Shown: piece by piece, positions 1 to 64,000 of the stretch | Numbering within the stretch: position 1 is the stretch's first letter | Layout: every line of letters begins with the position of its first letter | Virus record (IMG/VR): IMGVR_UViG_3300006028_000001 | Location: 33,470 to 97,469 of that record | DNA from: a virus | Strand: one strand, 5' to 3' | DNA: 64,000 nucleotides | Position numbers and translations under genes: made by a program | The notes under the pieces: generated by a model | Told to the model about the DNA's origin: nothing | The model's database searches: none | The model's input: only the letters and a program-made list of their open reading frames with translations

Positions 1-1
1 C

Positions 2-970
2 GCGGCCAGGACGGGCAGCGGCTACTACTACGGGTCGGGTAACAGCCGCGGCAACAGCGCCAACGTCACCACCAGCACGGTGGCGGCGTCCACCCACAAG
101 GTGACCGCCACCGTCGCGTCGGTGCGCGGCGCGGTCTGCTACGACTGGTTCCAGTCGGCGGACGGTAACACCTGGTACTACTACACCACCACCACCGTCA
201 ACACGGTGACGATGACCAAGACGATCTCGGCCAACGAGCCGTTCCCGTCGGCAACCACCTGCCCGGACCTGTCCACCACGTGGAAGGGCACGGCCAGCAC
301 CAAACCCACCATCAACACCGCGGCGGACAACGGCAGCGCGAACGCCAACGACTACGACGGCTTCCTCGCCAGCCTGTGCGGCGACTACAGCTCGACCGGC
401 CAGTGGGCGCAGTCCGGCACCGCCACGGCGAACCCGTCGTACAACTCCAGCCTCGACGGTGCGGCGCTGACCCTGACCGGCGGCACCGTCACCGAGATTG
501 AGGCGAACCTGTTCCTGCCGCTGTGGCAGCAGGTCAAGTGCTCCCCGACCGCGCTGATGGTCAACGCGGTGCAGGCGCAGGAGATCGCCAACCTGGTTCT
601 CGGCGCCAACAGCGCGACCACGTTCCTGACCACCGACAAGGCCGGCCGTGTGTCCACCACGGCAGGCGGTCGGGTCGGCGAGATCGTGAACGCGCCCGCC
701 GGCGGTGTGACCGTGCCGATCGAGGTGCACGTGTCGCTGCCGCCGGGCACCATCGTCGCGCGTACCGACCGGGTCCCGTTCCCGCAGGCCAACATCTCCA
801 GTGTGCTGGAGTACCGGGCGCTGCGTGACACCGCCCAGTTCGACTACGGCATCAGCCGGGTGGCGAACACGGCCGGTGGGGGGCCGCGTAAGGAATTCGA
901 GATCCGGTCAAATGGGGCGTTTCTGAACCGCGCTCCGGTGGCCATGGCGGTCATGCAGAACGTCGGCTAA
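2..970 (+). CDS. Major capsid protein, C-terminal part (5' end outside window)
   Basis: Frame open from base 2; position upstream of neck genes; C-terminus (VPIEVHVSLPPGTIV...FEIRSNGAFLNRAP) resembles HK97-fold capsid ends; followed by strong hairpin. Confidence 0.7.
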   Translation, partial: AARTGSGYYYGSGNSRGNSANVTTSTVAASTHKVTATVASVRGAVCYDWFQSADGNTWYYYTTTTVNTVTMTKTISANEPFPSATTCPDLSTTWKGTASTKPTINTAADNGSANANDYDGFLASLCGDYSSTGQWAQSGTATANPSYNSSLDGAALTLTGGTVTEIEANLFLPLWQQVKCSPTALMVNAVQAQEIANLVLGANSATTFLTTDKAGRVSTTAGGRVGEIVNAPAGGVTVPIEVHVSLPPGTIVARTDRVPFPQANISSVLEYRALRDTAQFDYGISRVANTAGGGPRKEFEIRSNGAFLNRAPVAMAVMQNVG

Positions 971-1014
971 CCCCGCAACAGCGCGGACCAGCCGCCGCTA
1001 CCTCTCCGAAGTCG

Positions 1015-1060
1015 CGCGGTCCCCGGCAGGAGTCGCCACCTGCCCCCGCCGGGGACCGCG
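1015..1060 (+). terminator. 13-bp perfect stem-loop after capsid gene (terminator or mRNA stabiliser)
   Basis: CGCGGTCCCCGGC (1015-1027) / GCCGGGGACCGCG (1048-1060). Confidence 0.6.
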
Positions 1061-1088
1061 TGCCACCCGCCCACCTTGAGGAGCCTCC

Positions 1089-1700
1089 GTGCCCAACCCC
1101 AACGACGGGCTGATCGCCCCCTACGCCGGCACCGTCGGCCTGGTCGACACGCAGGCGTACCCCGCCGTCGCCGAGTACTACCTCAACGGCCAGCCCACCT
1201 TCCTGCGGGCCAACCTGATGCGGTCGACGGCCGTGGCGAACCTGGCGGCACTGTCAACCGGGGTGATGACCTCAACAGCGGTCCTGCTGTACGCCGGGGA
1301 CGTCGTCACCAACCTGACGTTCATCTCCGGTGCCACCGCGGCGGGCACACCGACTCACTGGTGGTTCGCTCTGTACGACACGGCGTCGACGCCGAACCTG
1401 CTCGGCCAGTCCGCCGACCAGACCTCCGGGGCGTGGGCGGCCAACACCGCCAAGACGCTGGCCCTGGCGTCGCCGTACACGGTGACTACGACCGGCATCT
1501 ACGAGGCGGCGGTGAACGTCACCGCTACCACCCCACCCACTCTGGTCGGCGCCTCGGTGCAGACCGGTGCGGCCGGAGCGGTCGTCTCGGGCATGAGGAT
1601 CCTGGCGCAGACGTCCGGGTCGTCCCTGACGACCACCGCACCGTCGACGATCGCCTCCCCGACAACGGTCGGGACGGTTCCGCTGGTCATCATCACCTGA
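1089..1700 (+). CDS. Putative virion structural/capsid decoration protein
   Basis: GAGGAG RBS, Thr/Ala-rich beta-type composition, directly after capsid gene. Confidence 0.55.
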   Translation: MPNPNDGLIAPYAGTVGLVDTQAYPAVAEYYLNGQPTFLRANLMRSTAVANLAALSTGVMTSTAVLLYAGDVVTNLTFISGATAAGTPTHWWFALYDTASTPNLLGQSADQTSGAWAANTAKTLALASPYTVTTTGIYEAAVNVTATTPPTLVGASVQTGAAGAVVSGMRILAQTSGSSLTTTAPSTIASPTTVGTVPLVIIT

Positions 1701-1732
1701 CCGGCATCCACGACACGAAGGAGCGCGACGCG

Positions 1733-2083
1733 ATGCGCCTCTACCCTCGGGCGGGTCAGACCGCCATCGACGACCCGGAGCATGGGCACTTCGACGCCGG
1801 CCCAGACGGCGGTTTCGACCTGCCTGAGCCGCTCGGCGAGCGGCTGCGCCGGTTCCACGTCGACCGGGCACCGATGTGGGAAACCGACATCGAGCGGCAG
1901 AGCCGGCTCATCAGCGAGGAGCTGGAGCGGCGCAAGGATCCGGCGACGCTACTGGAGGCGGTGGAGCAGATCATGCGCGCGGCCCAGGCGTCGGCTGGCG
2001 CGCAGGCGGTTGCCGCCACGCAGGCCCCGGCCGCGAAGGCCCGTGTCACGAAGAAGGCCGCACCACCCGCGTCAACCGAGTAA
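1733..2083 (+). CDS. Hypothetical head-region protein
   Basis: AAGGAG RBS before ATG 1733 (MRLYPRAGQ...); AK-rich tail. Confidence 0.6.
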   Translation: MRLYPRAGQTAIDDPEHGHFDAGPDGGFDLPEPLGERLRRFHVDRAPMWETDIERQSRLISEELERRKDPATLLEAVEQIMRAAQASAGAQAVAATQAPAAKARVTKKAAPPASTE

Positions 2084-2089
2084 GCCCCG

Positions 2090-2554
2090 GTGATCCTGGT
2101 TCCGCACACCCGCCTGCACCCGACGACCGCACGGCTGCTGAACCGGCATGCGCCAGGGCACCGACGGGCGCGGATCGGCCCGCGCGACATTGAGGCGTAC
2201 TGGGTGCTGCTGGCCCAGGCGTGGCGCGAACCGGGGGGCCTGATTGTCGTCGAGCACGACGTCGGGATTCACGCCGCGGTAATGCCAGAGTTCACGCGGT
2301 GCTCGCAACCGTGGTGCGGCTTCCCGTACCCGATCGGCGAGCAGCTGCTGGTGTGCCTGGGCTGCTGCCGGTTCACCGCGGAGTTGAAGACGGCCGAGCC
2401 GGACCTGCTCGACGCGGTGGGCCAGGACGACTCCGGTGGGATGCCGGCGCGGCACTGGAAGTACCTGGATGTGAAGATCCTGGACCACCTGCGGCGACGC
2501 GGCTACCAGCAGCATCGACACGAGCCGGCCGTGGCGCACTACCACCGGTACTGA
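2090..2554 (+). CDS. Small GT-A-fold glycosyltransferase-like protein
   Basis: LIVVEHD (hhhh-DxD-like), LGCCRF, downstream D and C-terminal His motifs resembling GT2-like enzymes. Confidence 0.45.
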   Translation: MILVPHTRLHPTTARLLNRHAPGHRRARIGPRDIEAYWVLLAQAWREPGGLIVVEHDVGIHAAVMPEFTRCSQPWCGFPYPIGEQLLVCLGCCRFTAELKTAEPDLLDAVGQDDSGGMPARHWKYLDVKILDHLRRRGYQQHRHEPAVAHYHRY

Positions 2555-2572
2555 CGTAGGCGGGGAGGCGAC

Positions 2573-3511
2573 GTGGCCACCCCGTATGTCACCGTCGAAG
2601 CCCTGCTTAACGCCCCGACAGGTGTGTCGTGGTCGATCATTCCTCAGCCGCGCGCAGACACGCAGAGCATGCGGGCTGAGGTCACGAACATGACCTGGCG
2701 TGCGACGAGCATGGTCGACAGCTACTGCAACCAGGTACTGCGCGCCACGGTCGACAACGAGCAGTTGACCGGCCCGGGCTCGCCGCGGGTCGGCATCGAA
2801 CCCGGCTCCCGCAACGGTGTGCTCATTATGCGCCGCTGGCCGGTCATCCAGGTGCTGGCGATCCAAACCGCCCGTAACAACACCTTCCCGCGGGCGTGGT
2901 CAACCATCCCGGCCGGCATGTACGAGCCGGCCCATCCGCTGATCAACCAGGAGACGGATTCGGCGTCGGCAACGATGCCCGACGGCGCGCAGAAGATCCT
3001 GGTTGCGCCCGACTTCATCGACTGGCGTTATGGCCGCAACGGCTATCGGGTGCTCACCTCCTACACCAATGGCTGGCCGCACACCTCCCTGACCGGTTCG
3101 GCCACCGCTGGCGCGACCACTCTCGCCGTGGACGACGTGACCGGCTGGGCCGGCGCGTCCGGGTTCGTCTACGACGGGCTGACCACCGAAACCGTCACGG
3201 TCACCAGCGTCGCGGCCGCCACGCCGCTGACCCTGCCCAACGGGGTCGGCACCGCACAGACCGGACCGGGCACGCTGACCCTGTCGACCGGCCTGAGCTA
3301 CGCCCACGCGCCGGGGGTGATGGTGTCCGCGCTACCGGCCAACGTCATCTGGGCAACGGTGCTGGCGGCCGCCTGCCAGGCACTGGAAAGCGGCATCGAC
3401 GCGATCACCATCCAGAACCTGCCCGGGTCGCAGACGGTCGGCGGGCACGGGGTGCAGGATCTGGAGAAGCAGTGGCAGGAACTGCTGTGCCCGTACCGGC
3501 GGGTGATCTGA
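2573..3511 (+). CDS. Head-tail adaptor with inserted beta domain
   Basis: N-terminal PYVTVE..., RATSMVDSYC, YTNGW and C-terminal LLCPYRRV typical of gp6/gp15-like adaptors. Confidence 0.7.
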   Translation: MATPYVTVEALLNAPTGVSWSIIPQPRADTQSMRAEVTNMTWRATSMVDSYCNQVLRATVDNEQLTGPGSPRVGIEPGSRNGVLIMRRWPVIQVLAIQTARNNTFPRAWSTIPAGMYEPAHPLINQETDSASATMPDGAQKILVAPDFIDWRYGRNGYRVLTSYTNGWPHTSLTGSATAGATTLAVDDVTGWAGASGFVYDGLTTETVTVTSVAAATPLTLPNGVGTAQTGPGTLTLSTGLSYAHAPGVMVSALPANVIWATVLAAACQALESGIDAITIQNLPGSQTVGGHGVQDLEKQWQELLCPYRRVI

Positions 3512-3512
3512 C

Positions 3513-4004
3513 ATGCCACTCAACAGCATCCAATGCTACGTAAAGGGCATCCTCGACGGTCTCCCGATCCCCGGGTCGACGCAGAGCCTCGATGCGTTCG
3601 TCACCCCACCAACCGTCGACAACCTCGACAACCCCAAGGCGTACATCTGGGGTGCGCGGATGCGCGGCACCCGGCAGACCATGCCCCGTGGGATCGCGCC
3701 GGCGGCCGGGTTCAAAAAGCTGATGTGGAACGTCGACGTGTACCTCAGTTACGAGACCAACCCGGACGACGCCAACATCGACCAGGAGTTCCCGCTGATC
3801 GTCGACGCGGTGATGGCCGCCCTGTGGTCGACCACCATGCCGACGTTCATCACCGACCCAACCACCGGCTTGAAAACGCAGCTGCTCGCGATCGGCGAGG
3901 ACTTCGACTTCGAGTACCCGCCGGAGAAGGCCCCGGCCACCCTGCGGATGGTGTACTACACGGCCCGGCTGGGTCTGAGCGTGCAAGAGGCGGTGCAAGC
4001 CTGA
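3513..4004 (+). CDS. Putative tail terminator/completion protein
   Basis: Size (163 aa) and synteny in neck cluster. Confidence 0.5.
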   Translation: MPLNSIQCYVKGILDGLPIPGSTQSLDAFVTPPTVDNLDNPKAYIWGARMRGTRQTMPRGIAPAAGFKKLMWNVDVYLSYETNPDDANIDQEFPLIVDAVMAALWSTTMPTFITDPTTGLKTQLLAIGEDFDFEYPPEKAPATLRMVYYTARLGLSVQEAVQA

Positions 4005-4459
4005 TGTTCTCCTTCACCGAGTCCGGTTCGGAGCAGCTGAGTGGGCTGCGTGGGTTCCGCTTCGCTGAAGTCGCAGCCGAATGGGGTGCCCGCGTCGAGC
4101 CTCGGGTTGAGCAGGCGGTGAAGGCGCAGGCGCCGGTCGGGAAGGGTCCCGGCGCGGGGACGCTGCGAGACTCCATCCGGGTGCGGATCCTGCCGGGTGT
4201 CGCCGACGTGAAGGTGGAATGCACATCGTCGGCGGCGTACGCCGGCTATGTCGTCAAGGGCACCCGGTCGCACGACATCCGCCCCCGCCGCACCAAGGCG
4301 CTGTACTGGGCCGACGGCGGCGGCAGCCACTGGGCGCGGCTGGTGCACCACCCCGGCACGAAGGCGAACAACTTCGCCGCGCGCGCGTTGCGTGACATCA
4401 CCCCGCATCTGGCCGAGCAGATGGCCGCCATCACCACCCGACGACTCGGCGGCGGCTGA
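4004..4459 (+). CDS. HK97 gp10-like neck protein
   Basis: APVG..G.LRDSI, YAGYVVKGT, VHHPGTKANNF motifs; TGATG overlap. Confidence 0.8.
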   Translation: MFSFTESGSEQLSGLRGFRFAEVAAEWGARVEPRVEQAVKAQAPVGKGPGAGTLRDSIRVRILPGVADVKVECTSSAAYAGYVVKGTRSHDIRPRRTKALYWADGGGSHWARLVHHPGTKANNFAARALRDITPHLAEQMAAITTRRLGGG

Positions 4460-4461
4460 CC

Positions 4462-4752
4462 GTGCCACGCGTGCAACTTCCCGAAGGCGCCCGCGCGGTC
4501 GCCGCGGACGGAACGGATCGGTACACCGCCGGCCCGGGCGACACGGTGAACGTCTCCGCCGGCCACGCCGCCGCGATCCGCCGATACGCGCGCCGCGGCC
4601 CGACCCGGGGTGAATCGTTTGCGGTCGCCACCCGCCGCGGCCGGTCCTGCCCGTCGTGTCGACGTCGGTGGAATGTGTGGACCCTCGAATGTCCACGTTG
4701 CGGGCGGGCAACCGAACCGGAGTTCGACCAGGACAGGGAGATGGACACATGA
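4462..4752 (+). CDS. Small Zn-ribbon protein
   Basis: CPSC...CPRC; tight packing with neighbours. Confidence 0.55.
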   Translation: MPRVQLPEGARAVAADGTDRYTAGPGDTVNVSAGHAAAIRRYARRGPTRGESFAVATRRGRSCPSCRRRWNVWTLECPRCGRATEPEFDQDREMDT

Positions 4753-5078
4753 GCATGCCCGACCCGGCGATCGCCCCCGGCGTCGACCCGGACGTCGACA
4801 CCGAACCGACCGAGACGCCGGATGTGGCGATCCGCAACATCGACGACGAGATCACCGTCATCGGTGTCGGTGCGTGGCCGACCGGCGAGGTCATGCACGT
4901 CCCGGCGTGGCTGGCCGCACGGCTGCTACAGAGTCCGGCCCGGTTCGTCGAGGCCGACAAGGCCAAGCTCGACGACGCGAACGCCGAGTCCGACACGGCA
5001 CCGACCAAGGCCGGACGCAGGACGCGCACCATCCCCGATGCCGCACCGGACGGCGAGCCGGCGAGCACCACCGACTGA
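4749..5078 (+). CDS. Hypothetical protein
   Basis: ATGA overlap and GGGAG RBS (MSMPDPAI...). Confidence 0.55.
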   Translation: MSMPDPAIAPGVDPDVDTEPTETPDVAIRNIDDEITVIGVGAWPTGEVMHVPAWLAARLLQSPARFVEADKAKLDDANAESDTAPTKAGRRTRTIPDAAPDGEPASTTD

Positions 5079-5164
5079 CCCGCACCACCGGCCCAAACCC
5101 CCACCTGGCGACCCGACCCGAAGCCTTGCCCGCGCCCCGTGCGCCGATCCCATAGGAGCAGTGC

Positions 5165-6379
5165 ATGCCCACCACCGTCGTCGAGCGCTACGGGTCGCTG
5201 TCCGCCACCGGCTTCGCGAAGGAAACCACGTTCGGCACGCCCGTCACGGCCACCACGTTCGTGCCGATGACCGGCAACAGCCTCGAACTCGACCCGGGCC
5301 TGTTCGGCCCGAAGGTGATGTTCGGGCAGCGCGACGTCAACACGTTCCCGCTATACGGCCAGTACAAGAACGCCGGGTCGCTGAACTTCCCGCTGTTCCC
5401 CACCATGGGTTTGGCACTGCTGGCCGGCTCCATCGGTGCGGACGGCGCCGTCGGCTCCGGGGTGACCGGCACCGGCTCGGCTTCGCCGAACACGCTGAAC
5501 GGGGCGACCATCGCCGGCGCCACCACGGTCACCCTGACTTCCGCGACCGGATACACCAACGGTTCGTTCATTCAGGTCGATGTCAACGGGACCGGCCCGA
5601 CGACCACCGCCGAAGTCCGGAAGATCACCAACGTGTCCACCAACACGTTGACCCTGGACACCGCCCTGGTCTACGCGCACGCCAACGGCGCGGCCACGAA
5701 GGTCGTGACGGCGCCTTTCACCCACAGCATCACCCAGGCGAACACGCTGCCGTCGTTCACGGTAGAGAAGAACCTCGGCAACTTCGAGTCGCTGCAGTTC
5801 GCCGGGGCGAAGGTCAACAAGTTCGACCTGCAGGTCAGCAACGGCAACTCCGAGGCCGCCTGCTCGGTGGATCTGATGGCCAAGTCGGCGGCGGTGCTGG
5901 CCACACCCACGGCGATCACGGTGACGAACGAGTCCCCGTACGTGTTCGCCGAGTGCACCACCTCGTTCAACAGCCAGTCGATCACGCAGACGACCAGTGC
6001 TGAGGTGACGGTCGAAAACGGGCTGAAGGACACCTACACCTTCAATGCCAGCCACAACCTGCAGTTCCTCACCCCCGTCACACTGAAGGTTAGCGGCAAG
6101 ACGGACCTGGTGTTCACCAGCCTCGACGACGCCACCTGGGGCTACTGGACGCAGATGACCGCCGGCACGACCGGTGCGCTGTCGGTGGCGCTGACCCACC
6201 CGGCCAGCGCCGGCGCGGTGACCCTGTCGATGCCGAAGGCGGTCATCCGCACCTCCACGGACGCGGTGAAGATGGACGACGTGATCATCACGACGCTCAA
6301 CTTCGACGCCTACCTGAACCTGTCGACGCTGCAGACCATCACCGCCACCGTCGTCAACGCCAACTGGCTGGCCTACTGA
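5165..6379 (+). CDS. Major tail tube protein with inserted beta domain
   Basis: GFAKETTFGT, LPSFTVEK motifs of phage tail tube proteins; AGGAG RBS; upstream of chaperones and TMP. Confidence 0.85.
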   Translation: MPTTVVERYGSLSATGFAKETTFGTPVTATTFVPMTGNSLELDPGLFGPKVMFGQRDVNTFPLYGQYKNAGSLNFPLFPTMGLALLAGSIGADGAVGSGVTGTGSASPNTLNGATIAGATTVTLTSATGYTNGSFIQVDVNGTGPTTTAEVRKITNVSTNTLTLDTALVYAHANGAATKVVTAPFTHSITQANTLPSFTVEKNLGNFESLQFAGAKVNKFDLQVSNGNSEAACSVDLMAKSAAVLATPTAITVTNESPYVFAECTTSFNSQSITQTTSAEVTVENGLKDTYTFNASHNLQFLTPVTLKVSGKTDLVFTSLDDATWGYWTQMTAGTTGALSVALTHPASAGAVTLSMPKAVIRTSTDAVKMDDVIITTLNFDAYLNLSTLQTITATVVNANWLAY

Positions 6380-6421
6380 CGTTGGCGCTACCGATCTACC
6401 GAACAGAAAGCGACGCGACGC

Positions 6422-6886
6422 ATGAGTTTCCTGGGACGGGTGTACGGCCAAACCGACAAAGTCGAGTTGGGCGGCGGCTACTACGTCGCCGTCAAACGGT
6501 TCCTGTCGGTGGCCGAAACCGCACGGGCCGAAGCGGTGCGCATGTCCAAGGACATCCGCTCCGAGGTCGACAACGACAGCAAACGGGCCACCTCCGTCAT
6601 CACCGTCGACCAGCAGGCATACAACGTCGAGATCATGGTCGCGGCCATCGACGACTGGAACCTCGACGACGACAACGGGCCACTGCCGCTGCCGCCGTAC
6701 ATCCCTGGCAAACCCACCGGCGACGACCCGGCCAACCGGGTGCGCCGGGAGTCGGTCGGTCGGCTGCCGGACTTCGCCGTCAAGCGGATCCTGACGAAGA
6801 TCAAGGAGAACGAGGAGGCGGGGCTCGACCCGGAGTCGCTGGCCGCCTTTCCAGGCGAGAGTGAAGGCGCACCTGAGCAAGCCTGA
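6422..6886 (+). CDS. Tail assembly chaperone (G-like)
   Basis: AAIDDWNLDD..G.LPL motif; between tube and TMP. Confidence 0.8.
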   Translation: MSFLGRVYGQTDKVELGGGYYVAVKRFLSVAETARAEAVRMSKDIRSEVDNDSKRATSVITVDQQAYNVEIMVAAIDDWNLDDDNGPLPLPPYIPGKPTGDDPANRVRRESVGRLPDFAVKRILTKIKENEEAGLDPESLAAFPGESEGAPEQA

Positions 6887-7211
6887 CCTGCTGCCGGCGC
6901 CCGAGGCGTACCGCATGTACTGCCTGGAACGCCGGTTCTGGGAGGAGTTCGGGGCGCCGCAACCGCCGCTGGACGACTGGCCGCGCCGCAAGGTGGCCGA
7001 ATACATCTGCGTTCAGCGCGCGATCGACGAGGTGGAGCAGGAGCGGGCGCAGCGCGACCAACGCGCCAACTCCGCCGGGCTACCCAACGGCACGGCGCGG
7101 CCGACCACCCCGGCTGACATCACGGACCAGGCGTACCAGCAGTTGCGAGCGCAGGCTGTGCCGCCACCGATGCCGAGCGCGGCACCGGCAGTCGCTGCGA
7201 CATCCACCTGA
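6849..7211 (+). CDS. Tail assembly chaperone extension (T-like), probably reached by frameshift
   Basis: Overlaps G ORF in +1 frame; no clear RBS; candidate slip site GCC TTT CCA at 6845-6853. Confidence 0.65.
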   Translation, partial: FQARVKAHLSKPDLLPAPEAYRMYCLERRFWEEFGAPQPPLDDWPRRKVAEYICVQRAIDEVEQERAQRDQRANSAGLPNGTARPTTPADITDQAYQQLRAQAVPPPMPSAAPAVAATST

Positions 7212-7232
7212 CCGGTCGCAGGGGGGGTCGCG

Positions 7233-10200
7233 GTGGACGACATCACCCTGCTGCTCGTGCTGGAGGCGCGGGACAAGGCCACCCAGATCCTCGACACCAT
7301 CACCAAGCGCGTCAACGGATACGGCGACGCCACCAAGGCTGCCTCCGCGCAGGCCAGCAGGAGCGCCACCGAAATCGAGGCCGCCAACACCCGCGCGGCC
7401 GCGGCGTCCGCCTCCTACGACCGGGCCACCAAAGCCAGCGCCGAAGCACAGGCCGGACTCAAAGACGCGATGCTGGCGTCCAAGGCCGCCCAACTGGAGG
7501 CGGCGGCCGCGGCCCGGGAAGGCTCCGCGTCGGTCGCCGCCGCGCAGAAGCTGGTCACCGAATCAGCCGACGCCGAAGAGGCCGCGCTGGTTCGGGTGCA
7601 GAAGGCCGAACAACTGGCCGCCACCCGGTCCAAGGAGTTGGCCGAGGCGCAGGCCGCCACCGCCGCGAGCGTGGAGAAGGGCGGCAGCGCACTCAAGACC
7701 GCCGGGGTCGCGGCCGGCGCCACCGCCATCGCCGTCGGATACATCGGCGTCAAATCGATTGAGGCCGCCGCCGACTACCAGTCGTCGACAACCCGGCTGG
7801 TCACCTCCGCCGGGGAGCAGCAGTCCGCGCTCGATTCGGTGCGGCAGGGCATGCTGCAGATGGCCGGTCAGGTCGGCTACTCGACCGACGCCCTGTCGAC
7901 GGCCATGTACAAGGTGGAGTCCGGCGGGCAGCACGGCGCGGCCGGGCTCGAAGTGCTCCGCGCCGCCGCCGAAGGCGCCAAGACGGAAAACGCCAACCTG
8001 GAAACCGTCGCCGACGCGGTCACCTCCGCCCTGGTCGACTACCACCTGAAAGCATCCGACGCGGCCACCGTCACCTCCAAGATGGTCGCCGCCACGTCGG
8101 CCGGCAAGACCACCTTCGAGCAGCTGTCCGCCTCATTCTCGGCCATCCTGCCGGTGGCCTCCGCCGCGCACGTCAGCCTGGACGACATCCTCGGCGACCT
8201 CGCGAGCATGACGGTGCACGGCATGTCGGCGCAGCAGGCCAGCCAAAACCTCGCCGACACCATCCGGCACATGCAAAACCCCACCGCCGTGCAGTCGAAA
8301 GAACTAGCGCTGCTGGGGATGACCACCACACAGCTCGCCGACGACCTGAAAACCAAGGGCCTGTCCGGCACCCTCAACGACATTTCCAACCACGTCATGA
8401 AGCTGATCCCACCCGGCTCGGACAAGGTGATCGGCAACCTGAAGACAGCGTTGAACGGGCTGAACCCGGCCGTGCGCGAGCTGGCGATGCACCTGTTCGA
8501 CGGGTCGATGACCGCCAAGCAGTACAGCCAGGCGGCGCAGGCGCTCGACCCGATCAGCGCCAAGCAGGCCCTGTCGTTCGGCACCCTGGCCGGGTCGATG
8601 CACCGAATCGGCGACCAGCAGATGACCGGTGCGCAGGTGATGCAGACCTACGGGGCGGCGCTGGCGAAGGCCACCGGCGACGCCACCGGCCTGAACACGA
8701 TGCTGATGCTGTCGGGTGAGAACGCCGGTGTGACGGCCGGTGCCATCAAGACGGTGTCCAGCGCCACGGCGGAGGCCGGCAACCACGTCAAAGGCTGGTC
8801 GGAGATTCAGGGCACCTTCAACCAGAAGCTGGCCCAGGCCAAGGGGTCGCTGGAAGCGGCGAAGATATCCATCGGCACCGGCCTGCTGCCGGCGGTGACC
8901 GCACTGGCCGGCGGCATCGTCAAGGTGATCACACCGGTCGCGTCGTGGATGGCCAAACACCAGTCCCTGTCGGCGATCATCCTCGGGTCGATCGGCATCC
9001 TCGCCGTGCTCGTGGTCGCCATCTGGGCCATCAACACCGCCCTGGCCGCGATGACCGCCATCCCGGTGGTGGCCATCATCGTCGGCATCGTCGCCGCGGT
9101 CGCAGCCCTGGTCGCCGGGGTGATCTACGCCTACAACCATTGGGGCTGGTTCAAGACTGCCGTCCTCGACACCTGGAACGCCATCAAGGTGGCGGCCCTG
9201 TTCGTGTGGCACGACGTGCTGGAGCCGGCATTCAAGGGCATCGCCGCCGTGGCGACGTGGCTGTGGGCCAACGTCCTCAAGCCGGTGTTCGAAGGTGCCG
9301 TCGCACTGTGGCGGGATGTGCTCGCCCCGGTCGTGATGTGGCTGTGGCACAACATCATCGAGCCGGCGTTCAAGGGCATCCAGATCGAAATCCAGGTCGC
9401 CTGGGCAGTCATCAGGACAATCTTCGAGTTCATCTCGGCCGTGGTCCGTGACGTGCTCGCACCGGTGTTCCTGTGGCTGTGGCACAACGTCATCGAACCG
9501 GTGTGGCAGGGCATCCAGATCGCGGTGTCGATCGCGTGGGCGCTGATCCAGGTCATCTGGGGCCTGATGCAAATCGAGATTAAGATTCTCGCCGCGATTT
9601 TCACCTGGCTGTGGCACGAGGTGCTGGAGCCGGTTTGGCAAGGCATCTCGGCGGTCATCTCGTGGGCCTGGAACAACATCATCAAGCCGCTGTGGGCGGG
9701 CATGAAAATCGAGCTGCGCCTGCTCGGTGACGCGTTCACCTGGCTGTGGCACAACCTGATCGAGCCGGTGTGGAACGGCATCCGTGACACCATCACGGCG
9801 GTGTGGAACAACGGCATCAGGCCGGTGTTCAACTTCTTCAAGGACATCATCAAAAACGACGTCGCGCCCGCATTCTCCGCCGGGGTTTCGGCGATCGCCG
9901 CCGCGTGGAATGGCGTGCTGGAGGTAGCCAAGGCCCCGGTCCGATTCGTGGTCAACACCGTCCTGAACGATGGCCTGCTCGGCGCCTACAACTGGATCGC
10001 GTCGAAGTTCGGCGTCAAACCCGACAACGTCCACGTGTCGCTGCCCGCGGGTTTCGCCGCCGGTGGCCGCATCCCCGGCGCCGACTCCCACGCCGACAAC
10101 ATGCTGGCCATGGTCGCCACCGGCGAGCACATCATGCCCACCGCGCGTACCCGCAAGTGGCTGCCGATCCTGGAGTCGATCCGGCTGCACGACCGGCTGC

Positions 10201-11042
10201 CGCTGTATCCCGGCGACGGCGCGGGCCTGCGCGGCTACGCCGACGGCGGCGTTGTCGGTGCGCTGAAGGGCGCCGCATCCGGGTTGTGGGACCTGTTCAC
10301 CGACCCGGCCAAGTTGGTCAAGGGACCAATCAACGCCCTAATCAATTCGATCCCCGGCGCGGGCATCGTCCGGGACATGGTGAGCGGTGGGGCGCATCGG
10401 TTGCTCGACGGACTCATCCACTGGATCACCGGCACCGGCGGCGGCAACGCAGGCTCGGCAATGACCTTTCTGAAAGGCCAGGTCGGCAAGCCCTACATTT
10501 GGGACTCGGCCGGCCCCGACGGATACGACTGCTCCGGCCTGGTCAGCGCCGTATACCTGGCCGCCCAGGGCAAGAACCCGTTCAACCACCTGTTCTCCAC
10601 CTCCGACGAGGCGCGATACTTCCCGATCGGCGGTCCTGGCGGCATCCTCACCGCCGGCTGGACCAACCCCGGCGAATCCGGACCCGGTGGCAACTCGGTC
10701 GGGCACACCGCCGGTGTCCTGATGGGCATGCCGTTCGAATCCGCCGGCGGTGTCGGGGTGCGCATCGGCTCCGGCGTAACGCCGGTGTCGGCCTTCGCCC
10801 ACGTCGGGCACTTCGATCACGGCGGCGCGCTGTACCCCGGCTGGAACGCCATCTACAACGGGACCCACGGCGTGGAACACGTCGCCGACCCCAACCGGCC
10901 GGCCGGCGGCGGCACCGTCGTGTTCGACCTGCGCGGCAGCCAGGTCATGTCCGATCGGGACATGGACCTGCTCATCGACAAGATTGACCGGCGACTGGTC
11001 CGCACCATGCTGCCGGCGGCCGGGGTGCAGGTGCGGCGCTGA
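7233..11042 (+). CDS. Tape measure protein with C-terminal NlpC/P60 domain
   Basis: 1269 aa, Ala-rich helical; TP901-like core; Trp repeats (WLWHNVIEP); GKPYIWDSAGPDGYDCSGLV plus downstream His. Confidence 0.95.
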   Translation: MDDITLLLVLEARDKATQILDTITKRVNGYGDATKAASAQASRSATEIEAANTRAAAASASYDRATKASAEAQAGLKDAMLASKAAQLEAAAAAREGSASVAAAQKLVTESADAEEAALVRVQKAEQLAATRSKELAEAQAATAASVEKGGSALKTAGVAAGATAIAVGYIGVKSIEAAADYQSSTTRLVTSAGEQQSALDSVRQGMLQMAGQVGYSTDALSTAMYKVESGGQHGAAGLEVLRAAAEGAKTENANLETVADAVTSALVDYHLKASDAATVTSKMVAATSAGKTTFEQLSASFSAILPVASAAHVSLDDILGDLASMTVHGMSAQQASQNLADTIRHMQNPTAVQSKELALLGMTTTQLADDLKTKGLSGTLNDISNHVMKLIPPGSDKVIGNLKTALNGLNPAVRELAMHLFDGSMTAKQYSQAAQALDPISAKQALSFGTLAGSMHRIGDQQMTGAQVMQTYGAALAKATGDATGLNTMLMLSGENAGVTAGAIKTVSSATAEAGNHVKGWSEIQGTFNQKLAQAKGSLEAAKISIGTGLLPAVTALAGGIVKVITPVASWMAKHQSLSAIILGSIGILAVLVVAIWAINTALAAMTAIPVVAIIVGIVAAVAALVAGVIYAYNHWGWFKTAVLDTWNAIKVAALFVWHDVLEPAFKGIAAVATWLWANVLKPVFEGAVALWRDVLAPVVMWLWHNIIEPAFKGIQIEIQVAWAVIRTIFEFISAVVRDVLAPVFLWLWHNVIEPVWQGIQIAVSIAWALIQVIWGLMQIEIKILAAIFTWLWHEVLEPVWQGISAVISWAWNNIIKPLWAGMKIELRLLGDAFTWLWHNLIEPVWNGIRDTITAVWNNGIRPVFNFFKDIIKNDVAPAFSAGVSAIAAAWNGVLEVAKAPVRFVVNTVLNDGLLGAYNWIASKFGVKPDNVHVSLPAGFAAGGRIPGADSHADNMLAMVATGEHIMPTARTRKWLPILESIRLHDRLPLYPGDGAGLRGYADGGVVGALKGAASGLWDLFTDPAKLVKGPINALINSIPGAGIVRDMVSGGAHRLLDGLIHWITGTGGGNAGSAMTFLKGQVGKPYIWDSAGPDGYDCSGLVSAVYLAAQGKNPFNHLFSTSDEARYFPIGGPGGILTAGWTNPGESGPGGNSVGHTAGVLMGMPFESAGGVGVRIGSGVTPVSAFAHVGHFDHGGALYPGWNAIYNGTHGVEHVADPNRPAGGGTVVFDLRGSQVMSDRDMDLLIDKIDRRLVRTMLPAAGVQVRR

Positions 11043-11090
11043 CCGTACCGACATCCTGAGGAGCGCACGAACGGGCGGCGGGGAGGCGGG

Positions 11091-12461
11091 GTGTCGCAGC
11101 AACTGCAACTGCTCGTCGGCGGCGCCGACCTCACCCCGTACGTGGAGCAGGACGCCTGGTCGATCACACAGCAATGGTCACGGCAAGGCGACACCGCCAC
11201 GTTTGAGCTCACCGACGAACACCCGGTGCACGGCGCCCTCAGTTTCGTCCCGACCCCGCTGACCACCGTTGTCCTCACCGACGTCGGCCTTGGACAAACC
11301 CTGTTCAGCGGCATCTGCGAGAAGCCGGAGGTCCGGTTCGACGGCCCCACCCTGGCCCGCTGGACGTTGGACTGCGTCGACTGGACATACCTGTCCGACC
11401 GGCCCAGCAACCTTGTCGTTGGCGACTACAGCGGCTACACCGCCGACGCCCTCGCCGTCCTCATCACCACCCAGGCCAACTGCGGCATCAACGCCGCCAC
11501 TGTCGCCAACGGCGGCTACGTGTGGCCGGCAGTGCAGATCCCCCGGATCCAGTTCGTGTACGACACGCTGACGGTCGCCTGGACGAAGCTGTCCAAGCTG
11601 GCGTCACTGTCCACCACCTGGGGCTGGTACGTCGACGAAAACCGCAACCTGCACTTCTACGACCTCACCCAGGCACCCAGCGCCGGCGTCACCCTGACCG
11701 ACTCCATCGGGGCCGTCAACAACACCACAATCGTGCCGTACGACAACGACTCCATGACCTACGAATGGGACGCCACCAGCCTGCGTAACGTCGTCACCGT
11801 CCGCGGCGCCGACTACTCCAGCAGCCAAACCGACCTGTGGGTCGGCAACGGCTCGCAACTCAGCTTCCCGCTGACGTTCGTGCCGGACGCCAACAACATC
11901 GCCACCGCCACGCTGACCGTCGGCGGTGTCGCGGCGACCGTGTCGGCCGACACCGGATCCAGCGCCTCCACCGACTGGATCGTGCAGGGCAACGCCGCCA
12001 ACCAGTGGTTCCTGTCCGCCAACCAGGCGCTCACCCCACCGACCGCGGCACCGGCCACCTCGACCGTCATCTCCTTGGCCTACCCGTACCTGCAGCCGGT
12101 GGTGGCCCGCACTCAGGACTCGACGTCGATCGCCGCGTTCGCCAGCCTGCCCAACGCCGGGCAGTTCGCCTACTACATCGGCGACACGTCCCTGCCGACA
12201 CTGCTGTCCGCGGTGCAACGTGGGCAGCGTGAGGTGGCCACCTACTCGCTGCCGACCGAGCGGGCCAACCTGACCATCCCGGAAACCTTCACCGGGCATG
12301 TCCGCGCCGGGCAGCTCGTCACCTTCGTCAACGCGATGGTCCCCGACTCGCGCAACGGCTACGCCTCCGGGGTCAGCGATCAGTTCCTGATCCTCCAGAA
12401 CCGGATCACCGGCGCCGCCGGGCTGTACCGCACCTACGGCATCACCGCCGTCCGCGTCTGA
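11091..12461 (+). CDS. Tail tip/baseplate hub protein
   Basis: Follows TMP; WYVDENRNLHFY, LRNVVTVRG, RAGQLVTF motifs of hub-like minor tail proteins. Confidence 0.7.
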   Translation: MSQQLQLLVGGADLTPYVEQDAWSITQQWSRQGDTATFELTDEHPVHGALSFVPTPLTTVVLTDVGLGQTLFSGICEKPEVRFDGPTLARWTLDCVDWTYLSDRPSNLVVGDYSGYTADALAVLITTQANCGINAATVANGGYVWPAVQIPRIQFVYDTLTVAWTKLSKLASLSTTWGWYVDENRNLHFYDLTQAPSAGVTLTDSIGAVNNTTIVPYDNDSMTYEWDATSLRNVVTVRGADYSSSQTDLWVGNGSQLSFPLTFVPDANNIATATLTVGGVAATVSADTGSSASTDWIVQGNAANQWFLSANQALTPPTAAPATSTVISLAYPYLQPVVARTQDSTSIAAFASLPNAGQFAYYIGDTSLPTLLSAVQRGQREVATYSLPTERANLTIPETFTGHVRAGQLVTFVNAMVPDSRNGYASGVSDQFLILQNRITGAAGLYRTYGITAVRV

Positions 12462-12481
12462 CCCAAGGGGACGGTGCCGCC

Positions 12482-13441
12482 GTGGCGTTGCGCGCCTTGA
12501 CCCTGGTTGACATTCTCGCCCAGCTGGTCACCGAGTCCGGCTCGGATGTGCCGTTCAACGCCAACGAGGTGGTCAACCAGTCCACCGCCGACTTCGAAAC
12601 GCTGCTGTTGACCGGTGAAACCCTGACCGCCACCACCGGCACCGACTACCCGGTCAACATCTGCCAGGACGCCGGCCCGGTCGCCTACTGGCGGCTGGAC
12701 GACCCGGTGGCCAGCGCCACCGCCTATGACTCCAACCCGTGGGCCAACACCACCTACCCGAAGGTGCCGGCGTCGGTGAACGGCACTGTCACATTCGGCA
12801 CCACCGGGGCGATGAACGGATCCACCGGCGCCACCTTCAACGGCAGTACCGGATACCTGGAGGTCGCCAACACGACGTCGCTGCAGCGGGTCAACGACCT
12901 CACCATCGAGTTCTGGCTCAAGGTGTCCAGCCTCGCCGCCGCGCAGGTGATCGTGTCGAAAGGCACCACCGGCGAATACCACGTGCTGCTCAACACCAAC
13001 GGATCCATTTCGCTCCTGATGGGACCCGCCTACAACACCGTCGTCATTCCCGCCGCGTCCATCACCGCCGGCACCTGGTTTCACGTGGCGATCGTCCGCA
13101 CCCTGGTCGGCAAGACGGTCAACGCCTACCTCAACGGCGTCAACAAGTTCTCCGGCACCTACACCACCGTCCCGTCGACCACCACCAACGTGCTACGCAT
13201 CGGCGCCACCTCCCCCACCGCCGGCTCCTTCTACAGCGGGGTGCTCGACGAGGTGGCCCTCTACTGGCGCGCCCTGTCCGCCACCCAGGTCGCCAACCAC
13301 TACACGTGGGGCACCGCCAGCGACGTCACATCCAGCGGCTACGGCCGCGGCAAGTACGGCTACGTGCAGTACCCACTCCCGGGGGCGGTCGCCGGCGCCG
13401 TCTACGGCACCGCCGTCTACGGAACGGACGCCTACTCCTGA
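12482..13441 (+). CDS. Minor tail protein with LamG/ConA-like domain
   Basis: PVAYWRLDD, TIEFW, WFHVAIV, YLNG, GVLDEVALYWRALS. Confidence 0.85.
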   Translation: MALRALTLVDILAQLVTESGSDVPFNANEVVNQSTADFETLLLTGETLTATTGTDYPVNICQDAGPVAYWRLDDPVASATAYDSNPWANTTYPKVPASVNGTVTFGTTGAMNGSTGATFNGSTGYLEVANTTSLQRVNDLTIEFWLKVSSLAAAQVIVSKGTTGEYHVLLNTNGSISLLMGPAYNTVVIPAASITAGTWFHVAIVRTLVGKTVNAYLNGVNKFSGTYTTVPSTTTNVLRIGATSPTAGSFYSGVLDEVALYWRALSATQVANHYTWGTASDVTSSGYGRGKYGYVQYPLPGAVAGAVYGTAVYGTDAYS

Positions 13442-14187
13442 TGAGCCAACCGACCGCCCGCGCGGCCGACAGTCTGGCCTGCCACGGGCGCATCACCCTG
13501 CGCCTGTATGACGCCCAAACCCGGCTGCTGGTGGCGCAGCGCCGCGTTGACAACCTGATCGTCACCTCGGGCCTGTCAGTGCTCGCCACCGCCCTGAACT
13601 ACGGGCTGATCGCAAGCCGCAACACCACGTGGGGCAATCCGTACGCCACCCCCGGCGACACCTACGGCGCGGTCGGCACCTCCACCACTCCGGCCGCGTC
13701 GGGGCAGACGTCGCTGGTCGCCGAGGTTGGCCGGGCGGTGGTGTCCAACGCCGCGGTCGCATCCGCGGTGCTCACCTACGACGCGTTCTTCCCCACCTCG
13801 CTGGGCAACGGCATCCTCAACGAGGTCGGCTGGCTCGGCTCGGCCAACCTGCTCACCCCGTCGCTGACTTCCGCGGTCAACTCCGGGTCCACCTACACCA
13901 CCCTCGCGGTGCAGCAGGTGGTCGGTGTCATTCCGTCGTCGGCGACGCTGATCCTCGGCTACGGCACCGGCACCACCCAGACGGTGACCACCACGGCGCA
14001 GGCCAACCCGGGTGACACGTCCATCGCGGTGTCGAGCTTCACCGCGGCTGCCAGTTTTGCCGCTGGTTCGCTTGTCGCCTACGCCCCCGGCACCTTGATT
14101 GACCGGGCGGTGCTCGGCTCGCCGGTGACGAAAACAGCGGCGCAGACCATGACCCTCGAACTGCAGATCACCCTGGCCGCCGGCTGA
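13441..14187 (+). CDS. Minor tail protein
   Basis: NLIVTSGL, AVGT, LVAEVGR, NG.LNEVG motifs of tail-collar-like proteins; TGATG overlaps at both ends. Confidence 0.75.
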   Translation: MSQPTARAADSLACHGRITLRLYDAQTRLLVAQRRVDNLIVTSGLSVLATALNYGLIASRNTTWGNPYATPGDTYGAVGTSTTPAASGQTSLVAEVGRAVVSNAAVASAVLTYDAFFPTSLGNGILNEVGWLGSANLLTPSLTSAVNSGSTYTTLAVQQVVGVIPSSATLILGYGTGTTQTVTTTAQANPGDTSIAVSSFTAAASFAAGSLVAYAPGTLIDRAVLGSPVTKTAAQTMTLELQITLAAG

Positions 14188-14507
14188 TGGAGGACCCGTT
14201 GCCGCTCACCCCCACGCCGGGCGCCGCGCCGCTGCCGCCGGCGGTGCCGCCGCTGGACCAGGACTTCGACCACGCCTGTCGTGAGTTGGGCCGGGCACTG
14301 CTGTACGTGGCGCAACTGTCGAGCCTGCTGAAGGATCGGGCCGCGGAGGCCAACCGGCTAGACGACGACCTGCAGGCGGCGCGGCTCCGCATCCAGGAGC
14401 TGGAACGCGACAACCAGACGCTGCGCGGACAGCTTGAGGTGGCCGAGGCGGCGCTCGAGGTGCTGCCGATGGCGCCGCGGCGTGACAGCGGGGCGGTGAG
14501 CGGCTGA
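14187..14507 (+). CDS. Coiled-coil hypothetical protein
   Basis: Coupled overlaps; heptad pattern. Confidence 0.55.
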   Translation: MEDPLPLTPTPGAAPLPPAVPPLDQDFDHACRELGRALLYVAQLSSLLKDRAAEANRLDDDLQAARLRIQELERDNQTLRGQLEVAEAALEVLPMAPRRDSGAVSG

Positions 14508-15304
14508 TGGCCCTGTATCAGGTCAACACCGGCGGGACCGTTCAGGCCGCCGACGTCAACCAGTACTACAACCTGCTGACCGGCGCGACCACGGACCAGC
14601 CGGTCACCATCGCCAACCGCATCCGCGCCACCAACACCGGCGCATCCACCAACTCCGGCTACATGGGCGGCGTGTCCGGGGCCGCGCCCACGTCGGGAAC
14701 GTTCGCAACCGGTGATCTGGTGATCGACCAGAAAGGCCCCATCTGGGTGTGCACCGCCGGCGGCACCCCCGGCACCTGGTCGGCCAACGGGCTGGTGCTC
14801 ATCTCGCGGCAGACTCTCGGCGCCGACGCCGCGTCGATCACCTTCTCCTCGATCCCGACAACCTTCACCCACCTACGCCTAATGGGCCAGGTCCGGTCCA
14901 CCACCGCCGCCACATCCGATGTGCTGGTCACCCGGCTCAACTCCGACACCGGCAACAACTACGACTTCACCACCACGGTGTGGAACGACGTGGCCACACC
15001 GGGCACCGCGTCGGTCGGCAGCGGTGGCCTGACCAGCGGCATGCGCATCGCCCCCGCCATCCCCGCCGCGTCGGCGACCGCCTCCTTCTTCGGCCACATC
15101 ACCGCAGACGTGCCGCACTACTCCGACGCCACCAACAACCGGATGAAGGGCGTCATGTGCCAGTCCGTCAACCAGGGATTCGTCATCGGGTTCGGATTCG
15201 GCGAGTGGGTCCCGGCCACCCCAACGGCGGTCACCGCCATCCAGCTGTACTGCAACGCCAACCTCAAGGCCGGATCCTCGGTGTCGCTGTACGGGATTCC
15301 CTGA
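14507..15304 (+). CDS. Tail fibre/receptor-binding-like protein
   Basis: WVCTAGGTPGTW; ASITFSSIP..FTHLRL...GSSVSLYGI C-terminal domain common in actinophage tail proteins. Confidence 0.7.
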   Translation: MALYQVNTGGTVQAADVNQYYNLLTGATTDQPVTIANRIRATNTGASTNSGYMGGVSGAAPTSGTFATGDLVIDQKGPIWVCTAGGTPGTWSANGLVLISRQTLGADAASITFSSIPTTFTHLRLMGQVRSTTAATSDVLVTRLNSDTGNNYDFTTTVWNDVATPGTASVGSGGLTSGMRIAPAIPAASATASFFGHITADVPHYSDATNNRMKGVMCQSVNQGFVIGFGFGEWVPATPTAVTAIQLYCNANLKAGSSVSLYGIP

Positions 15305-16860
15305 TGGGCGGCGTTCTGCGCCGTGCCGCCGCCGCTGCCGCGGTAACGCTTCTCGGCCTCAGCTCGGGGTGCGCCACCCTCGACCGTCAAGGGACATGGG
15401 CGGTCACACCCTGCCCCTCGGCTGCGGTGCCGGATCTGACCGGTGACGGCGTAGCTGACTTGGCCGGCAACGACGGAAACAACGCGCTGCACTACTACCG
15501 CGGCGACGGCCATGCCGGACTGACCGACGCCGGCACCGCCTGGGCCGGGTTCGGCCCGTGGTGGGGCTACACCCGCATCACCGTCGCCGACTTCAACGGC
15601 GACGGTCACGCTGACATCGCCGGGGTCGACCCGTACGGGGACCTGCGGGTGTTCTTCGGCGACGGCAACGGTCACTGGTTCGGCGGCCAGTTGATGTGGC
15701 CAGCCGGCGGCAACTGGACCAACTTCAAGTACCTCGCGGCCGGCGATTTCAACAGCGACGGCAAGGCCGACATCGTCTCCTACGCCGATGACGGCAACCC
15801 CCGCCTCTTCGCCGGCGACGGCGCCGGACACGTCACCGGGCCGCCGACGATGGGTCTGCCCGCGGGTGCGTTCACCGGCTTCGCCGACATCGTCGCCGGG
15901 GACTTCAACGGCGACGGGCTGTGGGACATCGCCGCCGTCAACGCCTCACATGATCTGGGCCTGTACCTGGGCGACGGCACCGGCCACCTGACCGCCGTTG
16001 GTGCTGGCGTACTGATGTGGCCGGGCGGCGGCCAGTTCACGCGCCGCATCGCCGCCGGTGACTACAACGGCGATGGATTCCTGGACGTCGCGCAGATCAC
16101 CGCGTCCGGCGCGCTGGCGTTGTACGCCGGGGACGGCACCGGTCACCTGCGTACCGGCACCGGTCAGCCCGCCACCATGTCCACGCCTGGGGTGTGGTGG
16201 ACCAACCACCGGCCGGCCGGCACCCCGTCGTCGGGTTGCTGGCAGGGCCGCACCGTCATCATGCCGCTGGGGGATTCCATCACCTACGGCACCGCGTCCA
16301 GCACCGGCGACGGGTACCGCGCGCCGCTGGCCACCCTGCTGGGCGGGTCCGCGCCGATGGGCTCCGGCTGGCTGTACGAAGGATCCATCAACTCCGGCAG
16401 CTCCTTCTGGTCGCACGAGGGCCACGGCGGCTACACCATCGACCAGCTCAACGCCGGGCTGTCGGGGTGGCTGCCCGCGGCGGGTAACGCCCGCCTGCCG
16501 GTGAACCTGATCCTGCTAGACGCCGGCACCAACGACTCGGAGCAGAACCGCACCGGCGCGCAGATGCTCACGTCGATGTCGACCCTGCTGGACAGCGTTC
16601 ACACCGCCGACCCGGCGGCGCGGGTGCTGGTCGCGCAGATCACCATCACCGGCCTGGACACCCCGGCGCAACAACAGGCGGAGCAGGACTTCGACAACGG
16701 CCTACCGGCCCTGGCCGCCGCCAAGGGCACGTGGGTACGGACGGTGGACATGCGCGGTGTGGCCCTGTCCGGTGACCAGCTGCACCCGGGTGACGCCGGC
16801 TACCAGGACATGGCGGGCCGCTGGTACGCGGCGCTCATGACCGCTGGGTGGTTGCCGTAG
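15304..16860 (+). CDS. Predicted lipoprotein: FG-GAP/VCBS repeats plus SGNH hydrolase
   Basis: Signal peptide with lipobox LSSG|C; five D(F/L/Y)(N/T)xDGxxD repeats; PLGDSIT, GHGG, GTND, DQLHP blocks. Confidence 0.85.
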   Translation: MGGVLRRAAAAAAVTLLGLSSGCATLDRQGTWAVTPCPSAAVPDLTGDGVADLAGNDGNNALHYYRGDGHAGLTDAGTAWAGFGPWWGYTRITVADFNGDGHADIAGVDPYGDLRVFFGDGNGHWFGGQLMWPAGGNWTNFKYLAAGDFNSDGKADIVSYADDGNPRLFAGDGAGHVTGPPTMGLPAGAFTGFADIVAGDFNGDGLWDIAAVNASHDLGLYLGDGTGHLTAVGAGVLMWPGGGQFTRRIAAGDYNGDGFLDVAQITASGALALYAGDGTGHLRTGTGQPATMSTPGVWWTNHRPAGTPSSGCWQGRTVIMPLGDSITYGTASSTGDGYRAPLATLLGGSAPMGSGWLYEGSINSGSSFWSHEGHGGYTIDQLNAGLSGWLPAAGNARLPVNLILLDAGTNDSEQNRTGAQMLTSMSTLLDSVHTADPAARVLVAQITITGLDTPAQQQAEQDFDNGLPALAAAKGTWVRTVDMRGVALSGDQLHPGDAGYQDMAGRWYAALMTAGWLP

Positions 16861-17042
16861 CTCACCACTGCCCGTCCCACCACTCTTCCGGCGGCTCCGG
16901 CAACCGACGCTGATCACCGGAGTCGACGGCCTTGTCGGTGTCGTCGACCTGCCGGTCGGGTTGAGTACGCAGCCAGTGGTGGCACGGCGGTGACGGGCAC
17001 AGCGACGAGTCCATGTCCGGTCAACGACGGAAGGACGCCACC

Positions 17043-17960
17043 GTGACCAACGCACCCGCTGACCTGCTGACCGTCCGCGCCCGGATCATGGCCATCACGG
17101 GTCTCACCGACCCGGCCGAGGTGGGCATCGTCGGCGACGGCATGCACGCCCGCACCGGTGGCTACCACGAAGGCCGCGACGTGCTGGCCGCACTCGGTGT
17201 GCTCAGCACGGACTACTCAGTCGCCGAATACGCCCGGGACCGGGCCGGCCTGACCGCCTCGGCATCCGCGCTGGACATCGCGCTGGCGTGGCCGAACGGT
17301 GGCCGCCCGGCCGCGATCCGGTGGACCAACCTGCTCGTCGCGGACCTGCTCGCCGGCACACCCGGCACCGAGGTGCTGCGCGCGATGAACTACAGCCCCG
17401 ACGGCACCCTGAAGCGGCGGCGGGACAAGCGCAGCGGCCTGGTCGAGGAGATCAGCTCCGACAGCGTCGACATCCACACCCACTTCGAGTTCTTCCGGGA
17501 CACCGAAGGGCAACGCGCCGGCGCGTTCTGCGACCTGCTGATCCGGCGCGCGCGGCAGGCCATCACCGGAACCGACCCCGACCAGCCGACGACAGGAGAC
17601 GACATGCCCCAGGACAGCGGCGATCTGCCGGTCGGGTTCGCCATCGACGAACACGACGCCTGGATCGACACCGCGAAGGCCGTCGCGGTGGCGCCGCCGG
17701 CGGTTGGGCCGAAGGCGGCCGGCGGCTGGGGTCCGGCGTGGTTCTACGCCGCCGGAACAGGCGACGCCACGGTGCGGTACGGCTGCTACCCGTCCGGGTT
17801 GTGGCGCGACGCGCACGTCAACCTGACCGCCCCCACCGACCCGAAGGATCACGGCCTGCCCGACGGCACAACGCTGGTGCTGATCGCCCGCAAGCGGACC
17901 TCGGCCACCGACACCGCCGACGCCGTGCCGGTTCGGTGGCGCATCCAGTACGGCACCTGA
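17043..17960 (+). CDS. Endolysin, putative Zn-peptidase (M15-like) N-terminal domain
   Basis: GIVGD..H...GYH, RD...ASALDI, HTHFEFFRD; position after tail genes; GAAGGA RBS. Confidence 0.7.
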   Translation: MTNAPADLLTVRARIMAITGLTDPAEVGIVGDGMHARTGGYHEGRDVLAALGVLSTDYSVAEYARDRAGLTASASALDIALAWPNGGRPAAIRWTNLLVADLLAGTPGTEVLRAMNYSPDGTLKRRRDKRSGLVEEISSDSVDIHTHFEFFRDTEGQRAGAFCDLLIRRARQAITGTDPDQPTTGDDMPQDSGDLPVGFAIDEHDAWIDTAKAVAVAPPAVGPKAAGGWGPAWFYAAGTGDATVRYGCYPSGLWRDAHVNLTAPTDPKDHGLPDGTTLVLIARKRTSATDTADAVPVRWRIQYGT

Positions 17961-17962
17961 CC

Positions 17963-18373
17963 GTGCAACCCCTGCGGCGCCTCGGCCGGCATGTGGGCCG
18001 CCGCGGCGCCTACCTTCTGTTCCTGGCGCTGCTGGACATCACCGTCGCCTACTCGTTGACCCAGCCGTTGCCACTCGGGCTGACCCGCGGGCAGGTGTAC
18101 CGGCCGTTCACCGACCTCGCCCCATTCGCCGTGTGGGTGTGGACGTGGGCCGGCGTAGGGCTGCTCGCCTTCGCCGCCGCGTTCGTCCACGGCCTGCGCG
18201 TTGCCGTGTTCGGGGCGGCGGCCCTGATGAAGGTGGCGTGGGCGGCCGGGTACCTGTCCGGCTGGGTGTCCGGCTATCCGCTGTATACCCGCGGCTACCA
18301 GACCGCGGCCATCTATGTCGCGTTCGCCGCGGTCACGCTGATCGTGTCGGGATGGCGGGAGAACAGCCAGTGA
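17963..18373 (+). CDS. Multi-pass membrane protein (lysis cassette)
   Basis: About four hydrophobic segments; immediately after endolysin. Confidence 0.65.
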   Translation: MQPLRRLGRHVGRRGAYLLFLALLDITVAYSLTQPLPLGLTRGQVYRPFTDLAPFAVWVWTWAGVGLLAFAAAFVHGLRVAVFGAAALMKVAWAAGYLSGWVSGYPLYTRGYQTAAIYVAFAAVTLIVSGWRENSQ

Positions 18374-18891
18374 ACGGCGGCACCGTCACCGCGGTCGTGT
18401 CCGGCTTCGCCGCGGTCGTAGTCGCCGTCATCGCCATGGTGTCCGCGCGCGCGGTGGCCCGGGCGCAGGCCGACAACACCCGCCGACTGGCCGAAGCCGA
18501 AGCCGCCCGCAAACGCGAGGAGGCCGAGCGGGAGCAGGCCCGAGCCCGGGTCGAGATCGAAGCGAAAGCCTACGAGCGGGCGCGGGAGTCCTACGAGCGG
18601 ATCGTCAAAGATCTCGAAGGGCAGTTGGAGAGAAACCAGCGCACCGTGGAACGCATCCAGGACCAGTTGGACCGGATGGCGATCCGGCTGGCCGACGAGC
18701 AGACCCAGAAAGCCGGCCTGCAGGATCAGGTGGATTCGATGCGGCGGCAGATGGACGAGCTGCGCCGGGAAAACGAGCAGTTCCGGGCGATCATCGCCGA
18801 GCATCAGAAGATCAGTGGGACGCTGGCGGCGGACCTGCGCCGGGCTGGTGCGGCGTTGCCGCCGGATCTGACCCCCGGACCCGCCGCGTAG
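18370..18891 (+). CDS. N-terminal TM plus coiled-coil protein (lysis cassette)
   Basis: GTGA overlap; TM followed by long heptad region. Confidence 0.7.
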   Translation: MNGGTVTAVVSGFAAVVVAVIAMVSARAVARAQADNTRRLAEAEAARKREEAEREQARARVEIEAKAYERARESYERIVKDLEGQLERNQRTVERIQDQLDRMAIRLADEQTQKAGLQDQVDSMRRQMDELRRENEQFRAIIAEHQKISGTLAADLRRAGAALPPDLTPGPAA

Positions 18892-18990
18892 CCGACCGGC
18901 GACGTTACGTGTCCGCGACGTACGCTTGGGTCGCCCCGCTCCGGACCCCGGCGGGGGTGCACGTCCGCCCCCGGCACCGGGAGGCACCCG

Positions 18991-19233
18991 ATGCGCATCG
19001 GCCCCAGACTGGACGCATCGGTCGGACCCCCACCGCTGTCCCGCAGGGAACGGCAGGTCGCCGACCTGGTCGCGGAGGGGTTGACGGACCGGGCCATCGC
19101 CGCCCAGCTGGGGGTGTCGGCGCGCACCGCCGAATCGCATGTGGCGCGGATCCTGACCAAACTCGGGGTGGCCAACCGGGTGCAGGTCGCCACCTGGGTG
19201 CTGCGGATGCGTGGCGCCGCCGAGGCGGCCTGA
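18991..19233 (+). CDS. Stand-alone LuxR-family HTH protein
   Basis: LSRRERQVADLVAEGLTDRAIAAQLGVSARTAESHVARILTKLG. Confidence 0.9.
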   Translation: MRIGPRLDASVGPPPLSRRERQVADLVAEGLTDRAIAAQLGVSARTAESHVARILTKLGVANRVQVATWVLRMRGAAEAA

Positions 19234-19234
19234 A

Positions 19235-19558
19235 CTACCGCCGGTCGCTGCTCGGGTCGTAGGCGCGCGGCGCCAGTTCGTGCCACAGGTCATCCGGCCG
19301 GATCGCCTTGATGAGGCCGACCGCCACCTTGGCTTTGTCCTCGTGCAGAAACGCCCACCCGCCGACCGCCTCGGTCACCGACGAGTCGACGTACCAGCGG
19401 CCGTCGTCGAGCCGGCCGAGCGTCAGGTAGCCCTCGAACGCCGGATGGTCGCCGGGATGGTGCCAGCGGGCCAGTGGCTGCTTGCCGAACTGCCGCGCCA
19501 GGTCGATCTGGACACCGCCGGGCATCGGCGGCTGCACCCGATAGTCGTGCCCGCTCAT
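19235..19558 (-). CDS. Hypothetical protein
   Basis: Protein-like composition; converges on luxR stop. Confidence 0.55.
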   Translation of the reverse strand: MSGHDYRVQPPMPGGVQIDLARQFGKQPLARWHHPGDHPAFEGYLTLGRLDDGRWYVDSSVTEAVGGWAFLHEDKAKVAVGLIKAIRPDDLWHELAPRAYDPSSDRR

Positions 19559-19627
19559 CCACGCGATCGTACGCGCGTACCAAACGTGACTGATTCATTC
19601 CCTCAATCACTCATCTACGAGGTGACC

Positions 19628-20578
19628 ATGAAGCTCGGCCGCCGCCCACCCAAGAACGCCCCCGCGCTGCGACTCGCGAACGTCCTCACCGGCGCCGTCC
19701 CGGCGCACCCGACGGCCCAGGACAACCTGAGCCGGCTGTCCGGCTGGCAGATGCTCGGCAACGACGTCGCCGGCGACTGTGTTGCGGTCACCTGGTCGAA
19801 CTTCCGCCGGCTGATCACCGCCGCGCTCGCCGGTCGGGAGGTGTACCCCACCCAGGATCAGGTGTGGCAGGTGTACCGCACCCAGAATCCCGACTTCGAC
19901 CCCAACGGCGACCCCAACGTCAACGGGCCGGGCTCGCCCGCCGACCAGGGAATGGACATCCAGACCCTGCTCGAATACCTACACACCACCGGCGGCCCGG
20001 ACGGGGTCAAGGCGGTCGCGTTCGCCAAGGTGGATCACACCAACCTCGACGAGGTCAAGGCCGCCCTGTCCATCTTCGGCGGCGTCTGGACCGGCATCAC
20101 CGTCCAAGCCGCGCAGATGCAGCAGTTCAACGCTGGGCAGCCGTGGGACTGGGTGGCCGGCTCCCCGGTCGACGGCGGCCATTCGGTGTTGTCCGGCGGG
20201 TATGGCGTCGCCGGCTCGCGGCTGGGTATCGGCGATGTCGACTTCATCACCTGGGCCAAGGAAACGTCGTTCACCGACTCCTATTGGGCGCGGGGCATCG
20301 AAGAGGCGTGGATCGTCATCTGGCCCGAGCACTTAGGGACCGCCGAGTTCCAGCAGGGCGTCAACCTTGCCGCGCTCGCCACGGACTACCAGGAGTTGAC
20401 CGGCAAGGTGCTGCCACTGCCCACCCCGGTACCGACTCCCCCGCCCGTCCCGGCCGACGTCGACCAGGCCCTGGCCGCCGCGCTGCGACACGACAACTGG
20501 GTCAACGAGCGGCACTGCTGCGGCGCCAAGCGGGTGGCGCAGGCCGCGCTGCCGTGGCTCGCCGCGCACCACCTATAG
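19628..20578 (+). CDS. Papain-like cysteine peptidase
   Basis: MLGND..GDCV (Cys), GGHSVL.GGY (His), FITW; Pro-rich linker; GAGG RBS. Confidence 0.65.
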   Translation: MKLGRRPPKNAPALRLANVLTGAVPAHPTAQDNLSRLSGWQMLGNDVAGDCVAVTWSNFRRLITAALAGREVYPTQDQVWQVYRTQNPDFDPNGDPNVNGPGSPADQGMDIQTLLEYLHTTGGPDGVKAVAFAKVDHTNLDEVKAALSIFGGVWTGITVQAAQMQQFNAGQPWDWVAGSPVDGGHSVLSGGYGVAGSRLGIGDVDFITWAKETSFTDSYWARGIEEAWIVIWPEHLGTAEFQQGVNLAALATDYQELTGKVLPLPTPVPTPPPVPADVDQALAAALRHDNWVNERHCCGAKRVAQAALPWLAAHHL

Positions 20579-20587
20579 GGGGCGGAA

Positions 20588-21148
20588 GTGGACAACACCG
20601 AGTCGGAGCGCCAGAGCTGCCCCCGTCGCATGACCGACTGGGGGGCACAGGAACGCGCCAAAGGACTGGACACTTGGAGCGACCGGGCCGCCATGTCCGG
20701 GCAGAACCGGGTGGGCAGGTCGTGCTCGTACTGCGGTTCACTCGACCCGGACCGATTCATGGAGCTCGTCCGGGACGGCTGGATCGTCGGACCGACCGAC
20801 AAGGACTACAAGGCGTACCTGGAGTCACCGCTCACCGACGACGAGAAGGCCGCCAAACGCCAGCGGTGGATGGACCACGACGCGGTTGCCCGGGCCGTCC
20901 GCGAGATCGGCGAGAAAGACGGCAAGACCGCCGAACAGATCCAGGCCGACCTCGACGAGCAGTGGCAGGAGCAGGCGGCCGGCTGGCTACACGGCGACCA
21001 GTCGGCGAAGTTCTACTACCAGCACCTGACGGCCGAACAGCGGACCGAGTTCATCGCCCTCTACAACGAGGGCCGGATGAAGGTTGGCTACCCGGGCCAC
21101 TTCTACCGACTGCCGTTCTTCTGCCGGTCGAGCCCGGCGGCGACGTGA
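20588..21148 (+). CDS. Hypothetical phage protein
   Basis: CSYCGS...TDKDYKAY...KFYYQHL...YPGHFY. Confidence 0.65.
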   Translation: MDNTESERQSCPRRMTDWGAQERAKGLDTWSDRAAMSGQNRVGRSCSYCGSLDPDRFMELVRDGWIVGPTDKDYKAYLESPLTDDEKAAKRQRWMDHDAVARAVREIGEKDGKTAEQIQADLDEQWQEQAAGWLHGDQSAKFYYQHLTAEQRTEFIALYNEGRMKVGYPGHFYRLPFFCRSSPAAT

Positions 21149-21363
21149 CCCGCCGCACCGCCTGGATTGTCGGGTTCCTCGCCGGCTTCGTCGCGTGGAT
21201 CGTGGCCGAGGTGTGGGCCGCGTTCGACAGCTCGACCAACACGGTGCCGCTGACCAACATCATCGTCGAGCACGTGCCGATGTGGCTCGGCTTTCCGCTG
21301 ATCGTCGCGTTCGCCGTGTGGCTGGTGCTGCACTTCTGGATCTACTGGCGGCGGCGGGCCTGA
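21145..21363 (+). CDS. Small two-TM membrane protein
   Basis: GTGA overlap; two hydrophobic helices. Confidence 0.65.
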   Translation: MTRRTAWIVGFLAGFVAWIVAEVWAAFDSSTNTVPLTNIIVEHVPMWLGFPLIVAFAVWLVLHFWIYWRRRA

Positions 21364-21414
21364 CTCTACTTGCGAAGTAGCGTCATGACGCTACCTTCCG
21401 CGCCGATACCGGAA

Positions 21415-21523
21415 CGCCGCGACCGGGATTCGAACCCAGGTCACTGGAACCGGGGCCATCGCCCCTGCGGGCCGGACTCGAACCGTCGGCTTCCGACATG
21501 CTCGGCCGCTGCACCACCGCGGC
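21415..21523 (-). ncRNA. tRNA-like RNA lacking an anticodon loop and carrying a second internal T-arm
   Basis: Minus strand: acceptor GCCGCGG/TCGCGGC, D-arm GTGC-AGCGGCCGA-GCAT, T-arm CTGGG-TTCGAAT-CCCGG, internal CGG-TTCGAGT-CCG; intergenic. Confidence 0.65.
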
Positions 21524-21569
21524 GTCCCATGCTGGCCAGCGCCACAACCGTACCGGAGGCACCCCCGCC

Positions 21570-21830
21570 ATGACCGATCCGACACCGCCGCCGAACGCCC
21601 CATCCGAACCGCTCGCGTCGATCTCGGTCATCACCGGCATCGGCGCCGCCCTCGTCGGCCTCGCCGTGTCGTTCGGGCTGCACCTGACCGTTGACCAGAA
21701 AGCCAGCGTCGTCGCCCTCATCACCGCGGCCGCGCCGATCGTGGTGTGGCTGTGGGGCCGGCGGCGCACCTACTCGCCCGCCACAGTCAGGCGCATGATG
21801 ACCCGCGGCGGCCATGAGCCGGGGTCGTGA
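21570..21830 (+). CDS. Holin-like two-TM protein
   Basis: EP...LAVSFGLHLTVDQKA...R..T.SP pattern of actinophage holins; GGAGG RBS. Confidence 0.7.
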   Translation: MTDPTPPPNAPSEPLASISVITGIGAALVGLAVSFGLHLTVDQKASVVALITAAAPIVVWLWGRRRTYSPATVRRMMTRGGHEPGS

Positions 21831-22238
21831 CGCCGCCCACGAACACGACGGCTGGACGTTCCGCCGCGGTACGGACGGCAGCGTGACCATCTGGGCCGGC
21901 GACGACCGCGAACTTGTCCTCACCGCCGCCGCGTGGATCCGGATCGTCACCGCGGTGTCGGCTGGCGGACGGCTCGCCTACCGGCAGGCGCAGGCGCTGC
22001 ACCGTGGCGCCACTGATGGGCGACCCGGGCGTTGAACCTGCAACACCCGCCGTCGATTGGCCGCTCACATCATGTGGACACGTCCCTTGCCGAACCGCCC
22101 GACCGCGATCCGCCGACCACCCGGCCGACGCCGGGTCACCGCCTACAGCCGGCGCAGACGCAGGTGGTAGACCGGTGGGTCAACCGGACACCGGCCGGCG
22201 TCGTCGACTGGCAACACCTGGATCAGCAAGGAGGCTGA
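21814..22238 (+). CDS. Two small hypothetical proteins (21814-22035, 22032-22238)
   Basis: Overlapping coupled ORFs continuing the late operon. Confidence 0.4.
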
Positions 22239-22239
22239 C

Positions 22240-22395
22240 ATGCGCACCCTGATCGCCATCCTGTACGTGGCCGCCGTCATCCTGCTCGTCCTCGCCGCGT
22301 TCGGCATCCCCGCCCGCGTGTCACTGGCGCTGCTCGGCGCCGCCTGCGCACTGCTGGCGTTCTCGCTGCCAGCCATGCAGGCCGGGTTCCAGTAG
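22240..22395 (+). CDS. 51-aa hydrophobic membrane peptide
   Basis: AAGGAGG RBS; MRTLIAILYVAAVILLVLAAFGIP...; below ORF-track cutoff. Confidence 0.7.
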   Translation: MRTLIAILYVAAVILLVLAAFGIPARVSLALLGAACALLAFSLPAMQAGFQ

Positions 22396-22467
22396 CCGGC
22401 CGCCGGAAACCGTCGCACCCGCGCCATACGCTTACCTGCTCACCCGCACGGCCCGCCCGCACAGCAA

Positions 22468-22530
22468 CGGGGCCACCCTTCCGATCCCACCCTCGCAGGG
22501 TGCGGTCGGGTTGGGTGGCCCCGATTTTTG
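22468..22530 (+). terminator. Intrinsic terminator of late operon (likely bidirectional)
   Basis: CGGGGCCACCC/GGGTGGCCCCG stem with inner pairing, followed by ATTTTTG; at a convergent junction. Confidence 0.8.
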
Positions 22531-22563
22531 CGTTTTACGGAATCAGCCGTCCGTGGTCACCTT

Positions 22564-22770
22564 CTACGCGTCGAACTCGCCTCCCTTGGCGCGGGTGACA
22601 AACTCGTCCCACCGACTCTGCGGAATCAGCAGCACCCTCCCATCCGGCTGCTGCGAGTTGCGCACCGCCACGGTCCCGTCATCGAGGAACGCCACCTCAA
22701 CGCTTTCATCCGCAGCCGAGTCGGCTACCGACGACTTACGCCACTGCGCCCTGCTCAAATCCACGCTCAC
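22564..22770 (-). CDS. DUF397 (BldB-like) protein
   Basis: WRKSS...SVEVAFL.DG.VAVRNS..PDG..L.....W..FV...K.GEFD. Confidence 0.85.
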   Translation of the reverse strand: MSVDLSRAQWRKSSVADSAADESVEVAFLDDGTVAVRNSQQPDGRVLLIPQSRWDEFVTRAKGGEFDA

Positions 22771-22834
22771 GAGCCCTACCCTTCGATCGTTGAATGGGAC
22801 GCGGCCGCCGTGGGGAAGGTCGGCGGCCGCGCGT

Positions 22835-23575
22835 CTAGCGTCTCGTCTGCTGCTGCGCAGGGCGGGGAGCCGGCAGATGGTGACCCAACGCCGGAGCAAC
22901 CGTCCCAAGCAGCAGCAGCGCCGCACCGGCCGCCACCACCCCCGCCGCCTTCGTGTCCCACGACCGCTTCGGAAACAACCACCAACCCACCAACACCAAC
23001 ACCACCGCCGCCAGGGCACCGGCCCGCAACCCCAGCCAAGCGCCCAATCCGGCCCGCCACGCACCCGTCCACGCCAGGAACATCAGCGGCACCCACACCC
23101 CGGCGGCCACACCGAGGCGACGGACCGGCCGCGGACAGCGACGGGCACGCCGCCGCGTCGGCTTCGCCACCTTCACCGACTCGCGGGCTGGGCGCGCGTC
23201 CGTCGGTGCCTGCCATGGGGTTACGGCACCCTTCGCTGCGTCCCGGGCCGCACGCTGACGGCGGGCCTCTGGGATCGGGATCCGCCGCGGGTTGTCCAGA
23301 TTCTCCTCGTAATTGAAAAGCGGACGCCGCGCCCGGATCTCCGCCTTCTCGGCAGCCAAGACCGCTGGCTTGTTCGGGTACACCTCGTCCAGCACCCGCC
23401 ACAAGGTGATCGTGTCCGACCACGGCTGGGCGTACACGTGCTCCAACAACCGGGCCAGCGGCTCCCGGGCGGTTTCGCCGATGTAGCCGACCGTCTTCGT
23501 CTGGTAGTTGGTGTTCGGATCCAACACCTCGAACTCGTAGACCCGACAGTCCCTCATGATGGCGGGCTGGCTCAC
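22835..23575 (-). CDS. GIY-YIG-like domain fused to C-terminal TM helices
   Basis: VYEF...GYIGET.R...R..EH...E...I....P.FN; about three TM segments. Confidence 0.65.
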   Translation of the reverse strand: MSQPAIMRDCRVYEFEVLDPNTNYQTKTVGYIGETAREPLARLLEHVYAQPWSDTITLWRVLDEVYPNKPAVLAAEKAEIRARRPLFNYEENLDNPRRIPIPEARRQRAARDAAKGAVTPWQAPTDARPARESVKVAKPTRRRARRCPRPVRRLGVAAGVWVPLMFLAWTGAWRAGLGAWLGLRAGALAAVVLVLVGWWLFPKRSWDTKAAGVVAAGAALLLLGTVAPALGHHLPAPRPAQQQTRR

Positions 23576-26178
23576 CCCGTCACCTCCCGCGCTTCGGCCG
23601 CGCGTTCCTGCTGCCGCTCCACCTCGGCCGCCGACGGCGCCTGCGGGGCGGGCGACAGTGCCGCCAGCGCGGCCTGCGCCCGGGCCCGGCCCTTCTCAGT
23701 GACCCGGTAGTCGGTGTACTCGGTGCCCACCTTCACTCGCGTGATCAGCCCATCCGCCTCCAACCTCGATGCGGCCCGGGACAGCGTGGACGGCACCGGC
23801 GCCTTCCCCCCACCCACTGCGGTCAGCCAGGCGCGGTGGCCGAAAATCTGCGGCGAGTTGATACCCGGCGCGCCGGCGACGATCGCCAGCACCACATCCG
23901 CCGCCGGCAAGGCACCTCCCGTGGCCGGCGCCTCAACCGCCGAGGTGGCCAGCGACGTGGAGTCCTGCAGCAGGTTCGCCATCCCGTTCGGGCCTTGCCC
24001 GAGCCGCCACAGGTCCATCAGCCCCTCCCGCTCGAACACCGCCACCGTCTCCGCCGGCAGGGCGGGCGCGGTCAACAGCGGCGCGCCGTCCGGCGCGTAC
24101 AGCTGGTCGAAGACGCAGCCGTCCTCGTCGGCGCGGGTGACAAACGCCGACCGCAGCGGAACCGGGGGCGCCTCCGCCGACACGGTCAGGCACATCCCGG
24201 CCAGCCTGGGCAGCGCCGACGGCATGTAGGTGCCGGTGTAGCCGGCCAGTCGCGCCTGCTGATCGGGCATCCGGTACAGCCGCAGTCGGGTCAGGCCGGT
24301 CAGGCCGCGCAGCACCGAGTTGTTCAGATCCTGCAGGCCGCCGCCCTGGGTGACCAGCTCCGTCATCTGCGCGGCGGTGCGTTCCAGCCGCTTCTGCTCC
24401 GTCAGGGCGCCGACGAACCCCGGGTCGGCGGCTTCCATGTGGAACTCCTCCCACACGTGCCGCATCGGCGGCCCGTCCCGGTCAACGTTCCACAGGGACT
24501 GTTCGGGGCGCAGCCGGCCATGCCGGTCCCGCTGCTTGCGCGACGCCAGATGCTGCTCGCGGCGTTTGCGTTCGGCGACGATGGACCGAAGGATGACGTC
24601 CCGGTGTTCGCGGGTAACACCGATGGGGAACACCCCGACGAAGTCGGCGTAGTCAACCAGCTGCTTCGGGTCGTACAACACGTCGAAGATCCCGGCGGCC
24701 AGGTCGTTGAGGAATGTCAAGATCGTTCCTGCCGTTTTGCCCCCGCCGGTGTGCCCAACCGTGAGTCCGCCGCCGGGCTGACCGGGCACGAACGCGGCCT
24801 CCTCCACGTCGTCGCCGAGGATGGACCGTCCGGTGTGCACGTAGATGGTGCCGTCTTTGGCGATGCGCACCCCGTCGCGGCCCTTCCACCGCACCGCACC
24901 ACCCAGGGGCGCGTGGTCGGTCAGCAGCATCAGGCCGCGGTTGGCCCGGCCGTCGGGTCGGTCCACCAGGGACAGGTTTGACGAGTCGACACCAAGCATC
25001 GCGGCCAGCCATTCCCGCGACGACATCAGCGGCGGGGCGCCACCCAACCGGGCCACCAGCGCGCCCGGCTCTGATTCGATGGCGTACTCCCAGCCGATGC
25101 GCGTCACCTCCCCGGCGATGGGGGCGGTCACCTCGCGGGTTTCCTCCGCGACGATCCAGGTGCGCTTCATCAGGAATCCGGCCGGCACGGTGTCGGAGCC
25201 GGCGATCTGCGCCCAACGGGCGGCCATCCGTCGGCCCATCGCTTCCGGGCTGTCGTCCTCCACAACAACCGGCGTCGCAACGGGCGCGGCGGCGAGACGG
25301 TCCGCCTCTTCCTGCGCCCGCCGGGCCGCGTCCTCGGCGCGTTGCCGGGCCAATTCCCGCAGCCGCCGGCGGGTTTCCCACAGCTCGTCCCAGTGGCTGC
25401 GGAACACCACCCACGACGCCAAACAGCCGGACAGGATCACGACCGCGCCGTTGGGCAGGACCGGCTCCACGCCGAGCAACGCCGCCACACACAGCCACAC
25501 CCCGGCGGCAAGCACCCCGGCGGCGACCAGCCGCGCCCGGGCGCGGGCCTTGCGGGCGGCGCGGCCCACCAGCCGCTCGTGGGCGCGGATCCGTTCGGCG
25601 ACGTAGGCGGCGATGTAGGCCATCACCGCGCCGAAGGTGGCCAGCGCAACGCCGACGGCGGCGACCAGCGGCGGATCCGCGGTGGCGGCGGCAACCTCAC
25701 CGGCGAGCAGCACCCCGGCGGAGGCCGCCAGCGACGGGGCGTGTCCGCGCATGTCGGCGGCGGTGCGGCGGGCCGCCTGTTCGGCTGCGGTTTTCGCTGC
25801 CTCGACCCGCGCAGTCGCAGCGTCGACCGCACGTGCTCGGTAGCTCGCGCCGATTTCCCGGAGACGGTTCATCAGTTGCTGACGCGCGCCACCGACCGGA
25901 TTCCGATCCGACGCGTCAACCGCGAACTCCACGAGCCTCAATGGGTGTCGCGGGCAGCACGGCTCCGGGTTTTCCTCGGTTGTCGGTACCCACTGTTCCA
26001 CCTCGCAACCAGGCTCGTGGCACAGGAACAGCCGGGCGCCGATCTGCCAGTTTTCGCCGACCGGCACGTGTCGCTCACCCTGCACGAGAGTGCCGTCAGC
26101 GGTGCGCCACACGTCGGACCACTTCAGCCCCGCAGGCAGTTTCGCCTTGGGTGCCTGGGTTGGGACTGGGGTGGTCAC
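23572..26178 (-). CDS. TraB/FtsK-SpoIIIE-like DNA translocase
   Basis: N-terminal TMs; Walker A GHTGGGKT; YDPK; Walker B-like HVWEEFH; LVTQ; C-terminal winged HTH. Confidence 0.8.
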   Translation of the reverse strand: MTTPVPTQAPKAKLPAGLKWSDVWRTADGTLVQGERHVPVGENWQIGARLFLCHEPGCEVEQWVPTTEENPEPCCPRHPLRLVEFAVDASDRNPVGGARQQLMNRLREIGASYRARAVDAATARVEAAKTAAEQAARRTAADMRGHAPSLAASAGVLLAGEVAAATADPPLVAAVGVALATFGAVMAYIAAYVAERIRAHERLVGRAARKARARARLVAAGVLAAGVWLCVAALLGVEPVLPNGAVVILSGCLASWVVFRSHWDELWETRRRLRELARQRAEDAARRAQEEADRLAAAPVATPVVVEDDSPEAMGRRMAARWAQIAGSDTVPAGFLMKRTWIVAEETREVTAPIAGEVTRIGWEYAIESEPGALVARLGGAPPLMSSREWLAAMLGVDSSNLSLVDRPDGRANRGLMLLTDHAPLGGAVRWKGRDGVRIAKDGTIYVHTGRSILGDDVEEAAFVPGQPGGGLTVGHTGGGKTAGTILTFLNDLAAGIFDVLYDPKQLVDYADFVGVFPIGVTREHRDVILRSIVAERKRREQHLASRKQRDRHGRLRPEQSLWNVDRDGPPMRHVWEEFHMEAADPGFVGALTEQKRLERTAAQMTELVTQGGGLQDLNNSVLRGLTGLTRLRLYRMPDQQARLAGYTGTYMPSALPRLAGMCLTVSAEAPPVPLRSAFVTRADEDGCVFDQLYAPDGAPLLTAPALPAETVAVFEREGLMDLWRLGQGPNGMANLLQDSTSLATSAVEAPATGGALPAADVVLAIVAGAPGINSPQIFGHRAWLTAVGGGKAPVPSTLSRAASRLEADGLITRVKVGTEYTDYRVTEKGRARAQAALAALSPAPQAPSAAEVERQQERAAEAREVTG

Positions 26179-26191
26179 GGTTGTCCTCCTG

Positions 26192-28317
26192 CTATTCGTT
26201 GCTGGCGTCGGTCAGCGGTCCCCTGCGCAGCAACTCGTGCCACTGCCGGTAGTCCTCGTACGGCTGCCCGTTCTCGTCGGTGTGGCCGATGTGACCCAAC
26301 CAAAGGTCGAGGACGTCGTGACGCCACAGAATCCCGAAGCGGTCACGCACACGGGTCACATCGGGGCCTGGTTCGGCATCCATCGACCACGTCTTCGTCA
26401 CGGTCATCTCCTCAAGACTCGAAGGTGACGTGCTCGATGTCCGCAAGGTAGATCTCCTCGGAGCCGCTGCTGGTGTCGATCGACACCAGACCCCGCGAAT
26501 TGCCGTAGTACCAGTCGTGCAGCAGTTGGGTCGCCGTCTGGAAGTCGCGCGCGTCAACCGGGTTGACCTGCAGTTCGCGGCCGTTGCGCAGGCCAATTCG
26601 AAGCCTGGATGCGCTCATCGCTCCACCTTTCTCATTTGCCGTAGTCGGCGCCGTAGTCCTCGCGGATGTCGAAGTCGTGGTCGGTACAGAACCGGTATGC
26701 CGAGCGCGGGTCGGACGGCTTCCGGCAGTACGTCAGGCTGGGGGTGCCGAACGCTGTGTTCCACGAGCAGCGGCCGGCCGACGTCAACCCCCACTCCTCA
26801 TCGGTGTACCGGTCACGCGACAGCAGCGGCTGAAGGTTGGTCACTGAGTTCTCCGTTCCCGTTCAGCAAACGACCAGATCAGTAGCGGCTTCGACGTGGA
26901 CCTCTTCCACTGGCGTCATCGGCGTCCAAGGGTGACGCTCATCCCGGAGGCCGCCGCACCGAGGGCTACCCGTCCAGCACAGTCCGATCCGGCCGCAGGC
27001 GGTGCACCGGTACGGCACCGGTGGGGTGTCGTCGTCGAGTTCGAAGTACACGTCGATCCACTACCGGTTACTGCGGGCGTCTTGGCGTTCACCGGTTCCG
27101 TCGAGCAGATCCAGTTGGGCTGTGGTGACCGGCCGTCCGTCCGGATACTCGCGGTCGTCGTCGAACAGCACGTACGACGACGTCTCGGGGCTGTCGGTGC
27201 CCCAGTTGTGACGGCCCTGATAGGTGCCGGCCATCCGCAACTGCCGGTGGAACACCCGGTCGCCCTCGCTGAACTGGCTCATCGGTCCGCCATCACCTTC
27301 CGGACTCGCTGTACCGCACGCGCGGCCTCGTCAGGGCTGGCCTCGCCGATCCATTCGCGGTCAGAAATGTTGTCCCATTTACAGATGATGGGCCGTCGGC
27401 GCGCGGCTTCGTCCCAGCCGGGATCGTCGGTAAGTGCGTGCCACGCGCCGAAGGGACCGGGGTGCTCATCGACTCGAACCCACGTGTAGCCGCAGTTGTC
27501 CAACCAGGCGGTGTGGTTGTCGGGCTCCCTCATCGTTCGACCTTCCTCATCAGGTGCATGTCGCGGCCGGCCAAGCGCACAGCCGCCGCCCGCATTTCGG
27601 TTGTCAGGCCGGCGCGGTCCGGGTCGGGCTCCAGTTGGATGTCGCGGCGGTCGTCCATCTCGACCAGGGCGCGGTCCAACTCGTCCGCGTCGACGTCGGC
27701 AAGTTGGGCACGCAGGTCGGCGAGGTGGATGCCCCCGCCGGGCCTGGAGGTCAGGTCGGCGTAGGCGGCGAGGATTCGCTCCGGCAACGTGCTCACCACG
27801 CACCCGCCGTCAAGACGCGTGTCCCCGGCGGTTCATGCCGAATGAATCCGTGCGGATATTCGGCGGCGAGCAGATCACGAGCCCACTGGACACAGATCGG
27901 GTCGTTGCACACCGACAGGCCGCAGCGCGTTCCGTCGACGTTCAGTTCCTGCCGGGCCAAGGCGGGGCAGTCGTCGGCCTGGCAAGGCGTCCGGACGCTC
28001 ACCGTTCCATCGCTCGGTGCGGTCACCCACCCTCGGCACGACCATCACGACCATCACGACCATCACGACCAGTCGATCGGCGCGTCACGGATCACCCGAC
28101 GGACATCCGCCTCCGACAAGCCACGCGCCTGCCCGAACCGCACCATGTCCGCGTCGTCCCAGCCGGAATTGTGCAGCCGCACCATCGCCCCACCCCGGTC
28201 ACCGGCCTGCCACAACTCGTCAGCGGCGTTCTCCGCCCGCTGCCGAGCCACCTCCCGCGCCTGCACGTCCAGCTCCTCGGCCTGCCGGCGCAGCGCCTCG
28301 TCACGCTCAAAACCCAC
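26192..28317 (-). CDS. Run of nine small hypothetical genes (26192-26407, 26412-26618, 26632-26844, 26863-27051, 27061-27282, 27279-27533, 27530-27799, 27793-28026, 28063-28317)
   Basis: Tightly packed or overlapping minus-strand ORFs with SD motifs; several Cys-rich. Confidence 0.6.
28037..28071. repeat. 9-bp tandem repeat CACGACCAT, about 3.9 copies
   Basis: cacgaccat cacgaccat cacgaccat cacgacca, at a gene junction. Confidence 0.9.
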
Positions 28318-28329
28318 CGTCGTCTCCCA

Positions 28330-28938
28330 TCACCTGTTGTCGAGAAAATCCAGAGCCGCCCGCAGCAACGGAGGCTGCGGCCCGTACAGCCACCCACCAA
28401 CCCGGTCCGCCACATCCCGCTCAAGTTCCGCGAGGCTGCCGAACCGGAACCAGGCGGCCTCCCGTGCGTCGTCACCCGCCACCACCGGCAGCCGCGCCGG
28501 AACCGCCAACACCGCCACGGTGGTGCACATCCACGCCTCGTCGGTGTTGCGCGGATCGTGCGCGAACCCGGCCCACACCACCTGCGGCGCCACACCCGCC
28601 AGACTCAGGCCGGTCTCCTCGGCCAGCTCCCGCAGCAGCGTCTCCCCCGCTGACTCACCCGGTTCGACACGGCCACCCGGCACCGCCCAACCGCCGCCGT
28701 CCACCCGGTTGATCAGAAGAATCCACCGCTGCCCAGGTTCGTTCGCGACCACCACCGGGTCGGCGGCCTGGTTTTCACCCCACAGCCGCAGCCAGCCACG
28801 ACCCGCAATCCCGATACGCTCGCAAGGGTTGACCGGGCGGCCGTCCACGACACCGAACGGGACAATCGCAGCCGCCAGCCGTGGGGCGAAGTCCACCTGT
28901 GTCGGGTCGTCCGGGTCGACGTACGGCTGGCTGCTCAC
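28330..28938 (-). CDS. Nudix hydrolase, NUDT9/ADP-ribose pyrophosphatase-like
   Basis: Canonical box GRVEPGESAGETLLRELAEETGL; GENQAADPVV, DPRNTDEAW, AGDDA. Confidence 0.9.
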   Translation of the reverse strand: MSSQPYVDPDDPTQVDFAPRLAAAIVPFGVVDGRPVNPCERIGIAGRGWLRLWGENQAADPVVVANEPGQRWILLINRVDGGGWAVPGGRVEPGESAGETLLRELAEETGLSLAGVAPQVVWAGFAHDPRNTDEAWMCTTVAVLAVPARLPVVAGDDAREAAWFRFGSLAELERDVADRVGGWLYGPQPPLLRAALDFLDNR

Positions 28939-29619
28939 TGCGTCGCCTCCGCGAGATACTGCTCGGCGGCATCCCCGAGCAGCCTGCGCATCAGCTCGGC
29001 CAAGGTGTCGCCCTGCTTGGGCCGCAGCCCCGCCGCCTGCCCCGCCTCGTCGGGGACGGCGGCGTACCGACCGAACCCGTCAGGGGCGATCCACCACTTC
29101 TCGCCGTTTTCGGTTGTCACCACGGCACGCCGGTTGTTCGCGTACCACGTCACCAAAGGTTGGTCGCTCACCGCACGCTCCAAGCCCGATGCACACCGGT
29201 CAGCACGTAGATCCCCGCCGCGTCCGCAGCCGTCGGAAACTCCCGACCGGCGGCCTCCTGCGACCGCACCCACCGGATGCACCGCTCGGCAGCCTCCGGG
29301 CTGGTGAAGTGCGCGTCGACGTACTCACGCAGCTCGCCGTCATCCACAGGAGTGCTCACCGCGGATCACCCACCACGGCGTGGATCGCCTCGTCGAGGGT
29401 GGGGAACCGCTGCGGGGCGAACTGCCGCGCCGCCGCCCACGCCTGATCACTCCACAGGTAGGTGTCGTCCTTGGCCCGGTACACCACCCAGCCGTCGCCA
29501 CCGAGCGGGAGTGCCGGAAGCGCGGAGAGGTCTCCGTCCTTCTCGTCGAGAATCGTGGCGGTACCGTCGTCGTGCAGCACCACCCGCGAATCCTTGTCGT
29601 ATCCGCTCACGGTCTTCAC
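28935..29619 (-). CDS. Three small hypothetical genes (28935-29171, 29168-29359, 29356-29619)
   Basis: GTGA overlaps; AAGGAG RBS at the first start. Confidence 0.6.
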
Positions 29620-29707
29620 GTTCCTGATCTCCTTCAATAGACGACCGGGCCGGTTGGCCACCGCGACGGCCCCGAACCAACGCCGGGGCCGCACGGAAAC
29701 CAGCCGG

Positions 29708-30790
29708 TCAGTCGGCGGTCGCGGCCGACACGAACTCGCCGGTCGCCCCAGCCGTGTGCAGCGTGTCCTGCGCGTCCTGCGCCGGCTTCAACCCCGCCTC
29801 CGCCGCGGCGACATGATCCGAGGCCGCCGCAGACGCATCCGACACGTTGGACACATGCCGGCCAAGCTGCGCGGCCACCGCGCCCGCCTCATCCAGCGCC
29901 TGCCGGGTGGCTGCGGTGGCGCCAGCGGCGTTGGCCCGCTCCGACGCCGCCGTCACCGCACCGTCCAAGGCGGCACGTGCCCCGCCCATCTGGTCGTTCA
30001 GATCCTGGATCCGCGCCAGATGACCACGGATGGCGGCCAGGTCGGCCACGACCAGATCCAGGTTGGTTTCCCCCGTAGGCGCGCCGGCCGCCGGGGTGGC
30101 TGTCGATGTGGGCATGGTTCCTCCTGCGTTTTTTGCGGTTGTGGTGTCAGTAGTTGGTTCCGGCTGCGGTGTGCCGGTCGGGTCTTCCTCACCCGCGGCC
30201 CACGGCGGCGGGGTGGGCGCCGCCTCCGGCTCGGGTTCTGGATCCCACTTCACCGGCGGCGTTACCTCCGGCTGGTCACCGGTGGACTCCGGCGGCACGA
30301 CGCCTTGGGGTTGCTCGTCACCCGGCCTGGTGCGGGCCACCTGCCCGGCGGGGGCGCCGGCGCGGCGGGCCTGCTGCGCCGCGACCCACCCCGCACGGAA
30401 ACCGGCACCGAAACGCCCACCCGCCCGGTAGGTGCGATCAGCCGACACAATCAGCCGCGCCCACCAGCGCCGCGCCGCCGAACCGGCACGCACCGCCCAC
30501 GACGGCTGCGCGGGACGCTTCGCCGGATCCGCCCCGTCGCGCCACCACTGCCGGCGGGCCTGCCGCCACGCCGCACGCTGCGCCCGGTCGTGATCCAGCC
30601 ACGCCCGATGATCCGCCACCGACTGGCCCCAGCCGTCCCCGTCGGAGCCGCCCTGCCGGCCCGACCAGGCCCGCTCAACACCCACCGCCAGCGCCGCCAC
30701 CAACACCCCGGCACCACCCAGGCACAACGCCAGAAACGCCATGAACCCCAGGGCGGCAACGTCTTCCTTCGCCTCGTGCTGGCCGCTCAC
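29708..30790 (-). CDS. Putative transfer-module protein (TM, Arg/Trp-rich region, Pro linker, C-terminal helical hairpin)
   Basis: Architecture like accessory proteins upstream of actinomycete TraB; internal AGGAGG-ATG at 30115. Confidence 0.55.
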   Translation of the reverse strand: MSGQHEAKEDVAALGFMAFLALCLGGAGVLVAALAVGVERAWSGRQGGSDGDGWGQSVADHRAWLDHDRAQRAAWRQARRQWWRDGADPAKRPAQPSWAVRAGSAARRWWARLIVSADRTYRAGGRFGAGFRAGWVAAQQARRAGAPAGQVARTRPGDEQPQGVVPPESTGDQPEVTPPVKWDPEPEPEAAPTPPPWAAGEEDPTGTPQPEPTTDTTTAKNAGGTMPTSTATPAAGAPTGETNLDLVVADLAAIRGHLARIQDLNDQMGGARAALDGAVTAASERANAAGATAATRQALDEAGAVAAQLGRHVSNVSDASAAASDHVAAAEAGLKPAQDAQDTLHTAGATGEFVSAATAD

Positions 30791-31620
30791 CGGACACTCA
30801 CCGTCGTGGCGTGCTGCAGGCCGTCATGGGCGTGTTGGCTGACCAGCCCCACAAACAGGGAGCCGAACAGCACCAGCAGCGGCAGGCCGTACGCCAGAAA
30901 CGCCCGCACCCCCGCGTCGGGGATCTTGTCTTTGATGTCGACCAGTGCGGCGACCAGCAGGGCCACACCGAGGGCACCCAGCACGATCCGCACCATCAGC
31001 ACCGCCCACGGCGGCAGGTAGTGGACGGCCATGCCGTCGGCGAACGCCACCAGCGGGATCGTCACGACGCCGGCGAACAAGGACACCGCGGAGGCGAACC
31101 ACTTCCACGCCTTGCGGGCCGTCTTGCCGGCCAACGCAGCCTTGACGATGCGGTGCGCGTACACCACCGTGATCGCCGCCATCACGGCGGCGGTCGCGCC
31201 GGCACCCAGGCTGCGCGGATGCGACAGGATCGCCCACACCGCCTGCCAGCCGGCCGGCAGCATCGTTGGCACCCACAGCGCTGCCTTGCGGGCATCCTCG
31301 TCGGGTACCTTGTCTGCCACATCGCGGATCAGCGGCACCAGCAGCGCCAGCGCATGCCAGCCCAGCCACAGGGCGATGATGCCGCCCACCCCGGCGATGA
31401 CACCGCCGATGCTGCCAGTCAGCGACGTGGCCCAGGCGACGACACCGATCAGCGCCCAGCAGAGCACCAGTCCGCAGATTGCGGTGACGATGAACGCCAC
31501 CCACAGCAGCAGCGCCGACTGGCGCACCGCCGGCAGGATCTTCGCCCGGCCTACCGTCAGCACGATCAGCACACCCAGGACGAGGGCGATCTGCAGGTGA
31601 TAGGTCACGATCCAATTCAT
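30787..31620 (-). CDS. Polytopic membrane protein with internal duplication
   Basis: About eight TMs; DVADKVPDEDAR / DIKDKIPDAGVR repeat; GAAAGGGG RBS. Confidence 0.7.
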   Translation of the reverse strand: MNWIVTYHLQIALVLGVLIVLTVGRAKILPAVRQSALLLWVAFIVTAICGLVLCWALIGVVAWATSLTGSIGGVIAGVGGIIALWLGWHALALLVPLIRDVADKVPDEDARKAALWVPTMLPAGWQAVWAILSHPRSLGAGATAAVMAAITVVYAHRIVKAALAGKTARKAWKWFASAVSLFAGVVTIPLVAFADGMAVHYLPPWAVLMVRIVLGALGVALLVAALVDIKDKIPDAGVRAFLAYGLPLLVLFGSLFVGLVSQHAHDGLQHATTVSVR

Positions 31621-31669
31621 GTCTAGCCCCCTTTCCAGGGCGTGTGCGCGCAACTGCGCGCGGGGTTGG

Positions 31670-33294
31670 TCAGTGCACGACGCAGCCGGCGGCCACGGCG
31701 AGAACAAGCAGGGTCAGGGCAACCCCGGCGCGGATGCGGGTGGCCACCGCCAACTGGACGAGCTGCGCGAGGCTGAACACGGCCAGCCGGAACATGCCGG
31801 CCACCGTCGCGGCCACCCACGCGGCCGTGTTGCTGGTCTCGCCCGGGCCTGGAAACACCTGCCGGGCCACCACCGCGATCGGCTGCGGCGACTGCGACAA
31901 CTGCCACGAGCCGCGCACCGCCGCCTGGGCATCCCGCAGATGCGGTGACACAAAGTTAGCGACCTTGGGGGCAGGCTTGACCTTGGCAACCGGCCGATCC
32001 GCTGGTATCACGCGCGTGTGAACAGGTGTGCACGTGGCATCCGGAGCGGTCGGCGGCCGATCCGCCGTTTCGGCGGCCGTTTCCGGCGCACGCACGCAAC
32101 CCTGCAACCCGTCACCGGCGGTGACGTGGCGGCTGGTTCCGTTGACGGTGACAGTCATGACCCGGCCGCCCGGTTCAACCCGTCAGCCAACTCGATCAGC
32201 CGGTCGGCGAGGTCGTGACGGCCGTCGTCACCGGCCCGGTTGGATTCGGCCAGCAGCCACCGCCACGCCTGCCACAAACGATCACGACCGGCAGCCTTGT
32301 CGCGGGCCGGGATTCTGGCGACAAACCAGTCCCGCCGCTTCGCCGCAGCGGTGTTTGCCCTGGTCACAGCCCCCATTGGCGGATCTCCTCCTCGCTCGGC
32401 GGATCCGGCAACGTCCACCGGAACAGCTCCCGGCCGGTGGCGCGGCCGTCCTCATCGGCGGCGAACACCGCGAACTCGAACTCGTGCCACCGATCCAGCG
32501 GCGCCCGATCGGCCCGGATGACCCGCACCAGGTACCGATTCAGCAGGTCACGGGACTGGGCCAGGACAAACGGGTCACGGTCGTCCAGGTCCAGCAGCAC
32601 CAGCACCGGCACGTCGTCGCGGTCGATGCGGCGACCGTTGCGCCAGGCGTGCAGCAAGTAGCGGCGCAACATCAGGCCAGCCCCCCGGTCAGCACGAAGC
32701 CGAGCAGCCCGATCAGGCCGCTGACCAGGAAAATCAGCCCCATGGCGATCAGCAGCGGCTTGGTTTGCCGATCGCGGTAGACGCGGAGCGCGCCGTCGGA
32801 CCGTTCCATCACGTACCGTCCCCGGACGTCTCAAACGCCAGGCGAGGTGCCGGGACGGGTCGTCGGCGACGCACCTGCGGCACCATCACCGGCCGCACGC
32901 CCCCGCCGGTACCGCCCGGCCGCCACATCCAGCGCTGCCGCAGGTAGAAGGCCATCGGGGCGAGTGCGGGTGCGCCGGTGGACACCACCAACGCCCACGC
33001 CACAGCACCCAGCCGGGGATCCATCGCGGTGGCGAACCCGGCCGTGACCAGGAACAACACCCACACGATGATCCGCACAGCGATCGCCGGGGCGGCCGGC
33101 ACGGCGGTGCGCCACAGGTTGGTCCACCAGCGGGCGGCCAGCATCACCAGGCCGATGAACACCCCTGCCAGGGTGGCGAGGGCCTGCGCCTTCAGGGTCG
33201 GCACGGTTTGCGCGATGACCCGGTGCCAGATGAACACGAACAGCAGGTCCCGGGCGATCGTGGCGACCGCGCCGACAAGGATCCGCTCAGACAT
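31670..33294 (-). CDS. Five small genes, three membrane-associated (31670-32158, 32155-32376, 32364-32672, 32672-32812, 32809-33294)
   Basis: Coupled overlaps; hydrophobic segments; co-oriented with the traB-like gene. Confidence 0.6.
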
Positions 33295-33305
33295 GGGTGG
33301 GTCTC

Positions 33306-34619
33306 CTAGTTGGCGCCGGCGCGGGCCAGTGCCCGGTCGGTCGGTTCGTCGTCGGTCGCTTTGAGGTCGGTGCCGGCCCGGTACGCCTCGACCGCCTTGT
33401 CGGCGCGCTGCTTCGACCAACCGGTGGCGGTGCGGATCTGCCGGATGCTGTCGGGCAGCTGGTCGCCGTACCGGGCACGCAACGCCCGCGCGTTGGCGAC
33501 CGCCGCCGGCTCAGACCCGACCACGTGCAGCCGGGGCGACCGGGCAACCGGTCGGGCGGACGGCTTGGCGGCCGGTCGGGTGGTCGACGGGCTGTTGGTC
33601 GGTGCTGGCCCGGGCGGTTGGTGGGTGGTCGGTTGGGCAACCGACTGGTTCGGCTCGACTGCGGATTCGCCGGTGGTCGGCTCGGGCGCGGTCGAGTGAT
33701 CGGCCGCCTGGTTGGTTGCCTCGGGCGTGGTGGTCGGCTTCACCGGATCGGTCTTCTTCGCGGCGCGCCGGTCGGCCCGCGCCCGGTGCCACGCCGCATA
33801 CCGCGCCCGCGCCTCGTCCGTGGTGGCGGCCGGCTCCCACGACACCAGATACATGGTCACCAGCCAGCGCACCGGGTGCAGCAGCTTCGCCTGCGCCGGC
33901 AACTTCGGCAACGCAGGATCCAACTGGCCAGCCGCGCGCATCGCCACCCGATTGCGCCAGCGGGAACCACGCGACCACAGGAACAGCGCCGACCCGGACA
34001 TGCCGGCCAGCAGCCACGACGTGATGGTGGGCAGGTGCCGGTAGGTGGTCCACCAGTGGATCGCCGCACCCGAGGCGGCCACGTAGCCGGCCATGCCCAG
34101 CCGCAGCATCCACACGGAGTCGCGGGCCAGCAGGTGCTTGTCGTACAGGTCCATCAGGTAGGCGGCGCCACCTTCGGCGCAGCACGCGACGGCGACGCCG
34201 AGAGCAAGCCCGGCCAGGTACCCGACGCCGGCGTGGCTGGCCAGCCATTGCGCGTCGGAGCCGGCCAGCGCCTGAACGAGGGCACCGCCGACCACGTCGG
34301 TGACGGCGATGGTTTGCAGCACGAACGCGGTGCCGAGGGCGGCGACCGGCGGCAGGTACCGCAGCCGGTCGGTCGACCGCTTCGGCTTGGTCGGTCGGGT
34401 GCCGGTCGGCTGGTAGGTGGCGGCCAGTTCAACCGCCCGGTCGGAGGTGGCCCGCAGCCGTTCGATGCGCGGGCCGAGACCCGACCAGTCCACGAACCGC
34501 GGCGTGCCGACCGGGTCTGGTCGGTCGGGCGTCGTGGGGGCCGACCGGGTCAGGGTCGACCAGGCGCGGCGGAGCCGACCGGGGTGGTCGGCTGCCGGGG
34601 TGGTCGGGTGGTTGGTCAC
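33306..34619 (-). CDS. DUF2637/Spd-like membrane protein with C-terminal HTH
   Basis: Four-TM core, AGQLDPALPKL...HPVRW, Pro/Thr linker, SIRQIRTATGWSKQRA HTH. Confidence 0.65.
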   Translation of the reverse strand: MTNHPTTPAADHPGRLRRAWSTLTRSAPTTPDRPDPVGTPRFVDWSGLGPRIERLRATSDRAVELAATYQPTGTRPTKPKRSTDRLRYLPPVAALGTAFVLQTIAVTDVVGGALVQALAGSDAQWLASHAGVGYLAGLALGVAVACCAEGGAAYLMDLYDKHLLARDSVWMLRLGMAGYVAASGAAIHWWTTYRHLPTITSWLLAGMSGSALFLWSRGSRWRNRVAMRAAGQLDPALPKLPAQAKLLHPVRWLVTMYLVSWEPAATTDEARARYAAWHRARADRRAAKKTDPVKPTTTPEATNQAADHSTAPEPTTGESAVEPNQSVAQPTTHQPPGPAPTNSPSTTRPAAKPSARPVARSPRLHVVGSEPAAVANARALRARYGDQLPDSIRQIRTATGWSKQRADKAVEAYRAGTDLKATDDEPTDRALARAGAN

Positions 34620-35612
34620 GCGTTCGCCCTCTCGATTCCGATCGCGGCGTCCAGCCGGATCCGGTCGCGCCGCCGGGCCCGGGCGACGGAGGCGACCACC
34701 GACACGGCCATGAGCGCGAAGATGACGGCGACCAGCCACCACAGCGCCACCGAGTTCCGGCGGACCAGCACCACCCAGCCGAGGGGCAGGGTGAGGACCA
34801 GCAGCAGCGCGTTCGCGACCTGCTCGACGCGCTTCACGGTGAGCACGCCGGTCATGACGTCACCGCCGACGCCTGAGCCTTGGCCGCCCGCAGCGTGGCG
34901 ATGAGCTGATCCACCTGGGCGGGGGTCATCGGGGCGACCGCCCACCGCTCCCCCTTCTTGGTCGGCTGGATCACTTCGAGGGTGACGCCGCGCTGGTCGC
35001 CGACCTGCGCCTGAGCGACGGCGATGCGCGACACCTGACCTTCGAACCGGCCGGCCTGGGTGGGGTCGAGGGTGGCGGCCACATACGTGTCGACGCTGCG
35101 GTGGACGTGGCAGGGGATGAGGTCGCGGGTGGCGCAGAAGTCTGGGTGGGGCTGTTCGGTGGCGGAGGAGCCGTCATGACCGGCCGGGGTCGACCGTGCG
35201 GGCATGGTGGTGAGGTCGGTCATGACGGCACTCCCTGGGCGGTTGCTACGGTGACGTTGGGGTCCGCGCCCTCGACGGTCTTGCAGCTTCGAGCCGATTC
35301 GGCCGGCTCGCCGGCTGGGGGCAGCATCGAGGGCGCGGCACAGGTGGGGGCGGGGTCGACGGCTACGGCGGTCGGCCCCGGCTTCGTTTCAGTCAGACCC
35401 TGGTAGAGCCGGCCCGGCGTCACGCCCAGGTCGGCGGACAGCTTGACCACGCTGTTGGTGGCCCGGGCCTCACGCACAGCACCCCAGCGGATCCGGGTCA
35501 GCACCGGCCGAAGCCACTTCGCGACCCTGGCGGCTTGCGCCGCACGATCAACCGGGCAGGCGATCGCCGACAGCTCGTCGACCAGCGCCGCGGCGGCGAG
35601 GTCCGGGCTCAC
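34616..35612 (-). CDS. Three leading genes of transfer-like operon (34616-34855 TM; 34852-35223; 35220-35612 HTH-like)
   Basis: ATGA overlaps; GGAGG RBS before GTG 35612; SVVKLSADLGVTPGRLYQ HTH. Confidence 0.6.
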
Positions 35613-35782
35613 ATCCACCTCCGAAAATCCAGGGTCCCTATGTGGTTCTGTCCAGTATGCAACCGGTGCAACGAAAGACGCAAGCGCCGCGAAAGAATAG
35701 GGTGCATCCAATACCACGACATGAGGAGTGAAGTCAATGCACCGATAGACACGAAAGATCGCAGCGTGCGAAACTTGCCTCG

Positions 35783-36016
35783 ATGTCCGCCAAGCGCACC
35801 CAGCCGGCCAAGTGGATCAGCCTCACCGAGGCTGCCGATCTGCTTGGCGTCGACCGGTCGACGGTGTACCGGTCGCTGATCAACCCAGAGTGGCGCGCCA
35901 AGCGGTGGGGCGACGAGGGCAAAGGCTGGCGCCTGCGCCCCCTTGTTCAGCGCCCGATCTACGAAGTCTCCCGCGAACGCGCCGAACAGTTGGCGAAGCA
36001 GAATGACTCGGCCTGA
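35783..36016 (+). CDS. Small HTH (Xis/MerR-like) regulator divergent from transfer-like operon
   Basis: WISLTEAADLLGVDRSTVYR. Confidence 0.75.
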   Translation: MSAKRTQPAKWISLTEAADLLGVDRSTVYRSLINPEWRAKRWGDEGKGWRLRPLVQRPIYEVSRERAEQLAKQNDSA

Positions 36017-36177
36017 CACCGCGACCCTCCGGACTGTCCAGGCTGGCTACACAAGCCAGCGAGGCCAGACTCCCGCCACGGACACGCGCCCCGGAACGGC
36101 ATCGAATAGGCAACCTAGGGACAAGCGGCAGCTACGCCGATAGATGCCTACAGGATGCCTATCTGGAGGAGGTCGCC

Positions 36178-37623
36178 ATGAGCCGGCAGCCAGCCAACAC
36201 CACCGCCAAACCCGCCCTGCGCGCGCTGCGGCTCGCCGCCAACCTCTCCCAAGCCGAAGTAGCCGACCGCATCAACGAGATGGCCGCGAGACGAGGAGGA
36301 TCCCGCGGCGGCGTTGACGCCAACATGGTCAGCCGCTGGGAACGAGGGCTAGTCACGCCTGGCCCGCTGTACCGCCGACTACTCGCCGAGCTGCACAGCG
36401 TCACCGTCGACGACCTCGCACTTGCCCTCCCCCACGACCACATCGAAGGCCCGACCGCGGAGGACCTCCTGATGGCCGACACCGAAATCGTCGAAGACCC
36501 GCGGGTGTTACGCAGCCAAGACGGCTGGCGCGCCACCCGGCGGGTGCTCAACGCGAACCGGCTCATGCTCAGCCAGGTCGCCGCCGGCCTCTACCCCGAC
36601 AGTGTCGGGCTGGCCAACACCGGCCTGATCGCATCACCTGAGTGGATCCCCGCTATACCGGTCGAGATCGACACGATTCAGTTGACGCGCCTCGCAGCCA
36701 CCCCGCCGCCGGCCCTGGACGGCACCGAACCTGAGTCGCTCAACGTGCGCCCCTGCGCCACCCTCACGCGTCCGTACGCGCGGTACAGCCAGGCCATCCG
36801 CGACCTGGACCACCCGCGGCTGTTCGAGAACCGGCCGGCGTGGCGCCTCCTCGACGTGGACTGGGGCAACCGATCCATGGCGTTCGGCGACACCTGGTTT
36901 TTCGCCGCGGTCGACGTGAACGAGGTCCTCGCCCACGAAGTCGCCTACGTCCACCTCGGCGACGAACCGAGCCAGCCCACGCGTGCGACGCCGATGCGGG
37001 ACCTGCCCTACCGACGACTCGTCGACAACCCGTTCGACCTGACCCGACGACCGGTGATGCCGGCGATCTCCACTCTCACCATCCGCGGCGGCTCGTCACC
37101 CTCGTTCATCCTGCACCGCCGCGACCCCAAGTCGGTGGCGATGGCTGGCGGCATGCTGCAGGTCATTCCGTCGGGGATCTTCCAAGCGTCGTCGCTGCAT
37201 CCGGCCGCCGTGCGGGAGGACTTCTCGCTGTGGCGCAACATCCAGCGGGAGTACGCCGAGGAGCTGCTGGGGTTCGCCGAGCATGACGGCGACGGGCAAC
37301 CGATCAGCTACGCGACCGAGCCGTTTGCGTCGATGGACCGCGAACGCGCGGCCGGTCGGATCCGGATCTGGTGCCTCGGGGTGGCACTGGATGCGCTGAC
37401 CCTCGTCGGCGAGATCATGACGGTTGCGGTGGTGGCGCCGGACCTGTTCGACCGGATCGCCGCGGACTTCGTCGACGTGAACGATGAAGGGACCGTGGTG
37501 AATGGCCGGTTCGCGTTCACCGAGCAGGCAGTGGGCCGGGTGCTGCGCAGCGGCCGGATGGCGCCGGCTGGGGCCGGGTGCCTGACGCTGGCACTGCGGC
37601 ACCGCGGGATGCTGCTCGCCTGA
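36178..37623 (+). CDS. XRE-family HTH fused to a divergent Nudix-like domain
   Basis: LRALR...LSQAEVA...VSRWERG; FILHRR...IPSGIFQ...IQREYAEELLG; GGAGGAGG RBS. Confidence 0.75.
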   Translation: MSRQPANTTAKPALRALRLAANLSQAEVADRINEMAARRGGSRGGVDANMVSRWERGLVTPGPLYRRLLAELHSVTVDDLALALPHDHIEGPTAEDLLMADTEIVEDPRVLRSQDGWRATRRVLNANRLMLSQVAAGLYPDSVGLANTGLIASPEWIPAIPVEIDTIQLTRLAATPPPALDGTEPESLNVRPCATLTRPYARYSQAIRDLDHPRLFENRPAWRLLDVDWGNRSMAFGDTWFFAAVDVNEVLAHEVAYVHLGDEPSQPTRATPMRDLPYRRLVDNPFDLTRRPVMPAISTLTIRGGSSPSFILHRRDPKSVAMAGGMLQVIPSGIFQASSLHPAAVREDFSLWRNIQREYAEELLGFAEHDGDGQPISYATEPFASMDRERAAGRIRIWCLGVALDALTLVGEIMTVAVVAPDLFDRIAADFVDVNDEGTVVNGRFAFTEQAVGRVLRSGRMAPAGAGCLTLALRHRGMLLA

Positions 37624-37641
37624 CCCCCGTGCGCCGGAAGC

Positions 37642-38169
37642 TCAATTCGGATCTGCGAACGGTCCGAGCAGTTCCCGGGAGATCTGATTACCAAGCGCGT
37701 CACGCGCCTCAGCCTCGCGGCGCCGCGCATCCTCGAACCGCCGCCGCGCGCCTTCCTCGTTGTCGGCGACGTCTTCGGCCGCCCGTACCGCCCCCTGGAC
37801 CGCATCCAGCCACGTCCCGAGTTGCCTTCTGACCGATGGTGATCCGTAGGCGATGACGGCCGCCCGAACGCTCCCCTGGGTTTCAACCTGTGGCAGATCC
37901 AACACCGGGCGGTTGGCCTTTGTCCACACCGGGTGGACGAATTCAACCCATTGGCCCGTGGCCTCGGCCATCCTGAGCAGGTCCAGGTACGCCTCCGCGC
38001 GCTTGTCGCGGTACCAGCGCTCGTGGGCGTCCAGGTACTCCTGCTTGGCGCGATTGACGCCCATCTGCTCATCGTGGCGACGACTTGCCCTGGTGTTGAG
38101 CCAGCCGCCACTCAGCCCCGCCAGGGCCACCACCGCGCCCGCTACCGGACTTACCCACTCCCAAGCCAT
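37642..38169 (-). CDS. N-terminal TM helical hypothetical protein (moron-like)
   Basis: TM followed by KRAEAYLDLL helical region; downstream of a terminator. Confidence 0.65.
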   Translation of the reverse strand: MAWEWVSPVAGAVVALAGLSGGWLNTRASRRHDEQMGVNRAKQEYLDAHERWYRDKRAEAYLDLLRMAEATGQWVEFVHPVWTKANRPVLDLPQVETQGSVRAAVIAYGSPSVRRQLGTWLDAVQGAVRAAEDVADNEEGARRRFEDARRREAEARDALGNQISRELLGPFADPN

Positions 38170-38222
38170 GGCAGGCGAGTGTAGGCGTCCTCCGCCACGT
38201 TGTTCGGAGTCGGTGGATACGA

Positions 38223-38316
38223 AGCGACGCCCGCCGCCGGACCGGTCGGGCGTCGCTCTTGGATCTATCGTTCGGGTGTCGGGTCGGAGCGTCGTTCGGA
38301 TGCGCTCCGGCCCGGC
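38223..38316 (-). terminator. Twin GC hairpins ending the leftward replication operon
   Basis: AGCGACGCCCG/CGGGCGTCGCT (38223-38257) and GTCGGGTCGGAGCG/CGCTCCGGCCCGGC (38278-38316). Confidence 0.6.
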
Positions 38317-39118
38317 CTACTCCTCCCCGCCCACCACGGCCGCGAGGCTGCCCTCCTCGCGTGCCCGTTCCCAGTACTCGCGGCGCATGTCGTTGGCCTC
38401 CAGTTCGGCCGCGCGGGCGGCGAGAAAGCCGATCCGCGCCCGGGCGCACAGCCGGTCGGTGCGATTACGGGCGCGCAGGCCGTAGAGGCTGGTGCTGGTG
38501 ACCGTCTTGATGAGTTCGTCAACCAGGTCCGGGATGCTGTCGATGTCGGTCTGCGACCGGTCGGGCAGGGCGGGCGGTTCGATGTACTTGTTGGCAGCGC
38601 TGGTCATGATGCTGATCTCCTCGGTGGGTTTGCGGGTGTCAGACGGCTTCTCCGCCGCCCATGCGGTACTTCTCCACGGCCTCCGGGATGGTGGTCCGCG
38701 GATCCTTCATGAACGGCAACAGCAGCCGAAGCCGCCGCTTCTCCGCCTTGTGCGCTTCGACCACCTGTTTGACGTTCTCGGCCTGCAACGCGAGATGCGC
38801 GACGGCGTCCTCCCTGTTGGCGTACCGGAGCCGCACCCGCCGACCGCCGCCGAGCCGCCAGATCGAGTCATATACCGCCGGCTCACCGGAGAACAGGTCG
38901 GTCTGATAGTCGTTGACCGTCAGGCTGGCCCGCCGGTCGTCGGCGCTCTGCGCGAGACCGGCCGCGAGTTCGTCGAGCAGCTCGTCGTCGGCGCCCGCAT
39001 CAGTCAGTTCGAGGCGGATCTCTGCGGTGACCTCGGCCATGTCGAACCGTCCGGGCCGGTCGGCGATCCGGTCGTAGACCGCCAGCGCCATCTTGCGGTA
39101 CCGGGAGTGCGCCCTCAC
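38317..39118 (-). CDS. Two hypothetical proteins (38317-38607, 38639-39118)
   Basis: SD motifs and GTGA coupling; protein-like composition. Confidence 0.65.
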
Positions 39119-39969
39119 AGCTGCCTCCCCGTCGATTCAAGGTGATCCGCGATGCTGACCAGCAGGCCGGCAACTCCGCGCAGGCCATCCGGCTTGAACA
39201 GCTCCGGATGGACCTCGTAATCGATCCCGGCTTCATCCGCGAGCCAGGTGTCGGTCACGAACTCGATCGGATTGGGGTCGAGCAGGTTCCACAGCGAGCC
39301 GACCGCGCGGCTGAAGCCCTCACTCGCCCGGACGCGCCGCTCCCGCTCAATCACGTCCGGCTCGTCGCTGAGGTGGTCCGGCGGCGGCTGGAACGCCGGC
39401 GGGACAGGCGGGGCGGACCGAGGTACGACAGGTGCCGACGCTTCCGGCGCTTCCAACTCGTCCGGCCGCTCGTCGCCGTCAGCCTGTGACGGTTGCGGCT
39501 GCGCAGTGTCCGCAGCCGGGATCAACTCGTCCGGCTCCAGTGCCGCCTCGGTGGGCTGTTCGCGCTCCTGGCGGGTCTGCCGGATGGCGGCGGCAGTCGG
39601 TTTTCCGTCGGTCCGCTCGACGGTCTCCTGCCAGACGTCTGCGCGCTCATCCTCGTGAACCTTGGCCAGTTCGCGCGCCTGTCCCTCGTTTCCGGGCGGC
39701 GGCACCGCGATCTTGTCTGCAATTGCAGACACGACCTGGGCGGCGGCCATCAGTTCGTACGCCCGCGGCCGGCTGATCGACCACCGGTCGACGCAGTAGT
39801 CCTCGAAGGTCGCGAACTCAGCCCGATACAGCCGACTGTCGCGGATGGTCGTCAGCGCGTTGCCGACCTCAAGGAAGGTCTGCATGCCGCGCTCGATCTT
39901 CCCCTCGCATTCGGCGAGGGTGTCCCGCTCGGCGACAGTGAGCGGGTGGGTCAACTGGTCGGTGGACAT
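39115..39969 (-). CDS. Phage DNA-binding protein (DUF3102-like N-terminus)
   Basis: FLEVGNALTTIRDSRLYR..F.TFEDYC..RW.ISR.RAY.LM. Confidence 0.65.
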   Translation of the reverse strand: MSTDQLTHPLTVAERDTLAECEGKIERGMQTFLEVGNALTTIRDSRLYRAEFATFEDYCVDRWSISRPRAYELMAAAQVVSAIADKIAVPPPGNEGQARELAKVHEDERADVWQETVERTDGKPTAAAIRQTRQEREQPTEAALEPDELIPAADTAQPQPSQADGDERPDELEAPEASAPVVPRSAPPVPPAFQPPPDHLSDEPDVIERERRVRASEGFSRAVGSLWNLLDPNPIEFVTDTWLADEAGIDYEVHPELFKPDGLRGVAGLLVSIADHLESTGRQL

Positions 39970-40136
39970 GGGGAGGGGTACTCCTTGCAGGTAGACGGCT
40001 GGACAGGCAGTGCTACGTCAGCCGCCCCGCAGGGGTTGCACCCCATCGAAGATTCTTTTCCCGGTCGCGTTCCCGACACCCCCACCACCCGGCCGGGCGA
40101 GCGTGCCCACCTGCGATCCGCCGGTACGGTCAGGCG

Positions 40137-40682
40137 ATGCGCCTGCCCCGCCGCCCGCTGCCGTGGATCCTGGCCGGCGTCGGCCTGCTGGCAATGTGCT
40201 GCGGCGCCCTGACCGTGCTGGGGCTGATCGTCGACCCGCCGAAGACGAAGGCCACCTCCAGCACCGCCCGGGCGAGCAGCGCCCCAGCCGTGCCCGCGAC
40301 GTCAGCCAGCGCGAGCCCAACCCCGAAGCCCAGCCCCACGCCGCCGCCCTCGTCGAAGCCGGCCGCCAAGCCGAGCTCGGCCGCGCCCGCCGACCCGGAC
40401 CACCGGCTGTGCCGGCTCACCTCCGACGGCGGCACCTACTACGTGTGGATCACTTCGGCGACCGCGCACCGGTTCGACGCCTGCGCCGGCGGCACCGTGG
40501 ATCCGCGCACGGTGGATGACCTGCTGCTGGGCACGCCCGGGATGGACCGGCGCTGCATCTTGGGCGACGCCTACACGCAGGCGCATGAGGCGATCGTCGG
40601 CGTGTACTCGGACACCAAGGCGGCGAATCTGGCCGCGGCGCGGTCGTTCTGCGCGGCGGGCGGCGGCACCGACAGCGGGTGA
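40137..40682 (+). CDS. Membrane-anchored Pro/Ser-rich extracytoplasmic protein (moron)
   Basis: TM, PT/PS linker, four-Cys C-terminal domain; opposite strand to neighbours. Confidence 0.65.
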   Translation: MRLPRRPLPWILAGVGLLAMCCGALTVLGLIVDPPKTKATSSTARASSAPAVPATSASASPTPKPSPTPPPSSKPAAKPSSAAPADPDHRLCRLTSDGGTYYVWITSATAHRFDACAGGTVDPRTVDDLLLGTPGMDRRCILGDAYTQAHEAIVGVYSDTKAANLAAARSFCAAGGGTDSG

Positions 40683-40778
40683 CGGGCGTCACAGAGAAAG
40701 ATTGCCGGTAGGGGCGGATCTCGCGGCCAGGGAGTAGGAGCCGCTCCGGGGTGTCGCTATGTACGCGACATCTCCACA

Positions 40779-41248
40779 TCACCCCCGCCGCCGGTAGGTC
40801 CACGCCTGCGGCCACGCCCCCCGCGTCTCCTTGACCCGCTCCGCGAACCCTTCCGCCACCAACCCGGCCAGCGCCGACGCCACGTACCCCTTGGTGAACC
40901 CGGTCTCCCGGGCCAAATCCTGCACGGTGCGCCGCCGGTCAGGGGTGGCTTGCAGCGCCCGCCGCAGCGCCTCCGGGCACGACACGTCCCGGCCGGCCGG
41001 GCGCAGCTTCGACGGATGTGCGGCGGCGTTCACGGCTGCTTCCCGGCATGGACCTCGCGCCAGTGCCGGCGGTAGATGCCTTCCGGGCCGTCCGGCTGCC
41101 AGTCGCCCTCGTCATCTTCCCAGTCGCAGCCGTCGATCCGGCACCACACCCGCACGTAGTAGTCGGGGCTGTAGTCCGGCTCACCCTCCTCGCCGCGGGC
41201 GACCGGGGCGTAATCCCAATCGTCGCGGGTGTACCCGCCCACGCTCAC
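40779..41248 (-). CDS. wHTH protein (40779-41033) and acidic Zn-finger-like protein (41030-41248)
   Basis: TVQDLARETGFTKGYVASALAGLV; C....C...H...H. Confidence 0.6.
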
Positions 41249-42002
41249 CGCTGCTCCTCGACGGTCACGCCGTACATCTCGGCCAGCGCCTCCACCACGT
41301 CAGTCAAGGCCACCATGCGGGCCATGGCGCGGACCTGATCGACGCTGTGGTGCGCAGTCTTCGCCCGCCGCCGGGCCTGCTCGTACAGGTCGAGGATGAT
41401 CCGGTGCGCCGCCACCATGCGCAGGGTGCGGGCCGGGTCGTGGCGGGCGACATGGTCAGCGTCAGCCCTACCCTGATCGGAATCCTCGAACTCCGGTGAA
41501 CCCGCCGGTCCGCGCACGTACCAGCCGAAGTCGCCGTAGTAGTGCAGCTTCCCGTACTCCGGGTCGACGTCGTGGGACTGCCAAGGGCCGGGGCTCGCCG
41601 CCTTCGCCACCCGCTCGTCCTCATCGAGCGCGCTGGTCAGCCGCGCCACCAAGTCGCTCACATCACCCTCCACTCGTCGCGGAACTCCGGATGCCCCGTG
41701 AACGGTGCGGCGAGCACACGCACGACGTAGCACTGCGCGGCGCACTTCTTGTGCAGGTCGAGCAGAAGCCGCTTCGCCGCAAGGTCGGCCAGCACGAACT
41801 GCGGGTCGTTGGCGACGATGTGCTCGGGCAGCGCGCGCAGCCACGGACCGGGCTCGTCGAAGTTCTCCACGACCACGAGGTCTTCGGCGTGCACGTCCAA
41901 CCCGTTTCGGGCGACATGCCACGGGCCGGGGACAGTTGCTTGCGCCTTCGCCTCCAGCTCGTCGTAGCGGGCGCGCAGGAACTCCACGATCTCGCTGCTC
42001 AT
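41245..42002 (-). CDS. Two tandem DUF6221-like paralogues (41245-41661, 41658-42002)
   Basis: Both show L.A..DE....A.PGPW...H..(R/A)(H/N)DP...L...AA.R.(I/L)LDL. Confidence 0.7.
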
Positions 42003-42615
42003 GACGCCTCCACCAGCAGCCCCGTGGCGCAGCCGCACGGCACCCGCAGCACCGTCGCGCGCCGCTCGCCGAAGCCCTGCACCGGGAACCAGCGGCGGTC
42101 CCAGCAGGACAGACACGCGTACCGGCTGCGCCCCTCGCCGTCCAGGGCGTAGCTGGCCTGCCCCGGGCAGCCGTGATCGTCCGGCCGGCACGTGTCGTGG
42201 TGGTCAGGGTCCCGACCGCAGCCCTGACACTCGCCGCAGATCTCATCCACCACCAGCACGGTGTCATCCGGATCCAGCACGCCGCCGAAGTTGACCGACG
42301 GCAACGCCATCGTGAACCGCGCGCCAGTGACGCCTGCGCCGAGGCAGGAGCCGCAGCGGTTCGGGCCGGAGTACGGCGACGGGGCGGGTAAGTACAGGCG
42401 GGCGGTCATCGGTCCTCCAGTCCGCCGAGGATGGTCAGCATGCGCTGCCCCTTGTCGCTGAGGCTCTGTATTTCCAGGTCGATGAGCCCGTTAACGACGG
42501 CGTACGTCGCGGCGCTGGCGAGCCGATGCGGCACGGGTAGGTGGCCGTCGGCGACCAGCCGTAGGGTCGCGGCAAGGTCATTCGTTGATGGCGGGCCGTT
42601 CAGTGGGGCAATCAT
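41999..42615 (-). CDS. Cys-rich CxxCxGxG protein (41999-42409) and small protein (42406-42615)
   Basis: CGSCLGAG, CGECQGCG, CLSC, CGC. Confidence 0.6.
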
Positions 42616-42620
42616 CTCGT

Positions 42621-43049
42621 TTACCGGCCCTCTCCCGTCACGGCGTCGATGGCTGCGATCAGGGCGGCTCGGCGCGGCCAGACAACCGACACGCGGGCCG
42701 GCTTCTCAAACTGGGCCCGCCACTCGACGGCCGCGTCCCGCAGCTTCTGCAGCCGCTCCACCTCGGCAACCAGCGCCGGAAGTGCCCTGCGGGCAGCGGC
42801 GATCAACTCGGCATCCTCCCGCGTCCCGTAGGTGACGGTGATGTCCACGGCCGGGGCGTCCTCCGGATGGTCGAGCGGGTTGACGTAGGCGTCGTTGCAC
42901 ACCGCCCACGCCGGCGGCGAGGACGTGCCTTCGTTGGCGTTGTACGCCTGCCACGGGCCGGGTGTGGCCGCCTGGTCGAGCGCCTTCAGGGCGTCCAGAT
43001 TGAGGGGCTGGTCGGTGGCGGCCGGAGTGGGCTGGTCGGTGGTGCTCAT
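42621..43049 (-). CDS. Ead/Ea22-like phage protein
   Basis: LDALKAL..AATPGPW...DAELIAAAR.ALPALVAEVERL. Confidence 0.7.
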   Translation of the reverse strand: MSTTDQPTPAATDQPLNLDALKALDQAATPGPWQAYNANEGTSSPPAWAVCNDAYVNPLDHPEDAPAVDITVTYGTREDAELIAAARRALPALVAEVERLQKLRDAAVEWRAQFEKPARVSVVWPRRAALIAAIDAVTGEGR

Positions 43050-43416
43050 GTCGCGGTTCCGTTCGCTCGGGTGGTCTGTCCCCCAGTGCTACGTCGCGGG
43101 CGGCGGTGGGGTTGCGCCACGGCTCACCCCAGTTCTGTCAGCCGCCGCACCCACTGCTGCTGCGCCTGCCGCAGCTTCGCCTCCAGCCGCGGCGATCCGA
43201 GCGGGACGATCAGCGCCAGGTCCCGGTCCAGCTGGGCAATGGCCCGGCGCGCCTCCCGCCGGTACAGCGGGGCGCACAGATGGTCGGCGGCGGCCCGCAG
43301 CCAGCGCAGCGGCGGCAGGTCGAGCAGGGCGTACCAGCACCAGTCCAGGGCGCGCACGACGGCCGTGGCGGCGTGGTGGAAGGCGGCGGGGATGCGGGCG
43401 AGGTGGGTGGGCATGG

Positions 43417-44211
43417 TCAGAGTCCTTCCGGTGGCAGCGCGCGCATCAGCTTCCGCGCGCTGATGCCGCACTCTGCGGCGGCCTCGGAGATGCCGTGGGT
43501 TCCGGCGCGCATGAGGGCGAAGGCACGTTCCAGCGTGGCTGGGTCGATCTCCGTGTCCCGTGTGCCGCCGATCGCGACACGGGGAGGTGTTGGCGGGATG
43601 GGGCGGGACGCTGCCCTGATCAAGGTCTTCAGGGGAATGCCGCACATCTTCGCGGCGTCCGCGAGCGAGTGGGTTTCCAGCAACGCCAGGGCACGTTCAA
43701 CCGGGTCGTCGCGCTTGGCGTCGTCAGCCGTGCCGCGAAGCGGCGACGGATGCGGCGCCCTTTCATTCTTTCTAGGAACGTGACGGTTACCGACGTGTCG
43801 GTAGACCGACGTGTCGGTTCCTGACACGTCGGTGGAAGTTGGTGACATATCCGCAGGTCGCGCCGACGTGTCAGTTTCCGACGTGTCGGTTCTTGATGCG
43901 TCGGTTGGGCAGTCCCGGATCTCCACCTCGGTGTGCCACTTGCCGTCTACGTCGTTGGTGCGGCGGTACCGGACGTAGCCGGCCTTCGCGAGCTCCGCCA
44001 TGGCGTTGCGCATCGCGCGGAAACCCTCGGACGCGTCGCCAGACAGCCGGGCGGTGGCGACCAGCTTGTCCACGGTGGTCTCCCACCCGTCGCGGTAGGA
44101 CAACAGCTCGGCAAGCAACCCCTTGGCGCGCCAACTGATCCGGTGGTCCTGGAGCGCGGCGTTCGCGATCGGGGTCCAGCCGCCGGTGGATTGAGTTCGG
44201 ATGATCCGCAC
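43417..44211 (-). CDS. Phage replication initiator (N-terminal HTH, internal iterons)
   Basis: WTPIANAALQD.RISWRAKGLL..LLS...GW...ELAKAGY; TDTS repeats. Confidence 0.8.
   Translation of the reverse strand: MRIIRTQSTGGWTPIANAALQDHRISWRAKGLLAELLSYRDGWETTVDKLVATARLSGDASEGFRAMRNAMAELAKAGYVRYRRTNDVDGKWHTEVEIRDCPTDASRTDTSETDTSARPADMSPTSTDVSGTDTSVYRHVGNRHVPRKNERAPHPSPLRGTADDAKRDDPVERALALLETHSLADAAKMCGIPLKTLIRAASRPIPPTPPRVAIGGTRDTEIDPATLERAFALMRAGTHGISEAAAECGISARKLMRALPPEGL
43761..43905. repeat. Iteron array plus AT-rich patch: probable replication origin
   Basis: CCGACGTGTCGGT-like units at 43790, 43806, 43821, 43863, 43878, 43893; TTTCATTCTTTCTAGGAA at 43761-43778. Confidence 0.7.
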
Positions 44212-44338
44212 GTCAACGACCTACAATCGGTCGCACAGATGTACAGGACATTTGGCCAACTACGGTTGGCATGGGTCGGGGTACCTCCCGATCAAGGGCC
44301 GGGGTTCCAGGAGCGCCAACTCCTGCCCGGCCCGCCTG

Positions 44339-44644
44339 CTACTCAGCCGGTTGGTCCGAGCCGGTCTTCTGATCCTGTTCGCGCTTGAGCGCTTCGACTG
44401 CGGATCGACTGTAGCGGCGGTGCTTGCTGCCTGGCAGGCGCCGGCTTGGCACAAGGATGCCGCTCTTTTCCCAGCGCCGAACCGTAGCCGGCGAGACGTT
44501 GAACTCGCGGGCTACTTCGGTCGGGGTGAGCTCGTCCTTGCCCATGGCTTCCTCGGCGATCAGGTCTTCCAGGTCGCTCAAGGTTACCGAACTTGCCGCT
44601 CCCGTTTCGACGGGTGGCGGCCGGTGCAGGATCACCGTTTCCAT
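44339..44644 (-). CDS. BldC-like MerR-type HTH protein
   Basis: LTPTEVAREFNVSPATVRRWEKSG.L...RLPG.KHRRYS.S.VEAL. Confidence 0.8.
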   Translation of the reverse strand: METVILHRPPPVETGAASSVTLSDLEDLIAEEAMGKDELTPTEVAREFNVSPATVRRWEKSGILVPSRRLPGSKHRRYSRSAVEALKREQDQKTGSDQPAE

Positions 44645-44700
44645 GTTCTCATCCTGATCTAACTTCGCTATCTTGTCAACCTTGTCAAGGTGTGCAAGAC
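44645..44700 (-). promoter_or_regulatory. Leaderless sigma70-type promoter overlapped by 9-bp direct repeats
   Basis: TTGACA(44679-74)-17-CAGGAT(44656-51)-6-ATG; ATCTTGTCA/ACCTTGTCA repeats. Confidence 0.7.
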
Positions 44701-44772
44701 TGAGTCAGCAAGGCAAACGACCTGACTCGGTGTTGGCGCACTGATCAGGTCCCGATCGGGAGGTACCCCGAC

Positions 44773-47700
44773 ATGACGAGCAGCGCCATCCAGCCCCTCA
44801 CCGAGGCCGCCCCCATCACCTTCCGCGCCGGCCGCGTCGTGATCACCCTGTTCGTGGTCCGCCCCGGCGTGTTCCGGGTCGAAACCCGCCGCGCCTCCAC
44901 CGGCGCCGTCATCGACGAGTGGTCCTGCTCCTACGACAGCGAGCAGACGGCCCGCGCCGAGGCCCGCCGCGCCGCCCGCGCCTTCCGCCAGCACCGCACC
45001 GCCGACGCCCTGGCCGACGAGCACCACCGACTGACCGTGGCGATCGAAGCCGCCGAAGACCGCCGCCGCCCCACCGGCAAGCTGAACGACCAGCGCGACG
45101 CGGTGCAGCCGCTTCGCCGCCGCGCCGCCGACCAGGAGCTGGCCGCCCGGATCCTCGGCACCATCCACGCCGCCGCCGAGGTGCAACCCCTGGAGCCCGA
45201 TGCGCGTATCCGCACCTGGAAGACGCTGCGCGACGAGCTCGCGCCCACCCACCCGAGCATCTGAGGAGTCCTGCCGTGACCACCATCGACACCGCCGCCT
45301 TCGCCGAGGAACTCGACAGGTTCGACGGGGCGCAGGACGCCCTGTCCGGCGCGATCGACGCCTACCAGGACACGCAGGTGCCGGGTCTGGCCGACGTGCG
45401 TGACGAGGCGGGCTTGGCGCTGGCGTTTGCCGTGCTCCACGCCGTCAATGAAGCCCGCCGCAACCAGAGCAACTGAAGGAGCCCCGCCGTGTCGCATCTG
45501 GCCACCTTCCGCACCTGCTACCGGTCCTGTTCGAACTGCCGCCTGGAGTTCTGGTTCGTTGTCGGCGCCGGCCTCGGCCTGGCCGCCCTGTTCGGCCTGA
45601 TCCTGCTGCTCGCGCTGCTCAGCCACCCGGCCGGCCACTGAATCCGAAACCCCGTGCAACCTTTCCGCCGCCGCTGACGTGGGAGCCAACCATGACATTC
45701 CCCGAATACCCGTCGTACGAGAACCTCGTCGGCACCTTCGCCACGATCCTGCTCAAGGTCGACGACAACGACTACCAGGGCGACTCGCGCCTACTGCTGA
45801 CCGACGGCTTCCGGTTCGGCCTGCTGTTCTTCGGCTGGGGTTCGTGCTCCGGCTGCGACGCTCTCCAATCGGCGCAGGACGACGGCGAGCGGGCGCTGCG
45901 TGAGTTGCGCGACGACCTGGCGAACAAGACCCACTGGGAGGACAACGCCGCCGCTCTGGCTGCCTACATCGAGGGCAAGGACTGGTCGCTGGACTTAGGC
46001 GGCGGCTCAGTGGCCGACGCGGCGTTCCGCGCCCGGACGTTGGAGATCCTGCGGGACCTCGCCGCCGGCCGTACCGATGCCGCCACGGTCGAGACTGCGG
46101 CGACCAAGCAGATCGGCCGGTGACCGCCATGCACACCGTCACCCACCCCTTCGCCGCCGCACCCGCCTCCGTCACCCACGCCCTCGCCACCGCGGCCAAC
46201 TTCTACCTCGACCACCTGCCGTGGGCGTTCGCCGCCGGCGCCGCGCTGATGGCCATCGCAGGCGTCCTGGCGTGGCGCGGCAGTCGCACCATCCGGAAGA
46301 CCTGAGTCCGATGGATGATCTGGACCCCGACCTGTCCACCTTGGCCCGCTGGGCGGTGGGCATGACCCTGCTGGACCTGCACGAGGCGCGGGCCACCCTG
46401 TGGGGTGCGCTGATCCGCTACGACGTGCACACCGGCGCCGAACTGCCGCAGCCGCGACCGGACTTCGCCCCATACAACGGCTTGGTCCGCCGCGGCCTGC
46501 CGTCAGGCTGGGAGCACTGGTGCTGGCGGCGGGGCCTGCTGCGGCAGGACATGACCCCTGGCCTTCCGCATTGGGTGCCCACCGATGAGGCGGTGCAGCT
46601 GGCGGAGAAGTGGATCGCCGGGGGTGGTCCGCCGGCGACTGAAATCCCCGACGACGACGAGAGCGAGGCGCACCCGTGAGCACGCAATCCGATGACGGCC
46701 GCCGCTACGCCCTGGTGACCGTGGAGCAGCTGACCTGCCCGCAGGACGCGTGGCGGCTGCTGGACAACGCGGAGCCGGTGATCGTACACGGCTCAGCCGA
46801 GCTGGGCCGGAGGATGGCTGAGATCCACCAGTCGGGCCGGTCGGGGATGTTCTTCTTCATCGACATGCCGGACGGAGACAGATCATGACCGCCGCGACGT
46901 GGGTGGGCTACGACGTGCCTGAGGCTGAGGCGGCGCCGGTGTTTCCGGTGCTGGAGTGTTCCGAGGCGGCACCGCTGCGGGACTGGACCGAAATCACGAT
47001 CCGGCCCGTTCGCGAGGTCCACTGCCCGATCCACGGCGTGCTCGGGCACACGGTGCGCGCGGATGAGGCGCGGGCCATTCGTGACGCGCACTGGAAGACG
47101 GCACACTCCGGCGCAACCTCCGACGACGTGGCGACGTAGCAACCCCTGACCGACCCCCACAACCAAGGAGCGTGCCCGCGATGGGCTGCACCACCGAGTT
47201 CACCGGCCGCGTCACCGTCGAGCCGCCACTGAACCCCGACGAGATCGCCTACCTGACCAAGTTCGCCCGGACCCGGCGGATGCACCGCAACAACGGTCCG
47301 TACTTCGTGGATGGGTCCGGCGCGTACGGGCAGGGACGCGACGCCGACATCATCGAGTTCAACAGCGAGCCGCCCGAGCAGCCCGGACTGTGGTGCCGGT
47401 GGGTGCCGACCGAGGACGGCGCCGGGATTGAGTGGGACGGCGGCGAAAAGTTCTACGACGCCGACCGCTGGATGGCGTACCTGATCGACACGTTCCTCAA
47501 GTCGGGCGCGACGGTTCAAGGCGAGCTGGCCGTGCCCGTCGACGGCCGCGTCTACCACGATGCGTTCGAGCGGTTCACCTTCGACCACGTCGTCAACGGC
47601 CGCATCGAGGCCCAGGGCGAACGGGACGACGACCACTGGACGCTGGTCGTGGTCGACAACGAGGTAAGCGTCGAGAAGTACCCGACGATGGCGGAGCGGA

Positions 47701-48896
47701 TGGAGTCCGACCCGGATTTGGCCGTCGCCGTGGAGCGCCTCAGGCAAGCTCGCGTGACGGTTTCCCAGTTCGCCGCGCTGACCGGTCAGGAGTACTGAGA
47801 TGGCCATTGAGGTTACCGTCCGAGACACCGAGACCGGCGACACGGACACCGTGATCGTCGAGGACTACCTGTTGACCGTCGTCGAGCCCTGCTACCTGGC
47901 CAACCAACAGGGCCATCCGAACGGCACGCACGTGCTGACCATCAAGAACGCCACCCGCCCTCTGATCAGCACGAACGTGACCTACGAGGATGGCCCGCAA
48001 TGACCGACAACCTGGCCAACCTGTTCGCCAACGAACCCCCAGACAGCACCGCGCTGGTGGCGTGGCGCGACGGCGTGCCGGAGGTGTTGCAGCGCGACGA
48101 CGGCGCCGCCGACGAGGTGGGTGCTGGCGTCGGCGAACACTGGTGGTCCACGTCGAAGGTGAAGCCGATGACGCTGCAGGTGGCCCTGGACGGCGCCGAG
48201 CGGGTGGATGCGGTGGTGCCGCTGGAGCAGTCGCGCCTTGTCGTGGCCGAGCAGGTCGCCGATACCCACGTGGCGGTGCCGGTCGAGCAGTGGCGGCAGA
48301 TGTGCGAGCTGCGCGACAAGGTCAAGCTGTGGCGGGCCGACCTGAACGCATGCGGCTGGACCAGCGAAGAAGCGTCGGATAACACCCGCGCCGTGATCGC
48401 CGCCGTCGACGCCCTGGACGAGGACGACCCGCAGGCGGAGGCCGACGGTGCCTGACCTGATGCGCCCACCCAACGACATCGTCGCCGAAGCCCGTGCCGC
48501 CTTCGACCGCTGCGGCGAGATCCTGGCCGCCTCCGCCCCGTCGACAGCACCCGGGTTCATGGCGCATGTGCTGGTGATTGCCGGGGAGGCGCTGGACCGG
48601 CACTGGCCGACGGCGGGCGGCTTCTGCGGCTTCTGCGACAGCCAGCGGTGGCCGTGCCCGGACCTGGCCGGCTGGCTGAAGCTGTTCGCCATCCCGCTTG
48701 AGGAGGAGCAGCCGTGATCCGATGGCGCCGCAAGCCGCGCCCGGTTGTCGTGCCGGGGCCGGACATCCAGCGTGAGATCGCCGCCTTGGCCGCCGCGATC
48801 ACAACCGTGCACAGAGAGGTGTTCCGCCCAGGCCGCGACTGCGACCTGGACGACGACGGCCGCTGCGCGGCGATCCGACGAGGGAGAACCAAGTGA
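44773..48896 (+). CDS. Rightward array of about 13 small hypothetical genes (44773-45264, 45276-45476, 45489-45640, 45692-46123, 46120-46305, 46311-46679, 46676-46888, 46885-47139, 47181-47798, 47800-48003, 48000-48455, 48448-48717, 48714-48896)
   Basis: SD motifs and RTGA coupling; phage early-gene style. Confidence 0.65.
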
Positions 48897-49657
48897 GCCG
48901 CGTTGAGCCAACCATTGCACTCCACATCCTGATCCTCGCCGCCGTCCTGCTGCTCGTCGTCGGCATCCACGAGGCCGGCCACGCCGTCGCCATGCGTCGC
49001 TTCGGCATGCGCCCCATCGCCGCCGGCGTCGGGCTGCCGCTGCCACCAGTGCTGCGGCTGCGCCTGAGCAGCACATTCACCTTCACCCTGTCGCCCTGGC
49101 TCCTCGGCGCCTACGTCGAACCGTCCGAGCGCGACACCGAGCGGATCCCCGACCTGCCATACCGAGACGCCGCCTGGGTCTACAACGCCGGTGTGATCGT
49201 CAACTTCGTGTTCGGCTTCGCCGTCACCGCAGTCGCAGCCCGCAGCACGTTCGGCACGCTGATCTACAGCATTGCGGCGGTCGCTATTTGGGCACTGCGC
49301 CGGTTGGTGGCCGGGTACGTGCTGCCCCTGCTGGCCATCCCGGCGCTCGGCATCACCTTGTACGGAATGGTCCTGTCGTGGAGCCAGGGTCAGTCCGGTG
49401 TCGGGTTCGCCGGCCTGGTGGACCTTGTGCCCACCGACCCGCCAAGGCTGCTGTCGTTCGTCGGTGTCATCTCCATCGTCGTCGGCATCCTGAATCTTGT
49501 TCCCGTGTATCCACTGGACAACGCCCGCGTCTGCGACCTGCTGCTGGGCCGGTGGGTCGGGCCGCAGTTCCTGGCCTGGTTCCGCGGGGTGGGTGTCGCG
49601 CTCATGCTGCTGTCGCTGGTCGGCGCGGTCCTGTCGGATCTCTTGGCCGCGATCTGA
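48893..49657 (+). CDS. Site-2 protease (peptidase M50)
   Basis: HEAGH in TM context, GVG.P, LGAYV, AGVIVN, NLVPVYPLDNA. Confidence 0.9.
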   Translation: MSRVEPTIALHILILAAVLLLVVGIHEAGHAVAMRRFGMRPIAAGVGLPLPPVLRLRLSSTFTFTLSPWLLGAYVEPSERDTERIPDLPYRDAAWVYNAGVIVNFVFGFAVTAVAARSTFGTLIYSIAAVAIWALRRLVAGYVLPLLAIPALGITLYGMVLSWSQGQSGVGFAGLVDLVPTDPPRLLSFVGVISIVVGILNLVPVYPLDNARVCDLLLGRWVGPQFLAWFRGVGVALMLLSLVGAVLSDLLAAI

Positions 49658-49679
49658 CGCCGTATCCTGAACACACACC

Positions 49680-49710
49680 ACCCGGTCCGCTCGTTCGGGC
49701 CGGGTTTTCT
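49680..49710 (+). terminator. Intrinsic terminator
   Basis: ACCCGGTCCG/CGGGCCGGGT plus T-run. Confidence 0.65.
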
Positions 49711-49723
49711 CCTGGAGCCCCCC

Positions 49724-50392
49724 GTGATCCGTCGCCCCGCCGTCCTGCTCGCCACGGTCGCCCTGCTGACCGCCTGCACCGCAACCCCGGGCGGCACCAG
49801 CTCATCGAGCGCGCCTACGTCGCCGGCACTAACCCCGTCCGGCATCGTGGTGGCCAACGGCCACGGCTGGACCCCCGCCGGCCTGGACGGCCCGATCCCG
49901 GCACCCGGAACGTGCCACCTGCGCACCGCGGCGGATGGTGAGCCGCTGCCCGACCCGCGCTGCACCCCCGGCGCGATCGACGCCGCGGTCACCGACACCA
50001 ACACGGCGAGCACGGTGTGCCGAAAGGGTGGCTACACCTCAAGCGTCCGGCCACCGGAGGCGTTGACGGAGCCGGTGAAACGCAAACTGCTCGCGGCGTA
50101 CGGCATCCCGGCGTCAGAAATCGGCAAGTACGAACTGGACCACCTCGTCGACCTGGCGGCCGGCGGAGCGTCGGACGTACGCAACCTGTGGGTGGAGAGC
50201 AATACGTTCCACGACTTCAAGCCATCCACGTTCGTGCACAACGACAAGGACGCTGTCGAGAGCTACACCTTCCACGCCATCTGCGCCGGCAAGGTCACCG
50301 TCACGCAGGTGCAGGCGGCGATCGTCGCGGACTGGACGATCGCGGTGGCCCGGCTGGGGTTGCCGCCGATCCCCGCCAACTTCCAGGGCTGA
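49724..50392 (+). CDS. Lipoprotein with HNH-like motif
   Basis: Lipobox LLTA|C; PDP.CTPGA; YELDHLVDLAAGGA.DVRNLW. Confidence 0.75.
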   Translation: MIRRPAVLLATVALLTACTATPGGTSSSSAPTSPALTPSGIVVANGHGWTPAGLDGPIPAPGTCHLRTAADGEPLPDPRCTPGAIDAAVTDTNTASTVCRKGGYTSSVRPPEALTEPVKRKLLAAYGIPASEIGKYELDHLVDLAAGGASDVRNLWVESNTFHDFKPSTFVHNDKDAVESYTFHAICAGKVTVTQVQAAIVADWTIAVARLGLPPIPANFQG

Positions 50393-50394
50393 GC

Positions 50395-50766
50395 GTGCTG
50401 GACGACAACACCATCCCGCTGCCCCGCCGCCGCGGCCCGTCCGGCTCGACGGTAGCGGGACTGATGGCGCTGCTGCTGTTGGCGGTTGGTGGGCTGATGC
50501 TGGGCATGGCGGTCGGCTCGTGGCCTCGTGGTGCCGCGCCCGGTCCGCGTCCGGTGCTGTCGCTGCCGCCGGATCCGCCGAGTGACGCGCCCACGGTGCC
50601 GGCTCTTGGCCCGACCGCGGTCGACCCGTCAGAGGTTGCTCCCGGTGCCGCGCTCGTCGCCGGGCCTGCCGCGCCGTCGGGCCACCCGGCGGTTGTTCCG
50701 GCGGTACCTGCCGCGCCGATCCCGGCCACGCGTCCCGGCAAGCGCAAGGCGCACCATCGGAGGTAG
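50395..50766 (+). CDS. TM plus Pro-rich protein
   Basis: Single TM, Pro/Ala-rich tail. Confidence 0.5.
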   Translation: MLDDNTIPLPRRRGPSGSTVAGLMALLLLAVGGLMLGMAVGSWPRGAAPGPRPVLSLPPDPPSDAPTVPALGPTAVDPSEVAPGAALVAGPAAPSGHPAVVPAVPAAPIPATRPGKRKAHHRR

Positions 50767-50817
50767 CTACCGGCGGCTACGGCGAGGCCGCGGCCAGCCT
50801 TTGCGCCAGGCCCCACG

Positions 50818-53800
50818 TCAGTCCTCCGCCGGGTTCGGAACGTCCGCCACGATGGTGATGTCCACACCCCGATACCGGTGGGCCACGGCACGCAGGTGGG
50901 TGATGCCGTAGTCGTCGCGTTCCGGCCAGCGTCGCGCGCCGAGGTGGTCGACCCAGGCGTCGAACGCGGCCCGCTGCTGTGCTGGGTCGGTGGCGGCCGC
51001 CCGGGCGATCAGATCGCCGAACGCGCCGATCTGCCAGTGCGCCGGCGGCAGGTCCAGGGTGAGCAGGTCGCCGAGGAGCTGGTGGGCGCGGATCTGCCAG
51101 CCGCGCCGCTCGGCATCGGTGACCGGGCCGAGCGGGCTCACCGGTCCGCCTCCTTGCGATGTTGTGGGCAGTAGTCCTTGCCGCCGGGCTGGCCTACGAG
51201 CCACCCGCGCGCCCTCAACTCGCGCCTCGCCTCGGCGGCGGTGTGCGCGAAGACGGGGTGCTCGGAGCAGGCGTAGGCGAACCCGCCTCCGTCGCAGGAA
51301 ACCTCGACCTCGGTGTGGACGCTCACCGCATCAGCCCTCCGTCCCGTAATCAGCGAGGTTGATCCGCTCGTACAGTTGCCAGCCGTGGCCGTCCCGCTCG
51401 TCCACGTAGATCTCGATCTGCCGGATGCCTGGGTTGAGCACGCCATCCCGGTACTCGGCCGCCCACTTCTGCACGTTGCGGTAGGCGGCCGCCTTCGACT
51501 GGAAGTTCTCGCGTGCGATCTTCATCAGGAGCGGTTGGGTTGCCCAGTTCTTGCGCGGCGTCGCCATCTCAGCCCTCCGCCAACTTCTCAGCCGCCGCAA
51601 CCAGCGCGGCGTCAACCACCGCCCGGGTAACGGATGTGTAGGTGTCCGGCAATGCGGCGTGGATCTGGTTGACCACGTGCTGCCGGTCTTCCCGATCGCA
51701 CTGGGCGAGGAACAGCATGTGGCCCATGCCGTGGGCGCGGCGCCGCTCCAGCAGAGCCGTCACCACCTCCCGGGCAACGTCCCTACGCACCTCGGCGAGA
51801 TTGACGCCCCGGTCGGTGAGGGTGAGGTACGCCGCCCAGAACGCAGCCGACGTGTCGTCGTCCAGGTCGAGTGTCCGGTGGAACTCCATCTCAGCCCTCC
51901 AGCGCCTTGTCGGTCACGTCCCAGTACCGTTCGCCGGTTCCGTCGAGCAGCACCACCAGGCCGTCGCTCTCCAAATCGGCAAGCGTCTCCGCTTCCCGCC
52001 TGGTCAGCGCTGGGCATGCGGTGCCCTGCCACCGGAAGGTGTCGCCGAACCGGTCGCGGAATACCTCCCGGCGGGCAACCATGCCGAGTACGTGCCGGCG
52101 GTCGATGTCGTTCATCAGCTCAGCCCTCCACCGTGAATGGCGGCTGGCCATCGATCTCGACCCACACGCGTTCGTCCTTCGGTTCGCGCCCGTACCCCGC
52201 GCAGTCCTGCGGCGGGAAGCTCTTCTTGTCGCCGTGCTTGCCGACCGTGCCGGCCTTCGTCAGCGCGATCGACCGCAAGCAGGCGGGGCAGGTGCCGCGC
52301 CCGTACCGGCTGATCGTCATGTCCTCGCGGGTGGCCACGTCAGTCCTCCTGCGGTCTCATGGTGGCGCTTGGCGGTACCCACACGTCTGCGATGTGGTCC
52401 GGCCCGAGGTAGCGGCGGCACGGGCACTGCACCCACTCGAACCCGTTGCGGCTGCCCGACTTTGAGTAGTGCGGGCGTTGTTCGTCCGCGAAGCACTCGT
52501 CGCTGTCTCGGTCGTGCAGCGCCATAGGATGCCCGCAGCCGCACGTCGGAACCGGCGACGGGGCGGCAGTGGTTCGGCGCCGGATGCGGCCTAGGAGGGT
52601 TCCGGCGGTGAGGATGCCAGCGCCCGCGACAAGAGTGATCGGGTCGAACACTTCTCAGTCCTCCTTCCGTCGCCAGTACGGCACACCGTCACACCGGTCC
52701 TCGACCGCAGAGCCGTAGATGTTGCACCCGACCCGCAGCACCGCCCGGCTACATTCGGTGCAGGTCCAGCGTTCCTGCCTGCCCGGGTCCCACTTCACTT
52801 TGTGGCCGAACTCGTCGTTGGCGATGCGCACCGGCTCGTTGGCCCACGCCTCGTCCCGGCATCGGTCAGCCCTCCCGCTCTCGTGCCAGCCGACCCCGAA
52901 GGCGGCCATGTTCCCAACGTAGGTTTCCGAGGGCGTCCCCCGCGGGGCGGAATCGACATCGCGCAACGCGTCCTGGATGCGGCGTAACACGCGGTTAGCG
53001 AGCACCGCTGCGGAATCCCGCGGAGGCAGATCGAGACCCTGAAAGGCTGATTCGGCTGCGCGGAGGTGCCCCTCGGCCACGGTGACAGCCTCGGCCCACC
53101 TGGCGTACAACTCCGCTGCGGCGCGCCTTCGCTCGGGATCGCTTCTCCATTCCTCTTTGGCCCAGCCCATCTCAGTCCTCCGTCTCGCTGATGGTGATGT
53201 TCGGGTCGGCGGAGTCGACACACGCCTGTGGTCCACCATCCGGCGGCTCCAGGTAGGCGACGTCGTTCACCAGATCGGCCACCTCGTACTCGCCTGGGTC
53301 GAGGATGAAGCTGCGTCCGGTGTGCGCCCAGTTCGCGCGCACGCGCCGGTGGACGGTTGCGGTGCGGGGCATGGTCAGTCCTCCTCGTCCAGCGGGTCAC
53401 GCCACCGGCGCCCCTCCGCCGTTTCGTGGTCCTTGTCGTCGCCGAACGCGTGCTCCTGACGCTTGATGCAGCGTTCCACTGGTGCAGAACCCAGGGGGAG
53501 TAGGGCTGCGTCACAGGTCCCGGCGGTGTCGATGGTCGTTTCGGTCTCGTTCATGGTCGTTCCTTCCGTTGCTGGGTGTTGCGGGTACCGGGCCGCCCCC
53601 TCGACGGTCCGGCGGGACTGGTCAGGTCTTCGGGCATTCGTGGTCGGCGTACCGGTCGGACTCGAATGGCACCTGCCAGAACTTGGCGTCGGCCTCGTCT
53701 TCGATGCCGAACAGTGCGGTTGGCTGGTCATCGAGGTCGCCCTTGAGGATCGCCGTCCCGTCCGTCACGGGCTCGGCGTCCATCACCACCATGACGTTGT

Positions 53801-56655
53801 CGATGTAGCGGGCCAGGATGGTGCGCTGGCCGCACGTCTTGCAGTCCCGGAACATGGTCAGTCTCCGATCAGCAGGTTGAAGTGTTCGTGGTCGCCGACG
53901 GTGCAGCACCAGCCGGCGGTGTCGTAGGCGCGGCGGGCGTGGTCGGCCTCGTCGTAGCCCACCCAGCGGCCCGGGTATGGGCCGAAGTGGTCGATGGTGT
54001 GCGGGCCGGTAACTGTCTCGATGGTGTCGCCTTCGTGCAGCTCGACGCCGAGGATGGTGCGGGTCATGGCGTCACGGCTCCCTCCGCCAGCACGAGTCGC
54101 TGGCCGGCGCCAAGGCCGAGCCTGCCGGTGCTGAATCGGGGGAAGCACTTCTCGCACATGTACGCCCAAGGCCGGTTCGGCAGGGTGGTTTCGGCGTCGT
54201 ACGCGGCCGGCACCCGCACATCAAACATGCGCAGGTGGATGTCGCAGTCGGGCAACTCGTCCACGACGGCAACGGTCACGTCTTCGGTGGTCATCGCCCT
54301 ACTCCTCCTTGCCGCACTGGCGGACGATCCGGGCCGCCTGGGCGAAGATGTTGGCCCAGGCAACACCGGCTGGCTCGACCTCGGCGTAGGCATCGGCGGC
54401 CACCTGCTCGGCCTTCGCCTCGATGGCCTGCGCGATCTGCTCGGCCACCTGGGCGCGGATCAGCGGCTCCACAACGGCGAGGACGGTTCTCGTGTCCTCA
54501 AGCCAAAGCCGCCTCGCCTCGTCGTCCAGTTGGTCCCACGGGGCAGGAGGCCCGCTCAGCGAGATCCGGGCCTGCATTGCGCGAGCAGCCTGCTCCACAA
54601 ACTGCTCGCTGGCGGTGAGCTGGTCGCTCATCGGTCCGCTCCGTCCTCGCCGTCGAGCACCTCGCGTAGCGCCGCCACAATGTTCCGACCGTCCTGAACG
54701 GTCAGGTCGAACAGGTGCCGGGTACGTCCCTCCGGCCCGACCTTCAGGTACAGGTTGCCGTCGGACAGGCTCGTGTAGACGGTGCCGCGGCGGGACTGGC
54801 GGGGCTCAGTGGTGGGGTTGTTCATCGGTCCTCGATTCGTTGGTAGCCGTTGGCCAGATACTGCGCGACCGTTTTGGCCAGCGCCGCATCCCGCTCGGCG
54901 GTGCTGGCCAACTCGACGTAGTCACAGTCGTCGAATTGGCCGTTGCTGGTCACCTCACAGAGGATGCCAAGATCGCCGTCAGGCATCAGCAACACAACGG
55001 CGGCGACGCCGGGCAGGGACTTCGTGAGGCGGGTCGGGCGGCTCATTGCGGGGACCCCCACTCCCTGCCGTTGACGTACGTGGCGACCAGCCCGGCCCGG
55101 TTAGTGACCGTGGCGTGGCCGTATTGGCGGGACTGGGACCGCGCCTCGGAGCGGGCGTCGCGCTCGTTCTGCGCGGCGTACTCCTGGAGCATGTGGGACA
55201 CGAATCCATCGGCGCCCGTATGTGGGACGGGCCACGACACGTTCCAGTACTCGGTAACGTCGCTCACCGTTCAGCCCTCCTCGTCGATCGTGGTGACCTC
55301 AGCCTTGGGGTCGAAATACAGCCGGTACCGCCGCTGCGGCGTGTTCGCCAACCAACTTGCGTCGGTCGCCCCGACCGCCTTCGCCAGCACCTGCATGTCC
55401 CAGATGTCGGCGTTGCGGTCGCAGGTCACGTCGACCTCCACGGCGATCAGACGGCCGTTCTCGTAGTCGTCGAACGTCTCAAGGACCGTCAGCGCGCCGA
55501 TCTTCTCGTCGTGGGTGGGGATGCGGGTGCCGACGGGAAGGTCGGTCACGTCGCGGATCAGTTCGGTCACCGGTCGACCTCCTGCTTCTCGTACCGCCAG
55601 CCGGTCTCGGCCAGCGCCTTCACCATCGCCGCGAACTGGGCCGTGGGGACGGAGACCCGGTCGTCCACGCGGAAGTCCTGCCGAGCGGAGACACCGATCG
55701 CCGCAGCCGCGTTGGCGACACGGTCGCCGGCCTCCCGGTTTGCCTCCCGCTGCGTGTGAGTGCGCCGCTCGGCATCCCTGCGGGCGGCGACCCGCGCGTC
55801 TATGGCCGCCTTCGTCTCCTCGTACGGGCCGCGCAGATGCGCCACCGGCACGGCTTCACGCTCGACGCGGGGCGTGCCGTACTGCTCGATGTGGATGTCG
55901 ACCAGCACAGCCGTACCCTTGGGGTCCTCGTAGTAGCGCGGCTCGTCGCGTCGCCAACCCCAGTCGGACTTGCGGATGGTGTACCCCTTGTCGTCGACCA
56001 CCACGGCCTTGGCGCCGCCGCCGTAGGAGCGGTCCTCCCAGTTGGTGGAGCGGTCGTAGTAGTACGCCTCCCCGACCTTCAGTTCGCTTCGCTTCATCGT
56101 TCGTGCTCCTTGATCTCGATCTGTGTCTGCTCCCCGCGCCGAATCCGATTCGGCCGCTCGCGCGTGGGGCGGGGACGGGGAATCAGTCCATGTACTCGGA
56201 CTCGTCGGCGTAGACGATGCCGTCGCCCGAGGCATCCTCCGACTCGTCCGTTAGCCAGCGGTACTGCGTGGTCGCGTTGCGGGCGGCAAGTTCCGCCGCG
56301 CGGTCGTCGGGGCTGGTCATCTCGTCTTCTTCGAGGCCGTCGTAGTAGCGGGCGTACCCGTCCATCTCGTTCTCCTTCACTGCTGCGTGGTGCTACGTCG
56401 CCCCGGGCGCTGGGGTTGCGGATCCCCTCAGTGATTGGCCTGCGGATTGCAGCAGGCACCACTGCACGACGGGGCAAGATCGGCCCACTTCTCGATGTAT
56501 TCGCGCCAGCCGGTGGGCCACATGTGGTCGGCTCGGGCGGCCTGACGGGCGAGGTGCACGTTGACGTCGGGGAACGTGGCGAGGATCTCGGCGACGCGGC
56601 CCTTGACTGTCTCGAACCGTGCGGTACGGCGGGCAATCTCGGCCTTGCTCGGCAT
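50818..56655 (-). CDS. Leftward array of about 20 small hypothetical genes, many Cys-rich
   Basis: Contiguous ORFs of 65-190 aa joined by GGAGGRCTGA or GACCGRTGA junctions. Confidence 0.65.
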
Positions 56656-56679
56656 CTCGGCTCCCTCGTTCTTGATTAC

Positions 56680-56737
56680 ATGGGAACACTAATCCTCATG
56701 GCTTGAGTGTGTCAAGGGGAACAGTTATGGTTGGCGC
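56680..56737. promoter_or_regulatory. Overlapping divergent promoters with GGGAACA direct repeat
   Basis: Minus TTGACA-18-TAGTGT; plus TTGAGT-17-TATGGT-6-ATG(56738). Confidence 0.65.
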
Positions 56738-56950
56738 ATGGCCCGGCCGACCTTCTCCCCCGACGAGGAGCAGCGACGTGTCCTCGACGCGCTTGCCCGG
56801 CTTGCCGCACAGAAGGAGAAGATCCTCAAGGAGATGGACCCGCTCATCGCGCGGGCCGTCGAGCTGAACGTGCCAATCAGTCACATCGCCGAGCGCGCGA
56901 AGGTCATGCGCAAGACCGTGTATCGGCACCTTGGGAAGAGGATGAAGTGA
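56738..56950 (+). CDS. Small HTH regulator
   Basis: VPISHIAERAKVMRKTVYRHL. Confidence 0.8.
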   Translation: MARPTFSPDEEQRRVLDALARLAAQKEKILKEMDPLIARAVELNVPISHIAERAKVMRKTVYRHLGKRMK

Positions 56951-57124
56951 CCGCGGACGGGCTCCTCTGGCACAGCACCCCGAACGCTGCCGTCGGCCTC
57001 ATCGTCGACTGCCCGCCGTACGCCCGCCGCTGGGCCGCCGGCCACAACGCCCCGCGAACTGTGACGACAAGCCGAGGCGCGCGGTGTCGACCTGGAGTGG
57101 ATCCCCGACGATACGGGCCAGTAA
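56947..57124 (+). pseudogene. Probable decayed small gene
   Basis: GTGA-coupled start; removing one C near 57052 and reading TGA 57062 as Trp gives ...DCPPYARRWAAGHNARELWRQAEARGVDLEWIPDDTGQ*. Confidence 0.4.
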
Positions 57125-57434
57125 CTGGCAGCCCTGGCCGAACGCGAGGATTACCCGCGCCGTTCTCGGACAGTCGATCGTTACTCACTGATACGGGGGC
57201 ACACGTCAATACGGCCCCCGACCGGGCTGCGCGCGATCGCCCCGCGCCACCTCGGCCGGGGACTTCCCATTTTCCGGTGGGGCCACGCGCGTGGGGAACG
57301 TCTGTCGGCTGAACGTCCACATTCAGGCACGACACGATAGCCGATCATCCCGCTGCACCCGGCCGCCTGGAATACTAGGTTTCTGCATGACCCGGCGCGG
57401 GCGACGCCGAACACCGACCCTGGGGGAGGCCGAC

Positions 57435-57908
57435 GTGCCCGAGCAGGTCCAACCACACAGACCCACCGCCGTGCCCGACCCGCGGCTGCTGCGCATGGGC
57501 ATCGCCGCCGGGGTCGTCGCCGGCATGGCCGCCCTGCTGTGGGGGGCGTCCATCCTCGCCGCGCTCGACACTTGGGACATGTCCGGGCCCGCCGTCGGCA
57601 CCCTGATCGGGGGGGCGGTCACCTCCAGTTGTATGGCCATGCAGCTGGTCCTGCACTACCGCGGGCAGGCGCAGACGGTTGTAGGTGCCGACAATCTGGC
57701 CGGCCATCGACTGGACGCGGAGCGGGACCTGGCGGCGCTGCTGGAGGGGCAGCGGCAGATGGCGGACGAGGTCGCCGAGATCCGTGCGGCCGTCGCCGAC
57801 CTGTCCGGGCGGGTGGTCGCCCGGGAGCTTGGCGAACGGATCGACGCGGGGCCGCCGCAACCGACGGTCCTGCGGCCACGGAACGCGCATGCGCGATCTG
57901 AGCCGTGA
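57435..57908 (+). CDS. Two-TM plus coiled-coil protein
   Basis: GGAGG RBS before GTG; two hydrophobic helices. Confidence 0.6.
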   Translation: MPEQVQPHRPTAVPDPRLLRMGIAAGVVAGMAALLWGASILAALDTWDMSGPAVGTLIGGAVTSSCMAMQLVLHYRGQAQTVVGADNLAGHRLDAERDLAALLEGQRQMADEVAEIRAAVADLSGRVVARELGERIDAGPPQPTVLRPRNAHARSEP

Positions 57909-57995
57909 CACCACTCGTGCCGCCACGGTGCCGCCAAACACGGCCGAGCCCCGGCGAAGATCGCTGAGGCTCGACGTTCAAGCAGGTCAACACGG

Positions 57996-58038
57996 GTGGA
58001 GCCGAGGGGACTCGAACCCCTGACCCCCACACTGCCAG
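57996..58038 (-). other. attP core: 3' half of tRNA-Ala(GGC)
   Basis: Minus CTGGCAGTGTGGGGGTCAGGGGTTCGAGTCCCCTCGGCTCCAC; no 5' half; adjacent to int; flanked by GCAGGTCA at ~57982 and ~58083. Confidence 0.88.
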
Positions 58039-58186
58039 AACTCAGGGCCGCCCTCGCCCTGCCCTGATGAATCGCTATAGATGCAGGTCAGAACGCACCG
58101 GGTCAGACGTGGGAGTACGCCAGAATCCGCAGGAACGCGCCAACGGTGCTGCCATGGCGGCACGGGATCCGGTAGCGTCCCGCTCC

Positions 58187-59548
58187 ATGGCCATCACCCC
58201 CCGGCCCCGCAGCGGCGGGTACCGCATCGAATGGCGACACGGCGGCACCCGCGTCGGCAAGACCCAGTCCTGCACCTTCCCCGACGAGCAGATGGCCACC
58301 ACGGCGGTTGCGCTGGTCGAGTCCCGGGCCCGGGCGATCACCGACCGGGAGGTGTACCAGGCTGTCCTCGGTCTCGAGGATGAGGCCCCGGCGTGCCCGC
58401 TGTTTGCCGAGTGGCGCGCGAGGTGGCTGGCCGGCAAACGGGACGTGTCCGAGGACACCCTGCGGGAGTACCGGTACCTGCTGAACACGCCGCGGGTAAC
58501 CGACCGGCTCGGCGACCTGCGACTGGACCACATCGACCACGACCTGATCGCGAAGTTGATGGCCGAGGTCAGCGACGCTGGGCGCGCGCCGGCGACCGTA
58601 CGGAAACTACACGTGGTGCTGCACCAGGTGTTCCGCGACGCCATTCCCCGCCACCTGAGCGTCAACCCGTGCGCCCGGCCGCCCGGGCAACGCTCCAACG
58701 GCCTGCCGAAGGTGAGACGGCACCCGGCCGTGTACCTCACGCCGACCGAGGCCGAGCTGATCCTGCGGTGCTGCCCCATCGAGATCCGCGACCTGGTGAC
58801 CGTGGCGTTCGGCACCGGCCTTCGCCTGGGCGAGCTGCTGGCGCTTCGGGTGGGCGCGGTCGACCTGGACGCCGACGTGCCGGTCATGCATGTGCAACGG
58901 GCGCGCAAGAAGTCGGGCAAGGTGGGCGACCCGAAGTCGGAGGCCGGCAACCGGCCGGTGGCGCTGACCACCACGCTGGGCACGGTCCTGTCGCCGCGGG
59001 TGGTCGGCAAGGGTCCGAACGCGCTGGTGTTTCCCTCGCCCGGCGGCAAGATGTGGGACCCGAAGAACCTGCGCAACCGGTACTGGAAGCCGGCGATCAT
59101 CGCGGCGGCACGCTGCGTCGAGCATCCGCCGAAGTCGCAGGGGTCCGAGACGGCACCCGAGTCGGATCCAGACCTGCTGTGCGGCGACTACGGCGGCACC
59201 CGCCACGACGGCGGCCTGTGCCGGGCGACGGTGGCGACCGGCTGGACCCGCTGCCGCTGGCATCTCGGCCCGGCGCAGGACGCGGTGTCGAACTGCGACT
59301 GCCCATCCCGCCTGCACGTTTCGCCGCGGTTCCACGACACCCGGCACAGCGCGGTTGACTGGCTGCTGGACGCCGGGTGGGAACTGACCGATGTGCAGAT
59401 CCGCATCGGCCACGGTTCGGTCAAGACGACGATTGACCAGTACGGCAACCGGCGCAGGCGCCCCAATCAGGAGCGGCTGGCCGCGTTGGACAAGGCGTTG
59501 AGCCGAGCGACGTCAGGCGCTGCCGCGTCAAGCGCTGCTGCGGCGTAG
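58187..59548 (+). CDS. int: Tyrosine integrase with Cys/His-rich insertion
   Basis: TGLRLGEL, PKS, HDTRH, IGH...Y; start may be further upstream (58067). Confidence 0.95.
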   Translation: MAITPRPRSGGYRIEWRHGGTRVGKTQSCTFPDEQMATTAVALVESRARAITDREVYQAVLGLEDEAPACPLFAEWRARWLAGKRDVSEDTLREYRYLLNTPRVTDRLGDLRLDHIDHDLIAKLMAEVSDAGRAPATVRKLHVVLHQVFRDAIPRHLSVNPCARPPGQRSNGLPKVRRHPAVYLTPTEAELILRCCPIEIRDLVTVAFGTGLRLGELLALRVGAVDLDADVPVMHVQRARKKSGKVGDPKSEAGNRPVALTTTLGTVLSPRVVGKGPNALVFPSPGGKMWDPKNLRNRYWKPAIIAAARCVEHPPKSQGSETAPESDPDLLCGDYGGTRHDGGLCRATVATGWTRCRWHLGPAQDAVSNCDCPSRLHVSPRFHDTRHSAVDWLLDAGWELTDVQIRIGHGSVKTTIDQYGNRRRRPNQERLAALDKALSRATSGAAASSAAAA

Positions 59549-59995
59549 CCGGTCCTGGATCGCGCGGGCTTCGGCGGCCTTCACCCGAATCTTCTCGGTG
59601 AGGTCCTGCCGTTCCTGGTCGGTCAGGTGCGGGTTGGACCAGACTTCGTCTATCAGCTCGTTCTCCCACGCCACGATGTGATCCACCTCGACGGACCCGG
59701 CGCTGGGCGCGTGTGGCGCGCCGGCGAGCGGGGTTGGTTCGCCGCCTTCGAGGATGCGGGTCACGCTGCCAGATTCCCAGCCGAGGACCTGCTCGATGCT
59801 GCGGTAGGTGGTGGCCCGCACGGTGGCCGCTGTGCCGTTCTCAACGCCGCGCCAAGTAGTCGGGCTGACCTGCGCCCGGGCGGCCGCCTCGGTGAGCGGA
59901 ACGCTGCCGCGGGCTCGCCGAACCTGGTCGCCGAGCCGCTGTCGGTCCTTCGGGGTGATCACAACTGACATCCTGCCAGCGCCAAACAGCGCCAT
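59528..59995 (-). CDS. Immunity repressor (CI-like XRE HTH)
   Basis: LGDQVRRAR...TEAAARAQVSPTTWRGVENG...IEQVLGWESGS; next to int and divergent from cro-like gene. Confidence 0.8.
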   Translation of the reverse strand: MALFGAGRMSVVITPKDRQRLGDQVRRARGSVPLTEAAARAQVSPTTWRGVENGTAATVRATTYRSIEQVLGWESGSVTRILEGGEPTPLAGAPHAPSAGSVEVDHIVAWENELIDEVWSNPHLTDQERQDLTEKIRVKAAEARAIQDRLRRSSA

Positions 59996-60083
59996 CTAGC
60001 GTCACCCCCCGCAGTACCGGCAGCCACGAGCGACATTCGCATCAGTCACGCACGCACGGCAGGCAGTGGTCAAGACCGATGGA

Positions 60084-60160
60084 CAGAACTGGGGTCACTT
60101 CCGAGCAACGCTGACTGACGCTGCTTGACGCTGACGCCAGTTCTGGCTACAGTTCTGGTC
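60084..60160 (+). promoter_or_regulatory. Early lytic promoter and operator region
   Basis: TTGACG(60125)-17-TACAGT(60148)-7-ATG; CAGTTCTGG x2 plus inverted CAGAACTG; TGACGCTG repeats. Confidence 0.75.
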
Positions 60161-60439
60161 ATGGCCGAACGAGTACACACATCGTCGGTGCCGGTTGACG
60201 CGGCGAAAGTTCGGCGAATGCGACAGCTCGCAGGGCTCACCGTCAAGGAACTGGCCGAACGGGCGGAGATCAGCCGCTCCTACATGTCGGACATCGAGAC
60301 GGGCTACCGCAACCCGAGCGCGCCAGTTTTCGCCCGCCTCTGCAACGCGCTCAAGGTGTCCCGCAGGGATCGCGCCGCGCTGCTGCGTGGCGACGACGTC
60401 GACGAGGCCGACGAGCCGGTTGCGCAGGCGGTGGCCTGA
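60161..60439 (+). CDS. Cro-like XRE HTH protein
   Basis: VRRMRQLAGLTVKELAERAEISRSYMSDIETG. Confidence 0.85.
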   Translation: MAERVHTSSVPVDAAKVRRMRQLAGLTVKELAERAEISRSYMSDIETGYRNPSAPVFARLCNALKVSRRDRAALLRGDDVDEADEPVAQAVA

Positions 60440-60765
60440 TGTCCGCCACATTCCCGTGCCTCGACGAGATCTTTCGCCGTCGCCCGTTGCTCAGCCTCGA
60501 CGAGGTGGTGGAGCTGACCGGCTTCCGGCGTCGGCCCCTGCTGGATGACTGCCGCGCCAAGCGGGTTCTGTGCTCCTACCGGTCGCAGGACTTCTTCTTC
60601 AACAAGGAGCAACTCGAACTTCTGCTCGCCTCGGCGAGCCAGCCGGTCGTCAGGCCCAGCGCGCGCCCCAAGCCGAACGTCGCCGTCACCGCCGCGTCGT
60701 CGTCGGTGGATGTGGACGCCTGGGCGGCCCGCAAACGTCAGCAGCTGGCCCGGAAGGCGGGCTGA
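60439..60765 (+). CDS. Excisionase-like DNA-binding protein
   Basis: LLSLDEVVELTG; position after cro. Confidence 0.55.
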   Translation: MSATFPCLDEIFRRRPLLSLDEVVELTGFRRRPLLDDCRAKRVLCSYRSQDFFFNKEQLELLLASASQPVVRPSARPKPNVAVTAASSSVDVDAWAARKRQQLARKAG

Positions 60766-60976
60766 CCGATGCGCGACTTCTGCCTCGACCTTTACAACTC
60801 CGCCACCCGAGGTGCCTCCCCCGGATGTGGCGGTTCCGACACGGCCCGCTCCGCCAGCGGCACCGGTCGGAACGCGGGCCGGGATCTCGCCCCCCGCGGG
60901 TCCCGGCCCGCCCCAAGCCCAAGCACATAAAGCGAGGCGCCCCGGTGCCGGAAACACCGAGACGCCCACATGACCT

Positions 60977-61608
60977 TTGGCCCGCACGGCCAGAAAGCCG
61001 ATCCTGATGCGAACGATACCAACATCAACGCCATTCGTCGATGCGCCACCACCCGAACAGACGGCCACCGCCGCCGCTTCGGCTGTTGATCTGCCCGGCG
61101 CACACGAGGACGTCAACCGGTTCCAGCGGCAGCGGGCCAACCGCCTCGGGCATGTGTGCCGCGACTGCCGTAACCCGGACTGTGTCGGTGAGCAGCGCGA
61201 CGAGCACGAGCTGGCGTTCGCGCAGGCCGAGTCGTCGGCGCTGCTGAACGCGTCGCAGTACTTCGCCTGCCCCGGCTGCGGCCAGGACACGCGTTACGCC
61301 CCGGCGTGCCGACCGGCGGTGCCGTGATGCCCGCCACCATCCACACCCCGGGCGTACTGCCGGAGGGGCCGATGTCCCCGTTCCGGCAGCAGCTGCTTGA
61401 CGTGCTCCGCACCGCACACGTCGCGCTGGACACCAACGAGATCGCCCGCCGGGTCGGGGTGCCGCAGACCAGGGACAAGCTGCGGGACCTGCACTACCAC
61501 CTGAACCGGCTGGAACGGGCGGGCCTGATCGCGGTCAAGCGATCCGGCCGTGGTCGTGGCATCCGCAACCTGTACCGCGCGGTCGACACCACCGGCGGTG
61601 GGCGATGA
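60977..61608 (+). CDS. Cys-rich protein (60977-61327) and wHTH protein (61327-61608)
   Basis: CRDC..., CPGC; LDTNEIARRVG...LHYHLNRLERAGLI. Confidence 0.6.
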
Positions 61609-62861
61609 GCACCGCAACCCTCGACCGCCCGGCCGTCCTCGACGAGACCGCGTTCACGGCGCTGTGGAGCGAACACGCCGCCATCACCCGATACATCGCC
61701 CGGCATGTGCCGCACAACGAGGCCGCCGACCTGGCCGACGAAACGTTCACCCGCGCCTGGGCCGGCCGGCACACCTACCGCCCCGGCGCCGGCAGCCCCA
61801 CCGGATGGCTGTACGCCATCGCCGGGCGGGTCGTCGCCGACCACTACCGCACCGCCGGCCGGCGTGTGCACACCGTCGGCATCTGGCCCGACCACGACGA
61901 CGCCGACCACACCGACGTGGCCGCCGACACCGTGTCGGACGCGGCCGTGGCCGAACTGCTCGCGGCGCTGCCGGAGCGGCAGCGGCTGGTGCTGATCCGC
62001 CGCATCCTGCAGGACCAGCCGGTCGCTGCGGTTGCCGCCGAGCTGGACTGCACCCAGGGCACCGTCAAGTCGCTGGCGCATCGCGCCCTCGTCGCGCTGC
62101 GCGCCCTGCTGGCCCCCGCACCGGAGCCGGTCGCGGTCGAGCCGGCCCCCGAACCCGTCGTCGCCCCGGTGACGCCGCCTGCCCCCGAACCCCGGAGTCC
62201 CCATGCCGTTACCCCAACTCGCCCTCGCTGCGCTCGTGGCAGCCGGCGGCCTTCTGGTTGTGCTCGGCCCACTGGCCGTGGCCCGCTACGTCAGCGGCCG
62301 GTCGGCCGCCCCGGTGCAGCCGCCGCCGGAGGGATCCAAGCTCTGGTATCCCGACATCCATTCCACCGCCCCGACCTCACCGGATGTGGCCGGCATGGAG
62401 CCGCCGCCGAAGCCGTGGGAGGTGGACTGGGACCGCCTGGATCTGGAACGCCGGGTGACCGACGCCATCGTGCCCGAGCAGCGGCAGGACGCCTCGTGAC
62501 CGCCGCGCAGATGTGGGCGACCATCCTCCTCGCCGCCGCGTTCGCCGCCGTGGCGGCCGTCGGGTGGCTGTGGGCGAGCCGGGATCCCCAAAGCAGACGC
62601 GACAGCCGGGCGGCCTTCGACGAGCTGCACCAGCTCAACGAGCGGCGGCAGAAGGAAATCGGCACCCTCGCGATCTTCCAGCGCACCCCGGTCGGCGCAG
62701 ACCTGGTCGCCACCGCGGCAGCGCCGCCGACTGTCCCGGGCATCGAGTTCGAACGCACGCAGCGGCTCGAACCGAAGCCGATTCCGCAGGATGTCGTCGA
62801 CCACGTCGAGTTGTGGCGGCAGGCCAACACCGGACGCCACTGGGCTGGTGAGCAGTCGTGA
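61605..62861 (+). CDS. ECF sigma factor (residues ~1-170); frame stays open into a downstream TM protein
   Basis: Region 2 AADLADETFTRAW...GWLYAIA...DHYR; region 4 LPERQRLVL...VAAELDCTQGTVKSLAHRAL. Confidence 0.85.
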   Translation: MSTATLDRPAVLDETAFTALWSEHAAITRYIARHVPHNEAADLADETFTRAWAGRHTYRPGAGSPTGWLYAIAGRVVADHYRTAGRRVHTVGIWPDHDDADHTDVAADTVSDAAVAELLAALPERQRLVLIRRILQDQPVAAVAAELDCTQGTVKSLAHRALVALRALLAPAPEPVAVEPAPEPVVAPVTPPAPEPRSPHAVTPTRPRCARGSRRPSGCARPTGRGPLRQRPVGRPGAAAAGGIQALVSRHPFHRPDLTGCGRHGAAAEAVGGGLGPPGSGTPGDRRHRARAAAGRLVTAAQMWATILLAAAFAAVAAVGWLWASRDPQSRRDSRAAFDELHQLNERRQKEIGTLAIFQRTPVGADLVATAAAPPTVPGIEFERTQRLEPKPIPQDVVDHVELWRQANTGRHWAGEQS

Positions 62862-63480
62862 CCATCAGCCTGCCAACCCGGCGCGGGGTTCACCGGGGCC
62901 GCGTCATCTCCAACGTCGCCGTGATCGACCTGCCGAGGGTCGTGCGCACCAACATGTTCCAGGTCGACCAGTACGGCGGCCGCCTGGAAGCCCACGACCT
63001 CGGCGCCGACGGCATCAACACCCGCTGCGGGACCGGCGTGGCCCTGCTGGACATCATCGCCACGGTTGAAATCCGCGAACGCCGCCCGTGGTGGTGCGTC
63101 GGGTGTTGGCCCACCGACCGGTACTGCCACTGCGGCTGCCCATCCGGGCAGGACACGGTGTGCAGCTTGTGCGGTGCCGTGGCGCAGGACGCCGACGACC
63201 GGATCGCGGGGGCTGACTCGTGAGCGGCGGGGTGGTCGTCGCAGCCGTCACCGTGGGCGCGCTGGCTGTTGTCGGTGTGGCGTTGGTGATCGCCGCCGGC
63301 AACCGCGCCGTCGACACCGCAATCGCCCAGGCTGGTCTGTCGCCCCATTGGCAGGCCGACTTCGGCGACGACGGCCGGTCAGATGACGAGGTGCTGGACG
63401 CAATCGGCGCCGACGATCCCGACCTGGCTGACCTGATCGCCCGCATCGATCAGGAGCTCGCGCGAGGCGGTGGGGCATGA
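62203..63480 (+). CDS. Small early genes (62203-62499 TM, 62496-62861 TM, 62858-63223 Cys-rich, 63220-63480 TM)
   Basis: GGAG RBS at 62194; GTGA overlaps. Confidence 0.6.
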
Positions 63481-64000
63481 CCATGACCACCAGCATCGTC
63501 GCCGAGCTACGCGACGGACCCGTCCACCGGCACCGCCAAGACGGCAGCATGTGGTACATCCCGCCACGCACCGGCCAGCGGCTCATCTCCGTCACATCGG
63601 TGTTCGACTTCATCGCCAAGGAGCAACTGGACAAGCGCTGGCGGCCGGGCCTGTCCGCCGCAGCGGCGTTCGACGAACTGCCCCGGGTGGTGGCGGCCAG
63701 TCGCATCAAGCCGTGCGGGCGGACAAACAACGAATGCGACCACGACTTCCAGGTGTCCTGCGCGGCCTGCCCCTGTGGTGACTGCAAGGCGTGCCTGGTC
63801 CGGTGGCTGACCTACCGACACTACGCCGAGACGAAGAAGGCCCGCGATCGTGGATCAGCCATGCACCACTGGATCGAAAACTGGGTCAAGTTCGAAGGCA
63901 AGGTGTCGCAGCCGGATCCGGCCGAGGAGTGCGCGCCGTACGTCGCGTCGTTCCTGCAGTTCACCGAGGACATGGGCCTGACCCCGGATTCGTGGGAGAT
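63477..64000 (+). CDS. RecB/PD-(D/E)XK-like phage exonuclease, N-terminal part (truncated by window)
   Basis: ATGA overlap; WY...LISVTSV...K..L..W and ARDRGSAMH..IE motifs. Confidence 0.7.
   Translation, partial: MTMTTSIVAELRDGPVHRHRQDGSMWYIPPRTGQRLISVTSVFDFIAKEQLDKRWRPGLSAAAAFDELPRVVAASRIKPCGRTNNECDHDFQVSCAACPCGDCKACLVRWLTYRHYAETKKARDRGSAMHHWIENWVKFEGKVSQPDPAEECAPYVASFLQFTEDMGLTPDSWE

What the first reader, a model, noticed from the sequence alone, without database searches (positions are those of the whole stretch)
21415..21523. Anticodon-less tRNA mimic with two T-loops, antisense to the lysis region
Seen on the minus strand: a 7-bp acceptor GCCGCGG/TCGCGGC extended by GGGAC/GTTCC with no CCA, a D-arm and a canonical T-arm. 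The anticodon loop is replaced by about 40 nt holding a second T-arm (CGG-TTCGAGT-CCG) and a GC hairpin, closed by GGAA(G)CCG/CGGTTCC. A TACGGT -10-like box lies ~23 nt upstream. The inner part follows the order T-arm then closed stem, as in bacterial YrlA Y RNAs. Inference: two tRNA elbows joined by a shared stem, unable to decode. It could be a decoy for tRNA-binding or tRNA-cleaving defence proteins, or an antisense regulator of the adjacent holin.
Basis: partly seen in the sequence, partly recalled or inferred. Interest (0 to 1): 0.85.

Follow-up and report, generated by a model that had tools for sequence, protein, structure and literature searches.

The report
Two-elbow glutamate-type phage tRNA mimic
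This phage carries a real, conserved small RNA gene shaped like a glutamate tRNA whose codon-reading loop is replaced by a second, back-to-front tRNA "elbow", so it cannot decode; it most likely works as a tRNA look-alike that occupies some host tRNA-binding factor.

Summary
Acceptor, D arm and T arm are all present, and a 43-nt insert replaces the anticodon loop.

The element is not a relic. I found 19 further distinct homologues. They lie in actinophage and provirus contigs, in metagenome contigs, and in genomes of Rhodococcus, Nocardia, Streptomyces and Oerskovia.

On the 20-sequence alignment, 91.6% of cells pair and 17 of 24 pairs show compensatory changes. No shuffle out of 500 reached these values.

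The frame derives from tRNA-Glu: it has the D-loop AGCGGCC, a 4-nt variable loop, and its nearest host matches are tRNA-Glu genes.

The insert has a fixed plan:
- a covarying 3-4 bp extension of the anticodon stem;
- a second T arm that keeps every T-loop invariant;
- a variable capped hairpin;
- an invariant D-loop-like strand, A-R-Y-GGCCC.

This is the permuted order seen in YrlA Y RNAs. It is nevertheless not a YrlA member: the Rfam model gives no hit, and none of seven carrier phage records encodes Rsr.

No excision restores an anticodon loop. Neighbouring genes differ between members, so antisense control of the holin is not a family trait.

Function is inferred only. My best guess is a non-decoding tRNA-Glu mimic, a decoy or adaptor for a host factor.

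This scan has earlier noted the same nested two-elbow design, in valine- and glycine-type frames, in other phages. I found no published description.

The parts
21411..21528 (-). Whole RNA element, including the leader and trailer that extend the acceptor helix to 12 bp
   Evidence: Sequence; Rfam tRNA model 29.8 bits over 21415-21523; family model R1 98.6 bits over 21404-21534
21517..21523 (-). Acceptor stem, 5' strand GCCGCGG
   Evidence: Pairs with 21416-21422. All 7 acceptor pairs show compensatory changes in the family
21416..21422 (-). Acceptor stem, 3' strand UCGCGGC. The next base is G21415 and no CCA is encoded
21498..21514 (-). D arm GUGC-AGCGGCCGA-GCAU, with the tRNA-Glu-type D-loop AGCGGCC that is invariant in the family
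   Evidence: The nearest host matches to this arm are tRNA-Glu genes
21492..21496 (-). Anticodon-stem equivalent, 5' strand UCGGA. It pairs with 21444-21448 with one C.A mismatch
   Evidence: Helix 3 is 98% paired and 4 of its 5 pairs have compensatory changes
21444..21448 (-). Anticodon-stem equivalent, 3' strand UCCAG
21487..21490 (-). Stem extension, 5' strand GCCG, after the bulged A21491
   Evidence: Pairs with 21449-21452. 14 of 20 members have at least 3 bp here, in 9 different sequence combinations; permutation p about 0.0006
21449..21452 (-). Stem extension, 3' strand CGGU
21473..21485 (-). Second T arm CGG-UUCGAGU-CCG
   Evidence: GGUUCRAGUCC is invariant in 20 of 20 members; only position 57 varies, G or A. 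The third stem pair covaries: CG 15, GC 3, UA 1
21461..21472 (-). Capped hairpin H, GCCC-GCAG-GGGC: the closed equivalent of an acceptor stem
   Evidence: The closest relatives have GCCC-GAAA-GGGC or GCCC-GCAA-GGGC. Other members have different stems with GNRA, UUCG or CUUG loops, or longer stems
21453..21460 (-). D-loop-like joining strand GAUGGCCC. The family consensus is A-R-Y-GGCCC, with GGCCC invariant
21440..21443 (-). 4-nt variable loop UGAC. Most members have UAAC and host tRNA-Glu has UAGC or UAAC
21423..21439 (-). Canonical T arm CUGGG-UUCGAAU-CCCGG
   Evidence: Helix 5 is 99% paired and 4 of its 5 pairs are compensatory
21377..21394 (.). Perfect 18-bp palindrome GTAGCGTCATGACGCTAC between the element's 3' end and the stop of the upstream plus-strand gene. 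It is a candidate two-way terminator hairpin, without a U tract
   Evidence: The terminator consensus scan did not call it
21145..21363 (+). Flanking gene: 72-aa two-helix membrane protein (context only)
   Evidence: Third-position GC bias and translation
21570..21830 (+). Flanking gene: 86-aa holin-like membrane protein with GGAGG upstream (context only)
   Evidence: phrog_9752 holin, E = 8e-5, a weak match. Third-position GC is 0.90

Best explanation
The element is a stand-alone gene for a non-decoding tRNA look-alike derived from tRNA-Glu.

What is shown: it belongs to a conserved family of 109-135-nt RNAs carried by phages and prophages of actinomycetes. A full tRNA-Glu-type body is kept: acceptor, D arm, 4-nt variable loop and T arm. 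The anticodon stem is lengthened by 3-4 pairs. It opens into a second, inside-out mini-tRNA made of a T arm, a capped hairpin in place of the acceptor stem, and a D-loop-like strand with GG. There is no anticodon.

What is inferred:
- Host tRNA enzymes (RNase P, 3' trimming, T-loop modification) probably mature and stabilise the RNA.
- The inner T loop probably docks on the GG strand to form a second elbow.
- The RNA probably acts in trans as a decoy, competitive inhibitor or adaptor for a host protein that recognises the tRNA-Glu body or the tRNA elbow, for example a tRNA-targeting toxin or defence enzyme. Having no anticodon loop, it could neither be cut there nor disturb translation.
- No phage protein is shared by all carriers, so the partner should be host-encoded.
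For: - Reality and selection: 20 distinct members. 91.6% of cells pair, 17 of 24 pairs have compensatory changes, and 0 of 500 shuffles reach this; slid controls give 34-51%. RNAalifold recovers the cloverleaf plus the second T arm on its own.
- Stem extension: it covaries in 9 sequence combinations, p about 0.0006.
- tRNA-Glu origin: the D arm's nearest matches in the Rhodococcus, Nocardia and Oerskovia genomes are tRNA-Glu(CUC/UUC) genes. These share the D-loop, position 26, the variable loop and the T arm. The family model scores ordinary tRNA-Glu genes at 65-73 bits and true members at 98-118 bits.
- Second elbow: the T-loop invariants are kept in 20 of 20 members, and GGCCC preceded by A-R-Y is kept in 20 of 20. 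The order T arm, closed hairpin, D-like strand matches the Rfam YrlA consensus layout.
- Non-decoding: no cut-and-join of the insert gives a canonical loop in more than 4 of 20 members, and none gives a Glu anticodon. Position 57 of the inner loop varies G/A, as a T loop does and an anticodon would not.
- Host-encoded partner: the only protein cluster common to all seven carrier phage records is a large 2.2-4.4 kb ORF that I take to be the tape-measure protein, by size alone. Neighbouring genes differ.
- Precedent for the decoy idea: the YrlA tRNA-like domain is not cut by the Salmonella anticodon nuclease and was proposed to be its competitive inhibitor (PMC7790460).
Against: - No transcript, processing, modification or binding has been shown for any member.
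- No consensus promoter or terminator was found around the window copy. That copy lies against the direction of its neighbours.
- Acceptor stems and the base after them vary freely and run from 7 to about 15 pairs. This argues against one conserved charging enzyme, and it leaves open whether the ends are trimmed like a tRNA's.
- No tRNA-Glu-specific defence nuclease is known to me in actinomycetes.
- The D-like strand has no D stem, so the second elbow is a model and not a demonstrated fold. A competing hairpin (GGGGC-GAUG-GCCCC) is possible in the window copy.
- The family is rare: 5 of 185,579 species genomes match the strict pattern, and none of 150 other sampled genomes of the same class carries a member.
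Confidence: 0.45

Rival explanations
1. A Y-RNA relative. The RNA would bind the host Ro60 orthologue Rsr, through the GNCGAAN0-1G-like strand or the long terminal stem, and tether it to PNPase as YrlA does.
For: The inner module has the YrlA order. Five of 20 members carry G-N-CGAA-N-G exactly at the D-like strand (motif from PMC4201824). A related phage (G001) has a YrlA-like RNA at 41.9 bits next to a TROVE ORF. The window subgroup has a long terminal stem.
Against: The Rfam YrlA model gives no hit at E <= 10 on the window copy or E <= 5 on 11 member loci. There is no TROVE gene in G000 or in six other carrier phage records. The Rhodococcus and Streptomyces hosts lack one; only the Nocardia host has one. 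The motif is absent from 15 of 20 members, including the window.
Confidence: 0.08
2. A decoding tRNA-Glu gene interrupted by a small intron or mobile insert, which is removed to restore an anticodon loop.
For: The frame is tRNA-Glu-like. Several members keep CU or NU as the 5' bulge, possibly remnants of positions 32-33. ARAGORN's intron mode produces a call.
Against: No single excision gives a Y-U-NNN-R loop in more than 4 of 20 members, and never a Glu anticodon. The insert ends are base-paired as a continuation of the stem, and that helix covaries. The insert carries conserved tRNA-like motifs, not ribozyme or bulge-helix-bulge features. Rfam reports no intron or ribozyme family above threshold. 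The phage has no RtcB ligase.
Confidence: 0.05
3. A cis-acting or chargeable tRNA-like element. It could be a processing or stability signal for RNase P and 3' trimming within phage transcripts. Alternatively it could be a CCA-tailed, possibly aminoacylated mimic that engages the translation or charging machinery, not a defence protein.
For: The acceptor and T minihelix is intact at 12 bp. The core tRNA-Glu features recalled from E. coli work are mostly kept: U11-A24 in 19 of 20 members and a 4-nt variable loop in 20 of 20. In several prophages the element lies co-directionally just upstream of operons or among tRNA genes.
Against: Acceptor pairs and the discriminator are not conserved, and the anticodon determinants of GluRS are missing. 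In the window the element is on the strand opposite to the surrounding mRNA. Leader-trailer pairing of 5-8 extra pairs in the window subgroup would hinder end processing.
Confidence: 0.15
4. An antisense regulator of the neighbouring holin or lysis transcript in this phage.
For: The window copy is on the minus strand inside a plus-strand lysis region. Its putative promoter region would overlap the 5' end of the holin-like gene.
Against: The mature element overlaps no ORF. The closest relatives (L349, L334, L378) and all other members sit next to unrelated genes, mostly co-directionally. Selection acts on tRNA-type pairs and loops, not on complementarity to a target.
Confidence: 0.05
5. A decayed tRNA or attachment-site relic without function.
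For: It is the only tRNA-like gene in the genome. Standard finders reject it. One prophage (L115) has tRNA debris nearby.
Against: There are 20 divergent members (mean column identity 64%) with the same plan, many compensatory changes and invariant loops. Both tRNA halves are present, which an attP core would not have. The element occurs in a complete phage genome with terminal repeats and in varied genomic positions.
Confidence: 0.03

Closest known systems
YrlA, the tRNA-like Y RNA of bacteria and mycobacteriophages (Rfam RF02553; Chen et al. 2014, PMC4201824)
   Same: Both contain a circularly permuted tRNA-like module closed by a helix. The order is a short linker, a T arm with full T-loop consensus, a closed hairpin in the place of the acceptor stem, then D-arm sequence with GG. 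Both are non-decoding and occur in actinomycete phages. A decoy role against an anticodon nuclease has been proposed for YrlA (PMC7790460).
   Different: Here the closing helix is not a Ro-binding stem but the anticodon stem of a second, complete tRNA body. The inner D element has no stem. The RF02553 model gives no hit. There is no linked Rsr gene, and the GNCGAAN0-1G motif is present in only 5 of 20 members.
Actinomycete tRNA-Glu (CUC/UUC)
   Same: The D arm with loop AGCGGCC, G26, a CCGCN anticodon stem, a 4-nt variable loop (UAAC or UAGC), the T arm GCGGG-UUCRAAU-CCCG and overall cloverleaf covariation all agree.
   Different: There is no anticodon loop; 41-59 nt stand in its place. The acceptor stems are unrelated to host tRNA-Glu and often longer than 7 bp. 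CCA is generally not encoded.
Other tRNA mimics (tmRNA tRNA-like domain, plant-virus TLS, mascRNA)
   Same: They reuse the acceptor/T-arm stack and elbow to engage tRNA enzymes without decoding.
   Different: None has two elbows joined through an anticodon stem. Their Rfam models give no significant match here; mascRNA scores 19.8 bits against a threshold of 42.5.
Two-elbow valine- and glycine-type tRNA mimics of jumbo phages, noted earlier in this scan (unpublished AI notes e1-5673584, e1-5402500 and others)
   Same: The design principle is the same: an inside-out tRNA module replaces the anticodon loop of a tRNA body.
   Different: They have a different tRNA type, different hosts and different phage groups. 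The inner module here is reduced (3-bp T stem, no D stem). I did not compare sequences with those families.

Membership tests
tRNA (RF00005) | Cloverleaf with acceptor, D, anticodon and T helices supported by covariation | tested here: met
   91.6% of cells paired; 17 of 24 pairs compensatory; 0 of 500 shuffles as high. RNAalifold agrees.
tRNA (RF00005) | 7-nt anticodon loop with U33, an anticodon and a purine at 37 | tested here: not met
   41-59 nt stand in place of the loop. No excision restores a canonical loop in more than 4 of 20 members, and none restores a Glu anticodon.
tRNA (RF00005) | Score at or above Rfam's gathering threshold, and detection by tRNA finders | tested here: inconclusive
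   The window copy scores 29.8 against 29 bits, but only with permissive filters, and it is missed in the default run. Other members score 24-25 bits. Default ARAGORN is negative.
T-loop motif (second T arm) | G53, U54, U55, C56, R57, A58 and C61 with a closing G-C pair | tested here: met
   GGUUCRAGUCC is invariant in 20 of 20 members, with only R57 varying.
YrlA (RF02553) | Match to the covariance model | tested here: not met
   No hit at E <= 10 on the window region or E <= 5 on 11 member loci. A genuine relative in L002 scores 41.9 bits.
YrlA (RF02553) | Order T arm, closed AS hairpin, D arm inside a closing helix | tested here: inconclusive
   The T arm, the closed hairpin and a D-loop-like strand are present in that order. 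However, there is no D stem.
YrlA (RF02553) | Encoded within about 4 kb of an Rsr (TROVE) gene on the same strand | tested here: not met
   No TROVE match in G000 or in six other carrier phage records. The Rhodococcus and Streptomyces hosts have none.
YrlA (RF02553) | GNCGAAN0-1G motif | tested here: not met
   Present at the D-like strand in 5 of 20 members and absent from the window copy.
Intron-containing tRNA (group I or bulge-helix-bulge) | Recognisable intron fold, and exon ends that rebuild the anticodon loop | tested here: not met
   No Rfam intron family matches. No loop is restored. The insert ends form a covarying helix.
Functional small RNA in general | A transcript of defined size | not testable with these tools
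   The only run that holds the stretch is a DNA metagenome.

The most novel reading that the evidence does not exclude
The element is the actinophage, glutamate-type representative of a broad, undescribed class of phage 'two-elbow' tRNA mimics. In this class an inside-out tRNA module replaces the anticodon loop. The mimics would neutralise or hijack host tRNA-recognising proteins, such as tRNA-targeting immunity or toxin enzymes, and would be uncleavable because the target loop is gone.
Probability: 0.25. Interest if true: 0.85.

Novelty: new variant of a known kind. Interest (0 to 1): 0.68.

Why it matters
Phage tRNA genes are now seen as counter-measures against host enzymes that destroy or block tRNAs. 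A conserved tRNA body that has deliberately lost its anticodon and gained a second elbow would be a different solution: a pure protein-binding mimic.

This family gives a compact, well-defined test case. It has 20 members, clear covariation and cultured hosts with prophage copies: Rhodococcus sp. IEGM 1330, Streptomyces fulvorobeus NBRC 15897 and Oerskovia enterophila DSM 43852. It could therefore be used to find out what such RNAs bind.

It also shows that standard tRNA and Rfam annotation silently skips this kind of gene. Finally, it links YrlA-type permuted tRNA modules to ordinary tRNA scaffolds, which bears on how Y-RNA-like molecules arise.

Tried and rejected
- Near and distant BLAST of the element and its surroundings against deposited phage genomes found nothing useful. 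There was no match with megablast, and only a 32-nt chance-level hit in Sinorhizobium phage phiM9.
- PHROGs and Pfam on the neighbouring ORFs gave only a weak holin hit and one family of unknown function.
- The D-loop-based pattern AGCGGCC-N14-26-GGTTCRANTCC mostly returned ordinary tRNAs and no new member.
- RNA expression: no RNA holder is listed. The only run with the stretch is a rhizosphere DNA metagenome that may be its source.
- The sigma-70 promoter and intrinsic terminator scans found nothing in 21100-21900.
- Searches of the phage genome for Rsr/TROVE, RtcB and a CCA-adding enzyme were negative.
- A search for a phage protein shared by all seven carrier records found only one cluster, a large ORF that I take to be the tape-measure protein.
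- The small hairpin GGC-GAAUG-GCC that RNAalifold proposed was set aside. It never covaries, and in short-hairpin members it competes with the better supported hairpin H.
- The idea that the inner loop UUC mimics the Glu anticodon was set aside. UUC is generic to every T loop, and the loop lies about 7 bp beyond the anticodon position.
- The attP or attB reading was rejected. Both tRNA halves are present, the 3' parts do not match host tRNA-Glu beyond the T loop, and positions within the phage genomes vary.
- Literature searches for a description of such RNAs returned only YrlA and general reviews.

Full report
**Setting.** The window is part of a 97,469-bp IMG/VR virus record with direct terminal repeats and about 70% G+C. 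Plus-strand structural and lysis-region genes run up to about 22.4 kb, and minus-strand genes follow. The element lies in a 206-nt gap between two plus-strand genes. One encodes a 72-aa two-helix membrane protein (21145-21363). The other encodes an 86-aa holin-like protein (21570-21830; weak phrog_9752 hit). A perfect 18-bp palindrome (21377-21394) separates the element's 3' end from the upstream gene.

**The observation.** Default ARAGORN and the default Rfam run find nothing. With permissive filters, the Rfam tRNA model aligns 21415-21523 from end to end at 29.8 bits (threshold 29), and 43 nt replace the 7-nt anticodon loop. It is the only tRNA-like locus in the phage genome. ARAGORN's intron mode forces a weak 'tRNA-Arg with intron' model, which I do not accept.

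**Homologues.** A scan of IMG/VR for two T loops 20-50 nt apart returned more than 119 stretches. Four of them were clear relatives of the window element. More specific patterns added members from three collections:
- IMG/VR;
- 185,579 species genomes: Rhodococcus sp. IEGM 1330, Nocardia sp. CA-290969, Streptomyces fulvorobeus, Oerskovia enterophila and one metagenome-assembled genome;
- metagenome contigs, including three close relatives of the window copy.

In all there are 20 distinct sequences with 64% mean column identity.

**Structure of the frame.** On the 20-sequence alignment the five helices I specified are 91.6% paired. They are the acceptor, D, anticodon-stem equivalent, inner T stem and outer T stem. 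Seventeen of 24 pairs have changes on both sides, and no shuffle of 500 reaches any of the five measures. Slid controls give 34-51% pairing. RNAalifold, run without my input on the first 11 sequences, predicts the same cloverleaf and the inner T hairpin.

**tRNA-Glu origin.** The D-loop AGCGGCC is invariant and the variable loop has 4 nt, mostly UAAC. Searching four carrier genomes for the family's D arm found matches in three (Oerskovia, Nocardia, Rhodococcus; none in Streptomyces fulvorobeus). Apart from the elements themselves, five of the six remaining matches were checked with ARAGORN, and all five are tRNA-Glu(CUC/UUC) genes. Those genes share the D-loop, G26, the CCGCN stem, the variable loop UAGC or UAAC and the T arm. 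A covariance model of the family scores ordinary tRNA-Glu genes at 65-73 bits. It scores the window copy at 98.6 bits and the Rhodococcus copy at 118 bits.

**Structure of the insert (41-59 nt).** Five features recur.
- After 0-3 bulged bases on the 5' side (often CU or NU), the anticodon stem continues for 3-4 pairs. Fourteen of 20 members have at least 3 pairs, in nine different sequence combinations: GCCG/CGGU, CCCG/CGGG, GCGG/CCGC, ACG/CGU, GUGG/CCAU, GUGG/CCAC, GUCG/CGAC, GGAG/CUCU and GGUG/CGCC. Pairing each 5' strand with other members' 3' strands does this well in 0.06% of permutations.
- A 1-3-nt linker follows.
- Next comes a T arm whose 11 nt, GGUUCRAGUCC, are invariant apart from the G/A at position 57. 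Its third stem pair covaries.
- Then comes a hairpin H of variable sequence and length. It is capped by GNRA, UUCG or CUUG loops, or is longer in one subgroup. In the window it reads GCCC-GCAG-GGGC, and its closest relatives have GAAA or GCAA loops.
- Last is a strand with consensus A-R-Y-GGCCC, in which GGCCC is invariant. This repeats the A14-R15-Y16-G18-G19 pattern of a D loop, and specifically the GGCC of the tRNA-Glu D loop.

The order linker, T arm, closed hairpin, D-type strand, closing helix is that of the permuted tRNA domain of YrlA as laid out in the Rfam consensus and in Chen et al. 2014 (PMC4201824). That the inner T loop and the GG strand form a second elbow is an inference from these motifs. 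It is not a demonstrated fold.

**What it is not.**
- Not a spliceable tRNA. No single excision yields a Y-U-NNN-R loop in more than 4 of 20 members, and none yields a Glu anticodon. The phage has no RtcB.
- Not a relic or attachment site. The covariation, the presence of both halves and the varied positions in seven phage records argue against it.
- Not a YrlA member. The model gives no hit. There is no TROVE gene in the window's phage or in six other carrier records, nor in the Rhodococcus and Streptomyces hosts. The Rsr-linked motif is present in only 5 of 20 members. A phage related through the 455-aa protein (G001) does carry a YrlA-like RNA next to a TROVE gene, but it has no member of this family.
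- Not a family-wide antisense regulator. Neighbours include a small terminase subunit, a DNA methylase and a primase, mostly co-directional. The three closest relatives share no neighbouring protein with the window.

**Ends.** Acceptor helices run from 7 to 9 pairs in most members. The window has 12 continuous pairs. Its three closest relatives have about 15 pairs with a 3-nt bulge, using different sequences. CCA is generally not encoded. Whether the ends are trimmed like a tRNA's or kept as a long terminal stem cannot be decided here.

**Distribution.** The family is rare. Five of 185,579 species genomes match the strict pattern. In a sample of 150 further genomes of the same class as the Rhodococcus carrier, no listed hit exceeded the tRNA-Glu level. 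The best 150 of about 790 matches were listed, and the other 638 were not shown. That sample includes seven genomes flagged as unpublished (G021, G029, G038, G044, G046, G050, G057), so this negative count rests partly on them.

**Mechanism.** The following steps are shown:
- a conserved, structured, anticodon-less derivative of tRNA-Glu with a second T-loop module;
- carriage by diverse actinomycete phages;
- no shared phage-encoded partner beyond one large ORF that I take to be the tape-measure protein.

The following steps are inferred:
- the RNA is matured and stabilised by host tRNA enzymes;
- it presents two elbows;
- it acts in trans on a host factor that recognises the tRNA body.

A decoy role has a published precedent as a proposal for YrlA (PMC7790460). 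I put the structural identification at about 0.85 and the decoy or adaptor function at about 0.35-0.4. The stated confidence of 0.45 covers the combined claim.

**Relation to earlier notes of this scan.** Earlier AI notes describe the same nested design in jumbo and other phages with valine- and glycine-type frames. Another note reads a tRNA-shaped insert as an intron. I tested the intron reading on this family and it fails. The two-elbow notes agree in design, but I did not compare their sequences. The literature searches I ran found no description of such RNAs.

**Verdict.** The function is open. This is a new variant within the known kind of tRNA mimics, with YrlA as its closest relative.

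Noticed in passing
Of 93 distinct ones, 44 are ordinary tRNAs followed by a lone extra T arm. In 21, one acceptor frame spans both T arms (nested type, in several unrelated lineages). The other 28 fit neither.
   Followed up: partly
L051, L057, L062, L063, L064, L074: A low-GC phage family of double-T-arm tRNA-like RNAs. It has a short hairpin with a conserved GGCA tetraloop where the anticodon arm should be. A T arm, a capped hairpin and an AAUGGUA D-loop-like strand then precede the second T arm.
   Followed up: no
L349:5920-6016 (+): The metagenome contig that holds a close relative of the window element also holds a second anticodon-less tRNA-like gene (Rfam tRNA 30.3 bits). Its anticodon arm is a long rod-like hairpin capped by UGCG.
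   Followed up: no
L115:680-1100 (+): Upstream of the family member in this provirus lies a cluster of odd tRNA-like pieces. It includes a 67-nt tRNA call (45 bits) and two T arms in direct tandem.
   Followed up: no
L002:7424-7530 (G001:5205-5311) and G001:3870-4049: A provirus related to the window phage through the 455-aa protein carries a YrlA-like RNA (41.9 bits, below Rfam's 69). It lies next to a 566-aa ORF with a TROVE (Rsr) domain and a tRNA-Ile gene.
   Followed up: partly
L028, L288, L290, L356 (hairpin H loop and 3' trailer): In this subgroup the loop of hairpin H keeps GGGUUG while its stem covaries. The 6 nt just past the acceptor 3' strand keep the exact complement CAACCC before the sequences diverge. 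This may be a loop-tail pairing; there is no covariation to test it.
   Followed up: partly
L004 record G003:75183-82483: A 130-kb relative of the window phage, related through the 455-aa protein, carries an array of about 30 tRNA genes downstream of that gene. The window phage has none apart from the mimic.
   Followed up: no
window 21145-21363 and 21377-21394: An unlisted 72-aa two-helix membrane protein gene starts at a GTG that overlaps the stop of the 186-aa gene. It is followed by a perfect 18-bp palindrome, GTAGCGTCATGACGCTAC, which could terminate transcription from both directions.
   Followed up: partly

Follow-up and report, generated by a model that had tools for sequence, protein, structure and literature searches.

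A gene for a membrane protein in the 97-kb genome of a tailed soil phage is crowded with copies of one short word, and the locus raises the question of what keeps the word there and what, if anything, reads it. We analyzed a window of 64,000 nucleotides from this genome (positions 33,470 to 97,469 of IMG/VR record IMGVR_UViG_3300006028_000001), and the coordinates below are those of the window.

A crowded word in the linkers of a membrane-protein gene

The gene and its parts, in coding order, are as follows.

33306 to 34619, minus strand: gene for a 437-aa membrane protein, SpdB/DUF2637-like by architecture (open reading frame and translation)
34367 to 34615, minus strand: N-linker array, with CCRACC 10 times in sense and 4 times in antisense orientation (coding-strand GGTCGG)
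33750 to 34364, minus strand: conserved TM core, aa 86-290 (AlphaFold model, alignment)
33335 to 33775, minus strand: C-side array, 13 sense CCRACC and 2 antisense copies
33375 to 33506, minus strand: HTH-like domain of three helices at the C-terminus, aa 372-415, putative reader of the array (model, alignment)

The GTG start of the gene overlaps the stop of the upstream gene (GTGA), and an identical 437-aa protein is recorded as P0001. From its N-terminus, the protein runs through a disordered segment (N-linker), four long TM helices and a second disordered segment (C-linker) to an HTH of three helices at the C-terminus. In the AlphaFold model, residues 1-48, 55-58, 60-76 and 299-368 have pLDDT<50, helices occupy residues 86-290 with the four long ones at 86-222, and the HTH-like domain is modeled as helices 372-384, 392-399 and 403-415 at pLDDT 92-96, the third of which is WSKQRADKAVEAY.

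The original prediction had called this protein Spd-like. Its architecture, operon context and protein-language-model similarity agree with that name: the features of the SpdB/DUF2637 type are present (about four TM helices, a C-terminal HTH and an operon with a TraB-type pump, from model and synteny), and an Atlas feature search, which scores protein-language-model similarity and serves here as a lead only, returned DUF2637 and SpdB_N clusters at 0.87-0.90. Family assignment did not follow: neither the protein nor any of 22 relatives matched Pfam PF27080 (SpdB_N) or PF10935 (DUF2637) at E<=1, and no Pfam or NCBIfam family was found for the protein. The whole protein had no significant match among PDB folds; for the C-terminal domain there was no significant fold or family match, and Foldseek gave weak local HTH matches alone. 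Searches of GenBank phages and PLSDB plasmids by tblastn with the membrane protein and with the pump described below returned no match.

Since the gene lies on the minus strand, the coding-sense word is CCRACC, with CCGACC as its core and approximately R-N-CCGACC-R as its extended form. A motif search placed 13 plus-strand copies of GGTYGG at 33335, 33339, 33365, 33550, 33574, 33597, 33616, 33627, 33631, 33675, 33710, 33732 and 33770, and 10 more at 34367, 34389, 34393, 34404, 34439, 34519, 34523, 34586, 34602 and 34610, with none on that strand between 33776 and 34366. These are the counts, and the empty core, that had been obtained by eye for 33335-33775 and 34367-34615. Eight copies in the opposite orientation (33417, 33517, 33989, 34288, 34481, 34507, 34541 and 34575) bring the array to about 31 sites, 23 sense and 8 antisense, over 1.3 kb. 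Of the 13 C-side sense copies, ten fall within the disordered linker (aa 282-357) and the other three beyond the HTH, in the tail (aa 417-428); the TM core has no sense and two antisense copies. The arrays lie in segments of pLDDT<50.

Counted per 500 bp, the word forms two peaks of 13 and 10 copies, with a maximum of 4 elsewhere on the same strand of the window, and the same two peaks are the top two clusters in the whole 97-kb genome. An expectation of about one copy per 900 bp had been assumed, close to the one per 820 bp per strand given by dinucleotide shuffling; outside the gene, the word actually occurs about once per 600 bp. The sense copies occupy frames 0, 1 and 2 in the numbers 8, 9 and 6 (encoding PT, x-D/N-x and x-R/Q-P), so the reported spread over different reading frames holds. 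In the N-linker array there are three inverted pairs, CCGACC-N5-7-GGTCGG, with a 34-bp period (34498-34592; TRF, period 34, 2.9 copies), which is not a multiple of 3. A 13-nt string, CCGACCACCCCGG, is present twice, 16 nt apart and in two frames, and overlapping CCGACCGACC is found at four places in the gene.

Selection at the DNA level, here and in relatives

The enrichment is kept by selection on the DNA itself, as the original prediction had proposed: all four null models were exceeded, and the rare codons CGA and CAA are recruited to form the word. For the whole gene, the 23 observed copies compare with 3.1±1.7 after dinucleotide shuffling, 4.6±2.0 after codon shuffling, 10.6±2.4 after synonymous resampling with the codon usage of the genome and 14.0±2.2 after synonymous permutation within the gene (P<0.0005 each). 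The N-linker has 10 copies against 1.6 (dinucleotide), 4.2 (synonymous resampling) and 5.7 (synonymous permutation), and the C-side part 13 against 1.9, 5.8 and 8.3, respectively. As a post-hoc control for the choice of word, CCGACC was observed 19 times, against a best count for any hexamer under synonymous permutation of 11.4±1.8 (maximum 17). In a genome control of 38 long open reading frames, P<=0.005 was reached only in the array gene and in a frame of the tape-measure gene that is the shadow of a true DNA repeat.

Given the protein sequence, 30 sites are possible, of which 23 are realized. All four Arg-Pro pairs use CGA, which makes up 5% of Arg codons genome-wide and 11% of those before Pro, and two of three Gln-Pro pairs use CAA. 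Pro-Thr pairs account for 8 of the 23 copies; together with the hexamer control, this frame and k-mer analysis, which had been suggested as a check, shows that Pro-Thr codon pairs do not explain the enrichment. CCGACC is realized at 19 of 24 permitted sense sites and 7 of 10 antisense sites, and such similar rates in both orientations fit recognition of double-stranded DNA. Outside the gene we found neither enrichment nor strand skew of the word, in the phage or in flanking host DNA. A genome-wide polarity of the KOPS kind was rejected, as the word there merely follows the coding strand and composition.

In related genes the arrays consist of other words (CGGACA, CGTACA, CGGATA, CGTCTC and CCTCAC), and with a motif-blind array finder the top cluster of each locus fell in this gene. 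In L001, CGGACA fills 23 of 26 permitted sites (synonymous-permutation null 5.5±1.9); in L014, 18 of 24 are filled (null 5.2±1.7). CGTCTC fills 23 of 30 permitted sites in L025 and a further 16 of 21 in reverse, and in L028 the figure is 18 of 31. The ratio of sense to antisense copies is 18:0 in L028 and 8:0 in L027. The presence of arrays of different words in related genes indicates that the DNA-level array is real and conserved among them.

A TraB-like pump and the candidate readers of the word

The array gene is part of a module conserved in large actinophages and prophages of Micromonosporaceae, which comprises the HTH membrane protein, more membrane proteins, an FtsK-fold TraB-like pump with a winged helix and a small conserved protein. 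In the window, the module and its surroundings include the following.

23572 to 26178, minus strand: TraB-like DNA translocase, 868 aa (translation, profile and fold searches)
22835 to 23575, minus strand: 246-aa protein directly after the TraB-like gene, kept in 6 loci
30787 to 31707, minus strand: 306-aa polytopic membrane protein, in the module of 5 loci (tblastn, blastp clustering)
28330 to 28938, minus strand: Nudix hydrolase in the same minus-strand block (NCBIfam Nudix models to E 4.6e-08, all below curated cut-offs)
36178 to 37623, plus strand: Xre-type HTH protein, 481 aa, divergent from the block (PF01381 HTH_3, 25.5 bits vs cut-off 23)

The pump has a Cys-rich beta domain at its N-terminus and TM helices; its motor is of the FtsK fold, with Walker A GHTGGGKT followed by DPK, and a winged helix lies at the C-terminus. 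A six-frame search of the genome with PF01580 gave no match, although the partner pumps of L007 and L005 score above the cut-off. The conclusion drawn from that negative, that the genome has no TraB, was overturned by profile and fold searches: the alignment profile has FtsK 2iuu as its best PDB match (E 0.0035) across the Walker A-DPK stretch, and Foldseek with the model (pLDDT 80.5) retrieves the FtsK motors 6t8g, 6t8o and 2iut at E about 1e-12, as well as TcpA and EccC. Residues 796-842 have weak MarR-type matches. The expectation of a TraB-type pump with a winged helix in the same operon is thus borne out by fold and not by Pfam. In the 246-aa protein, a GYIGET..R..EH..E..N block resembles GIY-YIG by eye; this protein carries a TM segment at its C-terminus and has no match in Pfam or NCBIfam. 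Synteny of membrane gene and pump is seen in L001/L019, L005, L007 and L016, and pump and array-bearing gene are paired again in L001, L005, L007, L016, L025, L027 and L028. Plasmid partition centromeres have short repeats in either orientation, such as heptad arrays, bound by a small centromere-binding protein and next to an NTPase of the ParA, ParM or TubZ type; an array of short repeats is present here, and the scanned module proteins include no partition NTPase.

The array is probably a cis site of this TraB/Spd-like module in complete tailed-phage genomes. Our preferred reading, to which we give a probability of roughly 0.45, is that it is a docking site for the C-terminal HTH of the membrane protein itself and a putative tether of phage DNA near the pump. 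About 31 short putative docking sites would be written in cis into the linker codons by choice of codon and residue; in the disordered linkers the protein would tolerate almost any sequence. The membrane protein's own HTH is the most likely reader; with numerous copies of the anchored protein attached to the gene that encodes them, the phage DNA would be held at the membrane beside the pump. We infer that protein occupies the array, that the binder is this HTH and that the tether would serve DNA spread, transfer or segregation.

The words and the third helices of the HTH bear on this choice. Helices of the class G-CS-xxRA(I/K)AA go with CGGACA only (L001, L002, L007, L014), the RAREA/RAIEA class with CGGACA plus CGTACA (L008, L009, L012, L013, L015), RASAA with CGGATA (L003), CSEPRAKQ with TGAGCA (L016) and G-WS-KQRAD, that of the window, with CCGACC. 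Whether homologues swap motif together with HTH had been suggested as a check: words are indeed swapped, and they do not track the winged helix of the TraB-like pump but are tracked better by helix 3 of the gene's own HTH. Of the two binders named at the outset, TraB and the protein's own HTH, the second thus fits better. Some observations weigh against the own HTH as reader. The loci behind the covariation are few and phylogenetically related, and HTH and array lie in one gene and would be co-inherited anyway. L028 has an unrelated HTH (STKTISRWLK) in a different membrane-protein family, yet carries CGGACA, and in L004 the gene and an HTH are present while the array is missing and the surroundings contain no pump. 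P0005, P0007 and P0008 have another helix-3 class (GKWSAALKAH) with linkers that are CCGACC-compatible by peptide proxy only; the closest relatives, P0002-P0008, were all judged by this proxy. The C-terminal domain, as noted, resembles no known fold or family significantly. Sense orientation dominates, which a symmetric tether would not require.

Our second choice, which we consider unlikely, is that the array serves as the module's clt, read by the C-terminal winged helix of the pump for loading, in the way that TraB of pSVH1 and TraA of pWTY27 use direct repeats of 7-9 bp. The operon does contain a pump with the FtsK fold, TM segments and a winged helix, pump and array gene are paired in the seven loci named above, and in L004 the array is missing along with the pump. 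The word length of 6-8 bp, the predominance of one orientation (18:0 in L028, 8:0 in L027) and spacings of 7-8 and 11-13 bp resemble clt repeats (PMC3583192). However, the predicted recognition helices of the window pump (STLSRAASRLE) and the L001 pump (STISRAAKALE) are nearly the same while their words differ; conversely, L001, L007 (TRTVRDALKVLR) and L028 (HTTIGHACKRMS) have CGGACA in common despite unlike helices, and L027 and L028 have similar helices and different words. This comparison covers a small sample in which the helix was assigned by alignment and model only. The array also lies 8 kb from the pump gene and has 31 copies over 1.3 kb, whereas the repeats of known clt loci number 3-9, span 50-200 bp and are found at tra or adjacent to it (PMC3583192).

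It is improbable that a third factor, either a candidate phage regulator of the palindromes at 43790-43900 or a host DNA-binding protein, reads the words as a site of silencing, nucleation or titration. Five to six CCGACGTGTCGG palindromes in a divergent intergenic region (43790-43900) share the half-site CCGAC, and the recurrence of CGGACA in modules with unrelated or distant pump and membrane-HTH proteins (L001, L007, L028) would fit an outside reader. Against this, the available flanks of the relatives have no palindromes matching the local word, the word is neither enriched nor skewed outside the gene, and fine-scale variants of the word go with the gene's own HTH.

Selection on the mRNA, with sense/antisense hairpins controlling translation, decay or co-translational membrane insertion, is very improbable. 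The folding energy of the N-linker RNA is -138.8 kcal/mol (z = -3.8 vs dinucleotide shuffles; z = -3.3 for the C part) and perfect hairpins exist, such as GCCGACC-ACCCC-GGTCGGC. Yet the C-side array has 13 sense and just 2 antisense copies, and the L028 and L027 arrays have no pairing partner at all, so that most copies cannot pair mutually. RNA hairpins were rejected as the cause on this ground, in spite of the strong z-scores.

A functionless by-product of low-complexity Pro/Thr/Asp/Arg linkers, codon bias or replication slippage is close to refuted: the linkers are indeed disordered and rich in Pro and Thr, for which CCG and ACC are the favored codons, and overlapping CCGACCGACC occurs at the four places mentioned, but these causes are ruled out as a full explanation by the synonymous nulls, the rare codons and the genome-wide control, and in addition the relatives' words need rare codons (ACA, GGA) and are realized at 73-88% of permitted sites, copies also fall at synonymous or conservative positions of the conserved core, and TRF gives short degenerate repeats only.

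We return to docking by the protein's own HTH. If it is right, dual coding is seen here in an extreme and clean form, with about 30 putative docking words in three frames exactly in the disordered parts of the protein, and with all copies exchanged together for another word from one relative to the next. A further reading, which we hold only tentatively, is that large tailed actinophages of a whole class possess a DNA-translocation module of plasmid type, with a self-encoded, rapidly re-specified centromere overprinted on the linker codons of the membrane-anchored HTH protein; the TraB-like pump would then carry the phage genome across hyphal cross-walls or from hypha to hypha as naked dsDNA, with no need of virions. 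The comparison of the top hexamer with synonymous permutation offers a signature for similar sites elsewhere. The pump of the module escapes Pfam FtsK_SpoIIIE and was found by fold only.

Comparison with known systems

A literature search for GACCCGGA returned nothing informative, and the comparison is with systems known from plasmids and from phage lambda. SpdA2 of pIJ101 (Streptomyces lividans) binds palindromes within its own open reading frame (PMC4170104, Thoma et al. 2014); the site, sps, is a 12-bp palindrome in 1-3 copies that acts in cis on segregational stability (PMC4170104). As in the window, a protein of a TraB/Spd-type module has sites inside its own coding sequence that also encode a peptide motif, binding being a candidate property here. 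SpdA2, however, is small and soluble with an N-terminal DNA-binding region, whereas the window protein has four TM helices and a C-terminal HTH, and 1-3 palindromes contrast with a 6-8-bp word that recurs about 31 times across 1.3 kb and three frames. The window protein has no sequence similarity to SpdA2, and its gene has neither SpdA homology nor the 12-bp palindrome CGTCACGTGACG; architecture and word differ.

Among the clt loci of Streptomyces plasmids, that of pSVH1 has 8-bp repeats read by helix alpha-3 of TraB and that of pJV1 has nine 9-bp repeats (PMC3583192, PMC4447253). The clt of pWTY27, four copies of TGACACC that reach 16 bp into coding sequence, is read by TraA (PMC3583192, PMC4447253). 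Short GC-rich words, mostly in one orientation, on an element with an FtsK-like pump and a C-terminal winged helix are common to these and the window. The window array differs in having more copies over a longer span, in being wholly coding, in lying 8 kb from the pump gene, with no array at the 3' end of that gene, and in a word that does not covary with the winged helix of the pump.

SpdB2 of pSVH1 binds dsDNA, reportedly non-specifically, and copurifies with TraB (PMC4447253); SpdA2 and SpdB2 are the precedents for our preferred reading. Actinophage SpdB/DUF2637 homologues were earlier suggested to aid the spread of phage DNA (PMC4447253), and the array makes this older idea directly testable. 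Like SpdB2, the window protein is a four-TM membrane protein in one operon with a pump; unlike in the window, no site array has been described for SpdB2, and the window protein has no Pfam SpdB_N or DUF2637 match.

The O protein of lambda is a replication initiator, with neither a membrane anchor nor a DNA pump. Its sites, the four 19-bp iterons of ori-lambda, lie inside its own gene, in the part encoding the interdomain linker, and the candidate docking sites of the window protein would be placed likewise, within the linker-coding part of the gene for the protein that may bind them.

Word counts and nulls in the membrane-HTH gene

The source record, a 97,469-bp IMG/VR virus rated complete by CheckV, has 70 bp in common between its two ends, and the assembly is therefore circular. 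The window corresponds to its bases 33470-97469. In the left part of the window lie genes for the tail, among them a 1276-aa tape measure, and a minus-strand block of genes that overlap one another, at ~22.8 to 36.0 kb, contains the word array. The features discussed are:

22835-23575, minus strand: 246-aa protein directly after the pump, with a GYIGET..R..EH..E..N block and a C-terminal TM segment
23572-26178, minus strand: 868-aa pump, with TM helices, Walker A GHTGGGKT followed by DPK, and a winged-helix-like C-terminal end
33306-34619, minus strand: 437-aa membrane-HTH gene, assigned from GC3 and the protein on record

An ORF on the plus strand across 33306-34619 was rejected as a shadow frame, GC3 and the recorded protein both placing the true gene on the minus strand. 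GGTYGG thus reads CCRACC in the coding sense. The counts of GGTYGG in the original prediction, 13 + 10 on the plus strand with 0 in the core between, are exact. Another 8 copies lie in the opposite orientation. Elsewhere on the same strand of the window no 500-bp stretch exceeds 4 copies, and both peaks are also the top word clusters of the whole genome.

The 23 copies in the gene fall in reading frames 0/1/2 as 8/9/6. Dinucleotide shuffling predicts 3.1 copies and codon shuffling 4.6; with the protein fixed, 10.6±2.4 are expected when codons are redrawn from genome usage and 14.0±2.2 when synonymous codons are permuted within the gene. Because the word was picked post hoc, the count of the most frequent hexamer served as a further null: under synonymous permutation it was 11.4±1.8 (maximum 17), and CCGACC reaches 19 in the gene. 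Enrichment due entirely to Pro-Thr pairs, the reading named beforehand as fatal to the prediction, fails, since such pairs account for only 8 of the 23 copies and the nulls are exceeded. Of 30 sites permitted by the protein sequence, 23 are used. CGA encodes Arg in all four Arg-Pro pairs; genome-wide it accounts for 5% of Arg codons, and for 11% where Pro follows. The 13-nt CCGACCACCCCGG is present twice, 16 nt apart, encoding PTTP and ADHPG, and inverted pairs CCGACC-N5-7-GGTCGG occur three times on a degenerate 34-bp period.

When the same test was applied to 38 long ORFs genome-wide, only the membrane-HTH gene and the tape-measure antisense frame stood out, the latter lying over a true DNA repeat. 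These TGGCTGTGGCAC-type repeats, inside the tape-measure gene at 9258-9744, are also the reason that the antisense shadow ORF scores under synonymous permutation. Two further clusters were seen: 6 of the 8 AGTTCG copies of a 20-kb stretch fall in 38402-39752 (array finder, p ~1e-8), and at genome 15.77-15.98 kb, 17.5-17.7 kb before the window start, AAGTCACG (six copies) and CGTGACTT (five) occupy ~200 bp that could be an origin or operator array.

In the AlphaFold model of the membrane-HTH protein, residues 1-48, 55-58, 60-76 and 299-368 are disordered, four long helices span 86-222, more helices extend as far as residue 290, and residues 372-415 form a three-helix domain predicted with confidence. 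Array positions coincide with the disordered segments and the C-terminal tail, and the conserved core has no sense copies.

Arrays in the relatives' loci

Local hexamer clusters were sought motif-blind, locus by locus. In almost every locus (L-numbers) the top cluster lies inside the membrane-HTH gene, with a word that varies by locus.

Words found in the relatives' loci
CGGACA: L001/L019, L002, L007, L009, L011, L014, L028
CGGACA plus CGTACA: L008, L012, L013, L015 (weaker in L009)
CGGATA: L003
CGTCTC / GAGACG: L025
CCTCAC(C): L027
TGAGCA: L016
TGACAC-type: L005

Copies occur in all three frames and both orientations, and writing these words takes rare codons, ACA and GGA among them. Realised over permitted sites, set against a synonymous-permutation null, were 23/26 in L001 (null 5.5±1.9), 18/24 in L014 (5.2±1.7), 18/31 in L028 (8.4±1.9) and, in L025, 23/30 (5.1±1.9) with 16/21 in reverse (8.1±1.6). 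Conserved core positions also bear copies: T-D-T is written ACG GAC ACC in CGGACA loci, and the corresponding place in the window bears the window's own word in antisense. The bases on either side of the word carry little information, giving a word length of 6-8 bp; favoured copy-to-copy spacings are 7-8, 11-13 and 24 bp. In L025, L027 and L028 the array-bearing gene comes from other membrane-HTH families, and the rule is therefore wider than one protein family. There is strong support for DNA-level selection on the word, both in the window and among independent relatives.

On the Actinoplanes sp. CA-252034 chromosome (L004:11000-18000), a solitary membrane-HTH gene with its HTH lacks both array and pump and precedes an island of 56-62% GC; it is probably an element remnant.

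Candidate readers of the word

These observations are best explained as a protein-docking array, which may serve DNA tethering or transfer. As its reader we favour the membrane-HTH protein's own HTH, with a probability of about 0.45. Within the main family, the third helix of this HTH tracks the word at several levels, in a comparison of few loci that are related to each other.

Helix 3 and word
G-CS-xxRA(I/K)AA: CGGACA only; L001, L002, L007, L014
RAREA or RAIEA: CGGACA and CGTACA; L008, L009, L012, L013, L015
RASAA: CGGATA; L003
CSEPRAKQ: TGAGCA; L016
G-WS-KQRAD: CCGACC; window

L001 and L007 have the same helix 3 and the same word, and their pumps are only ~25% identical to that of the window (tblastn segments). 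HTH and array, being linked in one gene, would co-inherit anyway. L028 has CGGACA despite an unrelated HTH, and in relatives with another helix-3 class the linkers are also CCGACC-compatible (peptide proxy).

Another possible reader is whatever binds the 12-bp palindrome CCGACGTGTCGG, which has the half-site CCGAC in common with the word. Five to six copies, with variants CTGACACGTCGG and CCGACGTGTCAG, lie at 43790-43900 in a lower-GC divergent intergenic region and look like an operator array.

That the pump's winged helix reads the word is less probable: its predicted recognition helix is nearly the same in the window and L001 (STLSRAASRLE and STISRAAKALE) whereas the words differ (CCGACC and CGGACA), L027 and L028 likewise pair similar pump helices with different words, and CGGACA is common to L001, L007 (helix TRTVRDALKVLR) and L028 (helix HTTIGHACKRMS). 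This mismatch across loci argues against the pump, which comes second to the protein's own HTH as the probable reader.

The module and known systems

The membrane-HTH gene, a ~310-aa membrane protein, the pump and a ~250-aa protein after it form a module that recurs both in Micromonosporaceae chromosomes and in viral contigs of ~50 to 130 kb (CheckV-complete records: 95 and 119 kb). Pfam and NCBIfam gave no match for the membrane-HTH protein or 21 relatives, Foldseek gave no significant match for it, and GenBank phages and PLSDB plasmids gave no match to it or to the pump. A protein-language-model search puts the core of the membrane-HTH protein next to clusters of DUF2637 and SpdB_N (0.87-0.90); we treat this as a lead only.

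PF01580 (FtsK_SpoIIIE) misses the window pump in both six-frame search and protein scan; partner proteins in L007 (Dactylosporangium) and L005 (Micromonospora) pass its cut-off. The pump was detected only through its family profile against PDB and its predicted fold: FtsK is the best PDB match of a profile from 22 relatives, and the predicted structure (pLDDT 80.5) hits FtsK motor domains with E ~1e-12, then TcpA and EccC. A 1353-aa pump relative, P0166, carries PF14528. Directly after the membrane-HTH gene of L003, a 1043-aa ORF (L003:10953-14081) has a LAGLLDTDGS block and is thus probably a pump-like gene interrupted by an intein that contains a LAGLIDADG endonuclease. The post-pump protein occurs at that position in 6 loci (alignment A5); its block is GIY-YIG-like by eye, and Pfam has no match for it.

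In the literature searched we came across no account of large word arrays written over linker codons. SpdB2 is a pore-forming protein that copurifies with TraB and binds dsDNA without sequence specificity, and its homologues on actinophages have been noted as possible helpers in phage DNA spread (PMC4447253). Clt loci are 3-9 direct repeats of 5-9 bp in 50-200 bp, at or adjoining tra, bound by TraB or TraA (PMC3583192, PMC4447253); the window array is unlike them in size and place and does not covary with the pump. Among known systems SpdA2 of pIJ101 comes nearest to a self-site in coding DNA: its binding to 12-bp palindromes within its own ORF affects plasmid stability (PMC4170104), although protein, word and copy number all differ from those of the window array.
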